Assembly: GCA_022813865.1 (NCBI GenBank)
Contig: JALDZX010000070.1
Span: forward strand, 1 to 64,000
Length of the DNA: 64,000 nucleotides
Direction of reading: 5' to 3'
Origin: Xylographa opegraphella
Lineage: Eukaryota
Positions 1 through 64,000 of this stretch are shown here, in pieces. A program made the position numbers and the translations under genes. The number at the start of each line of letters is the position of its first letter. Positions within the stretch are counted from its first letter, which is position 1. Below the pieces are notes generated by a model that had not been told where the DNA came from, searched no databases, and saw nothing but the letters and a program-made list of their open reading frames with translations.

Positions 1-657
1 TTTTTGGGTGGGGGAGAGCAAAGTTTGAGCGCCAAGAGAATGCAAGCCTTTTGCACACGCTAATACGCGCGCTAGTCATGCCGCGTTCGCCGCGACAATC
101 ATCTTGCTGCTTCGTTCCTATCTAAAGCGACAATCTCTTCTATATGCCTCGAGTATACAGACCTAGTCCGAGGGACTACATGGTGTATATGTCAGGCAAT
201 GGTTACAGTGCTTGGAATCACTAAAAAACGCTGAAGCCAGAGCCAATGGACCATAATCGTTCTCCTTGGCAACGTTCGCTATCAATGAGCTCTAAATGGT
301 GGGAGGAGGCACAATCCAAACGTCTTCGCATCAGGTGTTCAGTACAAGGGTCGCTCGGAGTAAGGCCGAATATCGGTACTTCTAGCGATTGGGAGAGTCG
401 ATCAGAGATGGCCGGCCTTGAACGGTCCCCTCTTGGCTGAAAGAGGCAGGAGGAAGTATCATGCCTGATGCAGATCCTGAAAACGTTGCAAATGAAGACT
501 GCGAAGCTTGATGGTAGGTTACATCAGATATTGACGTGCAGGCGAACGAGGATGCAGGGAGGCAGCCTCAGACATATATAGAGATGTCTGAGGACGGTAA
601 GCGATTCGATTGTTTCTGTTTCGTACGGTTGTTTTCTTGCATCCATCAAGCGTCGAC

Positions 658-1931
658 ATGTCTTTCAGAAATATGTTCTTATTCAGTGCTATAATTTTGA
701 TCGGACTACGCGCTACCCTGACACACGCTCTTCCTGACCTCCTTGATCGTCGTACGACTTGCTCAACTCCGGTATACTTCTCAAAACTGATTACCTTACG
801 TCCTTACTGAAGAGTAACAGGATGGATCAGGGACCTGCAAATCGACTTCATCTTGCACGACATTCAGTGTGGCAGGCTACTGCTCCGGCGCTGCCAGCAA
901 TCAGTGTTGCGTACAGCAGTCCTGCTCAACAGTGAGCGGTAATGGAATTTGCAAGAACACTGCAAACGGTTGCTCTGGAGGGACATTCCACTCCGGTGCA
1001 TGCCCAGGTAGCAGTTCCATCGAATGCTGTGTGACTTCTTCGGCATCTGGTGGCAACGTAGCGGCTTTTGATATCTCTGCTACCCAGAGCTCCGCCTTCT
1101 GGTCATGTGCTGTCGGAACTTTTCAGAAGGCCGTCATCAGGGGATACTACCAGGCCTGTGCTTCTGTATGAAACAACCAATTATAAATTTGAGTATCTGG
1201 CAATCTAATGCTTGACAAGGGAGGCGCCGTCGATCCAGACTTTGTTAGCTCATACAAGGCTGCTAGAGCGGCAGGTATCACCAACATCGATGCCTACATG
1301 TTTGCTTGTAACCTCCAGATCTCTCTCCTGGGTAATGACCATAAGCACTAACAAGAAAAGGCACGGGCACCCAACCCACCGGCGTCGCCTGCAAATCGCC
1401 CGCCACACAGCTGAGCGAATTTCAAGCCGTCATCCAAAGCAACAACATGGTAGTGGGACATCTGTGGTTCGATGTCGAACCCACGTCCGGCGCATGTAAC
1501 GCATGGAATCTTGGCTCGAGCCAGAACTTGGCGTTAGCGCAGCAGTGGACGTCTCTGCTGCGGCAGAGTAGCTACAAATGGGGGATCTATGGTAATGGGT
1601 CAGTGGCACTATACCCACATAAGCAGCTTGCGTCTCTGACCACCAGCAACTGCAGCAATCAGTGGACGACGATGTTTGCTTCAAGGTCTACGAATATCGG
1701 CTCCGATTTGCCCCTGTGGGCGGTCCAAGATGATGGCACCCCAGGCGTTTCGACAGTCACGACGTTCATGGGCGGTTGGACGACTGCGTATGCTAAGCAA
1801 TATAATCTTGGTAAGCTATATTAGCACTCGACAGCCTCAGCGCGATTGGAGATCAATGTTGGAGACTGACCTCGAATATAGATACGACATCATGCGGTGG
1901 TTCGGTGGACTTGGACTCTTTCACGGCCTAA
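658..1931 (+). CDS. Secreted GH25 (Lys1-like) muramidase/lysozyme with two N-terminal Cys-rich repeats; 6 exons
   Basis: Hydrophobic signal peptide (MSFRNMFLFSAIILIGLRATLTHA). GT-AG introns at ~772-820, ~1166-1219, ~1308-1360, ~1599-1635 and 1811-1881 join into one frame with AFDISA, IRGY, GGAVDP, IDAYMF, LWFDVE (DxE), GIY, LPLW, GGWT..AKQY and DLD, ending at TAA 1929-1931. Confidence 0.85.
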
Positions 1932-2890
1932 GATTTGAGCGCATTGATTAGTGGTTTCATTGACAGCTGGGTGTTACACAAAGCCCCACGTGTCTGACCT
2001 GTTGTTATATTGAGGTCCTATGACACCTGTTTCGAATGTTGCTTGCGCCGTTGACGGGTACTTGGCAGACACAAGAGGAGAGCAAAGCAAAGCCCCCACT
2101 CACTTTGTTCAGCCAAAGTTGTTACTAACGTTATGCAAGACTTGTATCCTGTCGAGTACTTTGTCAACCCTGTATAGCTCCATCCTCCCACGCCTCCGTC
2201 TACATCGCCCCTCTAAACTTTCCCCCAGTCCCTCTAGCCCTCGCCTCCAATTTACGATTCCATTCCCCAGCCCCAATTGTCACTCCCATACCTGCCACCG
2301 CACGCCCAGCAACAATCCTCGCAGCGACGACCTTGAGTTCGCCACTACAAGAAGTCCGGGTTCCAAGCCTACAGCGCGGCGGATGTCCCAGGTCAAAATA
2401 ATACAAAGACTACGTCAAGGGCGTGAGACGCATAAATCGTAGCAGTTATCAAATCCGCTCCGGATATCCAAATTATTATGGATTGATCGGCGGGCAAGCG
2501 TAGCTTCGTACAAGAGATGAAGATCCTGCCGGCGCACATCACGAATCAGAGGAACAAGTAGATCGAGAATCAGCCACCCGCGCGCAATAGAGACATCTGA
2601 GGATCTCCATAGTCAGAACTTGAAATGTCAGCTGGAATTGTTAACCGCATCCATGTTCACGGTAGATACAAATCCCATCGCATACCTGGATATTGCTTAG
2701 CCGTTACGATGCCACTATAGCGTACACGTATTCAATATCAGGCTGTATCACTCTTCACCCATATATTTCTATATACTTAGTAGAATTCCTCCGTCAGCCT
2801 AAATTAGTTCACATCGCCGTGCTCCTCTAGCGGAACCTTGATATGCCCTGGTTATTTGCTCAATGGCCCCCAACAGCAAGACACACTTTC

Positions 2891-3009
2891 ACATACGACC
2901 ACAGACTCAAGAGAACTGGCTATCCCGTCCGCTCTGGCATACATAACCTTGAGATCGGCTGATTAGTAGTTGGGTGGGTGACCACCAGCGAATCCCAGCT
3001 GTTGTATGT
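2891..3009 (+). rRNA. Dispersed 5S rRNA gene
   Basis: Begins ACATACGACC and contains TCCCGTCCGCTC and TTAGTAGTTGGGTGGGTGACCACCAGCGAATCCC. Ends GTTGTATGT, complementary to the 5' end, and is followed by T-runs (Pol III terminator). Confidence 0.95.
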
Positions 3010-3268
3010 TTTTGCTTTTTGCTTGAGTTTGGTGGTCCTTGGGTGGTGTCTACCCTCCTGTACTGTGCTTGTTTAGACCCTTTTCAATGTTTTTAATCTC
3101 GGCCCAGCTGCATGTTTGGCGTGTTTCTGTGAATGAGAATTCGGCTTGTGATGTCATTTGACCCAATTGATGAGCTTCCTTATTGGCAACAGGGCTGTCT
3201 TCAAACGTTTCTGGAGGTATCATCTAAGCATAGTGGACTCTTTGTACTCTTTGTAAACGCTCAAGAGG

Positions 3269-4298
3269 TCATTTATTTCCGAGTAACGGCGTTGCTTCAG
3301 AAGGCGGCGAAGCTTCTTCCTCGCCAGCATTATCTACCACTCCACTCGAGGAACTTCCACTCTCATCTCCCTTCCTCCTCTTGCTGTTTCGATGCTCGTA
3401 GAATATGCCCAGACCTAGCACGATGCCCTGCAACGTCCCCGTGACAACATAGATGAACCACGTGCTCCAACCCGGCCAACCTACTCTAGCGAACAGACTC
3501 CCAGCCCAGACAAAGCTTCCTGGGGTCTGCATACACATCATCGGAATGCTCAAACTCCCGACATGTTTGAGCCGCCATGTTGTGAATATTTGCGGGAAGT
3601 ATTGGATGCTCGCCAGAACAGTTGCTATAAGACCTAAAGCGTTCGCATATGCCTGTAGATGTACTGGGTATCGCATGACGACGACGGCGCTGATAATCGC
3701 AGTTATCACTGCATGGCCTGCACTGATGCCGGCTACGCCGAGAGCCTCGCGGTATGAAGGAGTAGCGTTGAGAGGCTCAGGAGGCGCGAGTGCAGTGGCG
3801 CGCGGGAAGAAGACAAGGAACAGAACCAGTCTATATTGCTGTAAGCATCATACTCCTGCTCGGTCGAGGCTGCCCGGATGGAATGGGTCCACGTACATGC
3901 CAGCGAAACATGCCCATACCAGTCCGACTTGCAGTATTCCCAACAGACTAGCAAAACAGTCGAAGCCGCTGATCTCCTTGCAGCACGCAACATCTGCTCG
4001 GCTCGCTGGGAGGACGAGGATATTTGCGAAAATGCATGTACCGGCTGTTGTGCCTAGGAGGAGGAAGTATGGGGATATTCCTTCGGAAGACCGCCTCACG
4101 ATGATGCGGTAGTACTGTGAGAGGTATGAGGCGAATATTCCGAAGAGTAGGAATCTATGCTATTGTCAGGTATTGCACTGCGAAAAGGGTTGGTAGATGC
4201 GCTTGCATTGATAAGCCGAAGTTCAGGTAGCTAGGTGATGCCAGAGCAGTGCAGCGGTCACTGCCAATACTCCTTATATGCTGCGAGAACAGCGACAT
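3269..4298 (-). CDS. PQ-loop repeat membrane protein; 3 exons
   Basis: Spliced frame MSLFSQHIRSIGSDRCTALASPSYLNFGLSIFLLFGIFASYLSQYYRIIVRRSSEGISPYF... with a second loop QYFPQIFTTWRLKHVGSLSIP, several TM segments and a C-terminal EATPLL dileucine-type motif. Introns at 4155-4206 (GC-AG) and ~3831-3896. Confidence 0.85.
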
Positions 4299-4438
4299 CT
4301 TGGTTATTGCAGCGTAGCTGCTCTAAGGATGAGGGCGTCCAAATCGAACTTCGGCCGCTAGTGGCGCAGTATTTCCGCTCCGATCCGTGGAATATTCCCT
4401 CTTCGGGTTTAGCTCAAGAGGGGCCTTGGCTTTCCACA

Positions 4439-4478
4439 ACGCTGCATATTGAGCGAGAGGTCCCCTCACACTGGATCA
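4439..4478 (+). repeat. 40-bp dispersed motif, copy 1 (copy 2 at 12551-12590, minus strand)
   Basis: acgctgcatattgagcgagaggtcccctcacactggatca matches the reverse complement of 12551-12590 at 34/40 positions without gaps. Confidence 0.7.
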
Positions 4479-5374
4479 CCTGGTATTGAATGTTGACGTT
4501 CCCACATCAGATGGTAGCCTTGGTAGACTCGGCGAGTACAACGACAAGATGTTGGCTCAGTTACAGCGTCGTGTTATGAACGGTGTTTACTATGTGACGT
4601 CGTGCAATAGAAGTGTAAGGCTAGCCTTATGCAGCTCCATCAACCAGCCACCTCGGAGAATTTCATCCATAACCATACGAGACCAAATCTGCTGCTTGTA
4701 TATCCTGATATTTGGTGTAGTCCTCTTGAGAAAGATCCCAATTTGGGCGATACTATGGAGATTCTACCACTTGTGGACTTGTGGAACCTCGATTTCTCTC
4801 TGCTGATCTTGGATAAGCTATGTCGGCCTTGGTATTTACAGTAAAGCCATATACGCGCCTACGGACCACTGCATTAATATGCCGAATCTGATACACACTA
4901 CGTCGTACGGCTCATCAATTCGAAGTCCGCGACTACTACCTTTTGTACAGGAAGACAGGTCCTGCCACGATGGCGCGTCTTCGCTAGCATATCCATCCCT
5001 CCTACCATGTGAGCTGCTAAAGACCCAGCCCGAGGGAACATCATAAAGTATTGGCAAACGCTACAGATCCGCATCCGTCGATGTACACTTATTGAATATA
5101 CCATTCCGAAACGCCCCAAAGACTCCATATCTTCAACCAGCCGGCAACGTCCCGGCACGCACAGAGCGCACGCTTTTACCACCACCGTTCTTTCTATAAA
5201 CATCATACCGGTCTCCACTGCCGCAAATCAGACATCGACCATGCCAGGAAGCCATACCTACCCAATTAACGCTGAAGTAAACATTTGCAAAAAGGAACCA
5301 GGCGCAAATGAGCCGACCCCGAACCTTCCAATATACAATGCAAAATCACTCTTTCCCACAGGCCGACCAAACAT

Positions 5375-6350
5375 TCAACTCAGTTCAGCAGGACCCCTGT
5401 GCAAGTCGTCGACCCCCTCAGCCGGCAACTCCGTTCCCCTAAGCCCTTGCATCTCATGTATCCCACCCTCCTTGCCGACGGGCACATAGCCCGCCCCTCT
5501 ATAGTTCGGCTCGTACACCGGCCTCTTATATCCCGCCGCTCCATAGTCCATTCCCGTATTTTCCCCCGCCGCACCTGATCGCTGATGGACACCCCCTGTC
5601 CACTTCCGCCTCTGCCTCGGCTTCCACACCAGGAAGTACAACAACCCAGCGATCAACGCCAGCCCAAGGGGTATGCCCACCCCGGCACCCACCCCGATCG
5701 CAACCGCATTGTTCGTACTCGCCGCCGCCGAGGACGTCACGGCCGACGGGCTGCTGGTCACAGACGGAGGGAAGAACGCAGTGCTCGTGAGGATGAGACT
5801 CGTCGCCGTGGAGGTCATACTCGTTGTACTCGTCGTGCTCGCCATCGACGACACACTCACGATAGTTCCCACCCCCAAATTAAACACCAGCGTCGAGTTA
5901 CTGCAACAGTCGGCATTGCTAAGCCCATAGCAGCAGAAATTGCCCGGGCCGGCGCTCGCGCACGGCTGCACGCCGTTACCGCCACCTAGAGAACAAAAAC
6001 AACACTCGTCAGCACTTGCACTCACGAGTACAAAGGCCCTTGGGGGACGGCAGCATACTGTTCGCGCACTGCTTCAAACACTCCGGGCTCGACCACGTCG
6101 GGTCCGTGCAATCCCCCACGTAGAACGGTGTAATGGCGCCCGTGATGTTCGGCCCTGGCGCGCATAGCCCGTTGCTGATGCACTCGAAGCCGGGCATGCA
6201 GCACGCGCTGTAGGTCTGGTCCGGGTTACAGGCGAAGTTGGCGGACTGGATGCCGTCGGCTGCGTAGCAGATCGGAGAGGAGGCGGCGGAGGTGAAGGGG
6301 CAGAGGAGGAGGAGGAGGAGGAAGGAGACGAGCGAGGCTGGCGCCGACAT
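5375..6350 (-). CDS. Single-pass cell-surface protein: signal peptide, Cys-rich domain, Ser/Thr stalk, TM helix (Mid2/Wsc-like architecture); 2 exons
   Basis: MSAPASLVSFLLLLLLCPFTSA signal, CYAADG..C..CC...C.SNGLC..CTDPTWSSPEC domain, intron 5986-6058, S/T-rich stretch, AIGVGAGVGIPLGLALIAGLLYFLVW followed by KPRQRRK. The start could be up to 9 codons further upstream. Confidence 0.8.
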
Positions 6351-6672
6351 TGCTGCTACGAGGTGCATTGTTTTCATACTCCGTACAAAAAACACGCTAA
6401 TAGAATGCAAAAGAACTCGAAGTCATGGGATTGGGGATTTGGCCGCTCGCTGCGCAAGCGGTGGTGTTGTATGTACAGAGCGCAGGAAACACAGAAGAGA
6501 TCAAAAGGAACGGATGGCCCACGCCGATTGCGCCGTGCTTAATGCACCAGCGAGGCTCAAACCCGAAGGATGCTGGGTTGTTGTCAAGCGAGCGCTGTAG
6601 TTGGTGCTGTTGAGCGGTCGGCATGGCTCTGCTAGGCCAAAGGGCGTTAGTACATGAAGCTGAGGCTGTTAA

Positions 6673-7120
6673 AGCGGCGAATTACTCGCCTACCCCCCTC
6701 TTACCCTGGTATTTACTTCGCTGCCCCCAAATACCCTTGCAAAACCTTTGTACAAGTGACTTATATTACTTTATGATTGGCTTAGGCCACTGTTTATATC
6801 CGTATAATATCCTTGCGTGTAGGTGTTAGCATTCTTTTCACGCGTCGTGATAACGAGATCCGGGGCAGCGAGGTCCGGGGTAGCATACAGCTGGATTTAG
6901 AAGCAGCGAGATCCGGGGCAGCGAGGATCAAAATAGCGAGGTTCAGAGCCGCGAGGTTTTGAGCGCAGCAGTATCGGGGTATTTTCAATAGCAATGAACC
7001 CAACCAAATAGATCAAGATACGCAAGGGAACAGCGGCGAAAATGTGCCTTTGCTAGGGTATTTGGGGGCTGCGGTGTAAATACCAGGGTATGAGGGGGGT
7101 AGGCGAGTAATTCGCCGCTG
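6673..7120. mobile_element. Non-autonomous DNA transposon/MITE-like element with 71-bp inverted repeats
   Basis: 6673-6743 matches the reverse complement of 7049-7119 at 66/71. The right copy lies in a 90-bp unit (7031-7120) bounded by its own 10-bp inverted repeat cagcggcgaa/ttcgccgctg. No transposase and no clean target-site duplication. Confidence 0.65.
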
Positions 7121-7450
7121 TCCAGGGAGAGCTGTGCCACGAACCTTGTGCCCCTGTAGAAGACATGAGAAGGCTTTACGGTAAGCGACGGCTATTATTG
7201 GTTGTCAGCTGTGTTTCGGTCTGGGAGTGAGAGGACCTAATATTGTCAGCATATTTTCGTATCATGAAAAAACATAGACGCCAGTCTTTCAGGCGACAAG
7301 CTACGGTTTTCTTCAAAAGGATCGCTTAAGTACCTTACTGAGCATGGCTAGCAAGTCGAATGGACAAGAGAACAGCGATGTGTCAACGACTCTGATAGCA
7401 CAGTGACTTGATGAAAACGAAAATCAATGCTGGGTAAAGTGATGCTATGA

Positions 7451-7468
7451 TATATATATATATATATA
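7451..7468. repeat. (TA)n microsatellite
   Basis: tatatatata tatatata run downstream of the carboxypeptidase gene. Confidence 0.9.
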
Positions 7469-7527
7469 TTTATCTGACGATCAAACTAAAATCATGTTTT
7501 TGGATTATGGGCCTCCCATATATATGC

Positions 7528-9314
7528 TCAGATAGTATCAACCCGACCAAGCAACCACCGAATATGCTGCAGCGCAACTCGCGGCTGGAACTCCGGTTGC
7601 TCGTGTCCACTCAAGTACGTCTCAGCCCACATGAGACCGCGTTCGAAGTGCTGGATACCCATGACGCCTTGCGGACCATCCAGACCCTTGGCCCCGTTCG
7701 CTGCGAAAACAGCTTGGTATTGTAAGTCTGGGGTTTCAATGACAATCGGCTTGGAAGGCGTGCTATTGAAGCCGAGCGCCCCGTTCCATGTCATGTTTTG
7801 GATGGCCATCAAGGTGCCGTTCGTGAGGATGATGAAATCAAGATCCCCGTTGCTGACAAGAACCCGGTTGGTGGCTTCGATAACTTGCGGGAGGACGTGC
7901 TGAATAGGGTCGGCGGACAGATCTCCTTCGCTTTCTGGGCCACCTCCGCCCCCGAGGAAAACGTTGTGCTCACCGCACACGCTCCAGTCAATGTTGGGAG
8001 CGTGCATCGCCGTCTTCACGTCAGAACGATTAAAGTAAGTGGTTGCACCGGCAGGACTGTAGACTAGCTCTGTGGGGAAGCTTAAAACGTCCCAAAGGAG
8101 TGGACACTGCTGGTTCACCTCATAGATGTTGAAGCATGGGTTGTTCTCAAAGGCTTCACTGTTGATGAGGTCGAAAACATCGCAGCTTTCATCCGCGGTA
8201 CTGCTGTAATTAAAATACCTTGGCGGCTGAACGCTCGGTGGAGGGAATGTAAGATATTTCTCTCGATACTCTGCGTAGCCGCACGACTTGTCGAGCGCTT
8301 CCAATTGCGCGAGGAAGGTGTCATTGAAACCGAATAGGTTGTTATTAGCCTGCACGAAGGGAACGGCCGGGATCTCTTCCTGCACATAATTGAAATCTCC
8401 AATACAAGGGTCATAGACCAAGGCGCCTGTTCATGGAAAATTTAGTATCATAAGAAGTTATGAAGTGCAATGGATTCAACACACCTTTAAGATCAAAGTA
8501 TTCCTTGTCCTTTTGGTTGAGCATGGCCGCCGAGATGTAGGGCACATATCTCCCGGCGTAACTTTCTCCGGTGACATAGATCTTGAAGTTCTTAATCCCA
8601 AAAATTTCCTGGAAATTCTTGAAGAAATGGACAAAATCTAAAGCAGTCTCTTCTTGCGTTTTCGCAGTGATCTCTCCGATCGAAAAGCCCGTACCAACCG
8701 GTTGATCGACCCTGGTATTATTAGTCAAATGACCCTGTTCGATGTCCTAGTGTGCAAAGTGGCGGTTGATCGTTCCGAACGTACCACAGCATATTAGTGA
8801 CATTGACCCAGGAGTACTCGTTAACCACCGGCAGGTAGGTGCCTGGTTGCCAGAGAAACCTGCCAGTTTCTTGGAAGAAAGAATCAAGAGAGGAGCATCC
8901 AGGACCACCATTCAGGAAAATTGTGACTTCGTCAACCGGTTTTCCGATGGTTGGCTGAAACACGAAGAATAAAGCCCTGGAGGCGTTGTTCGTGATTGGA
9001 ACCAGACCTGAGTACATTTCACCGATGTCATAGTTCACGTCGGGCAGCGATTCCACTCGATACTCTGAAATATCATTTGTAAGCCACTGCGTCTACAGTA
9101 ATATCGAGGTAGGTAATTGCTTACCGGAGGTTTCGTTGTTAAGAAAACGGTAAGCCGATATGTCTGATTCCCTCTTCATGTTCTGGTGATCCCGCACGAA
9201 CTTTTCAGCAGCACGAGGACCCCTACGAGCTAGGTCACCAAATCTACCGCCTGAAACTCCACTTAGAAGTATGCTGCAGGCCACAAAGGCTGCACAAAGA
9301 GACCTGGAAAACAT
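7528..9314 (-). CDS. Secreted serine carboxypeptidase, peptidase family S10; 4 exons
   Basis: Signal peptide [22 protein letters not shown]. Motifs [31 protein letters not shown] (catalytic Ser), GDLD (Asp) and GHEQP (His). GT-AG introns at ~9065-9124, ~8712-8786 and ~8427-8484. Confidence 0.95.
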
Positions 9315-11002
9315 CCTGGAAAAGCTCCAGAGCAATTTCCAAGCTCGCAAGACAAGACAGAATAAAACCGTGGAAGGCGGTGCTCCTCTTTTGTAGGAAA
9401 ATCACAAGCAGGAGAAGAGAGCAGCTTCGCCATTTTTGTAGCTCTCTGAGAAATAGCTCACGCCATTCGAGTAAGTGATAATGAACGTAGCTTATCTTAG
9501 CCTCGAAAGCTGCCTGGCATTTCACCTCGATGAACAATTCTGTTGGTCAAGTATGAAGCTTGACATCATTGAGCATATCGGACGGACATTATTCTTGTGG
9601 GACACCTGTTGATCCACAGTGAGATCGGAAGGTGTGGAATGGGTGGCGGGTTGGGTACAGGATTGAGCATCCTTCCGCCTTCCCTATCAAGCTAAGGACG
9701 ATGGAGATACAGGGCCCGATTGCAGCGTGCAACCTCATTTTCCAGGTCAACCTGCAGGCTGCAGGCTGCAGGATGCAGTCTCTCGGTCGCCGGTTAGAAT
9801 ACCCCGCTACTGGGAAGGGATTTCACCCGTCAGACAGTGTAAATTCGCATTTGTGTGTTTGAGGAGGATGTGACGACGGTTGCGCAGCCTAGAGAGGTCA
9901 TCGGTCGGCAGACATCTTCACTCGACGACGAACAGGAGTCTTCTCCATTCCCCGAGCAGATATGTCCATCAACGGTATTCGAGCTCTCGAATCATATTCA
10001 GATCTGCCCTTTACTCGACGCAACCATTGAAAATGAAATGTATACGAAGTCGAGTCATGGGGACGTCACTGCTAAAGTTCGCTTAGAATACGGTATCTTT
10101 CTCCGCACCTGAGCAAGCGTTACCGGATTTGGAGTATCGAAACCACTATCTAAGGTATGGAATTCTTATCGCTCACCAGTCGGACCTTCCGCACCCTTCC
10201 CTTCTCCACCCGGGAGGCCAGCTTTAACAGACAATCCTTTCACCATGCATGTACCCCTTCATCGACGGTTGATGAGCGCTTACAACATGTACCAGTGGGA
10301 GTGCTTGAATGACAGCCGGATAGCCACTGGAATTGACAGTTTGGAGGTGTGAGAGTGACAATATTAAATGTGCGAATGGCGAAGGCTGAATAGCCGACAG
10401 CTTTGCCATCCAAGAGAGAGTAGTAAAGCATCTGGCGTTTTTCACGAAGCGTAAGAGGACGATTCAAACGACAACTCGATGTCGAGTAAATCAATGGATG
10501 GTAATACATATACATACCAGCATATAATGAATTTATCCATACAAGTAGGCTTGGTTCCCTCCCTTTCCGTTCGAAGTCCAGACCTAGGTACGGCAAATAT
10601 TACATATTCAGAAATTGTCTCTTCACAGAGAACACAAAGTCGTTGCAATAGAGGTCAGGCTGTTCTTTAACTCTGAACACTCATCATTCACTTCATTAGT
10701 ATCAAGCGGAAGATGGACCCCTATGGTCAGTAAGATACCTCATAGAATAGAGTAACAGCTCTTCTGGAATTGACTCGGTGCCTCCAAGCTAGCACTCGCT
10801 TGAGCTTTGAGGCTCACGATGTTTTCATTGGCGGCCTCTTGGCACAGCCCTAGAGACCCTGGATTCACTTCCTGATTCTAGCCGCGAGAGCTTCTCAGAT
10901 GCCCACCGATTCCAATTCGAGACTCGACCAATAGTTGCATCAGTTTTATAAGGCAAAAGGGTTGCTTTTGTTTTTGAGCCGCTGAGTCTTATATATGCCA
11001 TC

Positions 11003-12030
11003 ATGCGCCTCACGGCTGAGCTCATCCAATCCTCCCTTTCCTACCTCAACCCCCTCAAGGAGCGCGAATTAGATCTTAGAGGTGCGTACAAGCTGAAAAG
11101 AGCAGATACTACACTTTGAAGGAATGAGCTCCATTGATATCATTTCCGAGATATGCAGGCCACAGAATACCCGCGGTGGAAAACTTGGGTGTTGCAAAAG
11201 TTTGTCTATTGGCCTAAATCTGTGTATATTGCTTATCCGAGGATCAGGACCAAGACGCAATCGACTTCACAGACAACGACATCACTGCTCTCGCCAACTT
11301 CCCCCTTTCGCCACGACTACATACCCTACTGCTTGCACGCAATCGTGTTACCAGTATTCAGCCTAACCTCGCAACTTCCTTACCGAATTTGACTACCCTT
11401 GTCCTGACATCAAATAACTTTGCGGAGTTGGCGGACTTGGATGCGCTAAGACAGTTCTCGAAGCTTACACATTTGACACTGCTGGAGAATCCGGTCACGA
11501 GAAGAGAAGTTCGTCCATGGAGTCGTGATGGAATGGATCGGGGCTAATTGGACCATCTCTACAGAACTATCGTCACTGGATCATATGGCGTTGCCCAAGT
11601 GTCCGTTTCCTCGACTATCAGAAGGTGAAAGACGTAGAGCGTGAGAAGGCGACTGAGCTCTTCGGGACCGTCCAGGAGCCGTCAGCGTTGGCTTCGAAGG
11701 CATGTTTGCTTCGTTTTCACCATTCCTTAACATTGAAACGCTACAAATATGCTGCCTCGTTTACAACGTCTTTCTGTAGGATGCTAACTATCTGTTCAAC
11801 AGATCATGGGCATCAAATCCCGCACCTTTGATATCCCGAACAACGCCTCCACGCCAGTCAACGGTATGAAGTCCTACCGCGTCAAACTCACAGAAAAGGA
11901 GAAGAAGCGGGTTGAAGACTTGATCCGTAACGCAAAAAGTCTGCAAGAAATATCGCGGCTGGAGAAGGAGCTGAACGAAGGGCGGATACCGGGCGGTGCG
12001 ATGGGAGGTGGGGATGACATGGAGGAGTAG
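11003..12030 (+). CDS. LEA1: U2 snRNP protein A' (leucine-rich repeat); 5 exons
   Basis: Spliced MRLTAELIQSSLSYLNPLKERELDLRGHRIPAVENLGVAKDQDAIDFTDNDI...LENPVTRRENYRHWIIWRCPSVRFLDYQKVK...IRNAKSLQEISRLEKELNEGRIP. Introns at ~11082-11158, 11200-11247, ~11509-11564 and 11700-11802 (GC-AG). Confidence 0.95.
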
Positions 12031-12550
12031 AGTATGCATAGCTAGAACAGCAAGAAATCAAAAGTGTATTAGGTCCTCTCTACTACTGCATATCGTGACT
12101 GAGCAATGAGGTTGGCCGAACGGAAAAGGTCCAAATCCATACTTCCTTTTCTATAATAAATTCAAATTTCATTCCAAGGCAACCTGATACTTGCTCGTCC
12201 CGTTTCAACAGGATCGCTACGCCTGACCCCAGATATCTGGGATGCCGAAGCAGTTCCAGAGAACAACGATAAGCACAAACCCAATAAAAAAAGACCCCAT
12301 GTATAGAGCAGACATATCTTCGCTCCTGACAACCTAGAGACATTACCCAACCACCAAGGCACACCTCTTCTCACATATCCCTTCTCAAGCTTCCTTTCTC
12401 CTCTGTAAGACCCTCTGTAAAACAAGCTGTAGACCTATCACATAAGTAGTAAGAGCCGTTTCGTTCGATCTTGTTTCCAGATTCCATCCACGTCGTGGCT
12501 GGCACAGGTCACTTTGCTAGATCGGGGCACGCGCTCAGGAAGCTTGAAAA

Positions 12551-12590
12551 TGGTCCAGCGTGAGGGGGCCTCTCGCTAAATATACAACGT
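12551..12590 (-). repeat. 40-bp dispersed motif, copy 2
   Basis: Minus strand acgttgtatatttagcgagaggccccctcacgctggacca, 34/40 identical to 4439-4478. Contains the hairpin AGCG-A-GAGG/CCTC-A-CGCT. Confidence 0.7.
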
Positions 12591-12621
12591 GCTGCAGAGT
12601 CACAGAGCCACAAAAAAGAAA

Positions 12622-12755
12622 TCGACGGGTGCAGGATTCGAACCAAGGACCTAAAAAGCACGCTAGCGTGGGTATCCCAGGTCTGAGCCTCAACAATCGA
12701 GGAATTCTCCGGAGAACAGAAGTCTTGCTGATGCCACAGCTCCACCACCACGATC
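12622..12755 (-). pseudogene. Degenerate tRNA-like gene (Arg-TCT-like) with a ~60-nt insert at the canonical intron position
   Basis: A-box-like TGGTGGAG, anticodon-arm-like CAAGA-CT-TCT-G (TCT at 12720-12718), AGGTC variable region, perfect B-box GGTTCGAATCC (12644-12634), then TTTCTTTTTT. Acceptor and T stems pair imperfectly. Confidence 0.55.
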
Positions 12756-12788
12756 GTGCAAGAAGCCCAAAAAAAGAAAGTGATTGTT

Positions 12789-13005
12789 GCATACAGCTAG
12801 TTTGGTTTCACTGACCACCCAGATCTGCACTTGGCGCAATGCTTGGCACCCTCTGAGCTTGGGATTAGATTTCGTCCTAGGAACAACCTGCCTATGGGAG
12901 TACTTTGCATCCCCAGGGACCTACTAACAAACCTAGGGAAGGTAGGTTGTATGGCGCAAGCCTCTTGGCAAGATTGCCCAATTTCCCGACCCCTTGGCCG
13001 TATGC
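12789..13005 (-). ncRNA. Expanded 5S rRNA-like sequence (217 nt) with a ~100-nt insertion; function unknown
   Basis: The ends GCATACGGC/GCTGTATGC form a 9-bp helix I. The first 40 nt match the 5S at 2891 at 23/40 without gaps. TTAGTAG is retained, and the 3' block CAGTGAAACCAAACTAGCTGTATG parallels CAGCGAATCCCAGCTGTTGTATG. TATATA at -31..-26 and T7 downstream. Confidence 0.65.
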
Positions 13006-13030
13006 ATCTGCCAAAACTTCTTATTTTTAA

Positions 13031-13036
13031 TATATA
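13031..13036 (-). promoter_or_regulatory. TATA box upstream of the 5S-like sequence
   Basis: Minus strand GAGGTATATATTAAAAATAA. TATATA lies 26-31 nt upstream of the inferred +1 at 13005. Confidence 0.5.
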
Positions 13037-13080
13037 CCTCAACTCCTGCACCTCCTGGTAAGGCTGCACACTTGGCCATC

Positions 13081-13730
13081 GCCCACACCTCGATGCACTT
13101 CCTCATTGCTCGTAGGTACACCTTGTTGTTGCCTACCTTACCTTATACTCTTCTTCTTTATTGCATGCGCACCTGTCCATCTTGCCCATGCATCTCTTTG
13201 CGACCGATGCACTCGGTCGTGCGACTGTCCACACGCTTCCTTCCTGCCCACACACTTCCTCATTGCCCATACACTTCGTCTTCGCCCACACAGTGTGCTG
13301 CTCTCCCCTATACTCTGTATTGCGACCGATGCACTTTGTCACGTGACAGCCCACACACTTCTCATTGCCCATACACTTCGTCGTCGCCCACACATTGTAC
13401 TGCTGTCCACGATACTCTTTATTGCAACCGATGCACTTTGTCGCGCGACAACGCATATATCATCCTCGCTCTCAGATCTTCTCACACACGTCAACAGCTC
13501 ACAATACGAGCCCCAATCACACGCAAAGTTCCATGTTGCCATGCTCTTTCTTTGGGACTAATGCGCATCATCGCACAACTGCGCACACAACTCAATGTCG
13601 CCATTGTATATTCGCCACCCACCAAACACGAAACACTTCCGTTATCCCCAACACAGTTTCTCATCGCCTCTTTCGTTTACTTATTGCCCGAGGTCTTGAT
13701 TGCGGTCCATGAACTTGGTCGTGCGACCAC
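13081..13730. repeat. Imperfect tandem array (~100-150 bp period) with a hairpin-forming core
   Basis: Core TTGCGACCGATGCACTYKGTCGYGCGAC or degenerate versions start at 13198, 13320, 13422, 13552 and 13700. The block gcccacacactt(c)ctcattgcccatacacttcgtc(t/g)tcgcccacaca is also repeated. Confidence 0.85.
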
Positions 13731-14331
13731 GCACATGTCCCTGCCACCATCACATAGAGGCTTATATACATGTCTCGTCGACACGTATTTCAATTTTGCG
13801 CCCACGTCATCGAGACATCTGGGCCTGCATACGATGATAGCCCTCCATCAAGGTTCGCTTCGACACAAGTCATCTGGTCAGCACAAGGTATATCGTTATT
13901 GATCGGGTCGAGATTCTTCACGAAAGCAGTCGGAAGGCCTCTGTCCGACCACATGAGGTTGAAATATGCATTAGCGCCATTTTACCCCACAATTCCACCT
14001 CCCTTGGCGCCAAGAGTCTGCAGTCTCATACATCCCAGTCCAGTTTGCCGGAAGCCAATAATCGGTCGTCCATGCAAATAGAATTGCTATCCCGACCCAG
14101 TCATCAATCAGTCATCTATCATGAAGATATCTGATTCTACAAAAATGCAACGACCATCTCCCCATATATCAGTCCTTCGCATTCTGCCTATATCCAATGG
14201 ACCCTAACAGTGTAACCGGCCTCTAACTAGCCCTCACTTAGACCTGCCTCTCAGCTACCCCAGCATGACCTTCTAATCTCGTCACCATCTCCCCAGCTGT
14301 TCCATCATCCACAACTTCCACAACTTCCACA

Positions 14332-15892
14332 ATGCCCGAACGCAAGAGCATCGTGTTCTTCCACCCCGATCTCGGCATCGGTGGCGCCGAGCGCCTCATC
14401 ATCGACGCTGCCGTCGGCCTGCAAACGCTCGGCCACCGCGTCACGATCTTCACCTCCCACCGAGACCTCACGCACTGCTTCGACGAAGCCCGAGATGGTA
14501 AAATCCCGCCATCCTCCCTCCCTATGCCCTTTCCAGAGAACCGCTTAGCTAACCCAGAATTTCCTCCGCCAGGCACGCTCGACGTCCGCGTGCGGGGCGG
14601 CTTCCTGTTCCCCGCGACGCTTCTCGGGCGCTTTCAGATCCTGCTCACCATCCTGCGGCACTACCACCTGCTCTGCACTATCTCGCTGAACGGCGAGCTT
14701 GCTGCGCTGAAGCCGACGGCTTTCTTCATCGACCAGCTCTCTGCGGGCATTCCCTTCCTGCGCTACCGTTTCCCCGAAACGCATATATTGTTCTACTGTC
14801 ATTTCCCGGACCTGCTTCTCGTGAAGCAGCGCCAGCGGTGGGTGACGCGCCTCTGGAGGCTGCCGTTCGATGCGGTGGAGGGGTGGAGCATGCAGGGCGC
14901 GGATCGGGTGGTGGTGAACAGCGAATTTACGAAAGGGGTGGTGGAGGGAGTGTGGAAGGGATTGGGGGGGAAGAGAGGCGTGGGGGTCGTGTATCCGTGT
15001 GTGGATATCAAGAGTGATAATGGCGGGGACCAGAAAGCGTTGTCGGAGAAGGATTTGTGGGGCGGCAAGAAGATTGTCTTGAGTATCAATCGTTTCGAGA
15101 AGAAAAAGGATGTCGGTCTGGCGATCAAAGCGTTCGCAGGGCTCAATGCGAATGACAGGCGCGGAACTCGGCTTGTCATTGCTGGTATGAGCAGTGGTTC
15201 TATTGTATCCGGCGTACGTGTGCTAAATCTGCGTAGGAGGGTATGACAACCGAGTGCCGGAAAACGTTTCCTACCATGCCGAACTCCTCTCGCTAGCCGA
15301 GAGTCTCAGCCTCACCACCGCTACCGCGAAGAACATCATCACTGCTCTAAGTATCCCGGACGAGATAGAGGTGCTGTTCCTGCTCTCCATACCCGGCCAA
15401 CTCAAGTCGATGCTCCTCGACGCTGCAAAACTACTCGTCTACACACCCTTGAACGAGCATTTCGGCATTGTCCCCCTCGAAGCCATGCTCTCCGGAGTGC
15501 CAGTTTTGGCCGCCAATTGTGGCGGCCCGCTCGAAACCGTCGTTGATGGCCAGACAGGTTGGCTGCGGGACCCAGAGAAGGTGGAAGACTGGACGGAAGT
15601 GATGCGTCAGGTCTTATTTGAGACTTCTGCCGCTCAGCTGAAAGAAATGGGCGAGGCAGGCAGAGAGCGCGCGGAAACGGAGTTTTCGGAATCGAAGATG
15701 TCGCAAAAACTGGACCACGAACTGGAAGATATGGTCAGTAGACCGCGTGTCAAGGCGCTGGAGATACAAGATATCTTGTTGCTTGTGGGTATTTTTGGCT
15801 TGTGGGTTGTTGTGATGGTCAGCTTATTGAGAGGGCCCTTAGTAGCTGCGGCAACAGCTTCTCGACAAGCTGCAGCGTCTCAAGAAGTGTGA
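14332..15892 (+). CDS. ALG2: Alpha-1,3/1,6-mannosyltransferase ALG2 (GT4); 3 exons
   Basis: FFHPDLGIGGAERLIIDAAVGLQ, FYCHFPDLLL, LSINRFEKKKDVGLAI, GGYDNRVPEN and YTPLNEHFGIVPLEAM. Introns at 14498-14572 (in frame) and 15185-15236. Confidence 0.97.
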
Positions 15893-16614
15893 TGGTGGCT
15901 TCGTGCTTGTGTATATACCCATACTGTTCAAGCTGAAGTGACATTGTATATAGTGCTTCGGTGGATGACATTCTATACAGTGTACGCAATGCTTGCTTGT
16001 CGATTTACCGCTTTACTATTGGCATGATTGAATGCAACGATGCCAGCACCGTGTCGAAACAATGTGGCTGTATATGGCAGCGCAAAATGCCATGTTCTGT
16101 CGACGCATACAGCTCGATTCACTGGGAATGTAGCAAAAGACAGAGCATCTTCATAAGTCACAAGTATTCTAAAGTTACCTGAGGAGTGAGCTGCACTGGA
16201 TATTCCATTATTTGACCTTGATGATCTATATCCAATAATGCTAGTCTATGCACATGGTGGAAAGATGTTAGCGCATGAAGCCCGCGGTCTAGTCAGTGGC
16301 GCCAAGTAGTGCTTGTTGCCTCGAGACATATTAATACCCAATCAGCGTGGAGTTAAATAGGCAAGTTTGCAAGGAAGGCGTGTGGATGGACAGGATAAGG
16401 TACACGGGTATGGAGTGGAGAAGAAGGACGGTGCGGATTGAGGGGTTCAGGCGCGTTTGATGCAAGGGTGTTTGCGTATCACTTTTATGACGGAATGCTC
16501 TTTAGTATTCCACAATATCAAACCTGCTTCATCATCCCACGCTGACCGTGCGTTCCATCATATTATGCTTCCATTCACTAATGGGTCCTCTATTCCGCAG
16601 TTCGTGACTGTGTG

Positions 16615-19600
16615 ATGGCGAGCGTCGACAGTGGCAGTAAACAGCACCCGCCGTCTCGGAGCAGTAGCACAACCTCCTCAACAAGCAATAAATCGAACCG
16701 CAATCATACCAAGCCTAGAAAGCTGTCCTCTGCCACGTCGACTACCCAAAGAACGCCGACTACAACTGACACTGACAAATCTCTTACTTCGTTCCCTTCA
16801 CTTTCGCCGGAGAACTCACCGTACCTGAAAGATGAGAGGAACCCCCTGATTGATCTGTCTCTACATTCTGCTTCCGGCAAACTACCTCGGTTAGCAAAAC
16901 ATAAACCATCTATTGTTGAAAGCTTAACAGCACATTCCCAGTCTTTTCGTGGTCGATCAGCACTTTTTGAAGACTCACCAACCAGTACCACACAAAATGT
17001 TCCCGGAGCCCTTCATTACGCAAGTAATGATCATATTCGACGCCTCGTCTCACGTGTCGGGGCTGTGGTTCTTGTTAGGCAACTAGCAGAGGATATAGCA
17101 CAACGGGATGCAGAGATAACGGCACTGCGGCGGAGAGCGGAGGAAAGAGAGCGGGAATTGAAAAAAATGTTGAGAGAGGTTGAGGTATCGAACTTGGATA
17201 TTGAAAAAAGGTTACACCATCTGGACAACCCTGTGGTAAAGACGCCAAATGGTAAAGCTGAAGCACTCTCCATCGGCTCGAGGTCTGGTAGCCGGAAGGG
17301 AGCTTCAAGTGGACCAAATGGCATTGACGAGATAATGGACGAAGCCATCAAGGATGATTTGGATACCAATATGGGTCTAGAAGAAAATTACATCGATGCT
17401 CTTCAAAACCATGACAAGCAAGCCACCATTCGGGCAAAGCCTCTCGGATTTGGGGACTTGGACCGTGCATCGATTAACTCGAATGCCGATTCTCCAGACA
17501 ATACAAGGGGAGCTGCAAAAGGTTGGAAAGACTATCTATGGAATGGTAATGGTACAAGTCGCAAAACGAGTAGAGCGAGCAGTATTGTCAATGGCAATGA
17601 TGAGACTGCTCAAGGGGTTGCACGTTCTCGTGCTCATAGTGGAGCCACAGCTAGGCGCAAGGGTTTGAATGAGACCTTGTTCAGACCACCACGTCGGACA
17701 TCTGACATTGATGAAAGCGATGTGCATGAAACGGGTGAGGGTGACTCGGACCACGGAATGGAAAAGGCACGAGCTTCGTCAATGACTTCTTGGACTCTGA
17801 AATTGTTTGCTGGAAATCCTCAAGGATCTCGAGATGGCGATAGCCAGAGTACGATGAGAGGAAGGTCTGTTACGAACGGAGAGACCGCCTTGAAAGGCTC
17901 TCGAACTGGATCCATAGCTTCCGCCAAAACCACGAGCTCAGCAAGGGCGTCACTTATGAGGGTCAGTAGCAGGTCTTCGATGCCTCAACCCCTACGGAAA
18001 ACCTTTCAACCTATCAACTTAGCACTTAACGGCACATTGAAAAGCCCTTTACAGGCGGATCATAATGGTGTATCACCAGGCAGTCCAGGTTCTGTAGATA
18101 CAGCTCGTAATCTTGGTCCTGTGGAAATGGACACCATCTTACCACATGGAACACGACCTCCGACTTTGACACCGTCTTATTACAATATTGACGATGCTAC
18201 AGACTACTTGACAGATCGGTTTGGGTTTATTTACGACGAGCGTCGCAAAAAAAAAGAGGCTGAAGCATTCGCAAACCTCAGTAGAGACAAGCGCACCGCG
18301 ACCAGAGAGATGTTAAGCAATGCTAAAGACTCTGAAGCCGACGCTGTGGAGATCCATCATCAACAAGCAAACCGGCCTGATACACCGATCTCGACAGACG
18401 AAAGGATAGAGGATAAACCAGCCAAAAAATGGCAAGATTATCTCAAAATTGCTACATTTCCTACAGAATTACTTTCGCACACTCCGACATCCGGGACGTT
18501 CCTCAAGGTAGCGAATGCTGACATAAAGGCGTCCTTGAAGCGATCCCCTACCTTTGGAGAGTATGGTGCAAGTCCACCCACTCAGAGTCCGAATCCTCTC
18601 CCTTTGGCGTTGTCCATAACAGCAGGAAATGCAGAAATAGCAAAGCCGTCAATTACAAGCCTAACGACTTCCACGACACCTGCCGCAACCGAGGCAGAGC
18701 CAGTGAAGTTATTACTCGCTCAGCTTACTGAGCTGCATGACTCGTTGCAGCGTGATAAGACGGCCAAGTGGAATGAGTTCTTGAGAAAGATCCGTGCCGA
18801 GCGACGTAAAGAAGGTGAACTAGCATCTGCAACAGACGCCAGGTCCCAACAGGCCGATATGCCAGAAGCATCACTTGCGGATGGTGAAATCATTGGGATC
18901 GCTACGCTTGGTAGCAAAGGAAGAGTAGGACGAGCCAAGTACAAGGAATTCAAGTTTCTGGTACTCGGAGGCATACCGGTTGCTCATCGAGCCAAGATCT
19001 GGGCGGAATGTAGTGGTGCCACTGGTCTCCGCGTGCCAGGATACTACGACGAGCTTGTCACCAACGGTGTCGACGACCCAATCATACTTGCTCAAATCCA
19101 GATGGACATCAATCGGACTTTGACAGACAATGTTTACTTTCGCAGGGGGCCCGGTGTGGTCAAGCTCAACGAGGTCCTGCTAGCGTACTCGCGCCGCAAC
19201 CCGGAAGTAGGCTACTGCCAAGGCATGAATCTCATCACAGCATCTCTCCTTCTCATCATGCCAACTGCCGAAGACGCATTTTGGATCCTGGTCTCCATGA
19301 TCGAGAACATTCTCCCGCGTCACTACTATGATAACTCACTACTCACCAGCAGAGCCGATCAGCAAGTTTTGCGCCAGTACGTGTCGGAGCTCTTGCCACG
19401 CCTCTCGGGACATCTGGAGGACTTGAGTATTGAACTGGAAGCTTTGACCTTTCAATGGTTCTTGTCACTATTCACTGATTGCCTGTCAGGTGAAGCTCTC
19501 TATCGGGTATGGGATGTCCTGCTCTGTTGTAAAGATGAGGATGGAAATGGCGGCTCAACATTCCTCTTCCAAGTTGCGCTGGCCTTGCTCAAGCTGAATG

Positions 19601-19932
19601 AGACTCAACTGATCAATTGTGAGACGCCTGGAGAAGTCTACGCCTACCTTGGTGGAGAGATTACCAACCATGCAATAAGTATCGACGGGTTGATCAGGGC
19701 AAGCGAGGGTCTCAAAGGACTTGTCAGACGAGTGGACGTGGAAGACCGAAGAGCCAAGTGGGTGGCTTTTGAGGAGGAAACTATTCGAGAAAGAGAGGAG
19801 ATAAGGCGTGAGGGACATTCTAGGATGGCTAGCAAAAGCGAAGACAACGTTGCGAACAGGCGCGAGGCCAAAGATGACGACCTCGGCGACATTCTTCTAC
19901 GGCCTCAGTCGCCAAAGTCGACTGACAACTGA
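16615..19932 (+). CDS. TBC-domain Rab GTPase-activating protein with N-terminal coiled coil
   Basis: Single long ORF with DRFGF, GGIPVAHRAKIW, QIQMDINRT (Arg finger), GYCQGMN (Gln finger) and FQWFLSLF. Confidence 0.93.
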   Translation: MASVDSGSKQHPPSRSSSTTSSTSNKSNRNHTKPRKLSSATSTTQRTPTTTDTDKSLTSFPSLSPENSPYLKDERNPLIDLSLHSASGKLPRLAKHKPSIVESLTAHSQSFRGRSALFEDSPTSTTQNVPGALHYASNDHIRRLVSRVGAVVLVRQLAEDIAQRDAEITALRRRAEERERELKKMLREVEVSNLDIEKRLHHLDNPVVKTPNGKAEALSIGSRSGSRKGASSGPNGIDEIMDEAIKDDLDTNMGLEENYIDALQNHDKQATIRAKPLGFGDLDRASINSNADSPDNTRGAAKGWKDYLWNGNGTSRKTSRASSIVNGNDETAQGVARSRAHSGATARRKGLNETLFRPPRRTSDIDESDVHETGEGDSDHGMEKARASSMTSWTLKLFAGNPQGSRDGDSQSTMRGRSVTNGETALKGSRTGSIASAKTTSSARASLMRVSSRSSMPQPLRKTFQPINLALNGTLKSPLQADHNGVSPGSPGSVDTARNLGPVEMDTILPHGTRPPTLTPSYYNIDDATDYLTDRFGFIYDERRKKKEAEAFANLSRDKRTATREMLSNAKDSEADAVEIHHQQANRPDTPISTDERIEDKPAKKWQDYLKIATFPTELLSHTPTSGTFLKVANADIKASLKRSPTFGEYGASPPTQSPNPLPLALSITAGNAEIAKPSITSLTTSTTPAATEAEPVKLLLAQLTELHDSLQRDKTAKWNEFLRKIRAERRKEGELASATDARSQQADMPEASLADGEIIGIATLGSKGRVGRAKYKEFKFLVLGGIPVAHRAKIWAECSGATGLRVPGYYDELVTNGVDDPIILAQIQMDINRTLTDNVYFRRGPGVVKLNEVLLAYSRRNPEVGYCQGMNLITASLLLIMPTAEDAFWILVSMIENILPRHYYDNSLLTSRADQQVLRQYVSELLPRLSGHLEDLSIELEALTFQWFLSLFTDCLSGEALYRVWDVLLCCKDEDGNGGSTFLFQVALALLKLNETQLINCETPGEVYAYLGGEITNHAISIDGLIRASEGLKGLVRRVDVEDRRAKWVAFEEETIREREEIRREGHSRMASKSEDNVANRREAKDDDLGDILLRPQSPKSTDN

Positions 19933-20044
19933 TGTATTGATTCGCAATGTTTGAATTTCTCCTCAATGATACCCTTTTGTATTTAAGAGCATATCTGTCG
20001 ATGACCTGATCTCGACCCTTGTGTGTGTTGAGTATGATGTTCTA

Positions 20045-20642
20045 TTACATACGTTGCCTTTTCCGTTGTACGCCTGGAGACTCAAGGCACTCGATTAAGT
20101 CTAGGAGCAACAACTCATCGCTCCTGCGATTATTCGTCGTACTCCCCTGAGCCCTGTTTTCCTCACCCCATTCCCAAGCTTCAAAATCGAACGTCGACTG
20201 GCCTTTGTTTCCTTTTTTGCAATATGGTGAATTGCTGGCAGAGCTACTCTTCCCGCTTCCGCTGCCGATATCATAGCTCTCATCATCCGTCCAGTCGATG
20301 CATGTACAATGCTGTGCGCAAATACTCGAGATCAAGTATCGATTTTCAGGATCGTTGCAGTACGGATGGTCGCCGGGCCGCCGTCCTTCACAATGACAAT
20401 TGAGACTTGACCGACAGTATATCCAGAGACTGCGTATATGTGCAGGCGACGTGAGAGGAGGGTATACGTCCGGCGCTATAGAGGGAAGTGGTATAGGAGC
20501 GCAGTCAACGTCCTGGGAGGAAGGACAGTTGGCATGTAAGGCTGCTGTAAGTGTTGAGTGGGAGAGAACCTACTAAAGCGCGGACGAGAGTCACAGAGCC
20601 GGTAGAGAGCAGTACGAGAAGAAGCGATCCTCGACCGAGCAT
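20045..20642 (-). CDS. Small secreted cysteine-rich protein (~178 aa); 2 exons
   Basis: Exon 1 (20642-20574) encodes MLGRGSLLLVLLSTGSVTLVRAL. Intron GTAGGT...CCCAG at 20573-20513. Exon 2 runs in frame as DVDCAPIPLP...YCRSSLNCHCEG..PYCND..ICAQHCTCIDW to the stop at 20045. Confidence 0.7.
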
Positions 20643-21189
20643 GTACATAAATTCGCTCCAGAACCTGAGGCAAAGCATTGAAAGCAGAGCGCTGGAAATG
20701 GAGTGTTGGAAGGGCTAACACAACGATGGGGAAAAGTAGATATCATTCTACTCGCTTAGCAGAAAATGTTACCGTAGCCTGAATTAATTAGAAATCCTGC
20801 GCGAGATGGAATTGCGCCACTGAAACAGCAATCTTCTAGAATCTCCTGCAGTACCGGTGTTTGTGGTCATGTTTTACATGCGAAGCCACAACGTGTGATT
20901 CGCATGTCGCTGAAACGGAGGACTCTCCGCCCAGTACGCCACTGTTAGTTCCAGCCAAGCCCGCTAATATCACTGGCGCTTGGCCCCTGCGTAGAGGGAG
21001 TTCAGTTACCGTATCGGGACAGCTTCAAGACGCGCGCAAGGCGACGAGAACACGCTCTCGAGCACGCATTTCTGCAGCCTTCCAGCGGCACGGCAACAAT
21101 CATGCGACTCCCGCATATGCAAGTATAGACTGAACAGTGTCTGTGGCGCACGGTCGCAGTCCCAAACATTGCCCACCCGCCTATCAACA

Positions 21190-24100
21190 ATGGACTCTGT
21201 TTTCCTTGGCCAGCCCGTCTTCAATCCGCGTCCAATCTCGCCCCTCAATTTCGAGCCTTTCGAGCCTTTGCCAGAAGATGTTATCCTCCCCGGGTCGAGC
21301 GATGAAGATAGCCAGGGCACTCGGAAGCGGAAAAAGAGGCGCCGGGAGGACATTGGGTACCAATATTTGAGGCAACAGGCGGGTTACACGATCACCTTCA
21401 GATTGAAGGGACCATTTGAAAACGGATGGCGCAACCCATACCGAGATCACGGGGTGGTCTTAACTGCAGCGCAGGTCGCTGGCATGCGGAACAGGAGAGA
21501 AGCACGTGAGAAGCAGGGCGTGAGGGCGAGCTCGCCAATCGACCTTACCTCGGGCGCAGAGGAGGACGAGGTTGTTAAAGTTAAGAAGCATGCAGTGGGG
21601 AGATTACCTGCTCGCAAGGATAATTCTGCGGCCCATGGGTGGCCTACGTCCACTGTTGACAGACTCCGAACGAACGAACCTGAAGTCGCTAGAGCAGGAA
21701 CACCAATTCCCAGACGACAACCTCGAGTACAGCGCGCCACTACGCTCGTATCAGAGGGACCTGTCGGCAGAAATAACGTGGCTGAATTAAGTGGACGAAT
21801 ACAAGAGGTTGAAGGTGACCAGGAGAACGAAGATGAACCTCAGGAAGAAGAAATCGAAGAGTTGGGGCAAGACGAGTTTGGCCTAGAGGAGAGCAGAGCA
21901 CCCTCTGTGGAGCTCGAGTACTCCAGCCAGAGTCAGAGCCGGCATCGGGAGGCAAGTGACACCAGCGATGGAGGACATCTCAACGTGCACTCACCTACGA
22001 CTAAGCCGCGACTTGAGAGAAGGGTAGTCGTCAAAAGAATTAGAGATATTCGCCAACGGCTTCGTTTGCAAGAAAAGGGGTCTGATTCTATGGACGAACT
22101 GCTGCTGGAAGAAGAGGTCTTGGAAGATCGTGTATCTGCGCTATCGGCGGTAATCGCTGATATGAAGGAATCCGGCAATGACAAAACAATAGTGCGGCAG
22201 AAGCGCGGCAGAGATGAGAGACATAAGGATGAAAGTGTGAAAGTACTATCAGTCGATAAGCCGAAACAGGTCGAATCACGACCCAAAGAAGCTTTCCCTT
22301 GTGTGGGGACCAACGCAAAGACTCACAAAGCAAATGGGGAATTTACAGATTTCCGAGAAGTTCGGCCACTTGCGCTACATCGCGGAGGCCGTCCGAAGAC
22401 AGAAGAAAAGGCTGAAGAAGTAAGAATGGTGAAGGCCGAGCAGGCTGATAGTAACGCAGATATACTACGGATGCCCAGCTTTCGTACCGATTCGAGTGAA
22501 ATATCGCATGCGGTGTCTTCGGAATCCAACGGAAAACAGCACAGTGCGAAAAAAATTCGCAGAAGTGAGAAGAGACGTGAACGCACACGTGAGAAGAGAC
22601 ACAAAGCGGCTCGGGAAAGGCTTGCTCTCCAGCAAGGAGGCGAAGCTCAAACTAAAGGTGTCCATCAAGATGATGTTGGAAATCAGATTGTTGAACCCGG
22701 TCCATCACCGAAACCACTTGCTCGCAACATCAAACCCCACCACCCAATCGAACTACGCGAAGGAAAGCTGGGCTGGGGCTTTGGTGGAAAGCTTCCGCGA
22801 ATGGGAGAAGCGATCAATGCCGAAAACAAGAAGATGCTTGATGCTGGTGACCGTATTGGTGTAATTGAAGTACCACTAACTAAGATCGAGACGATCAAGC
22901 AGCGAAGAAGACCTGCACGCAAGAAGTACCAATCCGAGGCGAGGACCCAGGAGAATGAGACCACAACCAATGACGACAACGTCGTATTTGGTATCTGGAA
23001 CAGTAAAGCAAACGTGGTAGGCACCAAAGGTGAGCGAGTGCCGATTATTATTATTGATGATTACGATTCTCTTGTATCGCCATCTCCCGTTTCCTTAAGT
23101 GCTGCTTGTTCGAGCGGGTGGAAGCCTAATAAATGGCTGTCTGGTGGACAAGATTATGCAGAACGAGTACTAAGGGAGCATTTAGCATCGATCGAAGCGG
23201 GCGGTCCCTCGTTAGATCCTTTTCAAAGTTCTCTAAGATCTTCTTCGATTGGATCTCCTGATGCTGCACGAGAACGAAATGTGCGAGAGACGAGAGCAGA
23301 TCTACAAAGACTATCGAAGGACAACATTGTCGATCTCACGGATTCCGAAACACCTGAAGCTTCCTCTGCGACAGCGCTACCCGAAGCTCAGGCGATCGAG
23401 GTAAGTTTGGATTTAAAGCAAACGACATTGAAACCGCAAACTGTGAGTAGGCGTGCATCGGTCGATTCTGTGAATACGGCCTGGAAAAAGGACCAGTCGA
23501 GCTTCTTCGGTGAAAGTCTGAGTAGTGAACTACAGGGTGTTTCTATGGACTGGCGACCCGATAAAAAACATTCTAAGCATAAAGATGAGGCAAAAATACA
23601 ATCTCGAAAGGTGGAGCGGAACAATCTGGCATCAATGCCACCGCAGGTATCGGGTCAATTCACCAATGACGGGAGGGACTCAGTGGCCGATAAGCAAAAA
23701 GGGGTCCTGCCCAAGAATATACTGAATCCAGGGAACCGAGCGGTGGAGGTGACCGAGGAAGAGACAAAAGCTTCAATGTCATTGACAGAGGCGCTTGTCA
23801 GGTGTATGGATACGAGTAGTGAGAATGAGCCCGTGGAGAATGGTTCACAATCATACGCACACTCTTTTGAAGTATCTCCCAGTCGTGCTCAGGCCCCGTC
23901 AGACCCTGTCATTCATACTGAAGTCAATCTTACCTCTGGGGAGAAGGCACAAGCAACGAAGAATCATGTCGAAGAAGCAGCTCTTGTTGCTACTGGTGAG
24001 ATGGTATCGGGCGATATAGATGCAACTTCCCGCGATGGTTCCGCATCCAAGAAGCTGAAAGGAGAACCGCTACGAAAGCAGAAAGACAAGCAAAAACCAG

Positions 24101-25677
24101 TGAACGAACAACGATCGTCCCGGGAAGTGTTTCTTCAATCTTTACGTTTACACGTGTCACAAAAAGCAGGCAAGAATGGCTTAACAACAAGCCTTGACAC
24201 GTCTACTATATCTCCACATGTCCTTCCAGCATCGACCAACTTGTCTCAATTCCAATACAACCGGGTAGATACTGCATCTAGATCTGCCTCATCCGACAAA
24301 AATCTTCCCAAACGGAAACAGAAACCCACCACTCCAGTGCTTACAAAAGCCCAGGCCAAGCGACGTATCAGCTTTACTCCGAATGGGAACGTTAAAGGTG
24401 TCGCTGAGGGCCACGCAACGGCGCTCAACCCACAAGGTTCTCAGGCATCACCAATCGTCATTGAGGAGGCCTCGATTCAATGGCAAAAATCTTCTACCAG
24501 CAAAAGTACACCTTCCAAGGTACAAAAGCCATCTGAGGATGGTACATTAAAGAGCATTGCTGAGGTCTTGCCCGAAGCTCAAGTCGTTGCGGAAAAGCTA
24601 CCATCCGGACCGTCAACAAATCTGCTCGAAACGGACAAGCAATCCTTAAAGTTCCCGAGTGTTGAAGAAACTGAGCCATCCGACCATTTTTCGACCCAAG
24701 CCGAGCTTGCCAAAGCACAGCTCTCATTCAAGCGCGAGCTCCAATCACCAGTCAAACTGCAAGAGGCCTCTTCGCCCTCAAAGTCGCCCCTAAGACAAAC
24801 GTCAGCCTCCGAGCTCTACCGAGATGACAACCCATCCAGGAGTCCTCCGCTGACGTCCCCAAACCCCTACACCGGTGCCCCGCCTCCTTCCAGCAGCAGC
24901 GAAGAATTACCCAGCACCCAAGGCATGATCGACGCCCTCTCCCCCTTCGCCATAAGCACCATCAAAAAGCCCCGCAAATTCCTGCACAATCTCACTCGAC
25001 CAGCCGCTGCCGTCTACGGTTACATCTGGGGAGCCAGCCAGGACGAACACAGCGGGCCAGCCATTAAGTCTGGATCGGCCAATGCATCCAGCCGTGAAAA
25101 CCCAGCTGCCCCTCCCCCAGAACCCGCAACAGATCTCCCCTCTACCCCCTTCGCCCCATCCCCCAACCTGCCAGAACCGACCCTCGACCCCGCCCTCACA
25201 TTCAACTACCCCACCATCGACATGTCCACCAGCGACTCCTCCACCCCCGAACCCACGCACGACCTCTCCCAGCCCACCGAGTCCGCCACACCCGCCGCTC
25301 CGCTCCACCCCTCCCGCACGCTGAACAGCGCCTTCCCGCCCTCCGACGACGAGGAATCCGACTTCGAGACGACGCAGAAAGAGCACAACCTCAGCACCGA
25401 GCTGTCCCTCGTCGCGCCCAGCCAGCGCACGCTGCGGAGCTATCACAGCGCGCGCGCGGGCGAGGCGCCTGCGCGCAAGAGCTTGAGCCAGGATGGGCAG
25501 CGGCGCAGTGGGGTGGAGGCAGCGGTGGAGGAGGCGGAGAGTTGGTTGGGGACGTGGGATTTGGAGGGGGAGGCGAGGATAGGGACGGGAACGGTGGGGA
25601 GTGGGAGTGGGAGTGGGAGTGGGAGTGGGAGTGGGAGTGGAGTGGTAAGAGGGGAGGGGATTAGGGTGGTTTTGTAG
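21190..25677 (+). CDS. Large, mostly disordered hypothetical protein (~1495 aa)
   Basis: Uninterrupted 4.5-kb ORF. N-terminal KRKKRRREDIGYQYL...LKGPFENGWRNPY block, FSTQAELAKAQLSF and STQGMIDALSPFAISTIKK motifs, C-terminal SWLGTWDLE. Confidence 0.85.
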   Translation: MDSVFLGQPVFNPRPISPLNFEPFEPLPEDVILPGSSDEDSQGTRKRKKRRREDIGYQYLRQQAGYTITFRLKGPFENGWRNPYRDHGVVLTAAQVAGMRNRREAREKQGVRASSPIDLTSGAEEDEVVKVKKHAVGRLPARKDNSAAHGWPTSTVDRLRTNEPEVARAGTPIPRRQPRVQRATTLVSEGPVGRNNVAELSGRIQEVEGDQENEDEPQEEEIEELGQDEFGLEESRAPSVELEYSSQSQSRHREASDTSDGGHLNVHSPTTKPRLERRVVVKRIRDIRQRLRLQEKGSDSMDELLLEEEVLEDRVSALSAVIADMKESGNDKTIVRQKRGRDERHKDESVKVLSVDKPKQVESRPKEAFPCVGTNAKTHKANGEFTDFREVRPLALHRGGRPKTEEKAEEVRMVKAEQADSNADILRMPSFRTDSSEISHAVSSESNGKQHSAKKIRRSEKRRERTREKRHKAARERLALQQGGEAQTKGVHQDDVGNQIVEPGPSPKPLARNIKPHHPIELREGKLGWGFGGKLPRMGEAINAENKKMLDAGDRIGVIEVPLTKIETIKQRRRPARKKYQSEARTQENETTTNDDNVVFGIWNSKANVVGTKGERVPIIIIDDYDSLVSPSPVSLSAACSSGWKPNKWLSGGQDYAERVLREHLASIEAGGPSLDPFQSSLRSSSIGSPDAARERNVRETRADLQRLSKDNIVDLTDSETPEASSATALPEAQAIEVSLDLKQTTLKPQTVSRRASVDSVNTAWKKDQSSFFGESLSSELQGVSMDWRPDKKHSKHKDEAKIQSRKVERNNLASMPPQVSGQFTNDGRDSVADKQKGVLPKNILNPGNRAVEVTEEETKASMSLTEALVRCMDTSSENEPVENGSQSYAHSFEVSPSRAQAPSDPVIHTEVNLTSGEKAQATKNHVEEAALVATGEMVSGDIDATSRDGSASKKLKGEPLRKQKDKQKPVNEQRSSREVFLQSLRLHVSQKAGKNGLTTSLDTSTISPHVLPASTNLSQFQYNRVDTASRSASSDKNLPKRKQKPTTPVLTKAQAKRRISFTPNGNVKGVAEGHATALNPQGSQASPIVIEEASIQWQKSSTSKSTPSKVQKPSEDGTLKSIAEVLPEAQVVAEKLPSGPSTNLLETDKQSLKFPSVEETEPSDHFSTQAELAKAQLSFKRELQSPVKLQEASSPSKSPLRQTSASELYRDDNPSRSPPLTSPNPYTGAPPPSSSSEELPSTQGMIDALSPFAISTIKKPRKFLHNLTRPAAAVYGYIWGASQDEHSGPAIKSGSANASSRENPAAPPPEPATDLPSTPFAPSPNLPEPTLDPALTFNYPTIDMSTSDSSTPEPTHDLSQPTESATPAAPLHPSRTLNSAFPPSDDEESDFETTQKEHNLSTELSLVAPSQRTLRSYHSARAGEAPARKSLSQDGQRRSGVEAAVEEAESWLGTWDLEGEARIGTGTVGSGSGSGSGSGSGSGVVRGEGIRVVL
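25597..25638 (+). repeat. (GGGAGT)7 coding hexamer repeat (Gly-Ser run)
   Basis: Seven exact gggagt units near the 3' end of the long ORF. Confidence 0.9.
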
Positions 25678-26547
25678 AGTGGTAGGGGGAGGAGGGGATG
25701 CTTGTTTGGGGAGAAACGGAGTGGGGTGACTACGAATTTTGGAAGGGCATGAGGATAGCATGGTTGATGTTGGGGTGATTTATGAGCCATGATCGCAATG
25801 TATGATGTTTCCCACAGGAAGAGCCCAGGCTTGGCTGGGCTGCTTTGCTTGACCTGCATTGCAGAGATGAATGTACTACTACATCCAAACTGAAACCCGT
25901 AAACATGTAATACTATCCGCTCGCCATTTGCAGCTACAACGCGCCGCCAGCCGTGCTCGGTAAGAGGATGACAGGCGAGTCGAGGACGCCATGCTTCGGT
26001 TTAGAGAGTCCCTAAACTGTAGGCGAGTATTGCCCGAAGCTCAAAAGTAACAATAAATACCCTCACAGCTCATGCGAGGAAACCCCTCATCAATTCCAGC
26101 ACCATCACTATCCGGAAAGCAACAGGCTACGAAATACGATCGCCAAATCGCTCTTCGAGATGGCTATCCCTCCTGCCCTGGAATTTGTACAGAGATTAAA
26201 GTTTGATAACTAGGGCACGACACTAGCTTCGCGGTGAACGATATTCACTGCGTTAGAGCAGAAAGATGTCGACTTCGCGCGATCTGCTCAATGCTTATTT
26301 CAACGTCGTACCTCGGCTTTTTTCGATGAATAGGAGGGCACCGCGGACGTGCTTTTGAATAGTTGTGCTGGGGATGATTCGTTCTGTAGCAGGGACACAG
26401 AGCTTTCGTGGTCTTGGTGGTGGATGATTTATTCTGCTGTGGTTTCGGTTGCAAAGCCGCTCGGTCAAATCAATTAAATGTCTTATTATACAAGGCTCTG
26501 ATGCTGTATTCATGCCGTATAGTGCCATTTCCAATCGTCCAGCATAA

Positions 26548-28506
26548 TTAACTCGAAAGCACTGTGTCAGTCATACCTGTACCGAGCGTAGTAACAAGCA
26601 TGTCTCCCGGGATAGTGTCGTTTTGCTCCAGCTTCTCAACGACTTCAAATTTTCTATCAAGTTTCGAATCGACCTTCTTGTATCGGATACTCCAATTGAT
26701 TAATGAGCTATGTCTTTCAAATGTCAAATTTAGCGAAGGTAGCGCAATCAGCCTTCGCACCCCAGGGGGAAGAACCACGTCGTCAGCAAATGCTATCACG
26801 GGTATTGTCCATCGAATACTGCCTGGTGCAGCTTCATGTAATTCGGCCCAATCAGCTCGAGCAAGTTTTTGAGTCAGCTGGCCGGCCAGGTCTGATGGGC
26901 ATAAGGGACGAACACAGATGTCCCAAGGTGTATCGTTCTGCAATTGGATCCAGAAGCGACCGTCCCAGAGGACAAAGTTCTTGGTTGCCGTCTGTTTGGG
27001 GACGAGAAGTGTAGGGGGGAGTGTGTTAGAACGATACGGTTGACGAGACAGCTTCCAGACGCTTTGGTTGCCAGATAAGTCTCGTCGAGAGTAAGGACTG
27101 TCATCCTCGGAACTTGGTGGAGAATTGAGTTGTTGTGAAACTGTAATAGAACCTGAAGCCGCAAGTTCTGACCGTTGAATTCTCACGCCACCTACTGTGA
27201 GCCCCAGTGACATATTTTTGCTGGTACAAATAGCTGTAGTAGCCGCTTGAAGTCTCTGCAATCGTACAGTCTCCAGTGGCGACACTAGCTCTAGAAATCC
27301 CCTCAGAAGAATGCTCACGCTGGACAGGTGCTCGATCTCCCCTTTTCTGAGCTTTTCATGCGTGTACGATTCGGCGAGGTCGGAAGATGAGATTTCTCCT
27401 GAAAGGCGAACGACCAATGAGCCCACTCGGTTGTCAAATGACAAGATATCGCTGGCACGTCGTAAGCGCTCTACAGACTTTTCCAGGTCCCCAACTCTCG
27501 ATTGAGCAGATATTGCAAGCTCCAACAGCGATGGCTTCTGGAGGGCGAATGGGAGTCTCCCCTTTGTCAATAACTGCCTTACAGTATTGCGAGCTGTGAG
27601 AGTAGGATCTTGGTTGGTCTTGTCCTCTACCCATTCTATGCCCCCAGCTACGCATGTAGCAATCAACCTTTCTTTTGCGAATGATAAAAGAGGACGATAG
27701 AGACTGATTCCACCGCACTCGAACGGAATGCACTTTGCATCAGATCGGGGTTTTCCAGCAGCTCCCGAGCTGATATACATGTTGCGAGCATTCTTATGTC
27801 CGTTACCTCCGCTACGGCATAAGCCATGTATACCCCAACATTCAGGTATATCAGCAGACTCGCTCATTCCTTGAAGCCCAACTGTTTTGTGGTGCATTGA
27901 AAGCCTGACGAGAACCGTCTCAGCCTGATCATCCGCGTGATGAGCCGATAACAACGATTCGATGGATTGTTCATGACAAGCATGGCCCAGAAGCGGGTAG
28001 CGAAGCCGACGGGCTTCGGACTCAAAGTTTGCGATGTTGGACGGATTTAATTCTTGCGGCCAACTCAGTTTGAGGACTCGTGATTGGATTCCTGGCACCA
28101 TCATGAGCGAATTGTTCGTGACTGTCTACTGCCGCTGGCAACCATACCTAATCTTCTAAGCCTTTCCGCGACAAGACTGGCCTCATCAGTACTGCCATCT
28201 CGAGCTCTGTGGTCCACCACAAAAGCTGTAAGAGAGAAATCCAGACCACCCCGATCCACAGTAGGCAACGCTTTCATTGATTGACATAGATGGGCCAGTG
28301 CCATTGAGTCGACACCTCCACTGACAGCAAGCCCTAGACAGTGATCTCGTAAGCATATTGTAAAATCACATCGCTACCCAAAGTGTACCCAATGCTTGCA
28401 CTTGGTTCCCAAGTTTTGGTTGCCAGGCATGGCGTAAAGCCAAGTAGAACTCGGACGCAGTGATGGGTTTTGCAACCTTCGATATGGTTCTTCTGACGAC
28501 TGGCAT
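26548..28506 (-). CDS. tilS: TilS-like tRNA(Ile)-lysidine synthetase (PP-loop family), probably mitochondrial; 3 exons
   Basis: Spliced GLAVSGGVDSMALA (PP-loop), VDHRAR, ESEARRLRY, AHHADDQAET, RPLL and WVEDKTNQDPTLTARNTVR. Introns at ~28334-28388 and ~28092-28148. Alternative upstream ATG at 28554. Confidence 0.85.
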
Positions 28507-28839
28507 TGCAAAAGAAGTATAGCGGCCATGCTGAGAACTGTTCACCTGGTGCACTGCATACAGTGCGTCTATTTGAGGTGAAATCGCACGTTTTGGAAAA
28601 GCTTCCAGTGCCGAAGGACGAGCAAAGCTTCATGATCCCTGCTAGCGCTTTAGAGCTTCCAATGACGCACTAAAGTACGAAGTATCACGAACTTTTCCAC
28701 AGTGAGATCTTCAGCTCAGTCTTTCACCAGCTACCTTGTATTGGTGAGTACATAATGCACGCTCCACACAGGATTGCAAGGTCGACAGCCAAGATCTTTC
28801 GCTCCGCATGATGGCTTCTTTAAACACAATACAACGACC

Positions 28840-29796
28840 ATGTCTGGCACATTCAAGACCGAAAGCCCCTTCACCCGGGCCCTAATCGTAAGCCCATCTC
28901 TCCACATCCACCTTTCCCGAAGAACGTCTTTCGTCTGATGCCCAGCATGACTCCTCCCTTCGCTTTCCAAAAGCCCTATTAACACCCTCATGCAGGCTGG
29001 CGCCTTAGCTGGCACCACCGTCGACCTCTCCCTCTACCCCATCGACACGCTCAAAACCCGCCTGCAATCCTCCGCCGGCTTTTCCGCCTCGGGCGGCTTC
29101 CGCGGCATCTACGCAGGCGTAGGTTCCGCCGTTATCGGCTCCGCCCCCGGCGCGGCTCTCTTCTTCGTCACGTACGAAGCCACCAAGACGTACCTACACT
29201 CCTACGTCCGAAGCCCACAGACCGCGCAATGGGTGGATCCACTTACGCATATGGCGGCAGCCTCGCTGGGCGAGGTGGCCGCGTGCGCGGTGCGCGTGCC
29301 CACTGAGGTCGTCAAGCAGCGTGCGCAGGCGGTGCAGTTCCGGAGCTCGTTTGCGGCGCTGCAGGCGATCCTGGCGCGGCGGGGCGTGGTGGGTGTGGGA
29401 GGCGTGTGGAAGGAGTTGTATCGTGGGTGGAGCGTGACGGTGCTGAGAGAGGTGCCATTTACGGTGATCCAGTTCCCGCTGTGGGAGGCCTTGAAGGAGT
29501 GGCGGCGGAGGAGGACTGGGCGGGATGGCATCTCGGCCGGGGAGAGTGCGCTGTTCGGTAGCGTAGCGGGGGCGGTCGCGGCGGGAGTGACGACACCGCT
29601 GGATGTGCTGAAGACGAGGATGATGTTGGCGCGGGAGAAGGTGGGGGCGGGGGAGATGGCGGGGAGGATGTTAAGGGATGGCGGGATGGGTGTATTTTTC
29701 AAGGGTATGGGGCCAAGGGTGGTGTGGATCTCGGTTGGAGGGGCGGTGTTTTTGGGTAGTTACCAGTGGGCATTCAATGCGATGGGAGGGGTCTAG
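28840..29796 (+). CDS. SAM5: Mitochondrial S-adenosylmethionine carrier (SLC25 family); 2 exons
   Basis: MSGTFKTESPFTRALI, intron ~28888-28995, then AGALAGTTVDLSLYPIDTLKTRLQ. Three carrier signatures (PIDTLKTR, PTEVVKQR, PLDVLKTR), GSAPGAALFF and REVPFTVIQFPLWE. Confidence 0.92.
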
Positions 29797-29940
29797 AGGA
29801 TTGTAATGTATTTATCTGATTGTATATAAGCTACCGATTCCATGGAATACCACGGCACACTAATTATACGATTGTGGATACAAAATGCTGTATATCTTCC
29901 GAGGTATCCAGAGTAGTTTCCACCAATGTTTTCAATGTAT

Positions 29941-32900
29941 CTAGCTTTGTTCGGGGGACACACCATTGCTGACAACAGGCTCTGCTGCTGGTGGGTTGGC
30001 GAGTTTACTTTCCAGATCTGGCCTCCGCCCGTTGGATTTATAGTACAAGATCACATCTCCGCCTGTCTTCCATACGTGAGCCCGCAGTGTAGCAAGGGTC
30101 ATGGTGTTAGGAACAATCTTTTGATAGTAATTAGCACAAGAATGCATTTCAGATGCGAAAGGATAACTATAAGCTTGACTTACTTGGTCGTGGCAGTAAA
30201 GGTCGAGGTATTCCTCAGGCAATATGGCGTCTGGATCAGGCTGCTCGGGTTGTGTTTCAATCCGCTCGGCCACATAAGTAAGAATCTTCTTTGCTCGAAG
30301 CATGCGATTCGCGTTGAGGCGGGAGTTTCTATGAGGAGTTCAATACGACATTCCATCACATAAAGGCTTCAACTACTGACCCATCTGTACTGGCGATACT
30401 GGGCAATAGGTCTTGATATGGCTGTAGGACAAAGGAGACTTTGACCGTATCTTTGTACGGAACTTGGTTCTAGCAAGCATTAGCAAATCATCCAAAATGT
30501 TCTCATTGATTTTCTCACTCTCAGTAGCAAATCACCCAACCACATGGGTGCTGTTTTTTCAATCACGTCGGCATCTTTACCGACAGAATCCACGGTTCCC
30601 CTGTACAAATCGGCCATACCACCAGAATCTGGCCGATCTTCTTGTATTATGACTGTAGTGAATGGTGGTGGCTTCAAGACTGGTGTTTCGCTTGGAAGAC
30701 TCGGACTGATACCGCTTGGCAGAGGAGCTCCGGGGTTGGCTAGTAGCTGTTCGTCATAATCATTTCTAATCTTCTGCAAGATGCCATAGAAGTTGTCTTC
30801 CACAATCTTATCCTCCTTTTCTGAAGACTTGTCGGATTCCTCGGATTTGTCATCGACAACAACAGGCTTGACCTCCGCCGATGATCGTCCAAGCTTCTTT
30901 GGAAAGTTCATTCGAAACTTCTTTCCGAATAATGAGCCACCTTTCCCGTCCTTATCAGGCTCCGTCGGCGACTGAGGCATGGCTTCTGCCTCTACAGGGT
31001 TGGTCGTTTCACTACTCTTTCCAGCAGCAACCGGCTGCGGGGGTGCCGCGCTTGAAAAGTAGTCTCCTGAAGTTCTGGAATTACTGATATGTGACTTGGT
31101 TGTTTCAAGATGGCTACCTTCTTCAGCCGTGCTCGGCAGGTGGTTCTGCACATTATTTCCATGGATTGGAGGGGCGACAGCGGGAGTGGCCACGCCGATG
31201 GCAAGTCCAGGAGTAGTAGCCGGGTAATGGAATCCATTGATCGGTTTCGGAGTTATGACCGAGGCCTCGTCGTCATGATCCTGCTGCCAACCATTCACCT
31301 CTTTTATTGGTAGCTGAAGCGAGCGAGGCGCATTCTCTCTTCGAAATCCACTTGAATGATGAGCCGTCGCAAGAAGGGACGCACGGTATGCTTCATCCCG
31401 TTTGATTTCCTCGTCGATTAGGCTGCCAAACAGATATCGTAGCACCCATTTCCCTAGGTTTACTGATAAAGCGTAGTCAGTTTAAAATTCTGTAATTACG
31501 GAAAGGCCTTGAATCTGCAGTAACAATCTTAGACGGAGCATTGACTTACTTCTTTGGTCTTCCCTGAACGTGATTGCTTCGTCCACTGTGAGCTCGTCTG
31601 CGTATAGTTCGGCATCAAAACAATAGTTTTCTTCCAGTATCACTGCCAGCCTCCCTGTCCGTGTATCCACGCCGCACCAGTTTGCCACACTCTCCATGGT
31701 GTTGACTTCAGGCGTGACATCTTCAAGGTGTCTTTTACCAAACGATTGAACAGGCACGCCCTTACAGAGTTTTAGCATCACATTTTACCCAGAGTACTTC
31801 TCGCAACTGACTTTGAGTAGATCCCAGAGCATGACTTCGCCCGCCGTGTCTAAGGTTAGAACCCTTTTCCTATCATTCAGCATTACGTGCTTTATCAAGC
31901 CATTCTGGCCTTCAATGGATTCTTCCGGCAGACTATAGTATGGTTGGACTATGCCAGGATCTATCTCGATAACAGCCTCAGACGGTTTTCTCCCGGATAA
32001 TGCTGCCCCAGTCTCTGGATCTCGAACTTTAGATATCGTAAATGGTGCAGTGTTAGATATCCGTAAGACACTAGCGAACGGAATCTTCTTGTTTTGTTCA
32101 GTACTCTGTTTTGGTTCCTCGTCAGGGGGCGGAGATGGCAACTTGGATACGCTGGCTAGACTTGCAACGCGGTTCTGACGTGGTGATTCAGGTGCCTGGA
32201 TATCGATTGAAGTATCGACATCTCTCCAACGATTGATGCTCGAGCTCGAAGTGGCAGTCCAGAAATAGTTTCCTGCAACTACAACTTTATCGACGCCCTC
32301 ATGTTCTTGAGCCACCGCTATCGAAAGCCCTTCATCCATGTCCGCATTGCCTCGAACATCCGTTTTTGCAACCATGCCTGAACGATCGCTGGAGTAGAAG
32401 ACCGAGAGCTGCGGATGATCGGAATAGAGCGACCACACGCTGTCGTTATGCATCGTGAGAGTGTGCATACATCTTCCAGCAGCCACTGACCACACCTTGA
32501 TAGTCTGATCCGAAGAAGCTGTCATGATGGTATCTCCATCTTGATTGATCAGAATATCCCGAACATTGTCCGTATGGCCCACGAATTTGGTAATCCGTTT
32601 TCCCGACTTGGGATCCCACAATCTGACTATACTCTCGGGGCCTCCACTAGCCATGATAGAACCGCGAACGCTTAATGCATAGACAGACCCCTTGGCGCTG
32701 GTTTCATCTTCACCAACAGCGATCTGGAGTTTCTCACCTCCTCCATTAAGATCCCATAGCCGTATTTTGTGATCCAGACCCCCAGACGCAACCCAGTCGG
32801 AATGCGGCCCCGGCGATGCCAAACACTTGACGTAGTCGCTATGGAGTCCAATCGTTGTTGCCGACTGGCCATCTTCGCCATACGGCCGCCATACCTTCAC

Positions 32901-33379
32901 TGTGATGTCTGAGGAAGCTGATACAAGGGCAGTGTTGTTTTGGGCGAGGATGATGTCGTTCACCCAGTGAGTATGGGCTTGAACCTGACTGCGAAAGGAA
33001 GATGTAGCCTTATTGGCTCCGCCTGCAGGTTTTGGGTCATCCGGTGAGGAGAAAGGGTTCTGCGTCTCAAAGTCGTTATTCTTCAGGTCGAGGTTCAAGT
33101 CCCATGCGCAGATAACACCATCACGGCCGCCGGAATAACTGCATGCAGATCAACCATTGGGTTCTGTTCGTGCTCTAGGGAGTCTCTTACAGTATTGACC
33201 GATCGCTATCAACAGCCAGACCATTCACTCCCAGACGATGTCCTCCCGGAGAATTCGCAAGAGGTAGAACTGTCCCATCACATATCTTGTCAGTGTGCTG
33301 TCACTATTACAGATGAGCTATTGTGGAGGGGGGGGGTCACGGCACCATAGCTTATGCGCTGGCGGGCCTTGCGCGCCAT
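29941..33379 (-). CDS. WD40-repeat deubiquitinase cofactor WDR48/UAF1 (Duf1/Bun107-like); multi-exon
   Basis: [11 protein letters not shown]..., [82 protein letters not shown] and [20 protein letters not shown], joined by several short introns. Confidence 0.92.
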
Positions 33380-34004
33380 CTGAGACACTGCACTTCATAC
33401 GAAGTCGGTGAGAGCAAGACCGAATCGAAGAATGGTGTATCTACTGGTGAATCGCCGCAATAGATCATCTCTCGAATCTAGCTGCAGGCACTGCCTGCCA
33501 AGTGAATGCTACCTTGCGCTAGGTTGAGGCATCCGTGGGGAACGGTGCCGCCGCCGAACCTATTCTTACATTATCCTGTCCATTAGCCATTAGTACCGTC
33601 CGTTCTCCATAAGGTAAACATTGCCGCCTACAGCCTGTATCTAGTCGTCGTCGTCGTCGCAAGATATCTGCTTGCAGTATGTATTGATCCCAAATATGCT
33701 CTTACAGTAGAACGATCCACCATAGTCTCTCGTCTTGTTACAGCCCAATATCCCGAAACACAAGAAATCATTCACGAAGTTATCACTTTGCATCATGTAC
33801 GTCAGGAAGTTCTCCAAGAGAAGCTTGCTAGGAGAGATTGGGCTTGTTAACTATACGGAATTATTTTCCAATTGCTTCAGAGGTTGAAAATATCAACCTC
33901 GACAGCTCGTTCATTCAAATGAAATGACACGGATAGCAGCTCTGTCTATCAATTCCATGCAATTTCATCCTAGGTTTCACTCTTTCCCAAATCCAGCGCT
34001 TTCT

Positions 34005-35111
34005 TTATTGATGCTTGACTGCCTTCGTCAGCACTCCACCACACCACACCGCAACTATGCTCCTCGTTGCTCTGATATCCTCCAGTGGATTTTCCTCGAT
34101 CAACACCAAATCCGCTCTCTTTCCCACCTCAATCGCTCCGCGATCTTTCAGCCCGAAGAATCTAGTCGGTAGCACCGTTGCTGCCCGCAAGGCGTCCACG
34201 TTGGTAAGTCCCGCCGCCACCAACAGCTCCAGCTCGCGATGAAGACTTTCTCCGTGCTGTACTGGGCATGCTGAGCCCTCGAACGTGTTTGCGTCAGTTC
34301 CAGCCAGGATATGAACTCCGCCTTCATACAGTGCCGTGACGCTGGCGCGAGCGGGCTCATAGTTGAGACCCGGGCGAGGAAAATTCTTGACCATTGCCTC
34401 CATCATGGTCAGTGTGGGGACGGCAATGCGATGCTCATCTATCATTCTTTCAGCGTCATCAGCGCCCAAGGCTATATCGAGAGGGACGTGCGTCAAGATA
34501 TCCGCATCGGCGTCTTGCGCCATTTTATAGGCGATGTTCTTGGCTGCGTGGGCAAAGCAAAGCTTACCTCCCCCATGCGAAGCCTCGACAAGAGCGTTGA
34601 GTGTTGCTTGGTCGAAACCAGGCACGTCGGCGATTACCTTGATATAATCGGATCCCTCAGCAACGCGGTCTGCAACGAATTGTTCGGCCTGGTCCGCGGA
34701 TGTGATGAGCAATTCCGTGGGCAATTGGGTGAGTTTGCAGTGTATGCCGTTGGGACTCGACGCAGGTGCACCGGTGGAGCGGATCGACGGCAGCCCCGGC
34801 AGAGAGCGCAGTGGGTTCAGATCGGAAAGCGGGAAGTAGCCCATGTCGAGCGCAGTGGTGATGCCTGAGGCGAGGAGGGCGTGCAAGGATGAAATGCCAT
34901 TGAGGTGAATATGAGAGTCGATGAGCCCCGGGAGAAGAATGTGGGATTCGCAGTCAATGACATTCGAGGTAGCCAATTCCAAATCAGAACTAGGGAAAGC
35001 GGAGATGGAGGTAATGAGGGTACCGGTGAGGGTAACTGTGCTCGGAGGGAGGAGCTCTTTGCCGTTGAAGATGCGGACATTGAGCAGATTGGTAGTGGTA
35101 GCATCTGGCAT
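34005..35111 (-). CDS. Metal-dependent amidohydrolase superfamily protein (intronless)
   Basis: LLPGLIDSHIHL (HxH), GSDYIK (Lys), AHA, THVP, AGTDAN (Asp) and DRGAIEVGKRADLVLI. Confidence 0.93.
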   Translation of the reverse strand: MPDATTTNLLNVRIFNGKELLPPSTVTLTGTLITSISAFPSSDLELATSNVIDCESHILLPGLIDSHIHLNGISSLHALLASGITTALDMGYFPLSDLNPLRSLPGLPSIRSTGAPASSPNGIHCKLTQLPTELLITSADQAEQFVADRVAEGSDYIKVIADVPGFDQATLNALVEASHGGGKLCFAHAAKNIAYKMAQDADADILTHVPLDIALGADDAERMIDEHRIAVPTLTMMEAMVKNFPRPGLNYEPARASVTALYEGGVHILAGTDANTFEGSACPVQHGESLHRELELLVAAGLTNVDALRAATVLPTRFFGLKDRGAIEVGKRADLVLIEENPLEDIRATRSIVAVWCGGVLTKAVKHQ

Positions 35112-35631
35112 CTTGTTGATTTTCGCACAGGCGTAATGAAGAGAGTCAACTACTGAGGTCTAGTTCCAAAGATTGTAGGCTAGGAGTTGACAGTGTGCAA
35201 TTGCTCGAACCAATGCGCAGTGAGAAGTGGCGAACCGCCTGAAATAGAACAAAGGTGAATAATATCTATCCGGCACGGAAAAGAATCTTTCCATCTCTAG
35301 TGATGTCTCTTCCATACAACCTACCTTAATCAACTGGCCTCCCATTGTGAATATGTGGTGTGATGGCCAGACTAAGTGCTGTACAGTGCCATTTATAGAT
35401 AGTCGCTCCATTCTTTTCCTTAACACCGAAAGCCAATGTGTCTCATCAACTACGCTGTCACCACAAATCCAATCACCAATGCAGCTACGGTTGCGAAGTT
35501 GCGGATGATAAGTGACTCCCGGTGGAGGGCTAAACATCCCAAGTGTGACGATTCGTAAGCTTCTGCTGGCTACCAAGTTAGGCGATCGTCGTGCCTCGCG
35601 TGCCTCGGGGTGCCGCAGGCTGCAGTCGACA

Positions 35632-35675
35632 GTGACTCGACCTTGACTCGACCGTGATTCGACCGTGACTCGATG
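35632..35675. promoter_or_regulatory. Four 11-bp tandem units carrying TGACTC/TGATTC (Gcn4/Cpc1-type core) in a divergent promoter
   Basis: gtgactcgacc ttgactcgacc gtgattcgacc gtgactcgatg. Another TGACTC at 35513 and TATAAA at 35731. Confidence 0.5.
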
Positions 35676-35847
35676 ATGGGACCTGCTGAGTAAGAGCGGC
35701 AAGACTACACCATACCTGATATCTGATATCTATAAATCTGTTGCCCCAGCCATGTAACTGATTCTGCTTTCTGATTTCTACACGCTGCTGTCTTGAAATA
35801 TACTCATACGCGACCTCCTCTCTAATATTATCCTATCGTCCGCAACG

Positions 35848-36959
35848 ATGGTCAATATCAAACATGTCCGTAGCTCCAACGCCAGCCTGGCGGCCAAAGC
35901 GCCCGGCATGGTCGCCCTCTTTATCGGCGGCACGAGTGGCAGCGGAATGGGCACCCTGAAACAACTCGCCCGACACGCCAAAGCCCCCAAAGTCTACATC
36001 GTCGGCCGATCCCAACATTCCGCAACGCTGCTCCTCGACGAGCTCAAGAGCCTCAACCCCCAAGGCACATTCATCTTCCTCGAGACAGAGATCTCCCTGA
36101 TCCGCAACGTCGACCAGATATGCCGGGAGATCAGCAGCCAGGAGAAGCAGATGGACCTGATCGTCCTCTCCACCGGCTACCTGACCTTCGCCGGCCGCCA
36201 AGGTAACCCTTCCCGCTCCGCCAATCCGGTCTCCAACCGACCCAGAAGAACCCAGCTAACCCTCACCTCCCAGAAACCGACGAAGGCATCGACACCCTCG
36301 CCGCCCTGAGCTATTACATCCGCCTACGCACCGTCCACAACCTCCTCCCCCTCCTACACGCGAGCCCCTCCGCCCGCGTAATATCCATCCTCGCCGGCGG
36401 CAAGGAAAGCGCGATCGACCTCACAGACCTCGAAAACCGCAAGAAGCACTCCTTGACCGCCGCGGCCGTCACCTCAACCACGCAAAACACCCTCGCCTTC
36501 GAATGGCTGGCCCAGGCCCACCCGACCATCACCTTCGCGCACGTCTACCCCGGCTTCGTGGCCACGGGCCAGATGGAGCGCTTCATGCGCACGGCCCCGG
36601 GCTTCTGGGCCTGGCCCGCGTGGGTGGCGCAGAAGACGCTCGTGCCGCTCCTGTACCTGTTCGCGCAGACGCCCGACGCCGTCGGCGAGCGGCTGCTTTT
36701 CATTGCCACGAGCGCGCGCTACCCGCCCGCTGAGCCGGGGGGGGAGGGCTTCATGGCGGCGATGCCGAAGGGGGTGGCCGTTGCGCAGAGCTCGGTCGAG
36801 GAAGGCGGGAGGGGGAATGGTGTGTATAGGCTGAATAACTATGGGGAGAGCGCCCCGGACTCGGCGGTGTTGAAGGATTATCGGAGGCAGGGGGCTGGGA
36901 AGACGGTTTGGCAGAGCACGGAAGGGGTGTGGGCGCGGGCGTTGAAGAAAGCGACCTAG
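35848..36959 (+). CDS. Atypical short-chain dehydrogenase/reductase; 2 exons
   Basis: VALFIGGTSGSG Rossmann motif, VYIVGRS, intron ~36203-36273, ETDEGIDTLAALSYYIRLR and FAHVYPGFVAT. Confidence 0.9.
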
Positions 36960-37236
36960 TTTCTGGTTGGACTAACGGTCATTCCCAATTGGGTTTCAGA
37001 TGGCAATGGTTGACTTGGGATATTAATGTTGGGGTTTGTAGTCTGCAAACAAGATAGCGCAGCGCTGTAACCATTGAATTACGATCGAGTAGAGACCGGC
37101 ATATACTCAGAATTCAGTTCGACCCCCTCATCACCCAAGGTATAATAGTATTACATAATGGTGCCTCGCATCTCTCCCAAGTCTCGACCGCTCAGCCCCG
37201 TCCGTCCTTCCGGACCCTCCACCATTAGCTAAATAT

Positions 37237-38328
37237 TCAAATGAATCGTGGCTCACGCCAGGGTCCATCCCTTTCAGTCCCTTTTGTCCCGTCGTAACGT
37301 GGCTGGGCAGCAGCATCCAAGTGCCGAGCACGTCGCCTTCGCCTGATAAAGAGATAGACGAGCCCTGTTATAATCGCAACACCAGCCACACACCCAGTGA
37401 CGATACCTGCAATGTCAGCGCCAGACAACGGGTTTGGAAACGTTACCCCTGTAGGACTTGGTAGTGTAGCTGCGACGCGGGATGAGGACGTAGTGTTGGT
37501 GATGCGGACACAGTTCATACGAGCCTGGGTTGCTACGACGTGCGCGCTGCTCTGAAGGCGATTCGCAGGCTGCATGAAGACAGCAAGAACGGCTTTGACG
37601 CTTCGATATGCGGTATCGTAGGCGGAGTAAGGGTCACTTGCCGGAAAGGTTGAAAGTCCGTCCTCTATGTTTAGGAAGCCGCCGAAGGTGACGTTAGGAT
37701 ATGCCGGCAATGTACATGTTCCTGATGTCAGTTCTATGCTCAAACTTAGCTTGACATGGCCTGTCGCAGTACCGGGTTAACTGTTACCAGCGGAACCAAC
37801 GGTCAAGCCGTTGTCCGAGAAGTATGGCGCACAACTCGCATTCTTCATTGCGTCTATAATACTGCTGACGATTTGTTGGCAGACAAAGGACAGGTTTGGA
37901 CCGGTCCCAAAACCAGCCATCTGAGCATCGCCCGCCTCCTCGGCCGCGAGCTTCAATGAAGCTACACAGGTTGGGTCGAGAGTCTGCTCGCATAGACCGT
38001 CGTCCGCCTGACCTCGCTCAATAGTGTTCTCGGGAAGTGAGAGTTCAATACCACATGCGTTTAGCTCGTTGGTAGTGCTGGAGAGGTTTATGCCAGCAGG
38101 AGAACCCAGCCAAAGATTGGCTGGGGCAAGGTTGCTTTTGTTCTCGAACACGGAGTATAGCCATACGAAGCTGGCATTTCCAGGTACTGTTTCCCCGTCG
38201 AGAGAAAAGGATGCTGCTCCAGTTGCATTTGCATACTTGAAGCTATCCGGACAGGTGATAGCGGAACTGTTCTGCGAAGACACGGGCGACGCCAGAGCAA
38301 GATAAATGGCTACCAGGAAGCAAAACAT
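37237..38328 (-). CDS. Single-pass membrane protein with signal peptide and Cys-containing ectodomain; 2 exons
   Basis: MFCFLVAIYLALASPVSS signal, GQADDGLCEQTLDPTCVASL, intron ~37735-37787, LSGADIAGIVTGCVAGVAIITGLVYLFI followed by RRRRR. The 3' end is uncertain. Confidence 0.75.
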
Positions 38329-39118
38329 TGTGAAGATTCCTGAAGCCTTACCGAGTGAGGTGGGCGTGAGGGGATATAAGTATTTGCATTATCGGAGAAA
38401 CCTCGACGAATTAGATATTTCCGCAGTCAAAGAACGGCTGAGCGCATGTAGATCTCAACGTCTTTCCTTGCCTCGGTCCCTTGGACGTGACGCACTAAGC
38501 CCCTACAGGTTAGTGTGCCAAGTCTGCGCAATACGCAGTCCGCTTCGGCTTACGTGTCATACCTTGGCGAGCTTGGCAATACGTACACGAGCGCCGGACT
38601 GCCAGATTTCACTGATGCCTAAGAGGTTATGGCTAATGTGTTTACATAAAGCTCCATATTGTTTCTCATTGAGATTATAGCCTAACGCAACATGGGGAAC
38701 GTTTTCCATTGTTGTAGAATGACTAGAAGAAACTTGCGCTGCGAGCAAACACTTGAGGAAGCCGTCATCTAAGCCCGCTTACGAGTACCTGCTACCTGCA
38801 ACGCTGGACGGTACACCTCATCTGAGAAACGAGAGCTTCGGGCAATTTGGCGCATTTATGCCAGGTATCCTTTGAATTTGCAGGATTGATGGGGTTCTGA
38901 GCTCGCCCGGGCCGGCGGATTGAGCATCGAATTAGTTCTTTACTCCTTGAAGGATCTTTCCCCATCAGCCCTGATCCTCCTGATATACGTGCGGGACGTC
39001 CGCAAGATAAAGGCACTGCCTTTCTGGCGCTGATGATGGGAAGAGCGTCGGTTTGAGACCTCCTGGAAGGGAATGTCCCGCTGCTGTGTATGGCTGAATG
39101 CTCAAAGGAGTCTTCTCG

Positions 39119-39676
39119 TCAAACCTGGTAGAGATGTAGCGTGGATTCGACCTTCACCATCACGCTGATCTCCACTAGCATTTCCGGTGACCCTCCGTGA
39201 GCAGGGATCGTCACAAACTCGGACGACATTCCAAGCCTCCTTCGAGTCTGCAAACATTCATGCACCACCCGACCTGCAGCATGCTGTGCCGGATTCCAGA
39301 CGTAGAATGCCAGCGTAACGTCAGACATTGGAACCGCTATTCCTGTGGAGCGCGGTACTCCGTTTACCACCTCAGGCCGGAAAACGCTGACCTGTACACC
39401 GCATCTTACAAAATTTTGAAGATCGCTGTATTGGAATGAAGCTGGCACGTTGAAGTGCTGCACTTGGGGGTGTAAGATCACGCTGCCATGTCCGTTTGCA
39501 CCAGCGTTGCCGATATCAATCCTCCAAACGGGTAAGGCTTCTACGGCACGATTGCACGCCGCGATCTGGGCGACAGCTCGGGGAGCGACCAAGGGAAAGC
39601 CATTGCAGGAGACCAGAGATGAGACTGGAGCGAAGTTGACGATGGCATCCACAAGAAGTAGTGTAAGAAAGCGCAT
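39119..39676 (-). CDS. Orphan secreted protein (~185 aa, 4 Cys)
   Basis: MRFLTLLLVDAIVNFAPVSSLVSC signal-like start, with ACNRAVEALP, PASFQY..RCGVQV and W..A..AAGRVVHECL in one ORF. Confidence 0.65.
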   Translation of the reverse strand: MRFLTLLLVDAIVNFAPVSSLVSCNGFPLVAPRAVAQIAACNRAVEALPVWRIDIGNAGANGHGSVILHPQVQHFNVPASFQYSDLQNFVRCGVQVSVFRPEVVNGVPRSTGIAVPMSDVTLAFYVWNPAQHAAGRVVHECLQTRRRLGMSSEFVTIPAHGGSPEMLVEISVMVKVESTLHLYQV

Positions 39677-41088
39677 CTTGCTGCGAAGCAAGGTATCCGG
39701 GAGCGAGACGACGAGTGGCGACGAGGGGGAAGCGTGGGGATATGACAAGTGCAATGAGCAAGATAACAAATATGAAATGTGGTTGAACTACGCGGGTCAG
39801 TCAACGAGAGGCTCGCGTAAGAAGACGGCTATACGCGCCACTTTCATGTCCAGTGAACCTCCAGAAACCAGTTGGCACACAATGATCGGCTGCACATCCC
39901 TCTCTAAACATATCTTGCAGAGATTATACACGTTGAAGTATTCGAAAGAAGTTAAGTTGCTACCCAAGCGAAACGCCGGCCAGTCGGGGCTCTAATGCTA
40001 CCTTAGCCTTGGCAGGGTTAGGGCTATATCCAAGTTCGATACATGATTCTTTGAGTATTATAACTTTCTTTAAGGATTCCGACGACCATCTTCTCACGGC
40101 ATTCTTCTCGTCCAGCTAAATATGTTCAACAACGGCTAAGCAGGACTGTAGTACCTTGTTTCCTCCGGAGTAGTTGTTTTCCAGGAGATTTGCTCTACCG
40201 GTTCATCAAGAATCAGTATCCGAAGCTGTCGTCCCTATAGAATTACCGGTATGGTGACATATCAGGAGTTACGTACAAGCATATAACTCGCCTCTGCTCC
40301 GTTCCACACCGAATAAGAGTCTGTTGTCAACGGGTGCAAATCTCCAGCAGACATGCGCAGAAGACCATTTGTCATAGCAGTTCAGACTCCGACTAACAAG
40401 CAGAACTTATCAGAAGATAACGATCCAACTCCCTCCTCATTCTTCGCTCTGCCATTTCAGACAAGGTATTAGCATCATACGCAAAAGTGGAGGTCATAAG
40501 CACCTATTGCGAAACATTGCTAGAGCGGTCATGTCATGTTCGCATCGTAGCTACACGAGTTGATGAAGTTGAGAGTGCTAGCTTGAGATATTGCCGCATC
40601 CTTGATCCGGTAGAGTTTCATCCCTGTGCCGTTCTAAGAATTTTCGCTCCTCAGATCAGCAGGCTGTACCTATTCGACGCCATGGATGTATCCTACACCG
40701 AGGTACATCAGCGCGGTGACCAATCCGATCTCATCCTGACTTGCTCTGTCAGCTTGGCATACAATCACAATGAACAAATTGGAAACACCCATTTAGATGT
40801 AGCAGTGTGCTTGAAAGTGAAATTCTGAGTGGAAGGTGCAGTACTGTACTCGGGACACAGACACAGTACTCTCAACTTGAAATTATTCACGACTGTTTCA
40901 ATTTCATTTGCTGCGCTTCGTGTCGTCGACGCAGAAGCACTAGATTACGCCCGCTACTTGCAATGCACTTTATAAAGGCAATGTCAGTCCCAACGCTTCA
41001 CGGAATATTCACGCGTCAATCAAATCCACCATTACTCTAGAGCCTTGTATCTACCAAATCCTTCTCTTATGACACCGGCCGAGAGACC

Positions 41089-43910
41089 TTATCTCCTGAC
41101 CGGCGTGGGGGGATCCGGTGAACTTGGCTCCAAGGTATGCTCATGACCCGGAGCCTTGATTACCTTCCCACCCTCGATTTGTGTGCACACAGGTGTACCG
41201 GACACCCATGGATCCGCTAGCATCTCTTCTATTGTTGCTCTCCTCATGGGGTTTATCTCTAGCATCCTGCCAATGATGGTTCTGCTCTCTCGTGGCAGAA
41301 GACGAAGCAATCTCCAAGGGCCTTTGATCACTTCTTGCTTACCTGCCGACGATGTCTCAGGAGTTGCCGCACCACCAGAATCTTGTATGAGAGCCTCTGG
41401 TTGATGTTGGTTATGATGCGAATGCTTCCGCGATTCATCTTCCGTTACCTGGGGAGAATTCCCTTCAGAGTGAGGCGCAGACTTGCGCCTGGCATCATCT
41501 CCAGGAACCGAAAGATCCATCATTGATTTGGGCCTCTGTTCGGATGTCCGCCGAACACCATTTTCAGAAGGTGTGCCTGGCGACGGAGGTGAAATAAAAA
41601 GTTTGTACGAGTTGTCACTAATTCGCGGCGCTTTCCAGGGAAATCGGCGAAGAGACATACATGCGAAAATAATGGCCAACGACCAGATATCAGCTGGCTG
41701 AGGATCGTACTTTGTGTTGTCGTACACTTCAGGGGCTAAATAGGGATCTGAACCAACGACACCTATCATTTGTAAGTAAAGTTTCTGGGTTTAAAACACA
41801 TGAAACATACCGGAAGCAAGTACAATATCGTTTTCAAACGGATACCTGAAAACGCAAGCACTCCCAAAATCTATAAGCTTCATAATGCCGAATTCGTTGA
41901 CAACCACGTTGTCCAGCTTCAAATCCCTATGCGCTAGGCCCATACTGTGAAGGTATGTCACTCCGGCAAAGATTTGCAGGAACGAGCACGCAATTTCTTC
42001 TCTGGACATTTTCCCTGTCATGACCATTGCGAAGAGATCGAACGGCGCGTACTCCATGACCTCATACCAGCGACCCCTTTCTTGAATTATGTCGAGCGTC
42101 TCAATGATATTACCATGATGCAGCGTCGATCCGATACAAAATTCCGCTGTGACTTTCTTGTTGTAATCTCTCTCACTTTCGTACGAGTGACGTTCTCGAA
42201 ATTGCTTGACAGCAAAAGTGACACCGTCACCACTTCGCTTGAGCAATCGTACGGAGCCTCCAGCACCAGATCCAAGAACCTTTCCGAACTTTCCATACTT
42301 GCTTTCGAGTCCATGATCATCCGCAAAAGGCACGTGGGACGGAGGTAATTGGCGTGGGGGTGTACGAGTTCCGGATTTGTTGTTAAGCGAGGACTTCGCA
42401 GAAGGTGCAGGCGACTGTGATCTTTTGTCCTTGTGAGAGTGTCCGAACCTAAGAAACCTTTTCAAGTCTGACATGGATCCATGCGACTTTCCGATAGCGC
42501 TAGAATTATCATCACGTAGATGGCCATGATGATCTTTATGACCGGCAAGGGGCTGCATCGCGAACATGGATTTGTGCTTATCCTGGGAGGCTTTGAGATC
42601 GGCACCACTACTGGAGCGAGGTAGAGAGCCTGTATTGAGGTTGAGAGCAGTTGTGGATATCGCGGAAGCCCGACGAGAATCTTTGCCGCCAAATATGAAC
42701 CGGGGCTCAACGGCGTCCAGGTTTCGTGATTGAGGAGGTCTCTTACTTCGAGCATAGGGATCATCATGATCTCCCGATGGAGTAAAAGGTCTGGTAAAGC
42801 CTGTAGTTGGAGTTACTGTTCCTGATCCGGGCGCTGGGGTACTGCTTGGACTTTGGTCTCGAGAAACTGGTAGGGAATCGCCAGAAGGACCTGGTATGAA
42901 CAAGGGGGTTTGCTTGGGCAATGCTTCCACGATACCGGACTCAGAGGATAGCGTCGTAGGCCGTGTTGAGGGTTGCCCAGAAGACGATGGCGGCCTGGAG
43001 CCTGCTGACAGGGATGTGTGATCGGAAGACAGATTACCGTCGGCGGCTGTGTGCGGTGGTGTTTTCGATGGTCCGGAGGTTTGTGGTGTCATCTGTGTAG
43101 GCTCCACATAAGATTGCCCAGTTTGGCCACCTGTTGCAGTGGCAATTTCGGGTTTTTCATCTCGAGAAGAAGACACAGCTGGGGTGAGTGGTGGGCTTTG
43201 CATGATAAAAGAACTGGAACCTCGGGGCGACGGTAATCCAGATCTCGTGCCGTCAGCAAGTTGGCGGCGTGGACTCGGCTCATTCGAGGGTGCCTGCATA
43301 GAACTTCAGTACAAGACTCGTGCAAAATCACTCAAAAATACGTCAACAATGCAATCGACCGATGACAATCGGGTAAGTGCACAAACTTCGAAGTAAGGCT
43401 CAGATCGGAACTATGTATAGTGAGGAATCATAGTTACACTCAGACAATTGTCAAAGGATTCAAGATTGAGACAATTATGGACCTGGCAATTCAAGCATGA
43501 CAGGACGAGGATGATGTCGGTCTTTTGCAGATCCTGCTGCACTTCCGCCGCATAGAACAAATTATAACGGGCGTACGAGCCATAAGCTTGAAGAGGACAA
43601 CGATATAGAAAGTCATGGTTGCACTCACTCTAGAGACTGGCAGGGATACTGGTTCGAAAGCGAAATTGCTCATCCTGCCATGCTGTAAATGTGACTCTTG
43701 CAATGTTTTCGACAGCATGCGCAATTCCGCTTGAGCTTCTGGACTCAATGTGTCTCTAGATTTCGAATTGTCCGACGTTAGGGTAGCGATCGTGTGTAAG
43801 CTTTGCTCTGGCTCGATCTCCTGATTTTTGGAGCTGAACCGCACAGCGTGCGTGTCATTGTGTCCGGTGGCTGTCTGCCCTTGTACGGGAGAAGGATTCG
43901 AAGGATCCAT
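41089..43910 (-). CDS. SAT4: Ser/Thr protein kinase, HAL4/SAT4 (NPR/HAL) family; 3 coding exons
   Basis: [55 protein letters not shown] and DIWSLA. Introns at ~41763-41809 and ~43294-43628. The N-terminal exon is less certain than the kinase domain. Confidence 0.88.
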
Positions 43911-44890
43911 GACTGCAACGAGCCATATCCGTTAGCTTTTGGGTACTAGATTGAAAGCCGACACAATCATGTAAATAGCTTACGAGCTTGAGCTTGATCT
44001 AGAGCGACGGCTCACTCTGTTCTCTGCTTGTTGGCTTAAGAAGCAATAGCTGCCGTTCTTCTCTATCAAGAACAGAAACCAATCACGGTCATGTACTTTT
44101 GGGGCAAAGTCGTCGTTCGTTCGAAGAGGCACACAGATCGGTAGCAAGGCAGTTCGGAAAACTTTGCGTGTGGACTGGATAGTAGACCCAATCGCATTCC
44201 AGACAATGGTAACAATATCTCTGGACTACGATTGCGGTCGGTTAGCCGTAAATCATAAATGGAGTGTTTGGATCAGTGAGGAACGAATGGCTAGTACCTA
44301 GGTTGTTCCGTATTGCTACAGATAACGCATGGTAAGAGATCACGAAGCGGATAAATTGATGCTAAGAAATGCCGTGGTCAATCATGTAAGACTGCTTGGT
44401 GGAACTGGCTCCGCCGCATGTAAGAGTCCCACAAAGCTAAAAATGACATGCTGATTGCCGGTGAATCAGCACGAAAGTCAAGTCAGGTCAAGTCCATCGT
44501 GCCCCACCACAGCCCCAAGAAGAAATCCTCTCGTTGCGGTGGGAGGGGCGGCATGTGCGCCTACAACGCTATATCCACCCCCCCTTGCAATACTTTAAAT
44601 CTCGCCGAATCCCGCCGTTGCGAACAGGGGCTAAGCTTGATATGGGGCTTCACTACGGAATCGATAGGGAATGGATGCGACGTATTTCCCAAGGCCGGCT
44701 AGCAACATCGTGAAGCGGTCCCTTCTCTCTGATATCTCTTGTAAAAAGTGGTTCGTGGGCTCCCATCTTCGCGACATTCTGTTGAGAAAGGATATGATGC
44801 CCCCTTCCGCTGCCCCAACGTGATACAGCACAATGAAAACCCCCTCGCTATGCAGACACGTATGATGCAAAGTTCCTCGCCCACGCGACT

Positions 44891-45406
44891 TCATGGAACG
44901 ACCGTTATCCCCGTTGATCGCGCAGACGCAATGACACTGCGGCTCAAAGCCTCCAGACTGAGGCCCGATAACCTCAGCTCCGACTGCTTGATCTTGGCGA
45001 TGTCGTAAACATGCTTCAAGGAGACCTCGCCAACATTTTCTTTCCCTGGCTCTATGGCACCTCGTATCTTGCCCTTCCGTTCTTTGACACCGGCAGCTTG
45101 AAGTAGCAAGTAGGACGTCGTTGGAGTGCGCAGCTCGAAGTAGAATGATCGATCGGGTCGGACGGTGACTCTTGCAGGTATCGGGGTGCCAGGGGTCATA
45201 TGTGCTGTGCGCGCATTGAATTCCTTTCGATTGATCAGCTATGATTCGACATTCTCGGGTTTTGATGCTTTTCAGACCTTGCAAAAGTCCATGCTTTTGA
45301 CACCCTTACTGCCCAATGCCGGTCCTACAGGGGGACTCGGGCTCGCTTGCCCAGCCCCCACGATCAGTTTCACGATCTGGTCAGTCTGTATTGCCTTACG
45401 TGCCAT
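44891..45406 (-). CDS. MRPL19: Mitochondrial ribosomal protein uL11m; 2 exons
   Basis: [43 protein letters not shown], intron ~45225-45277, then [27 protein letters not shown]...[11 protein letters not shown]. Confidence 0.95.
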
Positions 45407-45603
45407 GTTGTGGAACGGCGTTGGAGAGACAAATAATACCTATGGATCTTACCTTCAATGTTCACGGACAGCTAATTAGCTCGTTCTGTCCTAGCTCTAT
45501 CGGCAAATATAGCCGTAGCATCGGAACCAATTCCGATTTTCACTGCTTCCAATGACGTCCGCTCTGTGCATGTTCTTGTGGTAAACACTAGCACACAACC
45601 ACT

Positions 45604-46985
45604 ATGAATTGGCTCAAACAACAGTAAATACTCGCTGTCCGGGCTGACTCGGCGAAGCAAACGTTGCTAACCGGCACGTGTCAGAGTCGCGAACGTCGCC
45701 GGAACGGCAGAGCCAATATACGGCCCCTCCGCCTTAAGATCTGTAGCACAGCAAGCTGAGACAACGCCTTACACTGAGCTGAAGAAGGAGGACTTAAGAT
45801 GGGTCGCCATGGAATCCACCTGCGTGGAGACCCAGGTGTTCTATTTGATGGCAGATACTGGCCATATCGGGCTGGCACAGGTCATTTATAGTAACGTAGC
45901 GTGAGAGCGCAACGGGCCGTGTGGTAAGTCGTGGAGAGGCTGATTGTATCTCTTACATATTCAGCGGCCTCCGGACTACCTGCCAATTCAATACCAAGAT
46001 CTTTTATCCTGACGGAAAGACCCCAAACCTCTGGTCCGCCGACACTCTCGAAAACCACGGCTTCGATGATGAACAGCTTTGCTTCTACGCCGATGGCTGT
46101 GCTGTTGATCTTAGCGAGGACGGAACGTCTTACTCCATCAAGTCTGCGACAAATGAAAGCTCCATAGTGAACTTGAAAGTAACACGAAAGACGCCAGGGT
46201 TTCAGGTTGGGAAGGATGGGAAGAGCTATTTCGGCACCGACCCCGATAGGCCATGGGGTTCCATGAGGCACGCTTTTTGGCCTAGGTGCGATGCTGAAGG
46301 TACTATCATCACGAAGGCGGGACCCATAGACTTCAAGGGCCGGGCAATGTTCATCCACGCTCTGCAAGGCATGAAGCCGCACCATGCAGGTCTGTCATCC
46401 TCTTCTATACTATGACTCATGAACTATCTAATATAATTCTGCCGTAGCCGCAAAGTGGAACTTTGCAAACTTCCAGTCCCCAACATACACCGCCGTCATG
46501 ATGGAGTATACCACACCCCCGTCCTATGGGTCATCTGTCGTCAACGTAGGTGGCCTGATGACAGATGGCGAGATCATTTGTGCAGGGTCTTCAAACTCTG
46601 CATCGCATCTGGAAATCACCGATGACCCTAACAACGAATGGCCCGAGCCCGCGGCAGTCAAATTTAAGTGGAGCGGCACAACCAAAGATGGCAAGCCCGT
46701 CAGCGCTGAAGTTGCGGGCAGCTTGGGCGTACGGCTGGACAAAGTAGACGTCATGGCCGAGGTTCCGGGCTTTGTAAAGGCCATCATTGGGGGTGTCGCC
46801 GGGACAAAGCCCTATATTTATCAGGTATTTCCATTTCACAGCTAGAGCGCCTACGTTCCAATTTGCTGACACGCGCATCGCAGTATTGCCCGCAGCAAAA
46901 GCTCAAGCTGCATCTCAACATTGGTGGTGAGGAAAAGGTCGAAGAGGGCATTCTTTTCTCCGAGGCGACTTTTATCTCCGAGTAG
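45604..46985 (+). CDS. SVF1: Survival factor 1 (Svf1); 5 exons
   Basis: [98 protein letters not shown] and FSEATFISE. Confidence 0.95.
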
Positions 46986-47381
46986 AAACTCGATGACAAT
47001 TCCTGTTCACCACCGACCGACCTAGTCTATATCCCTACCCGCGCACTTCGCGGAAGCCTTACCTTCTTTGGGATCCGCTCTGAAGTCTACCAAAGAACAT
47101 ACCCTAACTGACTTATAATTATAAATAATCATACCATCAGAGACTATCAACATCTCACGAGAAACGTGCCGAAGAGCTTGCTGTAAAGCCCAGTCTGGAA
47201 TCACTAAAAGCAGATCCAGTCACCTCGACAACCACAAACATACCAATAAGTGCCAGCATATCACACAGTACAGCTACAAAACCAAAGCATAGTCTATTTC
47301 GCATTCTGATATGTAGCATTAACTCCGCAAAACACAAAACATCCGATCGCACCTCCTCAGACATTCTCCAGCAATTTGCGC

Positions 47382-47495
47382 TCCACCTTACATACCGGAT
47401 CCCAATGTAGTTTTATCCTCGCCCACGCAGTCTATCCATCCACCTTACAAACCAGATCCCAATTTAGTTTTATCCTCGTCCACGCAGTCTACCCA
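47382..47495. repeat. 57-bp tandem duplication (2 copies)
   Basis: tccaccttaca(t/a)acc(g/a)gatcccaat(g/t)tagttttatcctcg(c/t)ccacgcagtcta starts at both 47382 and 47439. Confidence 0.9.
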
Positions 47496-47570
47496 GCCCG
47501 TACCTCTCTCTCGTGCTGCCTTTCCCCAGTGTCCCGCTCCTTCACACGCCTCTTTCATCCCTACCCGTTC

Positions 47571-48446
47571 CTACCAACTCCCCCACAAATCCGCTGCTTC
47601 CAAGCCCCATATCTCCGCTCCTCGCCTATCAATACCAACCTGCCTCCCCACCCGGGGCATAGCCGCTCCCGCTGGCATATTGTTCGCGCCTGGAGTGGCG
47701 GCGTTCGGAAGGCCCAGCGGCTTGCCCATCGGACCGATCGGGGCGATCGGGGCGTGCGCGGCTGGGAGACGCGCAGCGCCGTTTGGCTTGCGGAGCGCGT
47801 CCTCTGGTTTGCGCAAGGCGTCTTTGGGGTTCCGTAGCGGCTCCTCTGGTTTGCGTGACAGCTTGCCAGCTTCCAGCCTCTTGGCCTCTTCTTGGCGGAA
47901 TCGACTTTGGTCCTTCTCGAAGGTCAGTCGCTCATGGCGGTACTTCTGGTCGCCGGCCCTGACCCTGGCTGTCTGCTGGCGGAACTTCCGATCCTCGTCC
48001 CCGAAGATGGCTGCCTCTTGCCGGAATTTCTGGCGCTCGGTGGGCTCCCGCGGAGGCTTTGCTAATCCTGCTTTCTTCTCTCGCTCTCCCGCCGCGAGCG
48101 CTTTTTCTTGTCCAGGTCGTGCTTCGGCGCCGGCGGGTTTGACGGGCGGTACGGGGACTTGTTCCGCTGCGGGCTTGACGGCTTCGACAGGCTTGGGGCC
48201 ACCCACGGGTGCTATAGCATCACGGGCCACAAGTTCGTCGCTTCTAATTTTGTGCATGCTTTCCGGGATAGTGACTTCCGCTTCGGCCCAGCGTTGGTGA
48301 AGATCATGGTCAAAGATATCGGAGTCCGGCTCGGGATCCCTTCCGTACAATTGTGCATCATCGATATCTCGAGCGTATATCGAGCGTGCGTAGCCTAGGC
48401 TGGGCACGAGTAGAATAGCGACCGTGACGGAGCGAGGCAGATGCAT
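47571..48446 (-). CDS. Orphan secreted protein with acidic pro-peptide-like repeats and 14-aa and 7-aa periodic segments
   Basis: MHLPRSVTVAILLVPSLGYA signal; IYARD, LYGRD, LHQRW and LVARD units; QKFRQE/RKFRQQ/QKYRHE/SRFRQE repeats; RKPEEPL/RNPKDAL/RKPEDAL repeats. Confidence 0.75.
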   Translation of the reverse strand: MHLPRSVTVAILLVPSLGYARSIYARDIDDAQLYGRDPEPDSDIFDHDLHQRWAEAEVTIPESMHKIRSDELVARDAIAPVGGPKPVEAVKPAAEQVPVPPVKPAGAEARPGQEKALAAGEREKKAGLAKPPREPTERQKFRQEAAIFGDEDRKFRQQTARVRAGDQKYRHERLTFEKDQSRFRQEEAKRLEAGKLSRKPEEPLRNPKDALRKPEDALRKPNGAARLPAAHAPIAPIGPMGKPLGLPNAATPGANNMPAGAAMPRVGRQVGIDRRGAEIWGLEAADLWGSW

Positions 48447-49595
48447 TGCGAGAGAAGGGGAGTTATGAATCAAAGGTAATATGGAAGAGCAGGAAGATGG
48501 TAGTGGAGATAATGACACGAAATAGTAGACCTGCTACTGGAATCTGGGAGGGTGAAGTATAGGGAAGGTCGTGTAGTGGTGGAGGATCTGTTTGGATTGT
48601 GCACTTGGAGAAGTGGTAGACAGCTATATACAAAATGAGCTCTATTTGAAGCGATCAATCATTTCACCTGCAACTGATGAGTAAGAGGCATCGCTGGAAA
48701 AGCACGCCCCCGAAAGCGGCTTGGGTCTGTAATTGTCGCCCTAATGTGGAGAAGACCCAAAGAAATCGAATTTATGGAGATCACCAAGCCTGTTGTTGTT
48801 GAGATAAACGTGATTACTTGGTAGCTACAGGTTGGTGGTAAGATCAATGGTATTGTGTTTCGTCCCATTGGTGGGTTGTCTGAAACATTGTTTGGCGAAC
48901 ATGTTGAGCATTTGCATGCGTGTATGCTGAATAAACCAACGGAATGGGGTAAGCAAGCACTAGCGCCGCACGAACTACATCATCAGAAGCCAGAAGCCAG
49001 AATAAGCAAGAGTGAAGTAGAGCATTGACCCGGCTCTCAATTCAACTTATGTATGTTGGTCTAGAAGGTAGCAGTGTCACCGGTAATGTGTTGGCCTTGA
49101 AATGGGGAGCATGTCCCGATTCACCAAGTTATACCCGAGGCGGACTTCTCTCAACGTCATAGTATATGATCGTACTCCGAATGTCTAGGAGGCATCAATG
49201 ATCTCTTGTAGCGGGAGTCTGCACATAAAGTACCTCTACAAAGAAGTCACCTCAGCTCCGTTCCGGGAAGAATTCTTTTGTATGAAGAGCGATGAAGTTC
49301 ATTCACACACTTAAAGTTGGGCCTGCATTCGGTTAGCTGCGGCTACTTTACCCGTCCCGGGATCAGGCTCCGAGATAACCTCGCGTAACTCCACGCTATC
49401 CATTATTCTCGCGTTCAGAGCGCCAGGGATACTTTTTGAGGCACAACATCGACTACGCCGAGAACGTCTTCCGTCGTCCCTTTCAAACGGCAGCCACTAC
49501 CCAGCGATCCCATCATAGTCGACATGCTGTCCGTACAGGCTCGCTTATCGAGACAAAAAATGAAGTGTCTGCGATAATCTCCTCGTCCTCTGATC

Positions 49596-52500
49596 ATGGA
49601 CGTGGTTTCGCCAGGGGCAAATGGGCGGCCCCCTTCTGCGCATCTTTCTGCCAGTATAGATCCCAATCTGGTGGTCCAGCACCTTGTCGATGTACTCGAA
49701 GTCACCCTGGGCGCTTCTTCCAGCGACCTGGATAGCCCCGGAAGTTTGTTATCCAAGGCAAGAAAAAGTGAAACAATACAAAGATGCACCAGATTCGCAA
49801 CGGAGTCGCAAGTGGTGCTGTACATCCAGAAAGATGTTGCTCCATCGGAAACTACGAATGGGTCCAATGGTCTCTCAGGTGAAGAAGTCTTATATCGTGG
49901 TATGGCAGCTGCTAAGCGTATCACAGGCCCTCCGATCCATTACACCTATATGCTCTCTTCGGAAATCTCGTCTTCGCCTTCAACGGTGGCATTCGTCGCC
50001 ATCATGAAGAGCCCACAGCCCATAGATCCCCGGATACCAATCACATCCCAGGTACAGGTCATAAAACTACCAGGCCTAGCCTTTCTTAACAATACCGATG
50101 CACCTCATGGAACGAATGTGTCTCCCTACGAGGTTCTACACTCAATGGTTCACTTGGCGCTCGCCCCGTATCTGGATGCGTATACGAAAGGTCAGGAACT
50201 GCTTGGCGGCAATAAAGGTCGATTTGACGGCGATAGCAAGACGGGTGTGCCAGGCACAAAGAAGAAGATGGCGGAGCTTGAGCTGAGTCTGCTTCATTTA
50301 CAGCAGAATATTGAAATACCGGAGCTGTACCTCCCTTTGCCAGATATTATCCAAGAAGCAGTAGATACCGCCACCGCCAGGGATTCGAAGGCGACAGTTG
50401 ATTTCATTCCCGCAGCATTACTATCAGATAGCCGGTTTCATAATGACTTACAAAACACGGTCAATAGCTGGATCAAGTCTATTCAAGCGATCACGAAGAT
50501 GTCACGGGATCCTGACAGCGGATCAGCAGCTCAGGAGATCAACTTCTGGCTTTCGATGGAATCTGCTTTAGAGAAAATTGAGGGCCAGCTTCGGACCGAT
50601 GGAATCCAGCTTACTATGGACATTTTACGCCAGGCCAAACGGTATCAAGCTACTGTCAGTTTCAGTGCGGATACTGGGCTCAAGGATACATCAGAGAAAG
50701 TCCAAAAATACAATCAGCTCATGCGAGATTTCCCCCTTGACGAATTACTTTCCGCTACTTCGCTGCAAAAGGTCCAGGATTCTTTGGACTCAATATTCAA
50801 TCATCTCAACAAGAAGCTCAGAATATGCCCCTATCCAATTGCGCGTGCTTTACCCCTGGTATCCGCAATATCGGGGGACCTTGAGGCCCAACTGCATGCT
50901 TTGTTACACGGGCGTACGTTAATGCATCTCGATTTCAAGGATTTTGAGGCAGTCATTGAGAGAACTGAAAATATCTGGCGAACTTGGGATGAGAACGTCA
51001 AGGATTTCACCAACGTTGCCCGAGAAATGACACGGAGAAGAGCCGAAAAGTTTATTCCCATCAAGATTGTCTCGCGGCACACTCGAACACAAGAAAGACT
51101 GAACTACGTGAATACATTTCGCACCAACCATGAACAGCTCCAAAGAACGATCGTTAGCGTCCTTGGGCCCAAGTCTGGGAGCAGCCCACTGGCTGAGGAG
51201 GATAAGGTTGACGGAGCCATTTTTGTCGAGGAGATGGGTGATGTTGATGCTGTAGAAGAGGTAGCTCAAGCTTACACTGCTCTAAAGGATGTTGATGTGC
51301 TCGATGTCTCCCAAGAAGGAACGCAAATCTGGGTTCAAGCAGAGATTACCTATAATGAACGGACCTCTCGGGTGGAAAATTCTATTATTGCAAGACTCCG
51401 CGATCGTCTAGCCACCGCCAAAAATGCCAATGAGATGTTCAGGGTGTTCTCGAAATTCAATGCTCTTTTCGTCCGTCCCAAAATTCGAGGTGCTATAGGG
51501 GAGTACCAGACACAATTGATTGACCGGGTCAAGCACGATATTGCAGCTCTTCACGAACGCTTCAAGCAGCAGTATGGCAACTCGGAAGCTCATATGATGG
51601 CCCAACTTCATGATCTGCCCGCTGTATCTGGCGCTATCATATGGGCACGGCAGATTGAAAGGCAGCTCGATAGTTACTTGAAGAAGGTCGAGGATGTCCT
51701 TGGAAGTGACTGGACGCTGCATTCCGAGGGCCAAAAGCTGCAAATTGAAGGCGTGAACTTCCGAAAGAAACTTGATACAAGGCCCATTTTCGAATCTTGG
51801 TTACACGATGTTAACAAACGTAAAATATCGATCACAGGACGTCTCTTTGGAGTAACACGTAACCGAGTACTTGGTAATACGCTGGAATTGACTGTCACCT
51901 TCGACCATCATGTAATTGCTCTTTTCAAAGAGGTCAGGAACCTTCTATGGCTTAATTATCAAGTGCCTCATGCTATCAACAATGTCTCAAAAGAAGCAAA
52001 ACGTGTTTATCCTTTTGCAGTCAGCCTCATGGAGAGTAGCAGAAGTCTTGCGCAGACAAGCCGTACGATCGATAGCATGTCAGGTGTTTCGACATTGCTG
52101 AGTGGATATCAGAAAGATGTCCAAGATCTCATAAGCAAGGGTATTCCCTTGAAATGGGAATCCTTTGTTCACTCGTACGACGTGCAGCTGAAACAGGCAG
52201 CTGGAGTATCGAACAGCTCCGTTGATCGATCTTCCCCGTACTCCCGGAACGAGAGCAAGCATGTTCAGTTCATTCGAGATTTTGCCTCAGCGATAGCCGT
52301 TCTACAAGAAAAGACTTCTGCCCTAACAATTATCAATGAAAACGTCCAGAGGGCTGTCTTGGATCTGCGCATTTGTCCATACGACACGCAGATATTGCAA
52401 TCAAAGTTGGGCGTAATTCAGACGTCCGTAGATCAGCTCAACCTGGAAAACTACGCCAATCTTCACCACTGGGTTAGTTTGCTAAACAGAACGATCGAAG

Positions 52501-55500
52501 CGATCCTCGTGGAGCGGCTTCGCGATGCCATAAAAATATGGGTGGAGACTTTTACAACATTTACATTGGATGGAACAAATGACGACAGCGTGCGCAAGGT
52601 ACAAGAAGATGAGGACAGGGAAGTAAGACACCCGGACTTTAATGCATGTATCCACGAGATCTCCATGCAAAATCAAGTCATTTTCCTAGATCCCCCGCCG
52701 GAATTCTCACGCGCGAATTGGATGACCAACTTTCAAGCATGGATTGGAGTCGCCTGCAACTTGCCGATGATCATAGCATCTAGATACGAGATGAAGTTGA
52801 CCGTCGACGTTGCACTAAAGAACCCGACTTTTGCGTACTTACCGACCCGTTGTGTCGAGGACCTCTCTGCTGTGTACAATGTTATCGAATCGCAAGTCGA
52901 AGATATATCTATCTATGTAGATAAGTGGCTTCAATTTCAGTCGCTTTGGGACCTTCAATCGGACCACGTTTATGAGATGCTGGGCGAGGATCTGGCTAAG
53001 TGGCTGCAGCTTTTACACGAAATTCGGAAAACCCGTGCAACTTTCGATACTTCGGCATCCAGTCGATCATTTGGAAACGTCACTATTGAGTATGAGCAGG
53101 TGCAGTCAAAGGTGAATGCTAAATATGATCAATGGCAGCATGAAGTACTCCAGAAATTTGCCGGCAGGCTCAACAACCGTATGAGAGAAGTCTGTGCCGA
53201 AATTGAACAATCGCGCCGAGATCTCGAAAACCAATCACTCGATGCTTCATCAACGGCCCAGGCTGTCTCCTTGATAACCGTGGTTCAACAATGCCGGAAA
53301 AAGGTTCAGTCGTGGGAGCCGGAAGTCGACCTCTTTCACCGAGGACAAACAACTCTCACACGACAGCGATATCAGTTTCCAGTTGAATGGCTTTATGTGG
53401 ATCAGATCGATCACGCATGGGTGATTCTCAACGATATACTGGCTCGAAAGGTCAAGATTGTGGAAGATCAAACAGATGCCCTCCGTGCCAAAATCGTTGC
53501 TGAAGATAAGATTGTCAACGAAAAAGTAAGTGAAGCGATCTCTCAATGGAGCGAAGCCAAGCCTGTATCGGGAACCATAGCTCCAGAGGTTGCTTCTTCG
53601 ACTCTCAAGTCTTTCCAGAAACGCCTCACGAGCCTCCGCAGTGAATCTGACATGGTCTCGAAAGCCAAAGAAGCGCTTGATCTTCCGGGCCATCCAGACA
53701 GCCGTTTAGCCTCGGTCTTGGAAGAGATCCAGGATTTTATGTCCGTCTGGGCTGCACTCTCAACCATATGGCAAAGTCTGAACGAACTGCGTGATACATT
53801 ATGGAGCAGTGTGCAACCCCGGCGAATACGGCAATCTCTCGAAGGACTTATCAAAATGACCAAGGAGATGCCTAGTCGTATGCGACAGTATGCGGCTTTT
53901 GAGCATATTCAATCCGTTTTACGTCAACTATTGAAGGCGAACCCACTTTTGTCAGATATGAAGTCCGAAGCGGTGCGCGAACGGCACTGGAGCAAGTTAT
54001 TCAAAGCCCTTAAGCCCACTAAGAGGTATTCCCCGCTTTCAATGACTCTTGGTGATGTTTGGGATCTACAGCTAGGACCAAGTGAAGCCATCATCCGGGA
54101 TGTCATAATCCAGGCACAAGGGGAGATGGCATTGGAAGAGTTTCTGAAACAAGTCAAAGACACATGGCAGAACTATTCGCTGGACTTAGTCAATTATCAG
54201 AACAAATGCCGTTTGATCCGTGGCTGGGACGACCTTTTCGCGAAGTGCAGTGAAAATCTCAACTCATTACAAGCCATGAGGCACTCACCATATTACAAAG
54301 AATTCGAGGAGGATGCCTCATCATGGGAAGATAAACTTAACCGGGTGCATGTTTTGTTTGATGTCTGGATCGACGTCCAACGCCAGTGGGTTTATCTTGA
54401 AGGTGTCTTCACTGGAAATGCGGACATAAAGCATTTACTACCCATGGAATCGTCACGCTTCCAAAACATCAATGCCGAATTTTTCGCCATTTTGAAAAAG
54501 GTTAACAAGTCGCCTTTCGTGCTTGATGTGCTGAACATTGTAGGAGTCCAGAAAACCCTTGAGCGGCTCGCCGAACTCTTGAACAAGATCCAAAAAGCCC
54601 TTGGAGAATACTTGGAACGAGAAAGAATGTCATTTCCTCGGTTCTATTTCGTAGGCGACGAGGATCTCCTTGAAATGATTGGCAATAGCAATGACACAAT
54701 GCGAATAGCGAAGCATTTCCGGAAAATGTTCGCCGGACTGTCTGGCATCCTAATGGCCCAAGAGTCCACGATCACCGGGGTAACCTCAAAAGAAGGCGAA
54801 GTTATGAACTTGAGGAAACCGATATCGCTTGCGAAAATTCCAAAAATCAATGACTGGCTTGCTGCACTTGAGAACAGTATGAAAACAACCTTAGCTGATC
54901 TGCTCACCGAAGCCGTGGAGCAATACCGCCTCCTTTTTGCATCTCAAGATGTTGAGGCCGAGGCTCTTCATCAGTACATTGACAGGTATCCTGCCCAAAT
55001 AGTTGTTCTGGCTTCCCAAGCGGTTTGGACTGCTTCGATCGATGACGCTCTTGCCACAAACAACGGCGATCTTCAGACACTGTACGACGTGGAGGTCAGA
55101 TTATTGGAAATTCTTGCTTCAACGGTACTAGGGGATCTCGAGCTCCTGACGCGGAAGAAATGTGAGCATCTCATAACGGAGTGTGTGCATCAAAGAGATG
55201 TGATTGGAAGACTTCTCCAAGCCGGCGCAAGCTCTCCAAATCACTATTTATGGCTAATTCAGATGCGTTATCTCTACAATCCTGATAGTGACTTGGAGAA
55301 TCGGCTGCGCATCAGAATGGCAAACGCCGACCTAGCATATGGATTTGAATATCTTGGTGTACCCGACCGTCTTGTACGAACCCCCCTAACAGATCGGTGT
55401 TTCCTAACACTTACGCAAGCCATGGCACAACGTCTGGGAGGCTCTCCATATGGACCAGCGGGAACAGGCAAGACCGAATCTGTCAAAGCTCTCGGAGTCC

Positions 55501-58500
55501 AGTTGGGAAGATTCACCCTTGTGTTCTGTTGCGACGACACATTCGATTTCCAAGCTATGGGTCGTATTTTCCTTGGGATCTGCCAGGTCGGTGCATGGGG
55601 CTGTTTCGACGAGTTCAACCGTCTTGAGGAGCGTATCTTATCGGCCGTCTCGCAACAAGTCCAAAACATACAACTCGGCCTCAAGAATAGCGCGGATAAC
55701 AAAAATTCTCAGACGGAACTCGCCGGCCGGCAATTCACTGTCAATCCTAGTACTGGTATATTTATAACAATGAATCCTGGGTATGCTGGACGATCGAACT
55801 TGCCTGACAATTTAAAGAAATTGTTCCGCAGTGTTGCGATGTCCAAGCCTGATAAGGAGCTCATTGCAGAAGTCATGTTATACTCGCAAGGATTCAAACA
55901 AGCTAAACAGCTTTCCAAGCAGACTGTCCCTTTCTTTGACGAATGTGCGGAACGTCTGAGCAAACAAGCCCATTACGATTTCGGCTTGCGGGCGCTTAAA
56001 AGTGTCCTGGTTAGCTCTGGAGCTTTAAAGAGAGCGAAATTGACATCTGGTAGTGCGATAGCAGAATCCGAAGGGAAGCTAGAGCCTGAGATTATAGTGC
56101 AGAGTATCCGAGAGACCATTGCTCCTAAGTTAATCAGAGAAGACGTGAAAACGATGGTGTCTATCGAAGCTACTTCGTTTCCCGGTATTCAATACGTCGC
56201 AGCAAATTTGGAAAAGCTTCGAGCTGCTATACATGCTCAAGCACATGAAAGGCATTTTGTTATGACTGACACATGGATGACAAAAATTCTTCAGCTATTT
56301 CAAATTCAGACGATACACCACGGTGTGATGATGGTGGGAAGCTCAGGCGCAGGGAAATCTGCCATCTGGAAAGTGCTCTTACAAGCCCTGCAACAGGTTG
56401 AGGGTGTTGAGGGTGTCTGTCACATAATCGATTCAAAAGTCATGTCCAAAGAAGCGCTTTATGGGAGTCTGGATAGCACAACTCGCGAGTGGACTGATGG
56501 CCTTTTCACCAGTATCCTCCGAAGAATCGTCGATAACCTACGTGGCGAAGATTCCAAAAGACACTGGATCGTATTCGACGGCGATGTGGATCCTGAATGG
56601 GTCGAAAACCTGAACAGTGTCCTGGATGACAATAAATTGCTCACATTGCCTAACGGCGAAAGACTAAGTCTTCCTGCTAATGTTCGAATCATGTTCGAAG
56701 TTGAAAGCCTTAAGTATGCCACACTTGCGACTGTCAGTCGCTGTGGGATGGTGTGGTTCAATGAAGATACGGTCACATCAAATATGCTGGTCGAGAATTA
56801 TCTCCAGAAACTACGTAGCGCACCTTTCGACGATCTCGACGAAGATACGGCAGCAGCTGGCCAAACAGCATCAGAAGCATTAGCAGTTCAGAACCAAGCG
56901 GCCAAGATACTAGAACATCAATTGAATTCTGGGGCTTTGCTCGAAAAAGCCTTGAACGGGATGCCGAAGTACGACCACATAATGCAATATACCCACATGC
57001 GCGCCCTAAATACACTTTTCTCTCTGCTCAACAAAGCCTGCAGGACTATGATTGAGTTTAATATGCAGCACGAAGATTTCCCCCTCGACGCGGCACAGAT
57101 TGAATCTTTCATTTCAAAGAAGATGTTGCTCGCAATGATATGGGCATTTACCGGCGATTGTCCACTGGCTCAGCGAAAATCTTTTGGTGAGTATATCTCA
57201 GGTCTTGTCACTTTCGATACACCGCTGCCTAGTGATGCGTCCTCTTTGATTGACTACGATGTCGTATTGCCAAAAGCAGAGTGGACTCCGTGGCAATCTC
57301 ATGTTCCGGCCATCGAGGTCAACACTCATTCAATCACACAGACAGATGTCGTTATACCAACGCTGGATACGGTTCGTCACGAGGACGTTTTATATTCGTG
57401 GCTAGCAGAGCACAAACCTTTGATGCTATGTGGGCCGCCTGGGTCCGGAAAAACAATGACTCTATTCAGTGCGCTACGCAAACTGCCAAACATGGAGGTT
57501 GTTGGACTTAATTTCTCCAGTGCTACCACTCCAGATCTTCTCATCAAAACTTTCGATCAATACTGCGAATACCGAAAGACACTGAATGGTGTTGTAATGG
57601 CACCCACGCAGATCGGTCGATGGCTGGTTCTCTTCTGTGATGAGATCAATCTGCCATTTCCGGATAAGTACGGAACGCAGAGGGCGATATCATTTCTGCG
57701 ACAACTTGTAGAGCAGAATGGTTTCTGGAGAACCTCAGACAAGACATGGGTCACTCTTGAGCGCATTCAATTTGTGGGCGCTTGTAACCCACCCACAGAC
57801 GCAGGTCGCACACCCATGGGAGCTAGATTTCTGCGGCATGCGCCGCTTATGATGGTTGACTACCCAGGCGAAGTTTCATTACAACAGATATACGGCACAT
57901 TTAATAGTGCAGTCCTCAAGGTTGTACCTAACCTTCGTGGATATGCACAAGCACTTACCAAGGCTATGGTGCAATTCTACCTTGAATCGCAGGTTCGCTT
58001 TACACCCAAGATCCAGCCTCACTATGTCTATTCACCTCGCGAATTGACTCGATGGGTACGCGGTATTTACGAAGCAATAATGCCCTTAGAAAACTTATCT
58101 GTGGAGGGTCTCGTCAGAATCTGGGCTCATGAAGCCCTCCGATTATTTCAGGACAGACTGGTCGCAGAAGATGAACGTATCTGGACCGAGGAGTCTTGTC
58201 GTCGTATTGCGCTTGACCACTTTCCCACGATCGATGAAAATGCAGCCCTGAAACGGCCCATACTGTTCTCGAACTGGCTATCTAAAAACTATATTCCAGT
58301 GGATCGTGAGCAACTTCGGGACTTTGTGAAGGCAAGACTCAGGACATTCTGTGAGGAAGAAGTGGATGTGCCTCTGGTTCTGTTCAATGATGTTTTAGAG
58401 CATGTCCTCCGCATTGATAGGGTGTTCCGGCAACCACAAGGTCATCTTATATTAATCGGTGTAAGCGGAAGTGGCAAAACAACGCTTTCTCGCTTCGTTG

Positions 58501-61500
58501 CATGGATGAATGGTCTGAAGGTTTTCCAAATCAAGGTCCACGGTAAGTATTCAGCCGAGGATTTTGATGACGACCTTCGCAATGTACTACGTCGTGCCGG
58601 CTGCAAAGGGGAGAAGATATGCTTTATTATGGACGAGTCGAATGTGCTCGATTCAGGATTTTTGGAACGTATGAACACGTTGTTGGCAAATGCTGAGGTT
58701 CCAGGACTGTTCGAAGGTGATGAATTTGCAACGTTAATGACTGCTTGTAAAGAAGGAGCCCAACGCCAAGGGTTGCTCCTTGATTCGCAAGAGGAGCTTT
58801 ACAAGTGGTTCACACAGCAAATCATCAAGAACTTGCACGTGGTGTTTACCATGAATCCGCCTGAATGTGGACTTTCCTCAAAGGCTGCAACGAGTCCAGC
58901 TCTATTCAATCGATGTGTACTTAACTGGTTCGGCGACTGGTCGGACCAAGCCTTGTTTCAAGTTGGTACCGAACTCACACAATCCGTGGATCTGGACAGG
59001 CCCAAATTCCTAGCTCCAGATAGCATTCCGATTGCTTACCGGGATCTCAATCTCCCTGCGAACCATCGCGATACTGTCGTCAATGCTATGGTCTATGTCC
59101 ACTATTCACTTCAACGTTTCAACCATCGTCTGCTAAAACAGCAGGGCAGAACAACATTCCTAACACCTCGACATTTCCTAGATTTCGTGGCACAATACGT
59201 ACGTTTATTCAATGAAAAGCGAGAAGATCTCGAAGAGCAGCAACGACATCTCAATGTCGGATTGGAAAAGTTAAGGGACACCGTGGATAAAGTACGAGAT
59301 CTTAGAGCCAGTCTGGCACAGAAAAAGAATCAACTGGAGAAGAAGGATGCAGAAGCAAACGAGAAGCTGCAACGAATGGTTGCAGACCAGCGTGAGGCAG
59401 AACAGCGTAAAGCCACCTCTTTGAAGATACAAGTCAGCCTTGAGAAGCAAGAAGAGGAGGTAGCGAGACGAAAAGAGGTTGTAAATGCCGATCTGGAGAA
59501 AGCAGAGCCTGCAGTACTGTCGGCTCAAGAAAGCGTAAGCAACATCAAGAAGCAACAACTAACTGAGGTTCGATCTATGGGCAATCCTCCGGCAGGTGTC
59601 AAACTGGCCTTAGAAGCCGTTTGTACGCTCCTGGGTCACAAGGTTGATAGCTGGAAGACGATCCAAGGAATCGTACGCCGCGACGACTTCATCGCCAGTA
59701 TTGTTGGCTATGACAACGAAAAGCAGATGACCCGAACTTCGCGAACCAAAATGCAGAACGATTTCCTGTCAAAGGAGGACTTTACGTACGAACGAGTAAA
59801 TCGAGCAAGCAAAGCTTGCGGACCGCTTGTTCAGTGGGTCGAAGCCCAGGTCAATTATTCCGCTATTCTAGATAGGATAGGCCCTTTGAGGGAAGAGGCA
59901 GAGCAACTCGAAGAGCAAGCACTACAGACCAAAGCTGAGGCTCAGGCCATTGAGAATACCATAATCGATTTGGAGCGGAGTATAGCAAGATACAAAACAG
60001 AATACGCAGCTCTCATCAGTGAGACTCAAGCAATCAAAACAGAAATGGATCGTGTCAAGTTTAAAGTGGATAGAAGTGTGAAGCTGCTCGATAGTCTAGC
60101 TTCAGAACGGTCAAGGTGGGAAGGTGGGAGCAGGTCTTTTGAGACACAGATCAGTACGATTGTGGGAGATGTTCTTGTCGCAGCAGCTTTCCTTGCATAC
60201 AGTGGTCTCTATGATCAACAGTTCCGAAAAGCCATGACGAGTGACTGGCTAGAGCACCTTGCAATGTCTGGTATTGCGTTCAAGCAACACAATGCAGTCA
60301 CCGAATTCCTGTCAACCGCAGATGAACGTGTGAAGTGGCAAGAAAATGCATTACCGGTGGACGACCTGTGTATCGAGAATGCAATTATCCTAAAGCGGTT
60401 CAATCGCTATCCGCTGATCATCGATCCTTCAGGACGAGCTACAGAGTTTCTTCAAAATGAAAGTAAGGATCGCCGCCTTACCGTCACGAGCTTCTTAGAC
60501 GACTCCTTCATCAAGCAACTCGAAAGCTCCTTGCGTTTTGGGAACCCTATTCTAATCCAGGACGCTGAACACATGGATCCAGTCCTCAATCATGTCCTCA
60601 ACAAGGAATACCAGAAAACTGGTGGCCGAGTCTTGATACAGCTGGGCAAGCAAGAAATCGACTTCTCGCCGGCATTTAAACTATATCTGTCTACACGCGA
60701 CCCGTCTGCAATGTTTCCGCCTGATGTTTGTAGTAGAACGACATTCGTCAACTTTACGGTCACTCAAAGCAGTCTCCAGACACAGTCCCTTAATGACGTA
60801 TTGAAGTCAGAGCGACCAGACATCGACGAGAGACGCTCCAACCTTGTGAAAATGCAAGGGCAATTCAATATTCATCTTCGAGGTCTCGAAAAGCGGCTAC
60901 TGCAGGCACTCAATGAATCTCGAGGTAATATCCTGGACGATGATGTTGTTATCGAAACCCTTGAGACACTCAAGAAGGAAGCCGGCGAGATATCACGCAA
61001 AATGTCAGAAACAGAAGGGGTCATGACCGAAGTTGATTCTATCACCTCACAGTATAGTACGATAGCCCGAGCTTGCAGTACGGTGTTCTCTATACTCGAA
61101 CAGCTTCACCACATTAACCATTTCTATCAATTCTCACTGCAGTACTTTGTGGATATCTTTGAGTCAGTCTTGCACGATAACCCACATTTGGCAAAAGAGT
61201 CGAGTCACGCCGCTCGGGCACATATCATCCTGAATGACCTGTTTGTGACCGCATACCAAAGGACCTCTCTAAGTCTCTTACAGCAGGATCGCATTACACT
61301 TGCAATGCTGTTGTGTCGCGCTGCCCCTTACAGTATTGACAAGAATGTTATTAGCATCATACTGGATCCGAATGTTGAGGGTCATGATATATCCACGGAA
61401 CGTGATGCCAAGGAGAATGGCATCGATGTAGCCTCGCAGGTGCCAGGACTGGTCGAACACATCTCCCGGATGACTTCTGAGGAATGGACCAGTATAATAT

Positions 61501-62751
61501 CCGAGGAATCTGCGGAACGTTTCGTTCCCAAACTGTGGGACGAGGACACCGGATTGCTAGACCGACAAGTCCGGTCACTTCTCTTCATCAAGCTGTTCAG
61601 AATCGACAGATTTGTACCGGCAGCGGAGATGTTCGTGACTGCTGTCTTTGGTGAGAACTTGTTGCAAGGGACAGGTGACTTGAAGCAGGTTGTGAACCAA
61701 GTATCATCAATCACGCCGATTGCTTTATGCTCCAGCCCGGGTTTCGATGCAAGCTACAAAGTGGACAATCTCGTTCAACGGCAGCATGCCAAATGCTCAA
61801 ACATTGCCATGGGGTCCAACGAGGGTATCGGAAGTGCAGACAAAGCTATCAGTAATGCGGCGGCCAACGGGACATGGGTGCTGGTGAAGAATGTGCATCT
61901 CACACCATCCTGGTTGCAGAGTCTTGAAAAGCGATTGAATGCTCTGAAACCTCACGACGACTTTAGGCTGTTCCTTTCCATGGAATCCAGTCCCAAGATA
62001 CCGGTCAATCTACTTCGAGCTTCGAGGATACTGATGTACGAACAGCCAGCGGGTATACGAGCAAATATGAAGGATTCGTTGTCCACACTGGCTACACGGC
62101 CGACAGAGCAGCCTGTGGAGAAGGCCAGACTCTACTTGTTGCTGTCCTTTTTGCATGCTGTCATTCAGGAGAGGCTTCGCTATGCCCCCACACTGGGTTG
62201 GAAGGGATTCTGGGAGTTCAACGATAGTGATGTGAGTCGAATCCCCCCCCCAAAACCTGTAGAGATTAGCTAAGAGATCGTAGTATGAATGTGCTGCATT
62301 CATAGTCGATACGTGGATGGATGCGGTGGCACAGGGTCGATCGAATGTCGCTCCCCTGAAGATGCCTTGGGATCTCATCCGAACGCTCGTGACCGAGACG
62401 TACGGCGGGAAGATCGACGACGACGAGGACTTCGGGCAACTCCGTCGTCTGGTCAACCGTTTTCTGACGCCGGAAGCATATGAGGATGACCACATGCTCG
62501 TGCCCGGGACGCAAGACGGAGGCGGGGACGCGATTATAGGAGGCTTATCGGTGCCGGGTGGAACAGGGATGAAAGGTTACCTGAAATGGGTCGACGAGTT
62601 GCCGGAACGAGAGCCACCGACATATCTCGGATTACCAGCGAACGCGGAGAAGTTGCTCCTGGTCGGTCATGGTAAGAACATGATTCAGAACCTGTCCAAA
62701 ATCACCGAGGTCCTCGACGAAGGAGAGCAGCTCATGGGTGAGGAGGCATAG
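49596..62751 (+). CDS. DYN1: Cytoplasmic dynein heavy chain
   Basis: >4300 codons with P-loops [24 protein letters not shown] and GVSGSGKT, plus CFDEFNRL and the stalk coiled coil. Intron at 62232-62284 and a probable in-frame intron at 49879-49926. Confidence 0.99.
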
Positions 62752-63438
62752 CAGGATGGAGCGGTTGGGTGGAAGAGTTGTGGATCGGGGGCGGTGCTTT
62801 TGCTGTTTGACCATCTGCAGCGTTCTGGCGAGCATTGGCGGCGTCGGCTGGGCACATCGAGCACACTGGGAAGGGCATTCATTGATCTGATCTTGATTCA
62901 AATTGTTCTGGTAGCTGGCGTTGAGCTGTCGACCGCTCGGGTTTGAGCGGATATACCCCACATGCATGTTGCCTGTTTCGAGATTGCTTCTCCACTTCTG
63001 TCGATAGCTTTTGTGTCTGTCGTGTACATAGTTGCCGATAACGATGGGCTTCGCTGGCTATCACGAGTGCCTCCGACTTATCTCGCTACTAGGATAGCTA
63101 TGCCCCTTTACTAATGCCCCGTGGCATGGAAATGTTGGTGTTTGCACAAACGGCACAGCGACGCAGTCTAATGCACACGCATCCCAACCCTCGCTCTGCC
63201 TCTATCTCTCTCTATCTCTCTCTCCTAGAAACCCTCACGCGCCTTGCTTCAGCCATCACCATCCATGGCCCCAAAACCCTTATCAGCCAAGCCCTCGCCC
63301 CTTATCGCTCCCGTCCTCTTCCCGCCAAGCACGACCCAGCATCCTATGCCTTAAGAACGTGCGCCCGCCCACCCCCACCCCTGCCCCACTCACCAAATGG
63401 ACCTTCTTTTTTCCTACCATTATTCTCTGCCGTGAGCG

Positions 63439-64000
63439 ATGGGCAGACACTCTTCCTTCCACCACCACCACCACCACCGTTCCTCCTCCACCGTGACACC
63501 CTCCGTGCAGACGCTGCGCCGCATCCGCGCCCTCAGCGACGACCACGAGCTTGACGGCGGCAAGGCGACGACGACATCGGCGGGCAAGAGCTGGGAGTGG
63601 GAACGCTGGGACTTCGTCGACGCGCAGGCGGGCGTGCTGGGTTCCGTGGGCGCGCGCATCGAGCTCGGGGCTGGGTTGGAGAGGATTGGGGGCTGGATAC
63701 CCGGGCTGAAGGGGACGGCGGGTGAGTGGAGCTCCTGCAGTGGTCGGGCTTGGAAATTGGGGTGCCGGGCGTAAAACGGGGGCAGGAAGGGCGATGGACT
63801 GCAGGTTTGGAAAGCGTCGAAGGCTGACTTCCCGTGCAGCTTTCCTCTCGACGCTGCGCCAGAACCTCACGCTCACGACCTCGCTCCTGCCGCCGGACTC
63901 GCCCGCCACCACGGCCTCGAGTATGTCGACCCCGCCGTCGCTGCACTCGTCCGCCACGCTGCCCCCGCCGTCTCCGCTGTCCGCATCGCCACTCACCCCG
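63439..64000 (+). CDS. Hypothetical protein with N-terminal His run, truncated by the window end
   Basis: MGRHSSFHHHHHHRSSS..., then a phase-1 intron GTGAGT...GCTGAC...CAG at 63722-63839 joining in frame to AFLSTLRQNLTLTTSLLPPDSP..., open to 64000. The true start may lie upstream. Confidence 0.55.

Follow-up and report, generated by a model that had tools for sequence, protein, structure and literature searches.

Our analysis suggests that a LEA1-like and an ALG2-like gene are separated by a spacer whose minus strand contains two sequences derived from Pol III genes, neither of which is still a functional gene for 5S rRNA or tRNA. The reading that we prefer, to which we give a probability of about 0.5, is that two dispersed Pol III genes left old relics here, as a pair that is present in single copy and specific to this lineage. 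One relic would come from a 5S rRNA gene that has grown by about 100 nt and the other from a tRNA gene that has grown by about 55 nt, and the two would lie head to tail in the spacer. On this best explanation, neither unit would be able to encode a working 5S rRNA or tRNA. We further infer that both lack a function as RNA and that they arose from birth-and-death turnover among the dispersed genes for 5S rRNA and tRNA.

The whole stretch of DNA that was analysed (64 kb, referred to here as the window) was found to be fungal-type nuclear DNA. The LEA1-like gene (plus strand) gave matches to Pfam LRR_9, the U2A′-type leucine-rich repeat, in three exons at 10952–11828, and the ALG2-like gene (start at 14332, plus strand) contains a GT4-family glycosyltransferase domain consistent with ALG2; both names hold at the level of domains only. 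The spacer between the two genes is about 2.3 kb long and contains both the 5S-like and the tRNA-like unit on its minus strand. Since both neighbouring genes are on the plus strand, the two units are antisense to both of them. A true 5S rRNA gene at 2891–3010 on the plus strand (RF00001, 68.7 bits against a gathering score of 38) was used as reference and positive control. It was the sole curated RNA family match found by Rfam in the whole 64 kb, and ARAGORN at its default threshold found no tRNA gene anywhere in the window, whether introns were allowed or not.

Anatomy of the 5S-like and tRNA-like units

The 5S-like unit is a 217-nt sequence at 12789–13005 on the minus strand. Its 5′ end is GCATACGGCCA (nt 1–11), GTTAGTAG is found at nt 78–85 and GGGTGGTCA at nt 186–194, and its 3′ end is GCTGTATGC (nt 209–217). 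The two ends pair with each other as helix I of 5S rRNA does, in 9 of 9 positions across the 217 nt, and both the MFE and the centroid folds close with this terminal helix. The first pair of the helix is altered on both sides relative to the local 5S gene, from A1/T119 to G/C. In the predicted fold, the first 67 nt form an arm where the helix II/III arm of 5S rRNA sits.

Upstream of the unit, at 31–26 nt from its 5′ end at 13005, the minus strand reads TATATA (13036–13031), followed by TTAAAAATAA. Fungal 5S genes use an upstream TATA, and on these grounds the element is a possible TFIIIB/TBP site. Downstream, 13 nt past the 3′ end, a T7 run within CTTTCTTTTTTTG (12775–12769, minus strand) provides a Pol III terminator-type signal. 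Runs of at least six T are rare on the minus strand of the window, with only 13 occurrences.

However, a search for the 5S family (RF00001) with Rfam gave no match at E ≤ 10 in either 12000–14500 or 12600–13020 (421 bases). The unit is about 100 nt longer than 5S rRNA, and the sequence of loop C and helix III is not conserved. An intact box C together with loop C and helix III was not found in it, and the CCGTCCGCTC region is replaced in the alignments. About 10–11 of 18 positions agree, by hand count on the alignment, in the stretch that we take to be box C. The parts that can be aligned with the local 5S gene are identical at 50 of 80 and 24 of 34 positions; the changes are transitions about as often as transversions, without a RIP-like bias, and the G+C content is 50%. 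When the local 5S gene was slid along both strands of the window with normal gap costs, the 5′ half of the unit was tied by 9 other places and the 3′ half by 43; with cheap gaps, the unit fell outside the top 25. The name 5S-like, under which the sequence had been described, is thus supported by its hallmark motifs only, because the family model fails at E ≤ 10 and plain alignment of each half stays at the noise level of the window.

The tRNA-like unit is a 134-nt sequence at 12622–12755, which starts 33 nt after the end of the 5S-like unit on the same strand. It contains a perfect 11-nt B box, GGTTCGAATCC, at 12644–12634, a D-arm (GCTG/CAGC), an acceptor-like stem with 5 of 7 pairs, and a 55-nt insert. 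An A-box-like sequence, TGGAGCTGTGG, was found at 12744–12734; it carries two mismatches to what we take to be the consensus, and no A box within one substitution of TRGCNNANNGG was found in the unit. The second T-run, TTTCTTTTTTG (12621–12611, minus strand), begins directly after the 3′ end of the unit and includes a T6 at 12617–12612. It lies 16 nt past the B box, compared with 15 nt in a real tRNA-Gln gene of one related locus (L050). The unit thereby resembles a tRNA gene in that its B box, of the form GGTTCGANNCC, is followed by a terminator a few nt past the acceptor end. An A box together with paired acceptor, anticodon and T stems was not found in it.

No tRNA was called in the unit by ARAGORN at the default threshold, and Rfam gave no tRNA match at E ≤ 10 in 12000–14500 or 12600–13020. 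At 80% of its threshold, ARAGORN fitted 12749–12624 to a cloverleaf of 71 nt that is interrupted at position 32/33, a non-canonical place, by a 55-nt insert. In this sub-threshold model the D-arm is good and the anticodon stem poor, while two mismatches fall in the T stem and the acceptor stem is mismatched as well. Since four other calls were made within 2.5 kb at the same setting, which is the noise level, the cloverleaf model describes the unit and proves nothing about it. What holds of the earlier tRNA-like label is the B box, which is followed by a T-run at the spacing of a tRNA gene; the label rests on such hallmark motifs, with no Rfam match. A kinship with the tRNA-Gln genes of the related loci was also considered and was rejected, as no likeness was seen beyond the T loop.

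The coordinates given in the preliminary description for all the features, the TATA, the T7 run and the second T-run among them, agreed with our direct reading of the minus strand. Two other statements in it did not hold up as well. The inserts had been called structured, and this was not confirmed, since the fold energies of the 5S-like unit (z +0.59) and the tRNA-like unit (z +0.68) were no better than those of shuffled sequences; this test has little power, because the true 5S gene itself reached only −0.66. The terminator context said to be shared by both units amounts to 75% identity over 28 nt (E 5.8), which is not significant.

According to the preferred reading, the 5S-derived relic would retain a TATA at −31 and the T7 run, and the tRNA-derived relic the B box and the T6 run. 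As each unit has its own Pol III-type signals, two separate short transcripts would be expected if they were transcribed, rather than one fused RNA. Because the T7 run separates them, the two units do not form a fused or dicistronic cassette.

Hallmark frequencies, copy number and related loci

We scanned 571,278 bases on both strands (1.14 Mb), consisting of the window and 70 related fungal loci, for a set of 5S hallmarks: the 5′ decamer, TTAGTA at +50–110, a terminal helix with at least 8 of 9 pairs within 90–330 nt, and a run of at least five T within 30 nt. The 5′ decamer occurred at four sites, and the full set at two of these four. These were the true 5S gene (length 119) and the candidate unit (length 217, helix 9/9). 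The full combination was not found in any of 300 block-shuffled windows. Shuffled windows contained a B box followed by a T-run at the distance usual in tRNA genes at a rate of 0.0033 per window. The B box pattern occurred three times in the 1.14 Mb, namely in the tRNA-like unit, in the real tRNA-Gln gene of L050, and at one site without any other tRNA feature. The combination of hallmarks exceeds chance, and the origin of the two units is not random. The earlier claim that the units are derived from Pol III genes was therefore borne out by the hallmark scan and the shuffles, together with the sub-threshold cloverleaf.

Copy number was assessed by placing the contigs of the sequencing run that contains this stretch, the probable source of the assembly, on 2700–14400 at 80% likeness. 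One long contig, with a depth of 158.3, covers 4440–14400. The bins over 12866–14038 showed the depth of this single contig only (158.3), with no other contig adding to it; no other contig at 80% likeness was thus present over 12866–13005, the part of this range that lies in the 5S-like unit. The true 5S gene behaved as a multi-copy sequence in the same run, with a bin sum of 1477 and a summed depth of 6200 at position 2920. Since a summed contig depth is not a copy number and uncovered holes prove nothing, our claim is limited to the absence of a second copy at least 80% alike for the first 140 nt of the 5S-like unit and the repeat array upstream of it. The sequencing runs of two other organisms from the same study left 12084–14038 without cover at 80% likeness, which has no bearing on absence there.

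A different picture was obtained for a dispersed element of about 180 bp, a full copy of which lies at 4305–4484 on the plus strand between loose contig ends at 4304/4306 and 4484/4485. The bin 4264–4654 sums to 6393, 30 different contigs are present at position 4336, and the summed depth of the element reaches 9754 against 158 in its flanks. Rfam assigned the element to no family, apart from a 13-nt chance match. A 40-bp motif at 12590–12551 had been described as dispersed, and rightly so: 12602–12551 matches 4427–4478 with 79% identity over 52 nt, so that 12551–12602 on the minus strand is a fragment of the 3′ tail of this multi-contig element. We also considered whether the body of the tRNA-like unit belongs to the 4305–4484 element, and rejected this, as only the last 52 nt align. 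The bin 12475–12865, which contains the tRNA-like unit, has extra depth (271.7 vs 158.3), and a contig joint connects 4385 and 12593 on opposite strands. Given this joint and the 79% match, the extra depth stems at least in part from the tail of the element; the 3′ end of the tRNA-like unit may contribute as well.

The single-contig cover of 12866–14038 at 80% likeness, set against the many contigs on the 5S gene and on the element, indicates that the cassette is not a repeat family. The idea of a composite repeat family in the preliminary description consequently lost its ground, as only the 52-nt motif is dispersed. The many genomic copies expected of a SINE or repeat family were not found over 12866–14038 for copies at least 80% alike.

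In the metagenomes, 70 loci were found to encode relatives of the ALG2-like protein, whose identity reaches 69% when the full query is aligned and 84–88% for short N-terminal pieces. None of these 70 loci showed DNA similarity to 11518–14316 of the window, and when all 70 were scanned for motifs, the DNA upstream of the ALG2-like gene contained neither a 5S-like nor a B-box site. In five related loci, tRNA genes are located downstream of the ALG2-like gene and not upstream; Rfam, applied to 16 of the 70 loci, found one 5S gene, again downstream. When the three 5S-like motifs were combined into a gapped pattern, no match to it was found in the metagenome collection. In five related loci a LEA1-like gene is also found upstream of the ALG2-like gene, in the opposite orientation. 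This suggests that the spacer studied here is lineage-specific.

Competing explanations and known Pol III systems

It is very improbable that the resemblances arose by chance within ordinary intergenic DNA. The blank Rfam result, the presence in the window of 9 further places that match one 5S half equally well and of 43 that match the other, and an ARAGORN call at noise level would all be expected under chance; the hallmark set absent from 300 shuffles and the rate of 0.0033 per window for a B box with its T-run would not. Moreover, the two units lie on the same strand only 33 nt apart, and in 1.14 Mb of fungal DNA such combinations are otherwise seen in true genes only. Equally slight is the probability of a repeat family or of a composite mobile element, for instance a SINE whose head comes from a 5S or tRNA gene. 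SINEs derived from 5S or tRNA genes have heads that come from Pol III genes, with added sequence; they are multi-copy and have no internal terminator. The locus resembles them in having Pol III-derived sequence with additions, and the tail of a dispersed element directly past the tRNA-like terminator and the extra depth in bin 12475–12865 are what such an origin would produce. Unlike SINEs, however, it has no second contig at 80% likeness over 12866–14038, where true repeats have many, and each unit ends at a T-run, so that the internal T7 and T6 would halt a Pol III transcript before the tail. The homology to the element is confined to 52 nt, and the metagenome scan with the gapped pattern returned nothing.

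The two units could also still be active, as exapted Pol III transcription units which make two new small RNAs: a putative expanded 5S-like RNA of about 230 nt, started from the upstream TATA and ended at its own T-run, and a putative tRNA-derived RNA of about 140 nt, started from the A-like and B boxes and likewise ended at its own T-run. We consider this rather unlikely. It would account for the Pol III signals all being intact and properly spaced while the surrounding sequence has diverged, for the terminal helix having been preserved despite change on both sides, and for the arm formed by the first 67 nt at the position of helix II/III. The fold energies (z +0.59 and +0.68) speak against it, though the true 5S gene gives no thermodynamic signal either, as do the altered region that we take to be box C (about 10–11 of 18 positions), the two mismatches of the A box to its presumed consensus and the two mismatches in the T stem. 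More doubtful is the extended proposal of a live pair that would constitute a new class of fungal small RNAs. In this proposal, a TATA-driven 5S-derived RNA with a terminal helix, a helix II/III arm and a third arm expanded by about 100 nt would be joined by a tRNA-derived RNA with a 55-nt insert, and the B box would perhaps double as a TFIIIC boundary.

What speaks most for residual constraint is the retention of signals, which would be improbable under uniform decay. In a neutral-decay simulation with uniform decay and 30–40% divergence, a fully paired 9-bp helix was kept in 0.3–1%, an 11-mer in 0.4–2% and a T7 run in 3–8%. An intact helix that has changed on both sides, with an intact B box, TATA and both T-runs, forms the pattern that would be expected of selection on Pol III signals or on the end-structure of an RNA. 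The argument is softened by ascertainment, because the units were noticed through these very features. It is further weakened by the high prior for pseudogenes, since 18–83% of the 5S sequences of filamentous fungi are pseudogenes (Rooney and Ward 2005, as cited in the part of PMC5555474 drawn on here). The intact signals within diverged sequence may nevertheless still confer some residual Pol III or TFIIIC activity on the units.

A TFIIIC boundary without transcription is another way in which the signals could matter. According to the sections of PMC12409998 drawn on here, ETC sites are occupied by TFIIIC but not by TFIIIB or Pol III, have conserved (extended) B boxes, and serve as barriers or insulators. 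By analogy, the B box and perhaps the TATA could act as DNA elements of an ETC-like boundary between the 3′ end of the LEA1-like gene and the ALG2-like promoter, which we judge improbable. Like ETC sites, the locus has a B box that belongs to no working tRNA gene and lies between Pol II genes; this box is a perfect 11-mer within a unit of broken stems, and the 2.3-kb spacer around it separates two tandem Pol II genes. Unlike ETC sites, the locus keeps a tRNA-like terminator and a D-arm. The T-run at the exact tRNA distance and the D-arm indicate a former gene rather than a dedicated site, and a lone B box looks the same in a relic. ETC sites are moreover defined by TFIIIC occupancy without Pol III, together with the extended B-box motif.

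The relics preferred here would belong to a kind that is already known. In the passages of PMC5555474 drawn on here, a 5S pseudogene is 5S-derived sequence without intact coding sequence or structure, and this is what was found at 12789–13005. As in the filamentous ascomycetes described there, the locus has dispersed 5S-derived sequence of this type, and the true 5S genes are dispersed. However, the pseudogenes described in those passages are truncated, while the present unit has both termini, the terminal helix, the TATA, the terminator and about 100 nt of extra sequence; unlike them, it also adjoins a tRNA relic. The form is therefore unusual in that both 5S ends have been kept, growth has been internal, and a tRNA relic is its neighbour.

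Tight, co-oriented linkage of tRNA-type and 5S-type Pol III sequences in an ascomycete is shared with the dicistronic genes of Yarrowia. In these, as set out in the portion of PMC2566860 drawn on here, the tRNA lies 5′ of the 5S, no terminator separates them, and one fused transcript is made; the same portion reports no tRNA-5S fusion in the other ascomycetes that the Yarrowia study checked. Unlike in Yarrowia, the order here is 5S followed by tRNA, the T7 run at 12775–12769 stands between the two, and neither unit is intact, so that the pair is not a dicistronic gene.

If the units are relics, they would be what the turnover of dispersed 5S and tRNA genes ordinarily leaves behind in filamentous fungi, and they would caution that Pol III hallmark motifs can outlive their genes. 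If binding or transcription persists, the locus would show how Pol III genes can be reused as new small RNAs or as chromatin boundary elements, and it would include a rare 5S derivative that kept both ends while growing internally.

The repeat array upstream of the 5S-like unit

The repeat array claimed upstream of the 5S-like unit proved to be real. The analysis revealed a degenerate tandem array at 13068–13741 on the minus strand, with units of about 102–148 nt. It contains five copies of a 42-nt core at 13198–13741 and a 2 × 95 nt repeat with 87% identity, and TRF reported a period of 102 with 2.0 copies and 89% matches. A weak additional unit was seen at 13088–13068. The array adjoins the TATA-like element of the 5S-like unit, and 590–1260 nt separate it from the ALG2-like start codon downstream. 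The fold energy of the whole array (z −0.54) was no better than that of shuffled sequences.

A coding origin of the array was considered and rejected. Neither the 318-codon stop-free frame at 12946–13902 on the plus strand nor the 108-codon frame at 13133–13459 on the minus strand matched any Pfam family above the cut-off; the best score was that of DUF7225, with 16.9 bits against a cut-off of 27. An indel and many amino-acid changes between the two 102-nt units also count against coding. The array would probably be a minisatellite-like repeat unrelated to the two Pol III-derived units, and the motif downstream of them is the tail of the dispersed element of about 180 bp. The 10-nt palindrome GTCRYGYGAC is present in four of the five core copies; it has four sites in the window, every one of them within the array.

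Features around the 5S-like unit

At positions 2920-2921 of the true 5S gene, CT was found in all 5S copies of the source run (the sequencing run probably behind the assembly), while the 5S contigs of two other organisms from the same study have GC at this place. The degenerate 5S-derived unit (12789-13005, minus strand) shares GC with those two organisms at the corresponding site of the alignment, which hints that the relic is older than the local CT variant.

The degenerate tandem array upstream of the ALG2-like start codon contains four palindromes of the form GTCRYGYGAC between 13216 and 13727, one per repeat unit. Two of these read GTCGTGCGAC, one GTCACGTGAC and one GTCGCGCGAC, and the paired changes among the copies preserve the symmetry. 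Lying upstream of the ALG2-like gene, they could be sites for a dimeric transcription factor. A stop-free frame of 318 codons (12946-13902, plus strand) spans the array and the TATA motif and takes in the first part of the 5S-like unit. No ATG lies close to where the frame opens, Pfam gave no match for it, and it is most likely a by-product of strand-biased repeat composition.

Gene order and tRNA-Gln in related loci

In five of the metagenome loci carrying relatives of the ALG2-like gene (L022, L035, L038, L043 and L057), a LEA1-like gene (locus positions ~39-635) is located upstream of the ALG2-like gene at a distance of ~5.4 kb, but in opposite orientation. The window, however, has both genes on one strand as a tandem pair. 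Therefore, the arrangement has been inverted in one lineage.

Related loci carry a tRNA-Gln(UUG) gene directly downstream of the ALG2-like gene and in opposite orientation to it. In three of them (L035 and L038, both 7620-7766; L057, 7655-7792; all minus strand), this gene has a D-loop insertion of 56-59 nt in addition to the anticodon-loop intron, and because of this ARAGORN wrongly assigned it to Arg or Glu and gave it long introns. The ends of the insertion read like GT...CTAAC/TTAAC...CAG, that is, spliceosomal-type signals. For comparison, tRNA-Gln(UUG) occupies 2667-2754 in L027 and 7646-7736 in L050, both on the minus strand.

Dispersed, inverted and small tandem repeats

Source-run contigs delimit a dispersed element of ~180 bp at 4305-4484 (plus strand), with loose contig ends at both borders and 30 different contigs covering position 4336. 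Opposite-strand joints inside it (one linking 4304 with 4422, the other 4360 with 4484) suggest an internal inverted symmetry, which would be MITE-like. The element contains the A-box-like TAGTGGCGCAGT, and no Rfam family was found for it.

A 71-nt inverted repeat is present at 6673-6743 and 7049-7119, its arms 93% complementary and 305 nt apart. One further source-run contig matches 6683-6848, with an opposite-strand joint between 6711 and 7082. The repeat may be a MITE or foldback element that exists in two or more copies. Two small tandem repeats were also identified, one of 2 x 57 nt (47382-47495, 91%) and the other of a 38-nt unit in three overlapping copies at a spacing of 21 nt (47776-47855).

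Follow-up and report, generated by a model that had tools for sequence, protein, structure and literature searches.

The candidate element is a 217-nt sequence on the minus strand of the window (the whole stretch of DNA that was analysed, 64,000 nt), with nt 1 at position 13005 and nt 217 at position 12789. It is intergenic and stands single between two ordinary fungal-type genes, an LRR_9 gene (U2 snRNP A'-like, from about 11218) on one side and a GT4 glycosyltransferase gene (ALG2-like, from 14332) on the other. None of the three ORFs that span the locus matched a Pfam family. The window also carries a normal 5S rRNA gene, which was the only match in a scan of the whole window at the Rfam gathering threshold. 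The features of the element and this comparator are listed below, with the basis of each assignment in brackets; numbers preceded by nt are counted along the element.

13031..13036, minus strand: TATA-like hexamer TATATA, at -31 to -26 relative to nt 1 (sequence inspection)
12997..13005, minus strand: helix I 5' strand GCAUACGGC, nt 1-9, with loop A CCA after it (pairing count)
12939..12993, minus strand: equivalent of the beta domain, nt 13-67 (MFE structure)
12929..12933, minus strand: helix V 5' strand GGUUU, nt 73-77 (register set by anchors)
12921..12927, minus strand: loop E 5' strand UUAGUAG, nt 79-85 (same 7-mer in all four normal 5S genes)
12823..12920, minus strand: insertion of ca. 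98 nt, nt 86-183, preceded by the loop E 5' strand and followed by the helix IV stub (global alignment)
12811..12822, minus strand: truncated helix IV hairpin CUGG-GUGG-UCAG, nt 184-195 (alignment)
12807..12809, minus strand: loop E 3' strand GAA, nt 197-199 (alignment)
12799..12803, minus strand: helix V 3' strand AAACU, nt 203-207 (anchored register)
12789..12797, minus strand: helix I 3' strand GCUGUAUGC, nt 209-217 (inverted repeat I3; pairing count)
12769..12775, minus strand: T7 run, Pol III terminator-like, 13 nt past helix I (sequence inspection)
2891..3010, plus strand: normal 120-nt 5S rRNA gene, used as comparator (Rfam RF00001, 68.7 bits, E 2.3e-12)

Genomic surroundings and comparator genes

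The spacer around the element is rich in short repeats and remnants. A degenerate minisatellite lies just upstream at 13229-13450 (102-bp unit, 2.0 copies, 89% match); it also holds a 19-bp unit in 3.4 copies, and related words run on to about 13060. Directly downstream of the T7 run is a tRNA-like remnant (12624-12749, minus strand) with a T-run of its own (12622-12612) and a T-loop-like sequence, GGTTCGAATCC, at 12644-12634. A tRNA gene at this place was rejected: ARAGORN found none in the window, whether introns were allowed or not, and Rfam found none either; only at the 80% threshold did ARAGORN return a call downstream of the element, an implausible tRNA with a 55-nt intron. About 200 nt downstream, at 12551-12590, there is a 40-nt piece, 85% identical, of a short MITE-like repeat family located at 4304-4485, which shows opposite-strand joints and, at one of its positions, a variant carried by as many as 30 contigs of the own assembly run. 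The hexamer GCCAAG occurs four times in the 217 nt of the element (nt 8, 37, 159 and 171; 12835-12998), as compared to 53 times in the whole window on both strands (128 kb), and once more at 13076, 70 nt upstream. The internal repeat TGCCAAG..TTGCGCCA within the element was not significant (E 0.9).

Four normal genes were used for comparison, namely the 5S gene of the window and three metagenome loci (L001, L002 and L003); their alignment, A1, has 78 invariant columns. All four start and end with ACAUACGRCCA...GYUGUAUGU. An ATATAA hexamer is found upstream of L002 (-30 to -25) and L003 (-29 to -24), while the 5S gene of the window (2831-2890 checked) and L001 have no TATAWA box near -30. The normal 5S of the window is multi-copy, with many contigs of the own assembly run matching 2891-3010, and contigs of two other organisms from the same study (X2 and X3) match both this gene and the LRR_9 gene. 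The X2 and X3 contigs leave 11992-14011 uncovered, and a gap of this kind carries no weight as evidence. For the element, the depth over 12800-13203 (158.3) equals that of a single long contig of the own assembly run. Among the contigs of this run, none represented a second copy at 80% likeness or more, although contigs are better evidence of presence than of absence. When the metagenome was scanned with a pattern for expanded 5S genes, three loci resulted; each is a 5S gene of normal length with a GYTGTATG downstream by chance, and no expanded homologue of the element was among them.

5S-like features and ancestry

The initial annotation described the element as a 5S rRNA homologue with compensated helices, a TATA sequence near -30 and a T7 terminator. 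Both flanking signals are present, TATATA at 13036-13031 and the T7 run at 12775-12769, and the former is placed where two of the four normal 5S genes have theirs. Helix I is fully paired, as had been stated: GCAUACGGC pairs with GCUGUAUGC at 9/9 positions, including a G7.U wobble that is common to the element and the four normal genes, and 10 of 11 nt in the region of the 5' strand are identical to the start of the L003 5S gene. For helix V, given earlier as GTTTG/CAAAC, the complete pairing (5/5) holds but the register does not; fixed by UUAGUAG and GAA, the helix reads GGUUU/AAACU and is shifted by one. The loop E strands were correctly reported as kept, with UUAGUAG identical at 7/7 positions (nt 79-85) and GAA at nt 197-199, and landmarks of the type CCAUA..CAA.C are present at nt 52-61. 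When the 3' partner is slid by 1-3 nt, the number of pairs drops to 1-4 of 9 in helix I and to 1-3 of 5 in helix V. All pair counts were made by a script with anchored registers, since MAFFT put UUAGUAG 3 columns off.

In total, 14/14 pairs of helices I and V are intact. Covariation in these helices, which the initial annotation had claimed, is confirmed as far as pairing is concerned, but only pairs 1-119 (A-U to G-C) and 71-106 (G-C to U-A) are double changes found in the element and in none of the normal genes. The G8-C112 pair also occurs in the normal-length gene L003, the states at pairs 68-109 and 70-107 are likewise seen in normal genes, and pair 69-108 is U-A in the element versus U.G in L003. 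The paired changes had been taken as a sign of structural selection. They show that pairing was selected at some time in the lineage of the element, not that selection persists. Compensation does not equal present function, as filamentous fungi are known to have minor 5S isotypes whose helices are compensated.

Each third of the element by itself is only marginally 5S-like. The local 5S score of the 5' part was reached by 35 of 500 shuffles and 27 of 500 genomic pieces, and that of the 3' part by 25 and 22 of 500, respectively. With blastn no match between the element and the normal 5S of the window was obtained, and nhmmer gave 1.7 bits (E=15, row 7 of 13) with the normal 5S as query and 2.4 bits (E=4.8, row 4 of 13) with the four-gene profile. 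The global alignment of the element with 5S scored 50.05, ca. 2.7 sd above shuffles and genomic pieces, and both the best shuffle (57.25) and the best genomic piece (56.95) scored higher. Such values would fit an element without any 5S ancestry, consisting of short words that were assembled by chance in a repeat-rich spacer beside the minisatellite: its single parts are matched by 22-40 of 500 controls, its global score is beaten by controls of both kinds, and neither nhmmer nor the covariance models described below returned anything significant. Nevertheless, we consider a chance origin highly improbable, for the arrangement of the parts speaks against it. The two local matches between element and 5S (2-26 to 2-25 and 96-118 to 193-216) are collinear and sit in the correct 5S register, and in the MAFFT alignment both ends and the 3' domain of the element are collinear with the four normal genes. 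The register of helix V is set by two independent anchors, and in this register the helix pairs. A composite scan asked for three things: a 5' arm that differs from the start of fungal-type 5S by at most one mismatch, a 9-nt partner pairing with it at every position from a distance of 100-400 nt, and an intervening TTAGTAG; in the real window it found exactly two sites, the true 5S gene and the element, whereas in 60 Markov-random sequences of 128 kb a partner was found for 0 of 76 arm sites. The TATA and T-run are at the correct positions as well: TATAWA alone is found at the offset seen in the element for 0.0027 of window positions, a T6+ run within 30 nt for 0.0034, and TATAWA at -36 to -23 together with a downstream T6+ run for 0.000134. 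It is the combination of features that is decisive. Because of the composite scan, the correct registers, the anchored helix V and the offsets of the TATA and T-run, descent of the element from a 5S gene is accepted.

Altered core, insertion and interpretation

Covariance models did not recognize the element. A search of 12400-13400 against Rfam gave no match to any family at E<=10. Our own model R1, built from the four fungal-type 5S genes and run with filters off, gave 10 matches at E<=10 over the window, none of them at the locus of the element; when applied to this locus alone, its best result was an internal pairing at 12950..12882 (5.3 bits, E 0.16) that corresponds to neither 5S domain. 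The 217-nt span may exceed the window length of the models, but the halves would still be expected as local matches and there were none. The two collinear partial matches to the Rfam 5S model that the initial annotation had predicted thus failed to appear, and R1 matched neither half. The lack of a 5S model match for either half had been named there as an outcome that would speak against its own reading, and this is the outcome obtained.

Adding the element to the normal genes (alignment A2) lowers the number of invariant columns from 78 to 50, i.e. about one third of the otherwise invariant positions are changed. In loop C and helix III, where the four normal genes share the invariant sequence UCCCGUCCGCUC, the element retains 5/12 invariant bases (A2), and in the MFE structure the place of loop C is taken by a small GCC/GGC hairpin. 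In the global alignment, 7 nt of helix IV/loop D are missing (normal loop D is GGUGAC). The ca. 100 extra nucleotides that had been assigned to helix IV were found there, as ca. 98 nt at nt 86-183 (12920-12823) with CUGGG-like words at both borders. The length of 217 nt, as compared to ca. 120 nt for a normal 5S, reflects 7 deleted and ca. 98 inserted nucleotides. At the level of single bases, the alignment of the beta domain and of the insertion is ambiguous and not reliable; hmmalign covered no more than nt 2-39 of the element, and when gaps were made cheap in a profile alignment, another solution resulted, which was not collinear.

Folding calculations gave little sign of structure past helix I. 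The pair probability is 0.99 for helix I, 0.00 for helix V and 0.01 for the helix IV stub. In the beta domain the MFE structure contains a possible helix II (13-17/63-67 and 19-20/60-61) and helix III (26-32/47-54), with mean pair probabilities of 0.37, 0.47 and 0.34 (0.37 for helix II, 0.47 for helix III). The element as a whole has a z of +0.59, with 144/200 shuffles folding as well. The insertion (99 nt folded) has an MFE of -22.1 kcal/mol versus a shuffle mean of -26.75 (z +1.37), and 189/200 shuffles are at least as stable. A forced 5S-like fold with helices V and IV reaches -59.0 versus -67.0 kcal/mol for the MFE, a penalty of 8 kcal/mol. The hairpin GGGGAUGC-AAA-GUACUCCC proposed for the extra segment exists, albeit with one mismatch and two wobbles. 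Three other identities for the insertion or the element were tried and dropped. The best likeness to a nested or duplicated 5S in the insertion, CTCCCATAG... (14/17), was reached by 35 of 500 shuffles and 40 of 500 genomic pieces; boxes of an H/ACA or C/D snoRNA were not seen by eye; and a spliceosomal intron with GU...CAG ends was rejected, also by eye, for its poor 5' splice site.

With moderate confidence, we regard the element as an insertion-disrupted relic, or pseudogene, of a divergent 5S paralogue. The element has diverged strongly from the dispersed fungal-type 5S gene from which it derives. On this account, the helices of the paralogue would have been compensated while it was functional, and a later insertion and deletion would have disrupted it. 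What was kept is the TATA-like box near -30, the T-run terminator, helix I with its G.U pair, helix V and the loop E words, and what disappeared are the parts needed for ribosomal 5S work, the invariant loop C and 7 nt of helix IV/loop D. The ca. 98 unstructured nucleotides sit exactly at the start of helix IV. In other eukaryotes this site lies inside the TFIIIA-binding box C of the internal promoter. If the relic reading is right, TFIIIA-dependent transcription of the element is probably weak or absent, any transcript would presumably not be assembled into ribosomes, and we infer that the element is silent. The description as a 5S homologue with an expansion stands with respect to 5S descent, but not with respect to a working, structurally selected expanded 5S: loop C has 5/12 of its invariant bases, 7 nt are gone, the insertion folds less stably than most of its shuffles, and the pair probabilities of helix V and the helix IV stub are near zero. 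Some observations do not sit easily with a relic. With about one third of the invariant positions changed, uniform neutral decay should have broken some of the pairs, the TATA or the T7 run, yet helices I and V have all 14 of their pairs, two unique double changes among them. Helices II and III are still able to form, and the ambiguous interior alignment (beta domain and insertion) also counts against the relic reading.

It is possible, though rather unlikely, that the element is a living gene instead, with an upstream TATA and an end at T7, for a 5S-derived Pol III transcript of ca. 220-230 nt in a non-ribosomal or regulatory role (exaptation), the ends of which would be protected by helix I. 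We give this a sizeable probability because helix I, the TATA and T7 are intact despite the change of about one third of the invariant positions, which is somewhat unexpected under uniform decay. The TATATA offset shared with two of the four normal genes, the helix I pair probability, the 14/14 pairs with two unique compensatory double changes and the fourfold GCCAAG, which could be a repeated binding word, are all consistent with a transcribed RNA. On the other hand, there is no fold signal past helix I (z +0.59 and +1.37), no Rfam family matches, no second copy or relative was found among contigs of the own assembly run or in the metagenome scan, and the insertion splits the region that is the TFIIIA-binding box C in other eukaryotes. 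A precedent for transcription comes from Aspergillus fumigatus, where two of five 5S-related elements were transcribed according to RT-PCR (PMC5063351).

A true ribosomal 5S isoform with a ca. 100-nt helix IV expansion segment, the eukaryotic counterpart of the oversized 5S of Halococcus type, is very unlikely. Helices I and V, UUAGUAG and GAA would be in keeping with it, and there are prokaryotes with oversized 5S rRNAs that enter ribosomes (PMC7530397, PMC7812874). Against ribosomal use are the loss of loop C invariants (5/12) and of loop D with 7 nt of helix IV, the unstructured insertion (z +1.37), the 8 kcal/mol by which the 5S-like fold of the gamma domain is worse than the MFE, the missing match to the 5S models (Rfam and R1), the presence of normal multi-copy 5S, and the judgement of Stepanov and Fox that the helix IV site is sterically problematic (PMC7812874).

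The most far-reaching proposal is that the nuclear genome encodes a stable Pol III RNA of ca. 220 nt that evolved from a 5S paralogue by gaining a ca. 100-nt segment at helix IV, either an exapted '5S-like' RNA or the first eukaryotic expanded 5S; we hold this proposal to be unlikely. In such an RNA, helices I and V would have been kept by compensatory change and the protein-binding loops C and D remodelled.

The two outcomes differ in what can be learned from the locus. If it is a relic, the element is nothing unusual, since the birth-and-death turnover of dispersed 5S genes in fungi leaves such by-products. Its main use would then be as a caution that compensated helices record past selection and that the 5S core can disappear before a 5S-like frame does. 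If it is transcribed and conserved, it would be an uncommon eukaryotic 5S paralogue with a new form, and a handle on those 5S parts (the ends, helix V and loop E) that are kept for RNA stability or transcription and not for the ribosome.

Relation to known 5S systems

Dispersed 5S genes and pseudogenes of filamentous ascomycetes, reportedly described by Selker and colleagues, Bartnik and colleagues and Rooney and Ward in 2005, are said to form a birth-and-death family. Similar to these dispersed genes, the element is found alone between protein-coding genes, with a fungal-type start and end, a TATA-like box and a T-run. Like the minor 5S isotypes of ascomycetes, it is divergent relative to the major type, and the changes in its helices are paired. 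The classical Aspergillus 5S pseudogenes keep the 5' part and have lost the 3' end, whereas the element keeps both ends and the closing helix and carries an internal insertion of ca. 98 nt and a 7-nt deletion.

The oversized 5S rRNAs of bacteria and archaea and the insertion-bearing pseudogenes share with the element the large internal insertion, a precedent for helix IV as its site, and the question of ribosomal function, pseudogene or extraribosomal role (PMC7812874). Stepanov and Fox (2021) suggest that helix IV insertions may sterically prevent docking and that such an insertion may begin the path to a pseudogene or to an extraribosomal function; oversized eukaryotic 5S database entries are described as mostly tandem repeats (PMC7812874). 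The 5S of Halococcus morrhuae keeps the canonical core, and its insertion forms an ordered junction (PMC7530397). In the element, by contrast, the core loops are lost, the insertion is without a fold signal and a normal 5S coexists with it. The element further differs from the prokaryotic expanded 5S in that it belongs to a eukaryote, where control elements for Pol III lie within the gene; our literature search turned up no expanded nuclear 5S from fungi or other eukaryotes.

Additionally, 5S-derived SINE-like elements are found in Aspergillus. AfuSINE3 and SINE3-1_AO are 259-343 bp long and 50-65% similar to 5S, and some are transcribed; the A, IE and C boxes of these 5S-related elements are poorly conserved and their copy number is low (PMC5063351). 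In AfuSINE3 itself, a 5S head (positions 1-64) is followed by a body and a tail of unrelated sequence; a terminator is mostly absent, and there are about five copies (PMC5063351). Our element resembles the Aspergillus SINE-like elements in size and divergence. Several dispersed copies, a trait of 5S-derived SINEs, were not seen for it (its depth is that of a single long contig, and contigs show presence better than absence), nor does it show a 5S head with a non-5S body, a LINE-related tail and target-site duplications; a T-rich TTTTGG word recurs at its flanks and is uninformative beside a T-run. Unlike AfuSINE3, the element has no second copy at 80% likeness or more among contigs of the own assembly run, and it possesses both 5S ends, which pair with each other and are followed by the T7 run.
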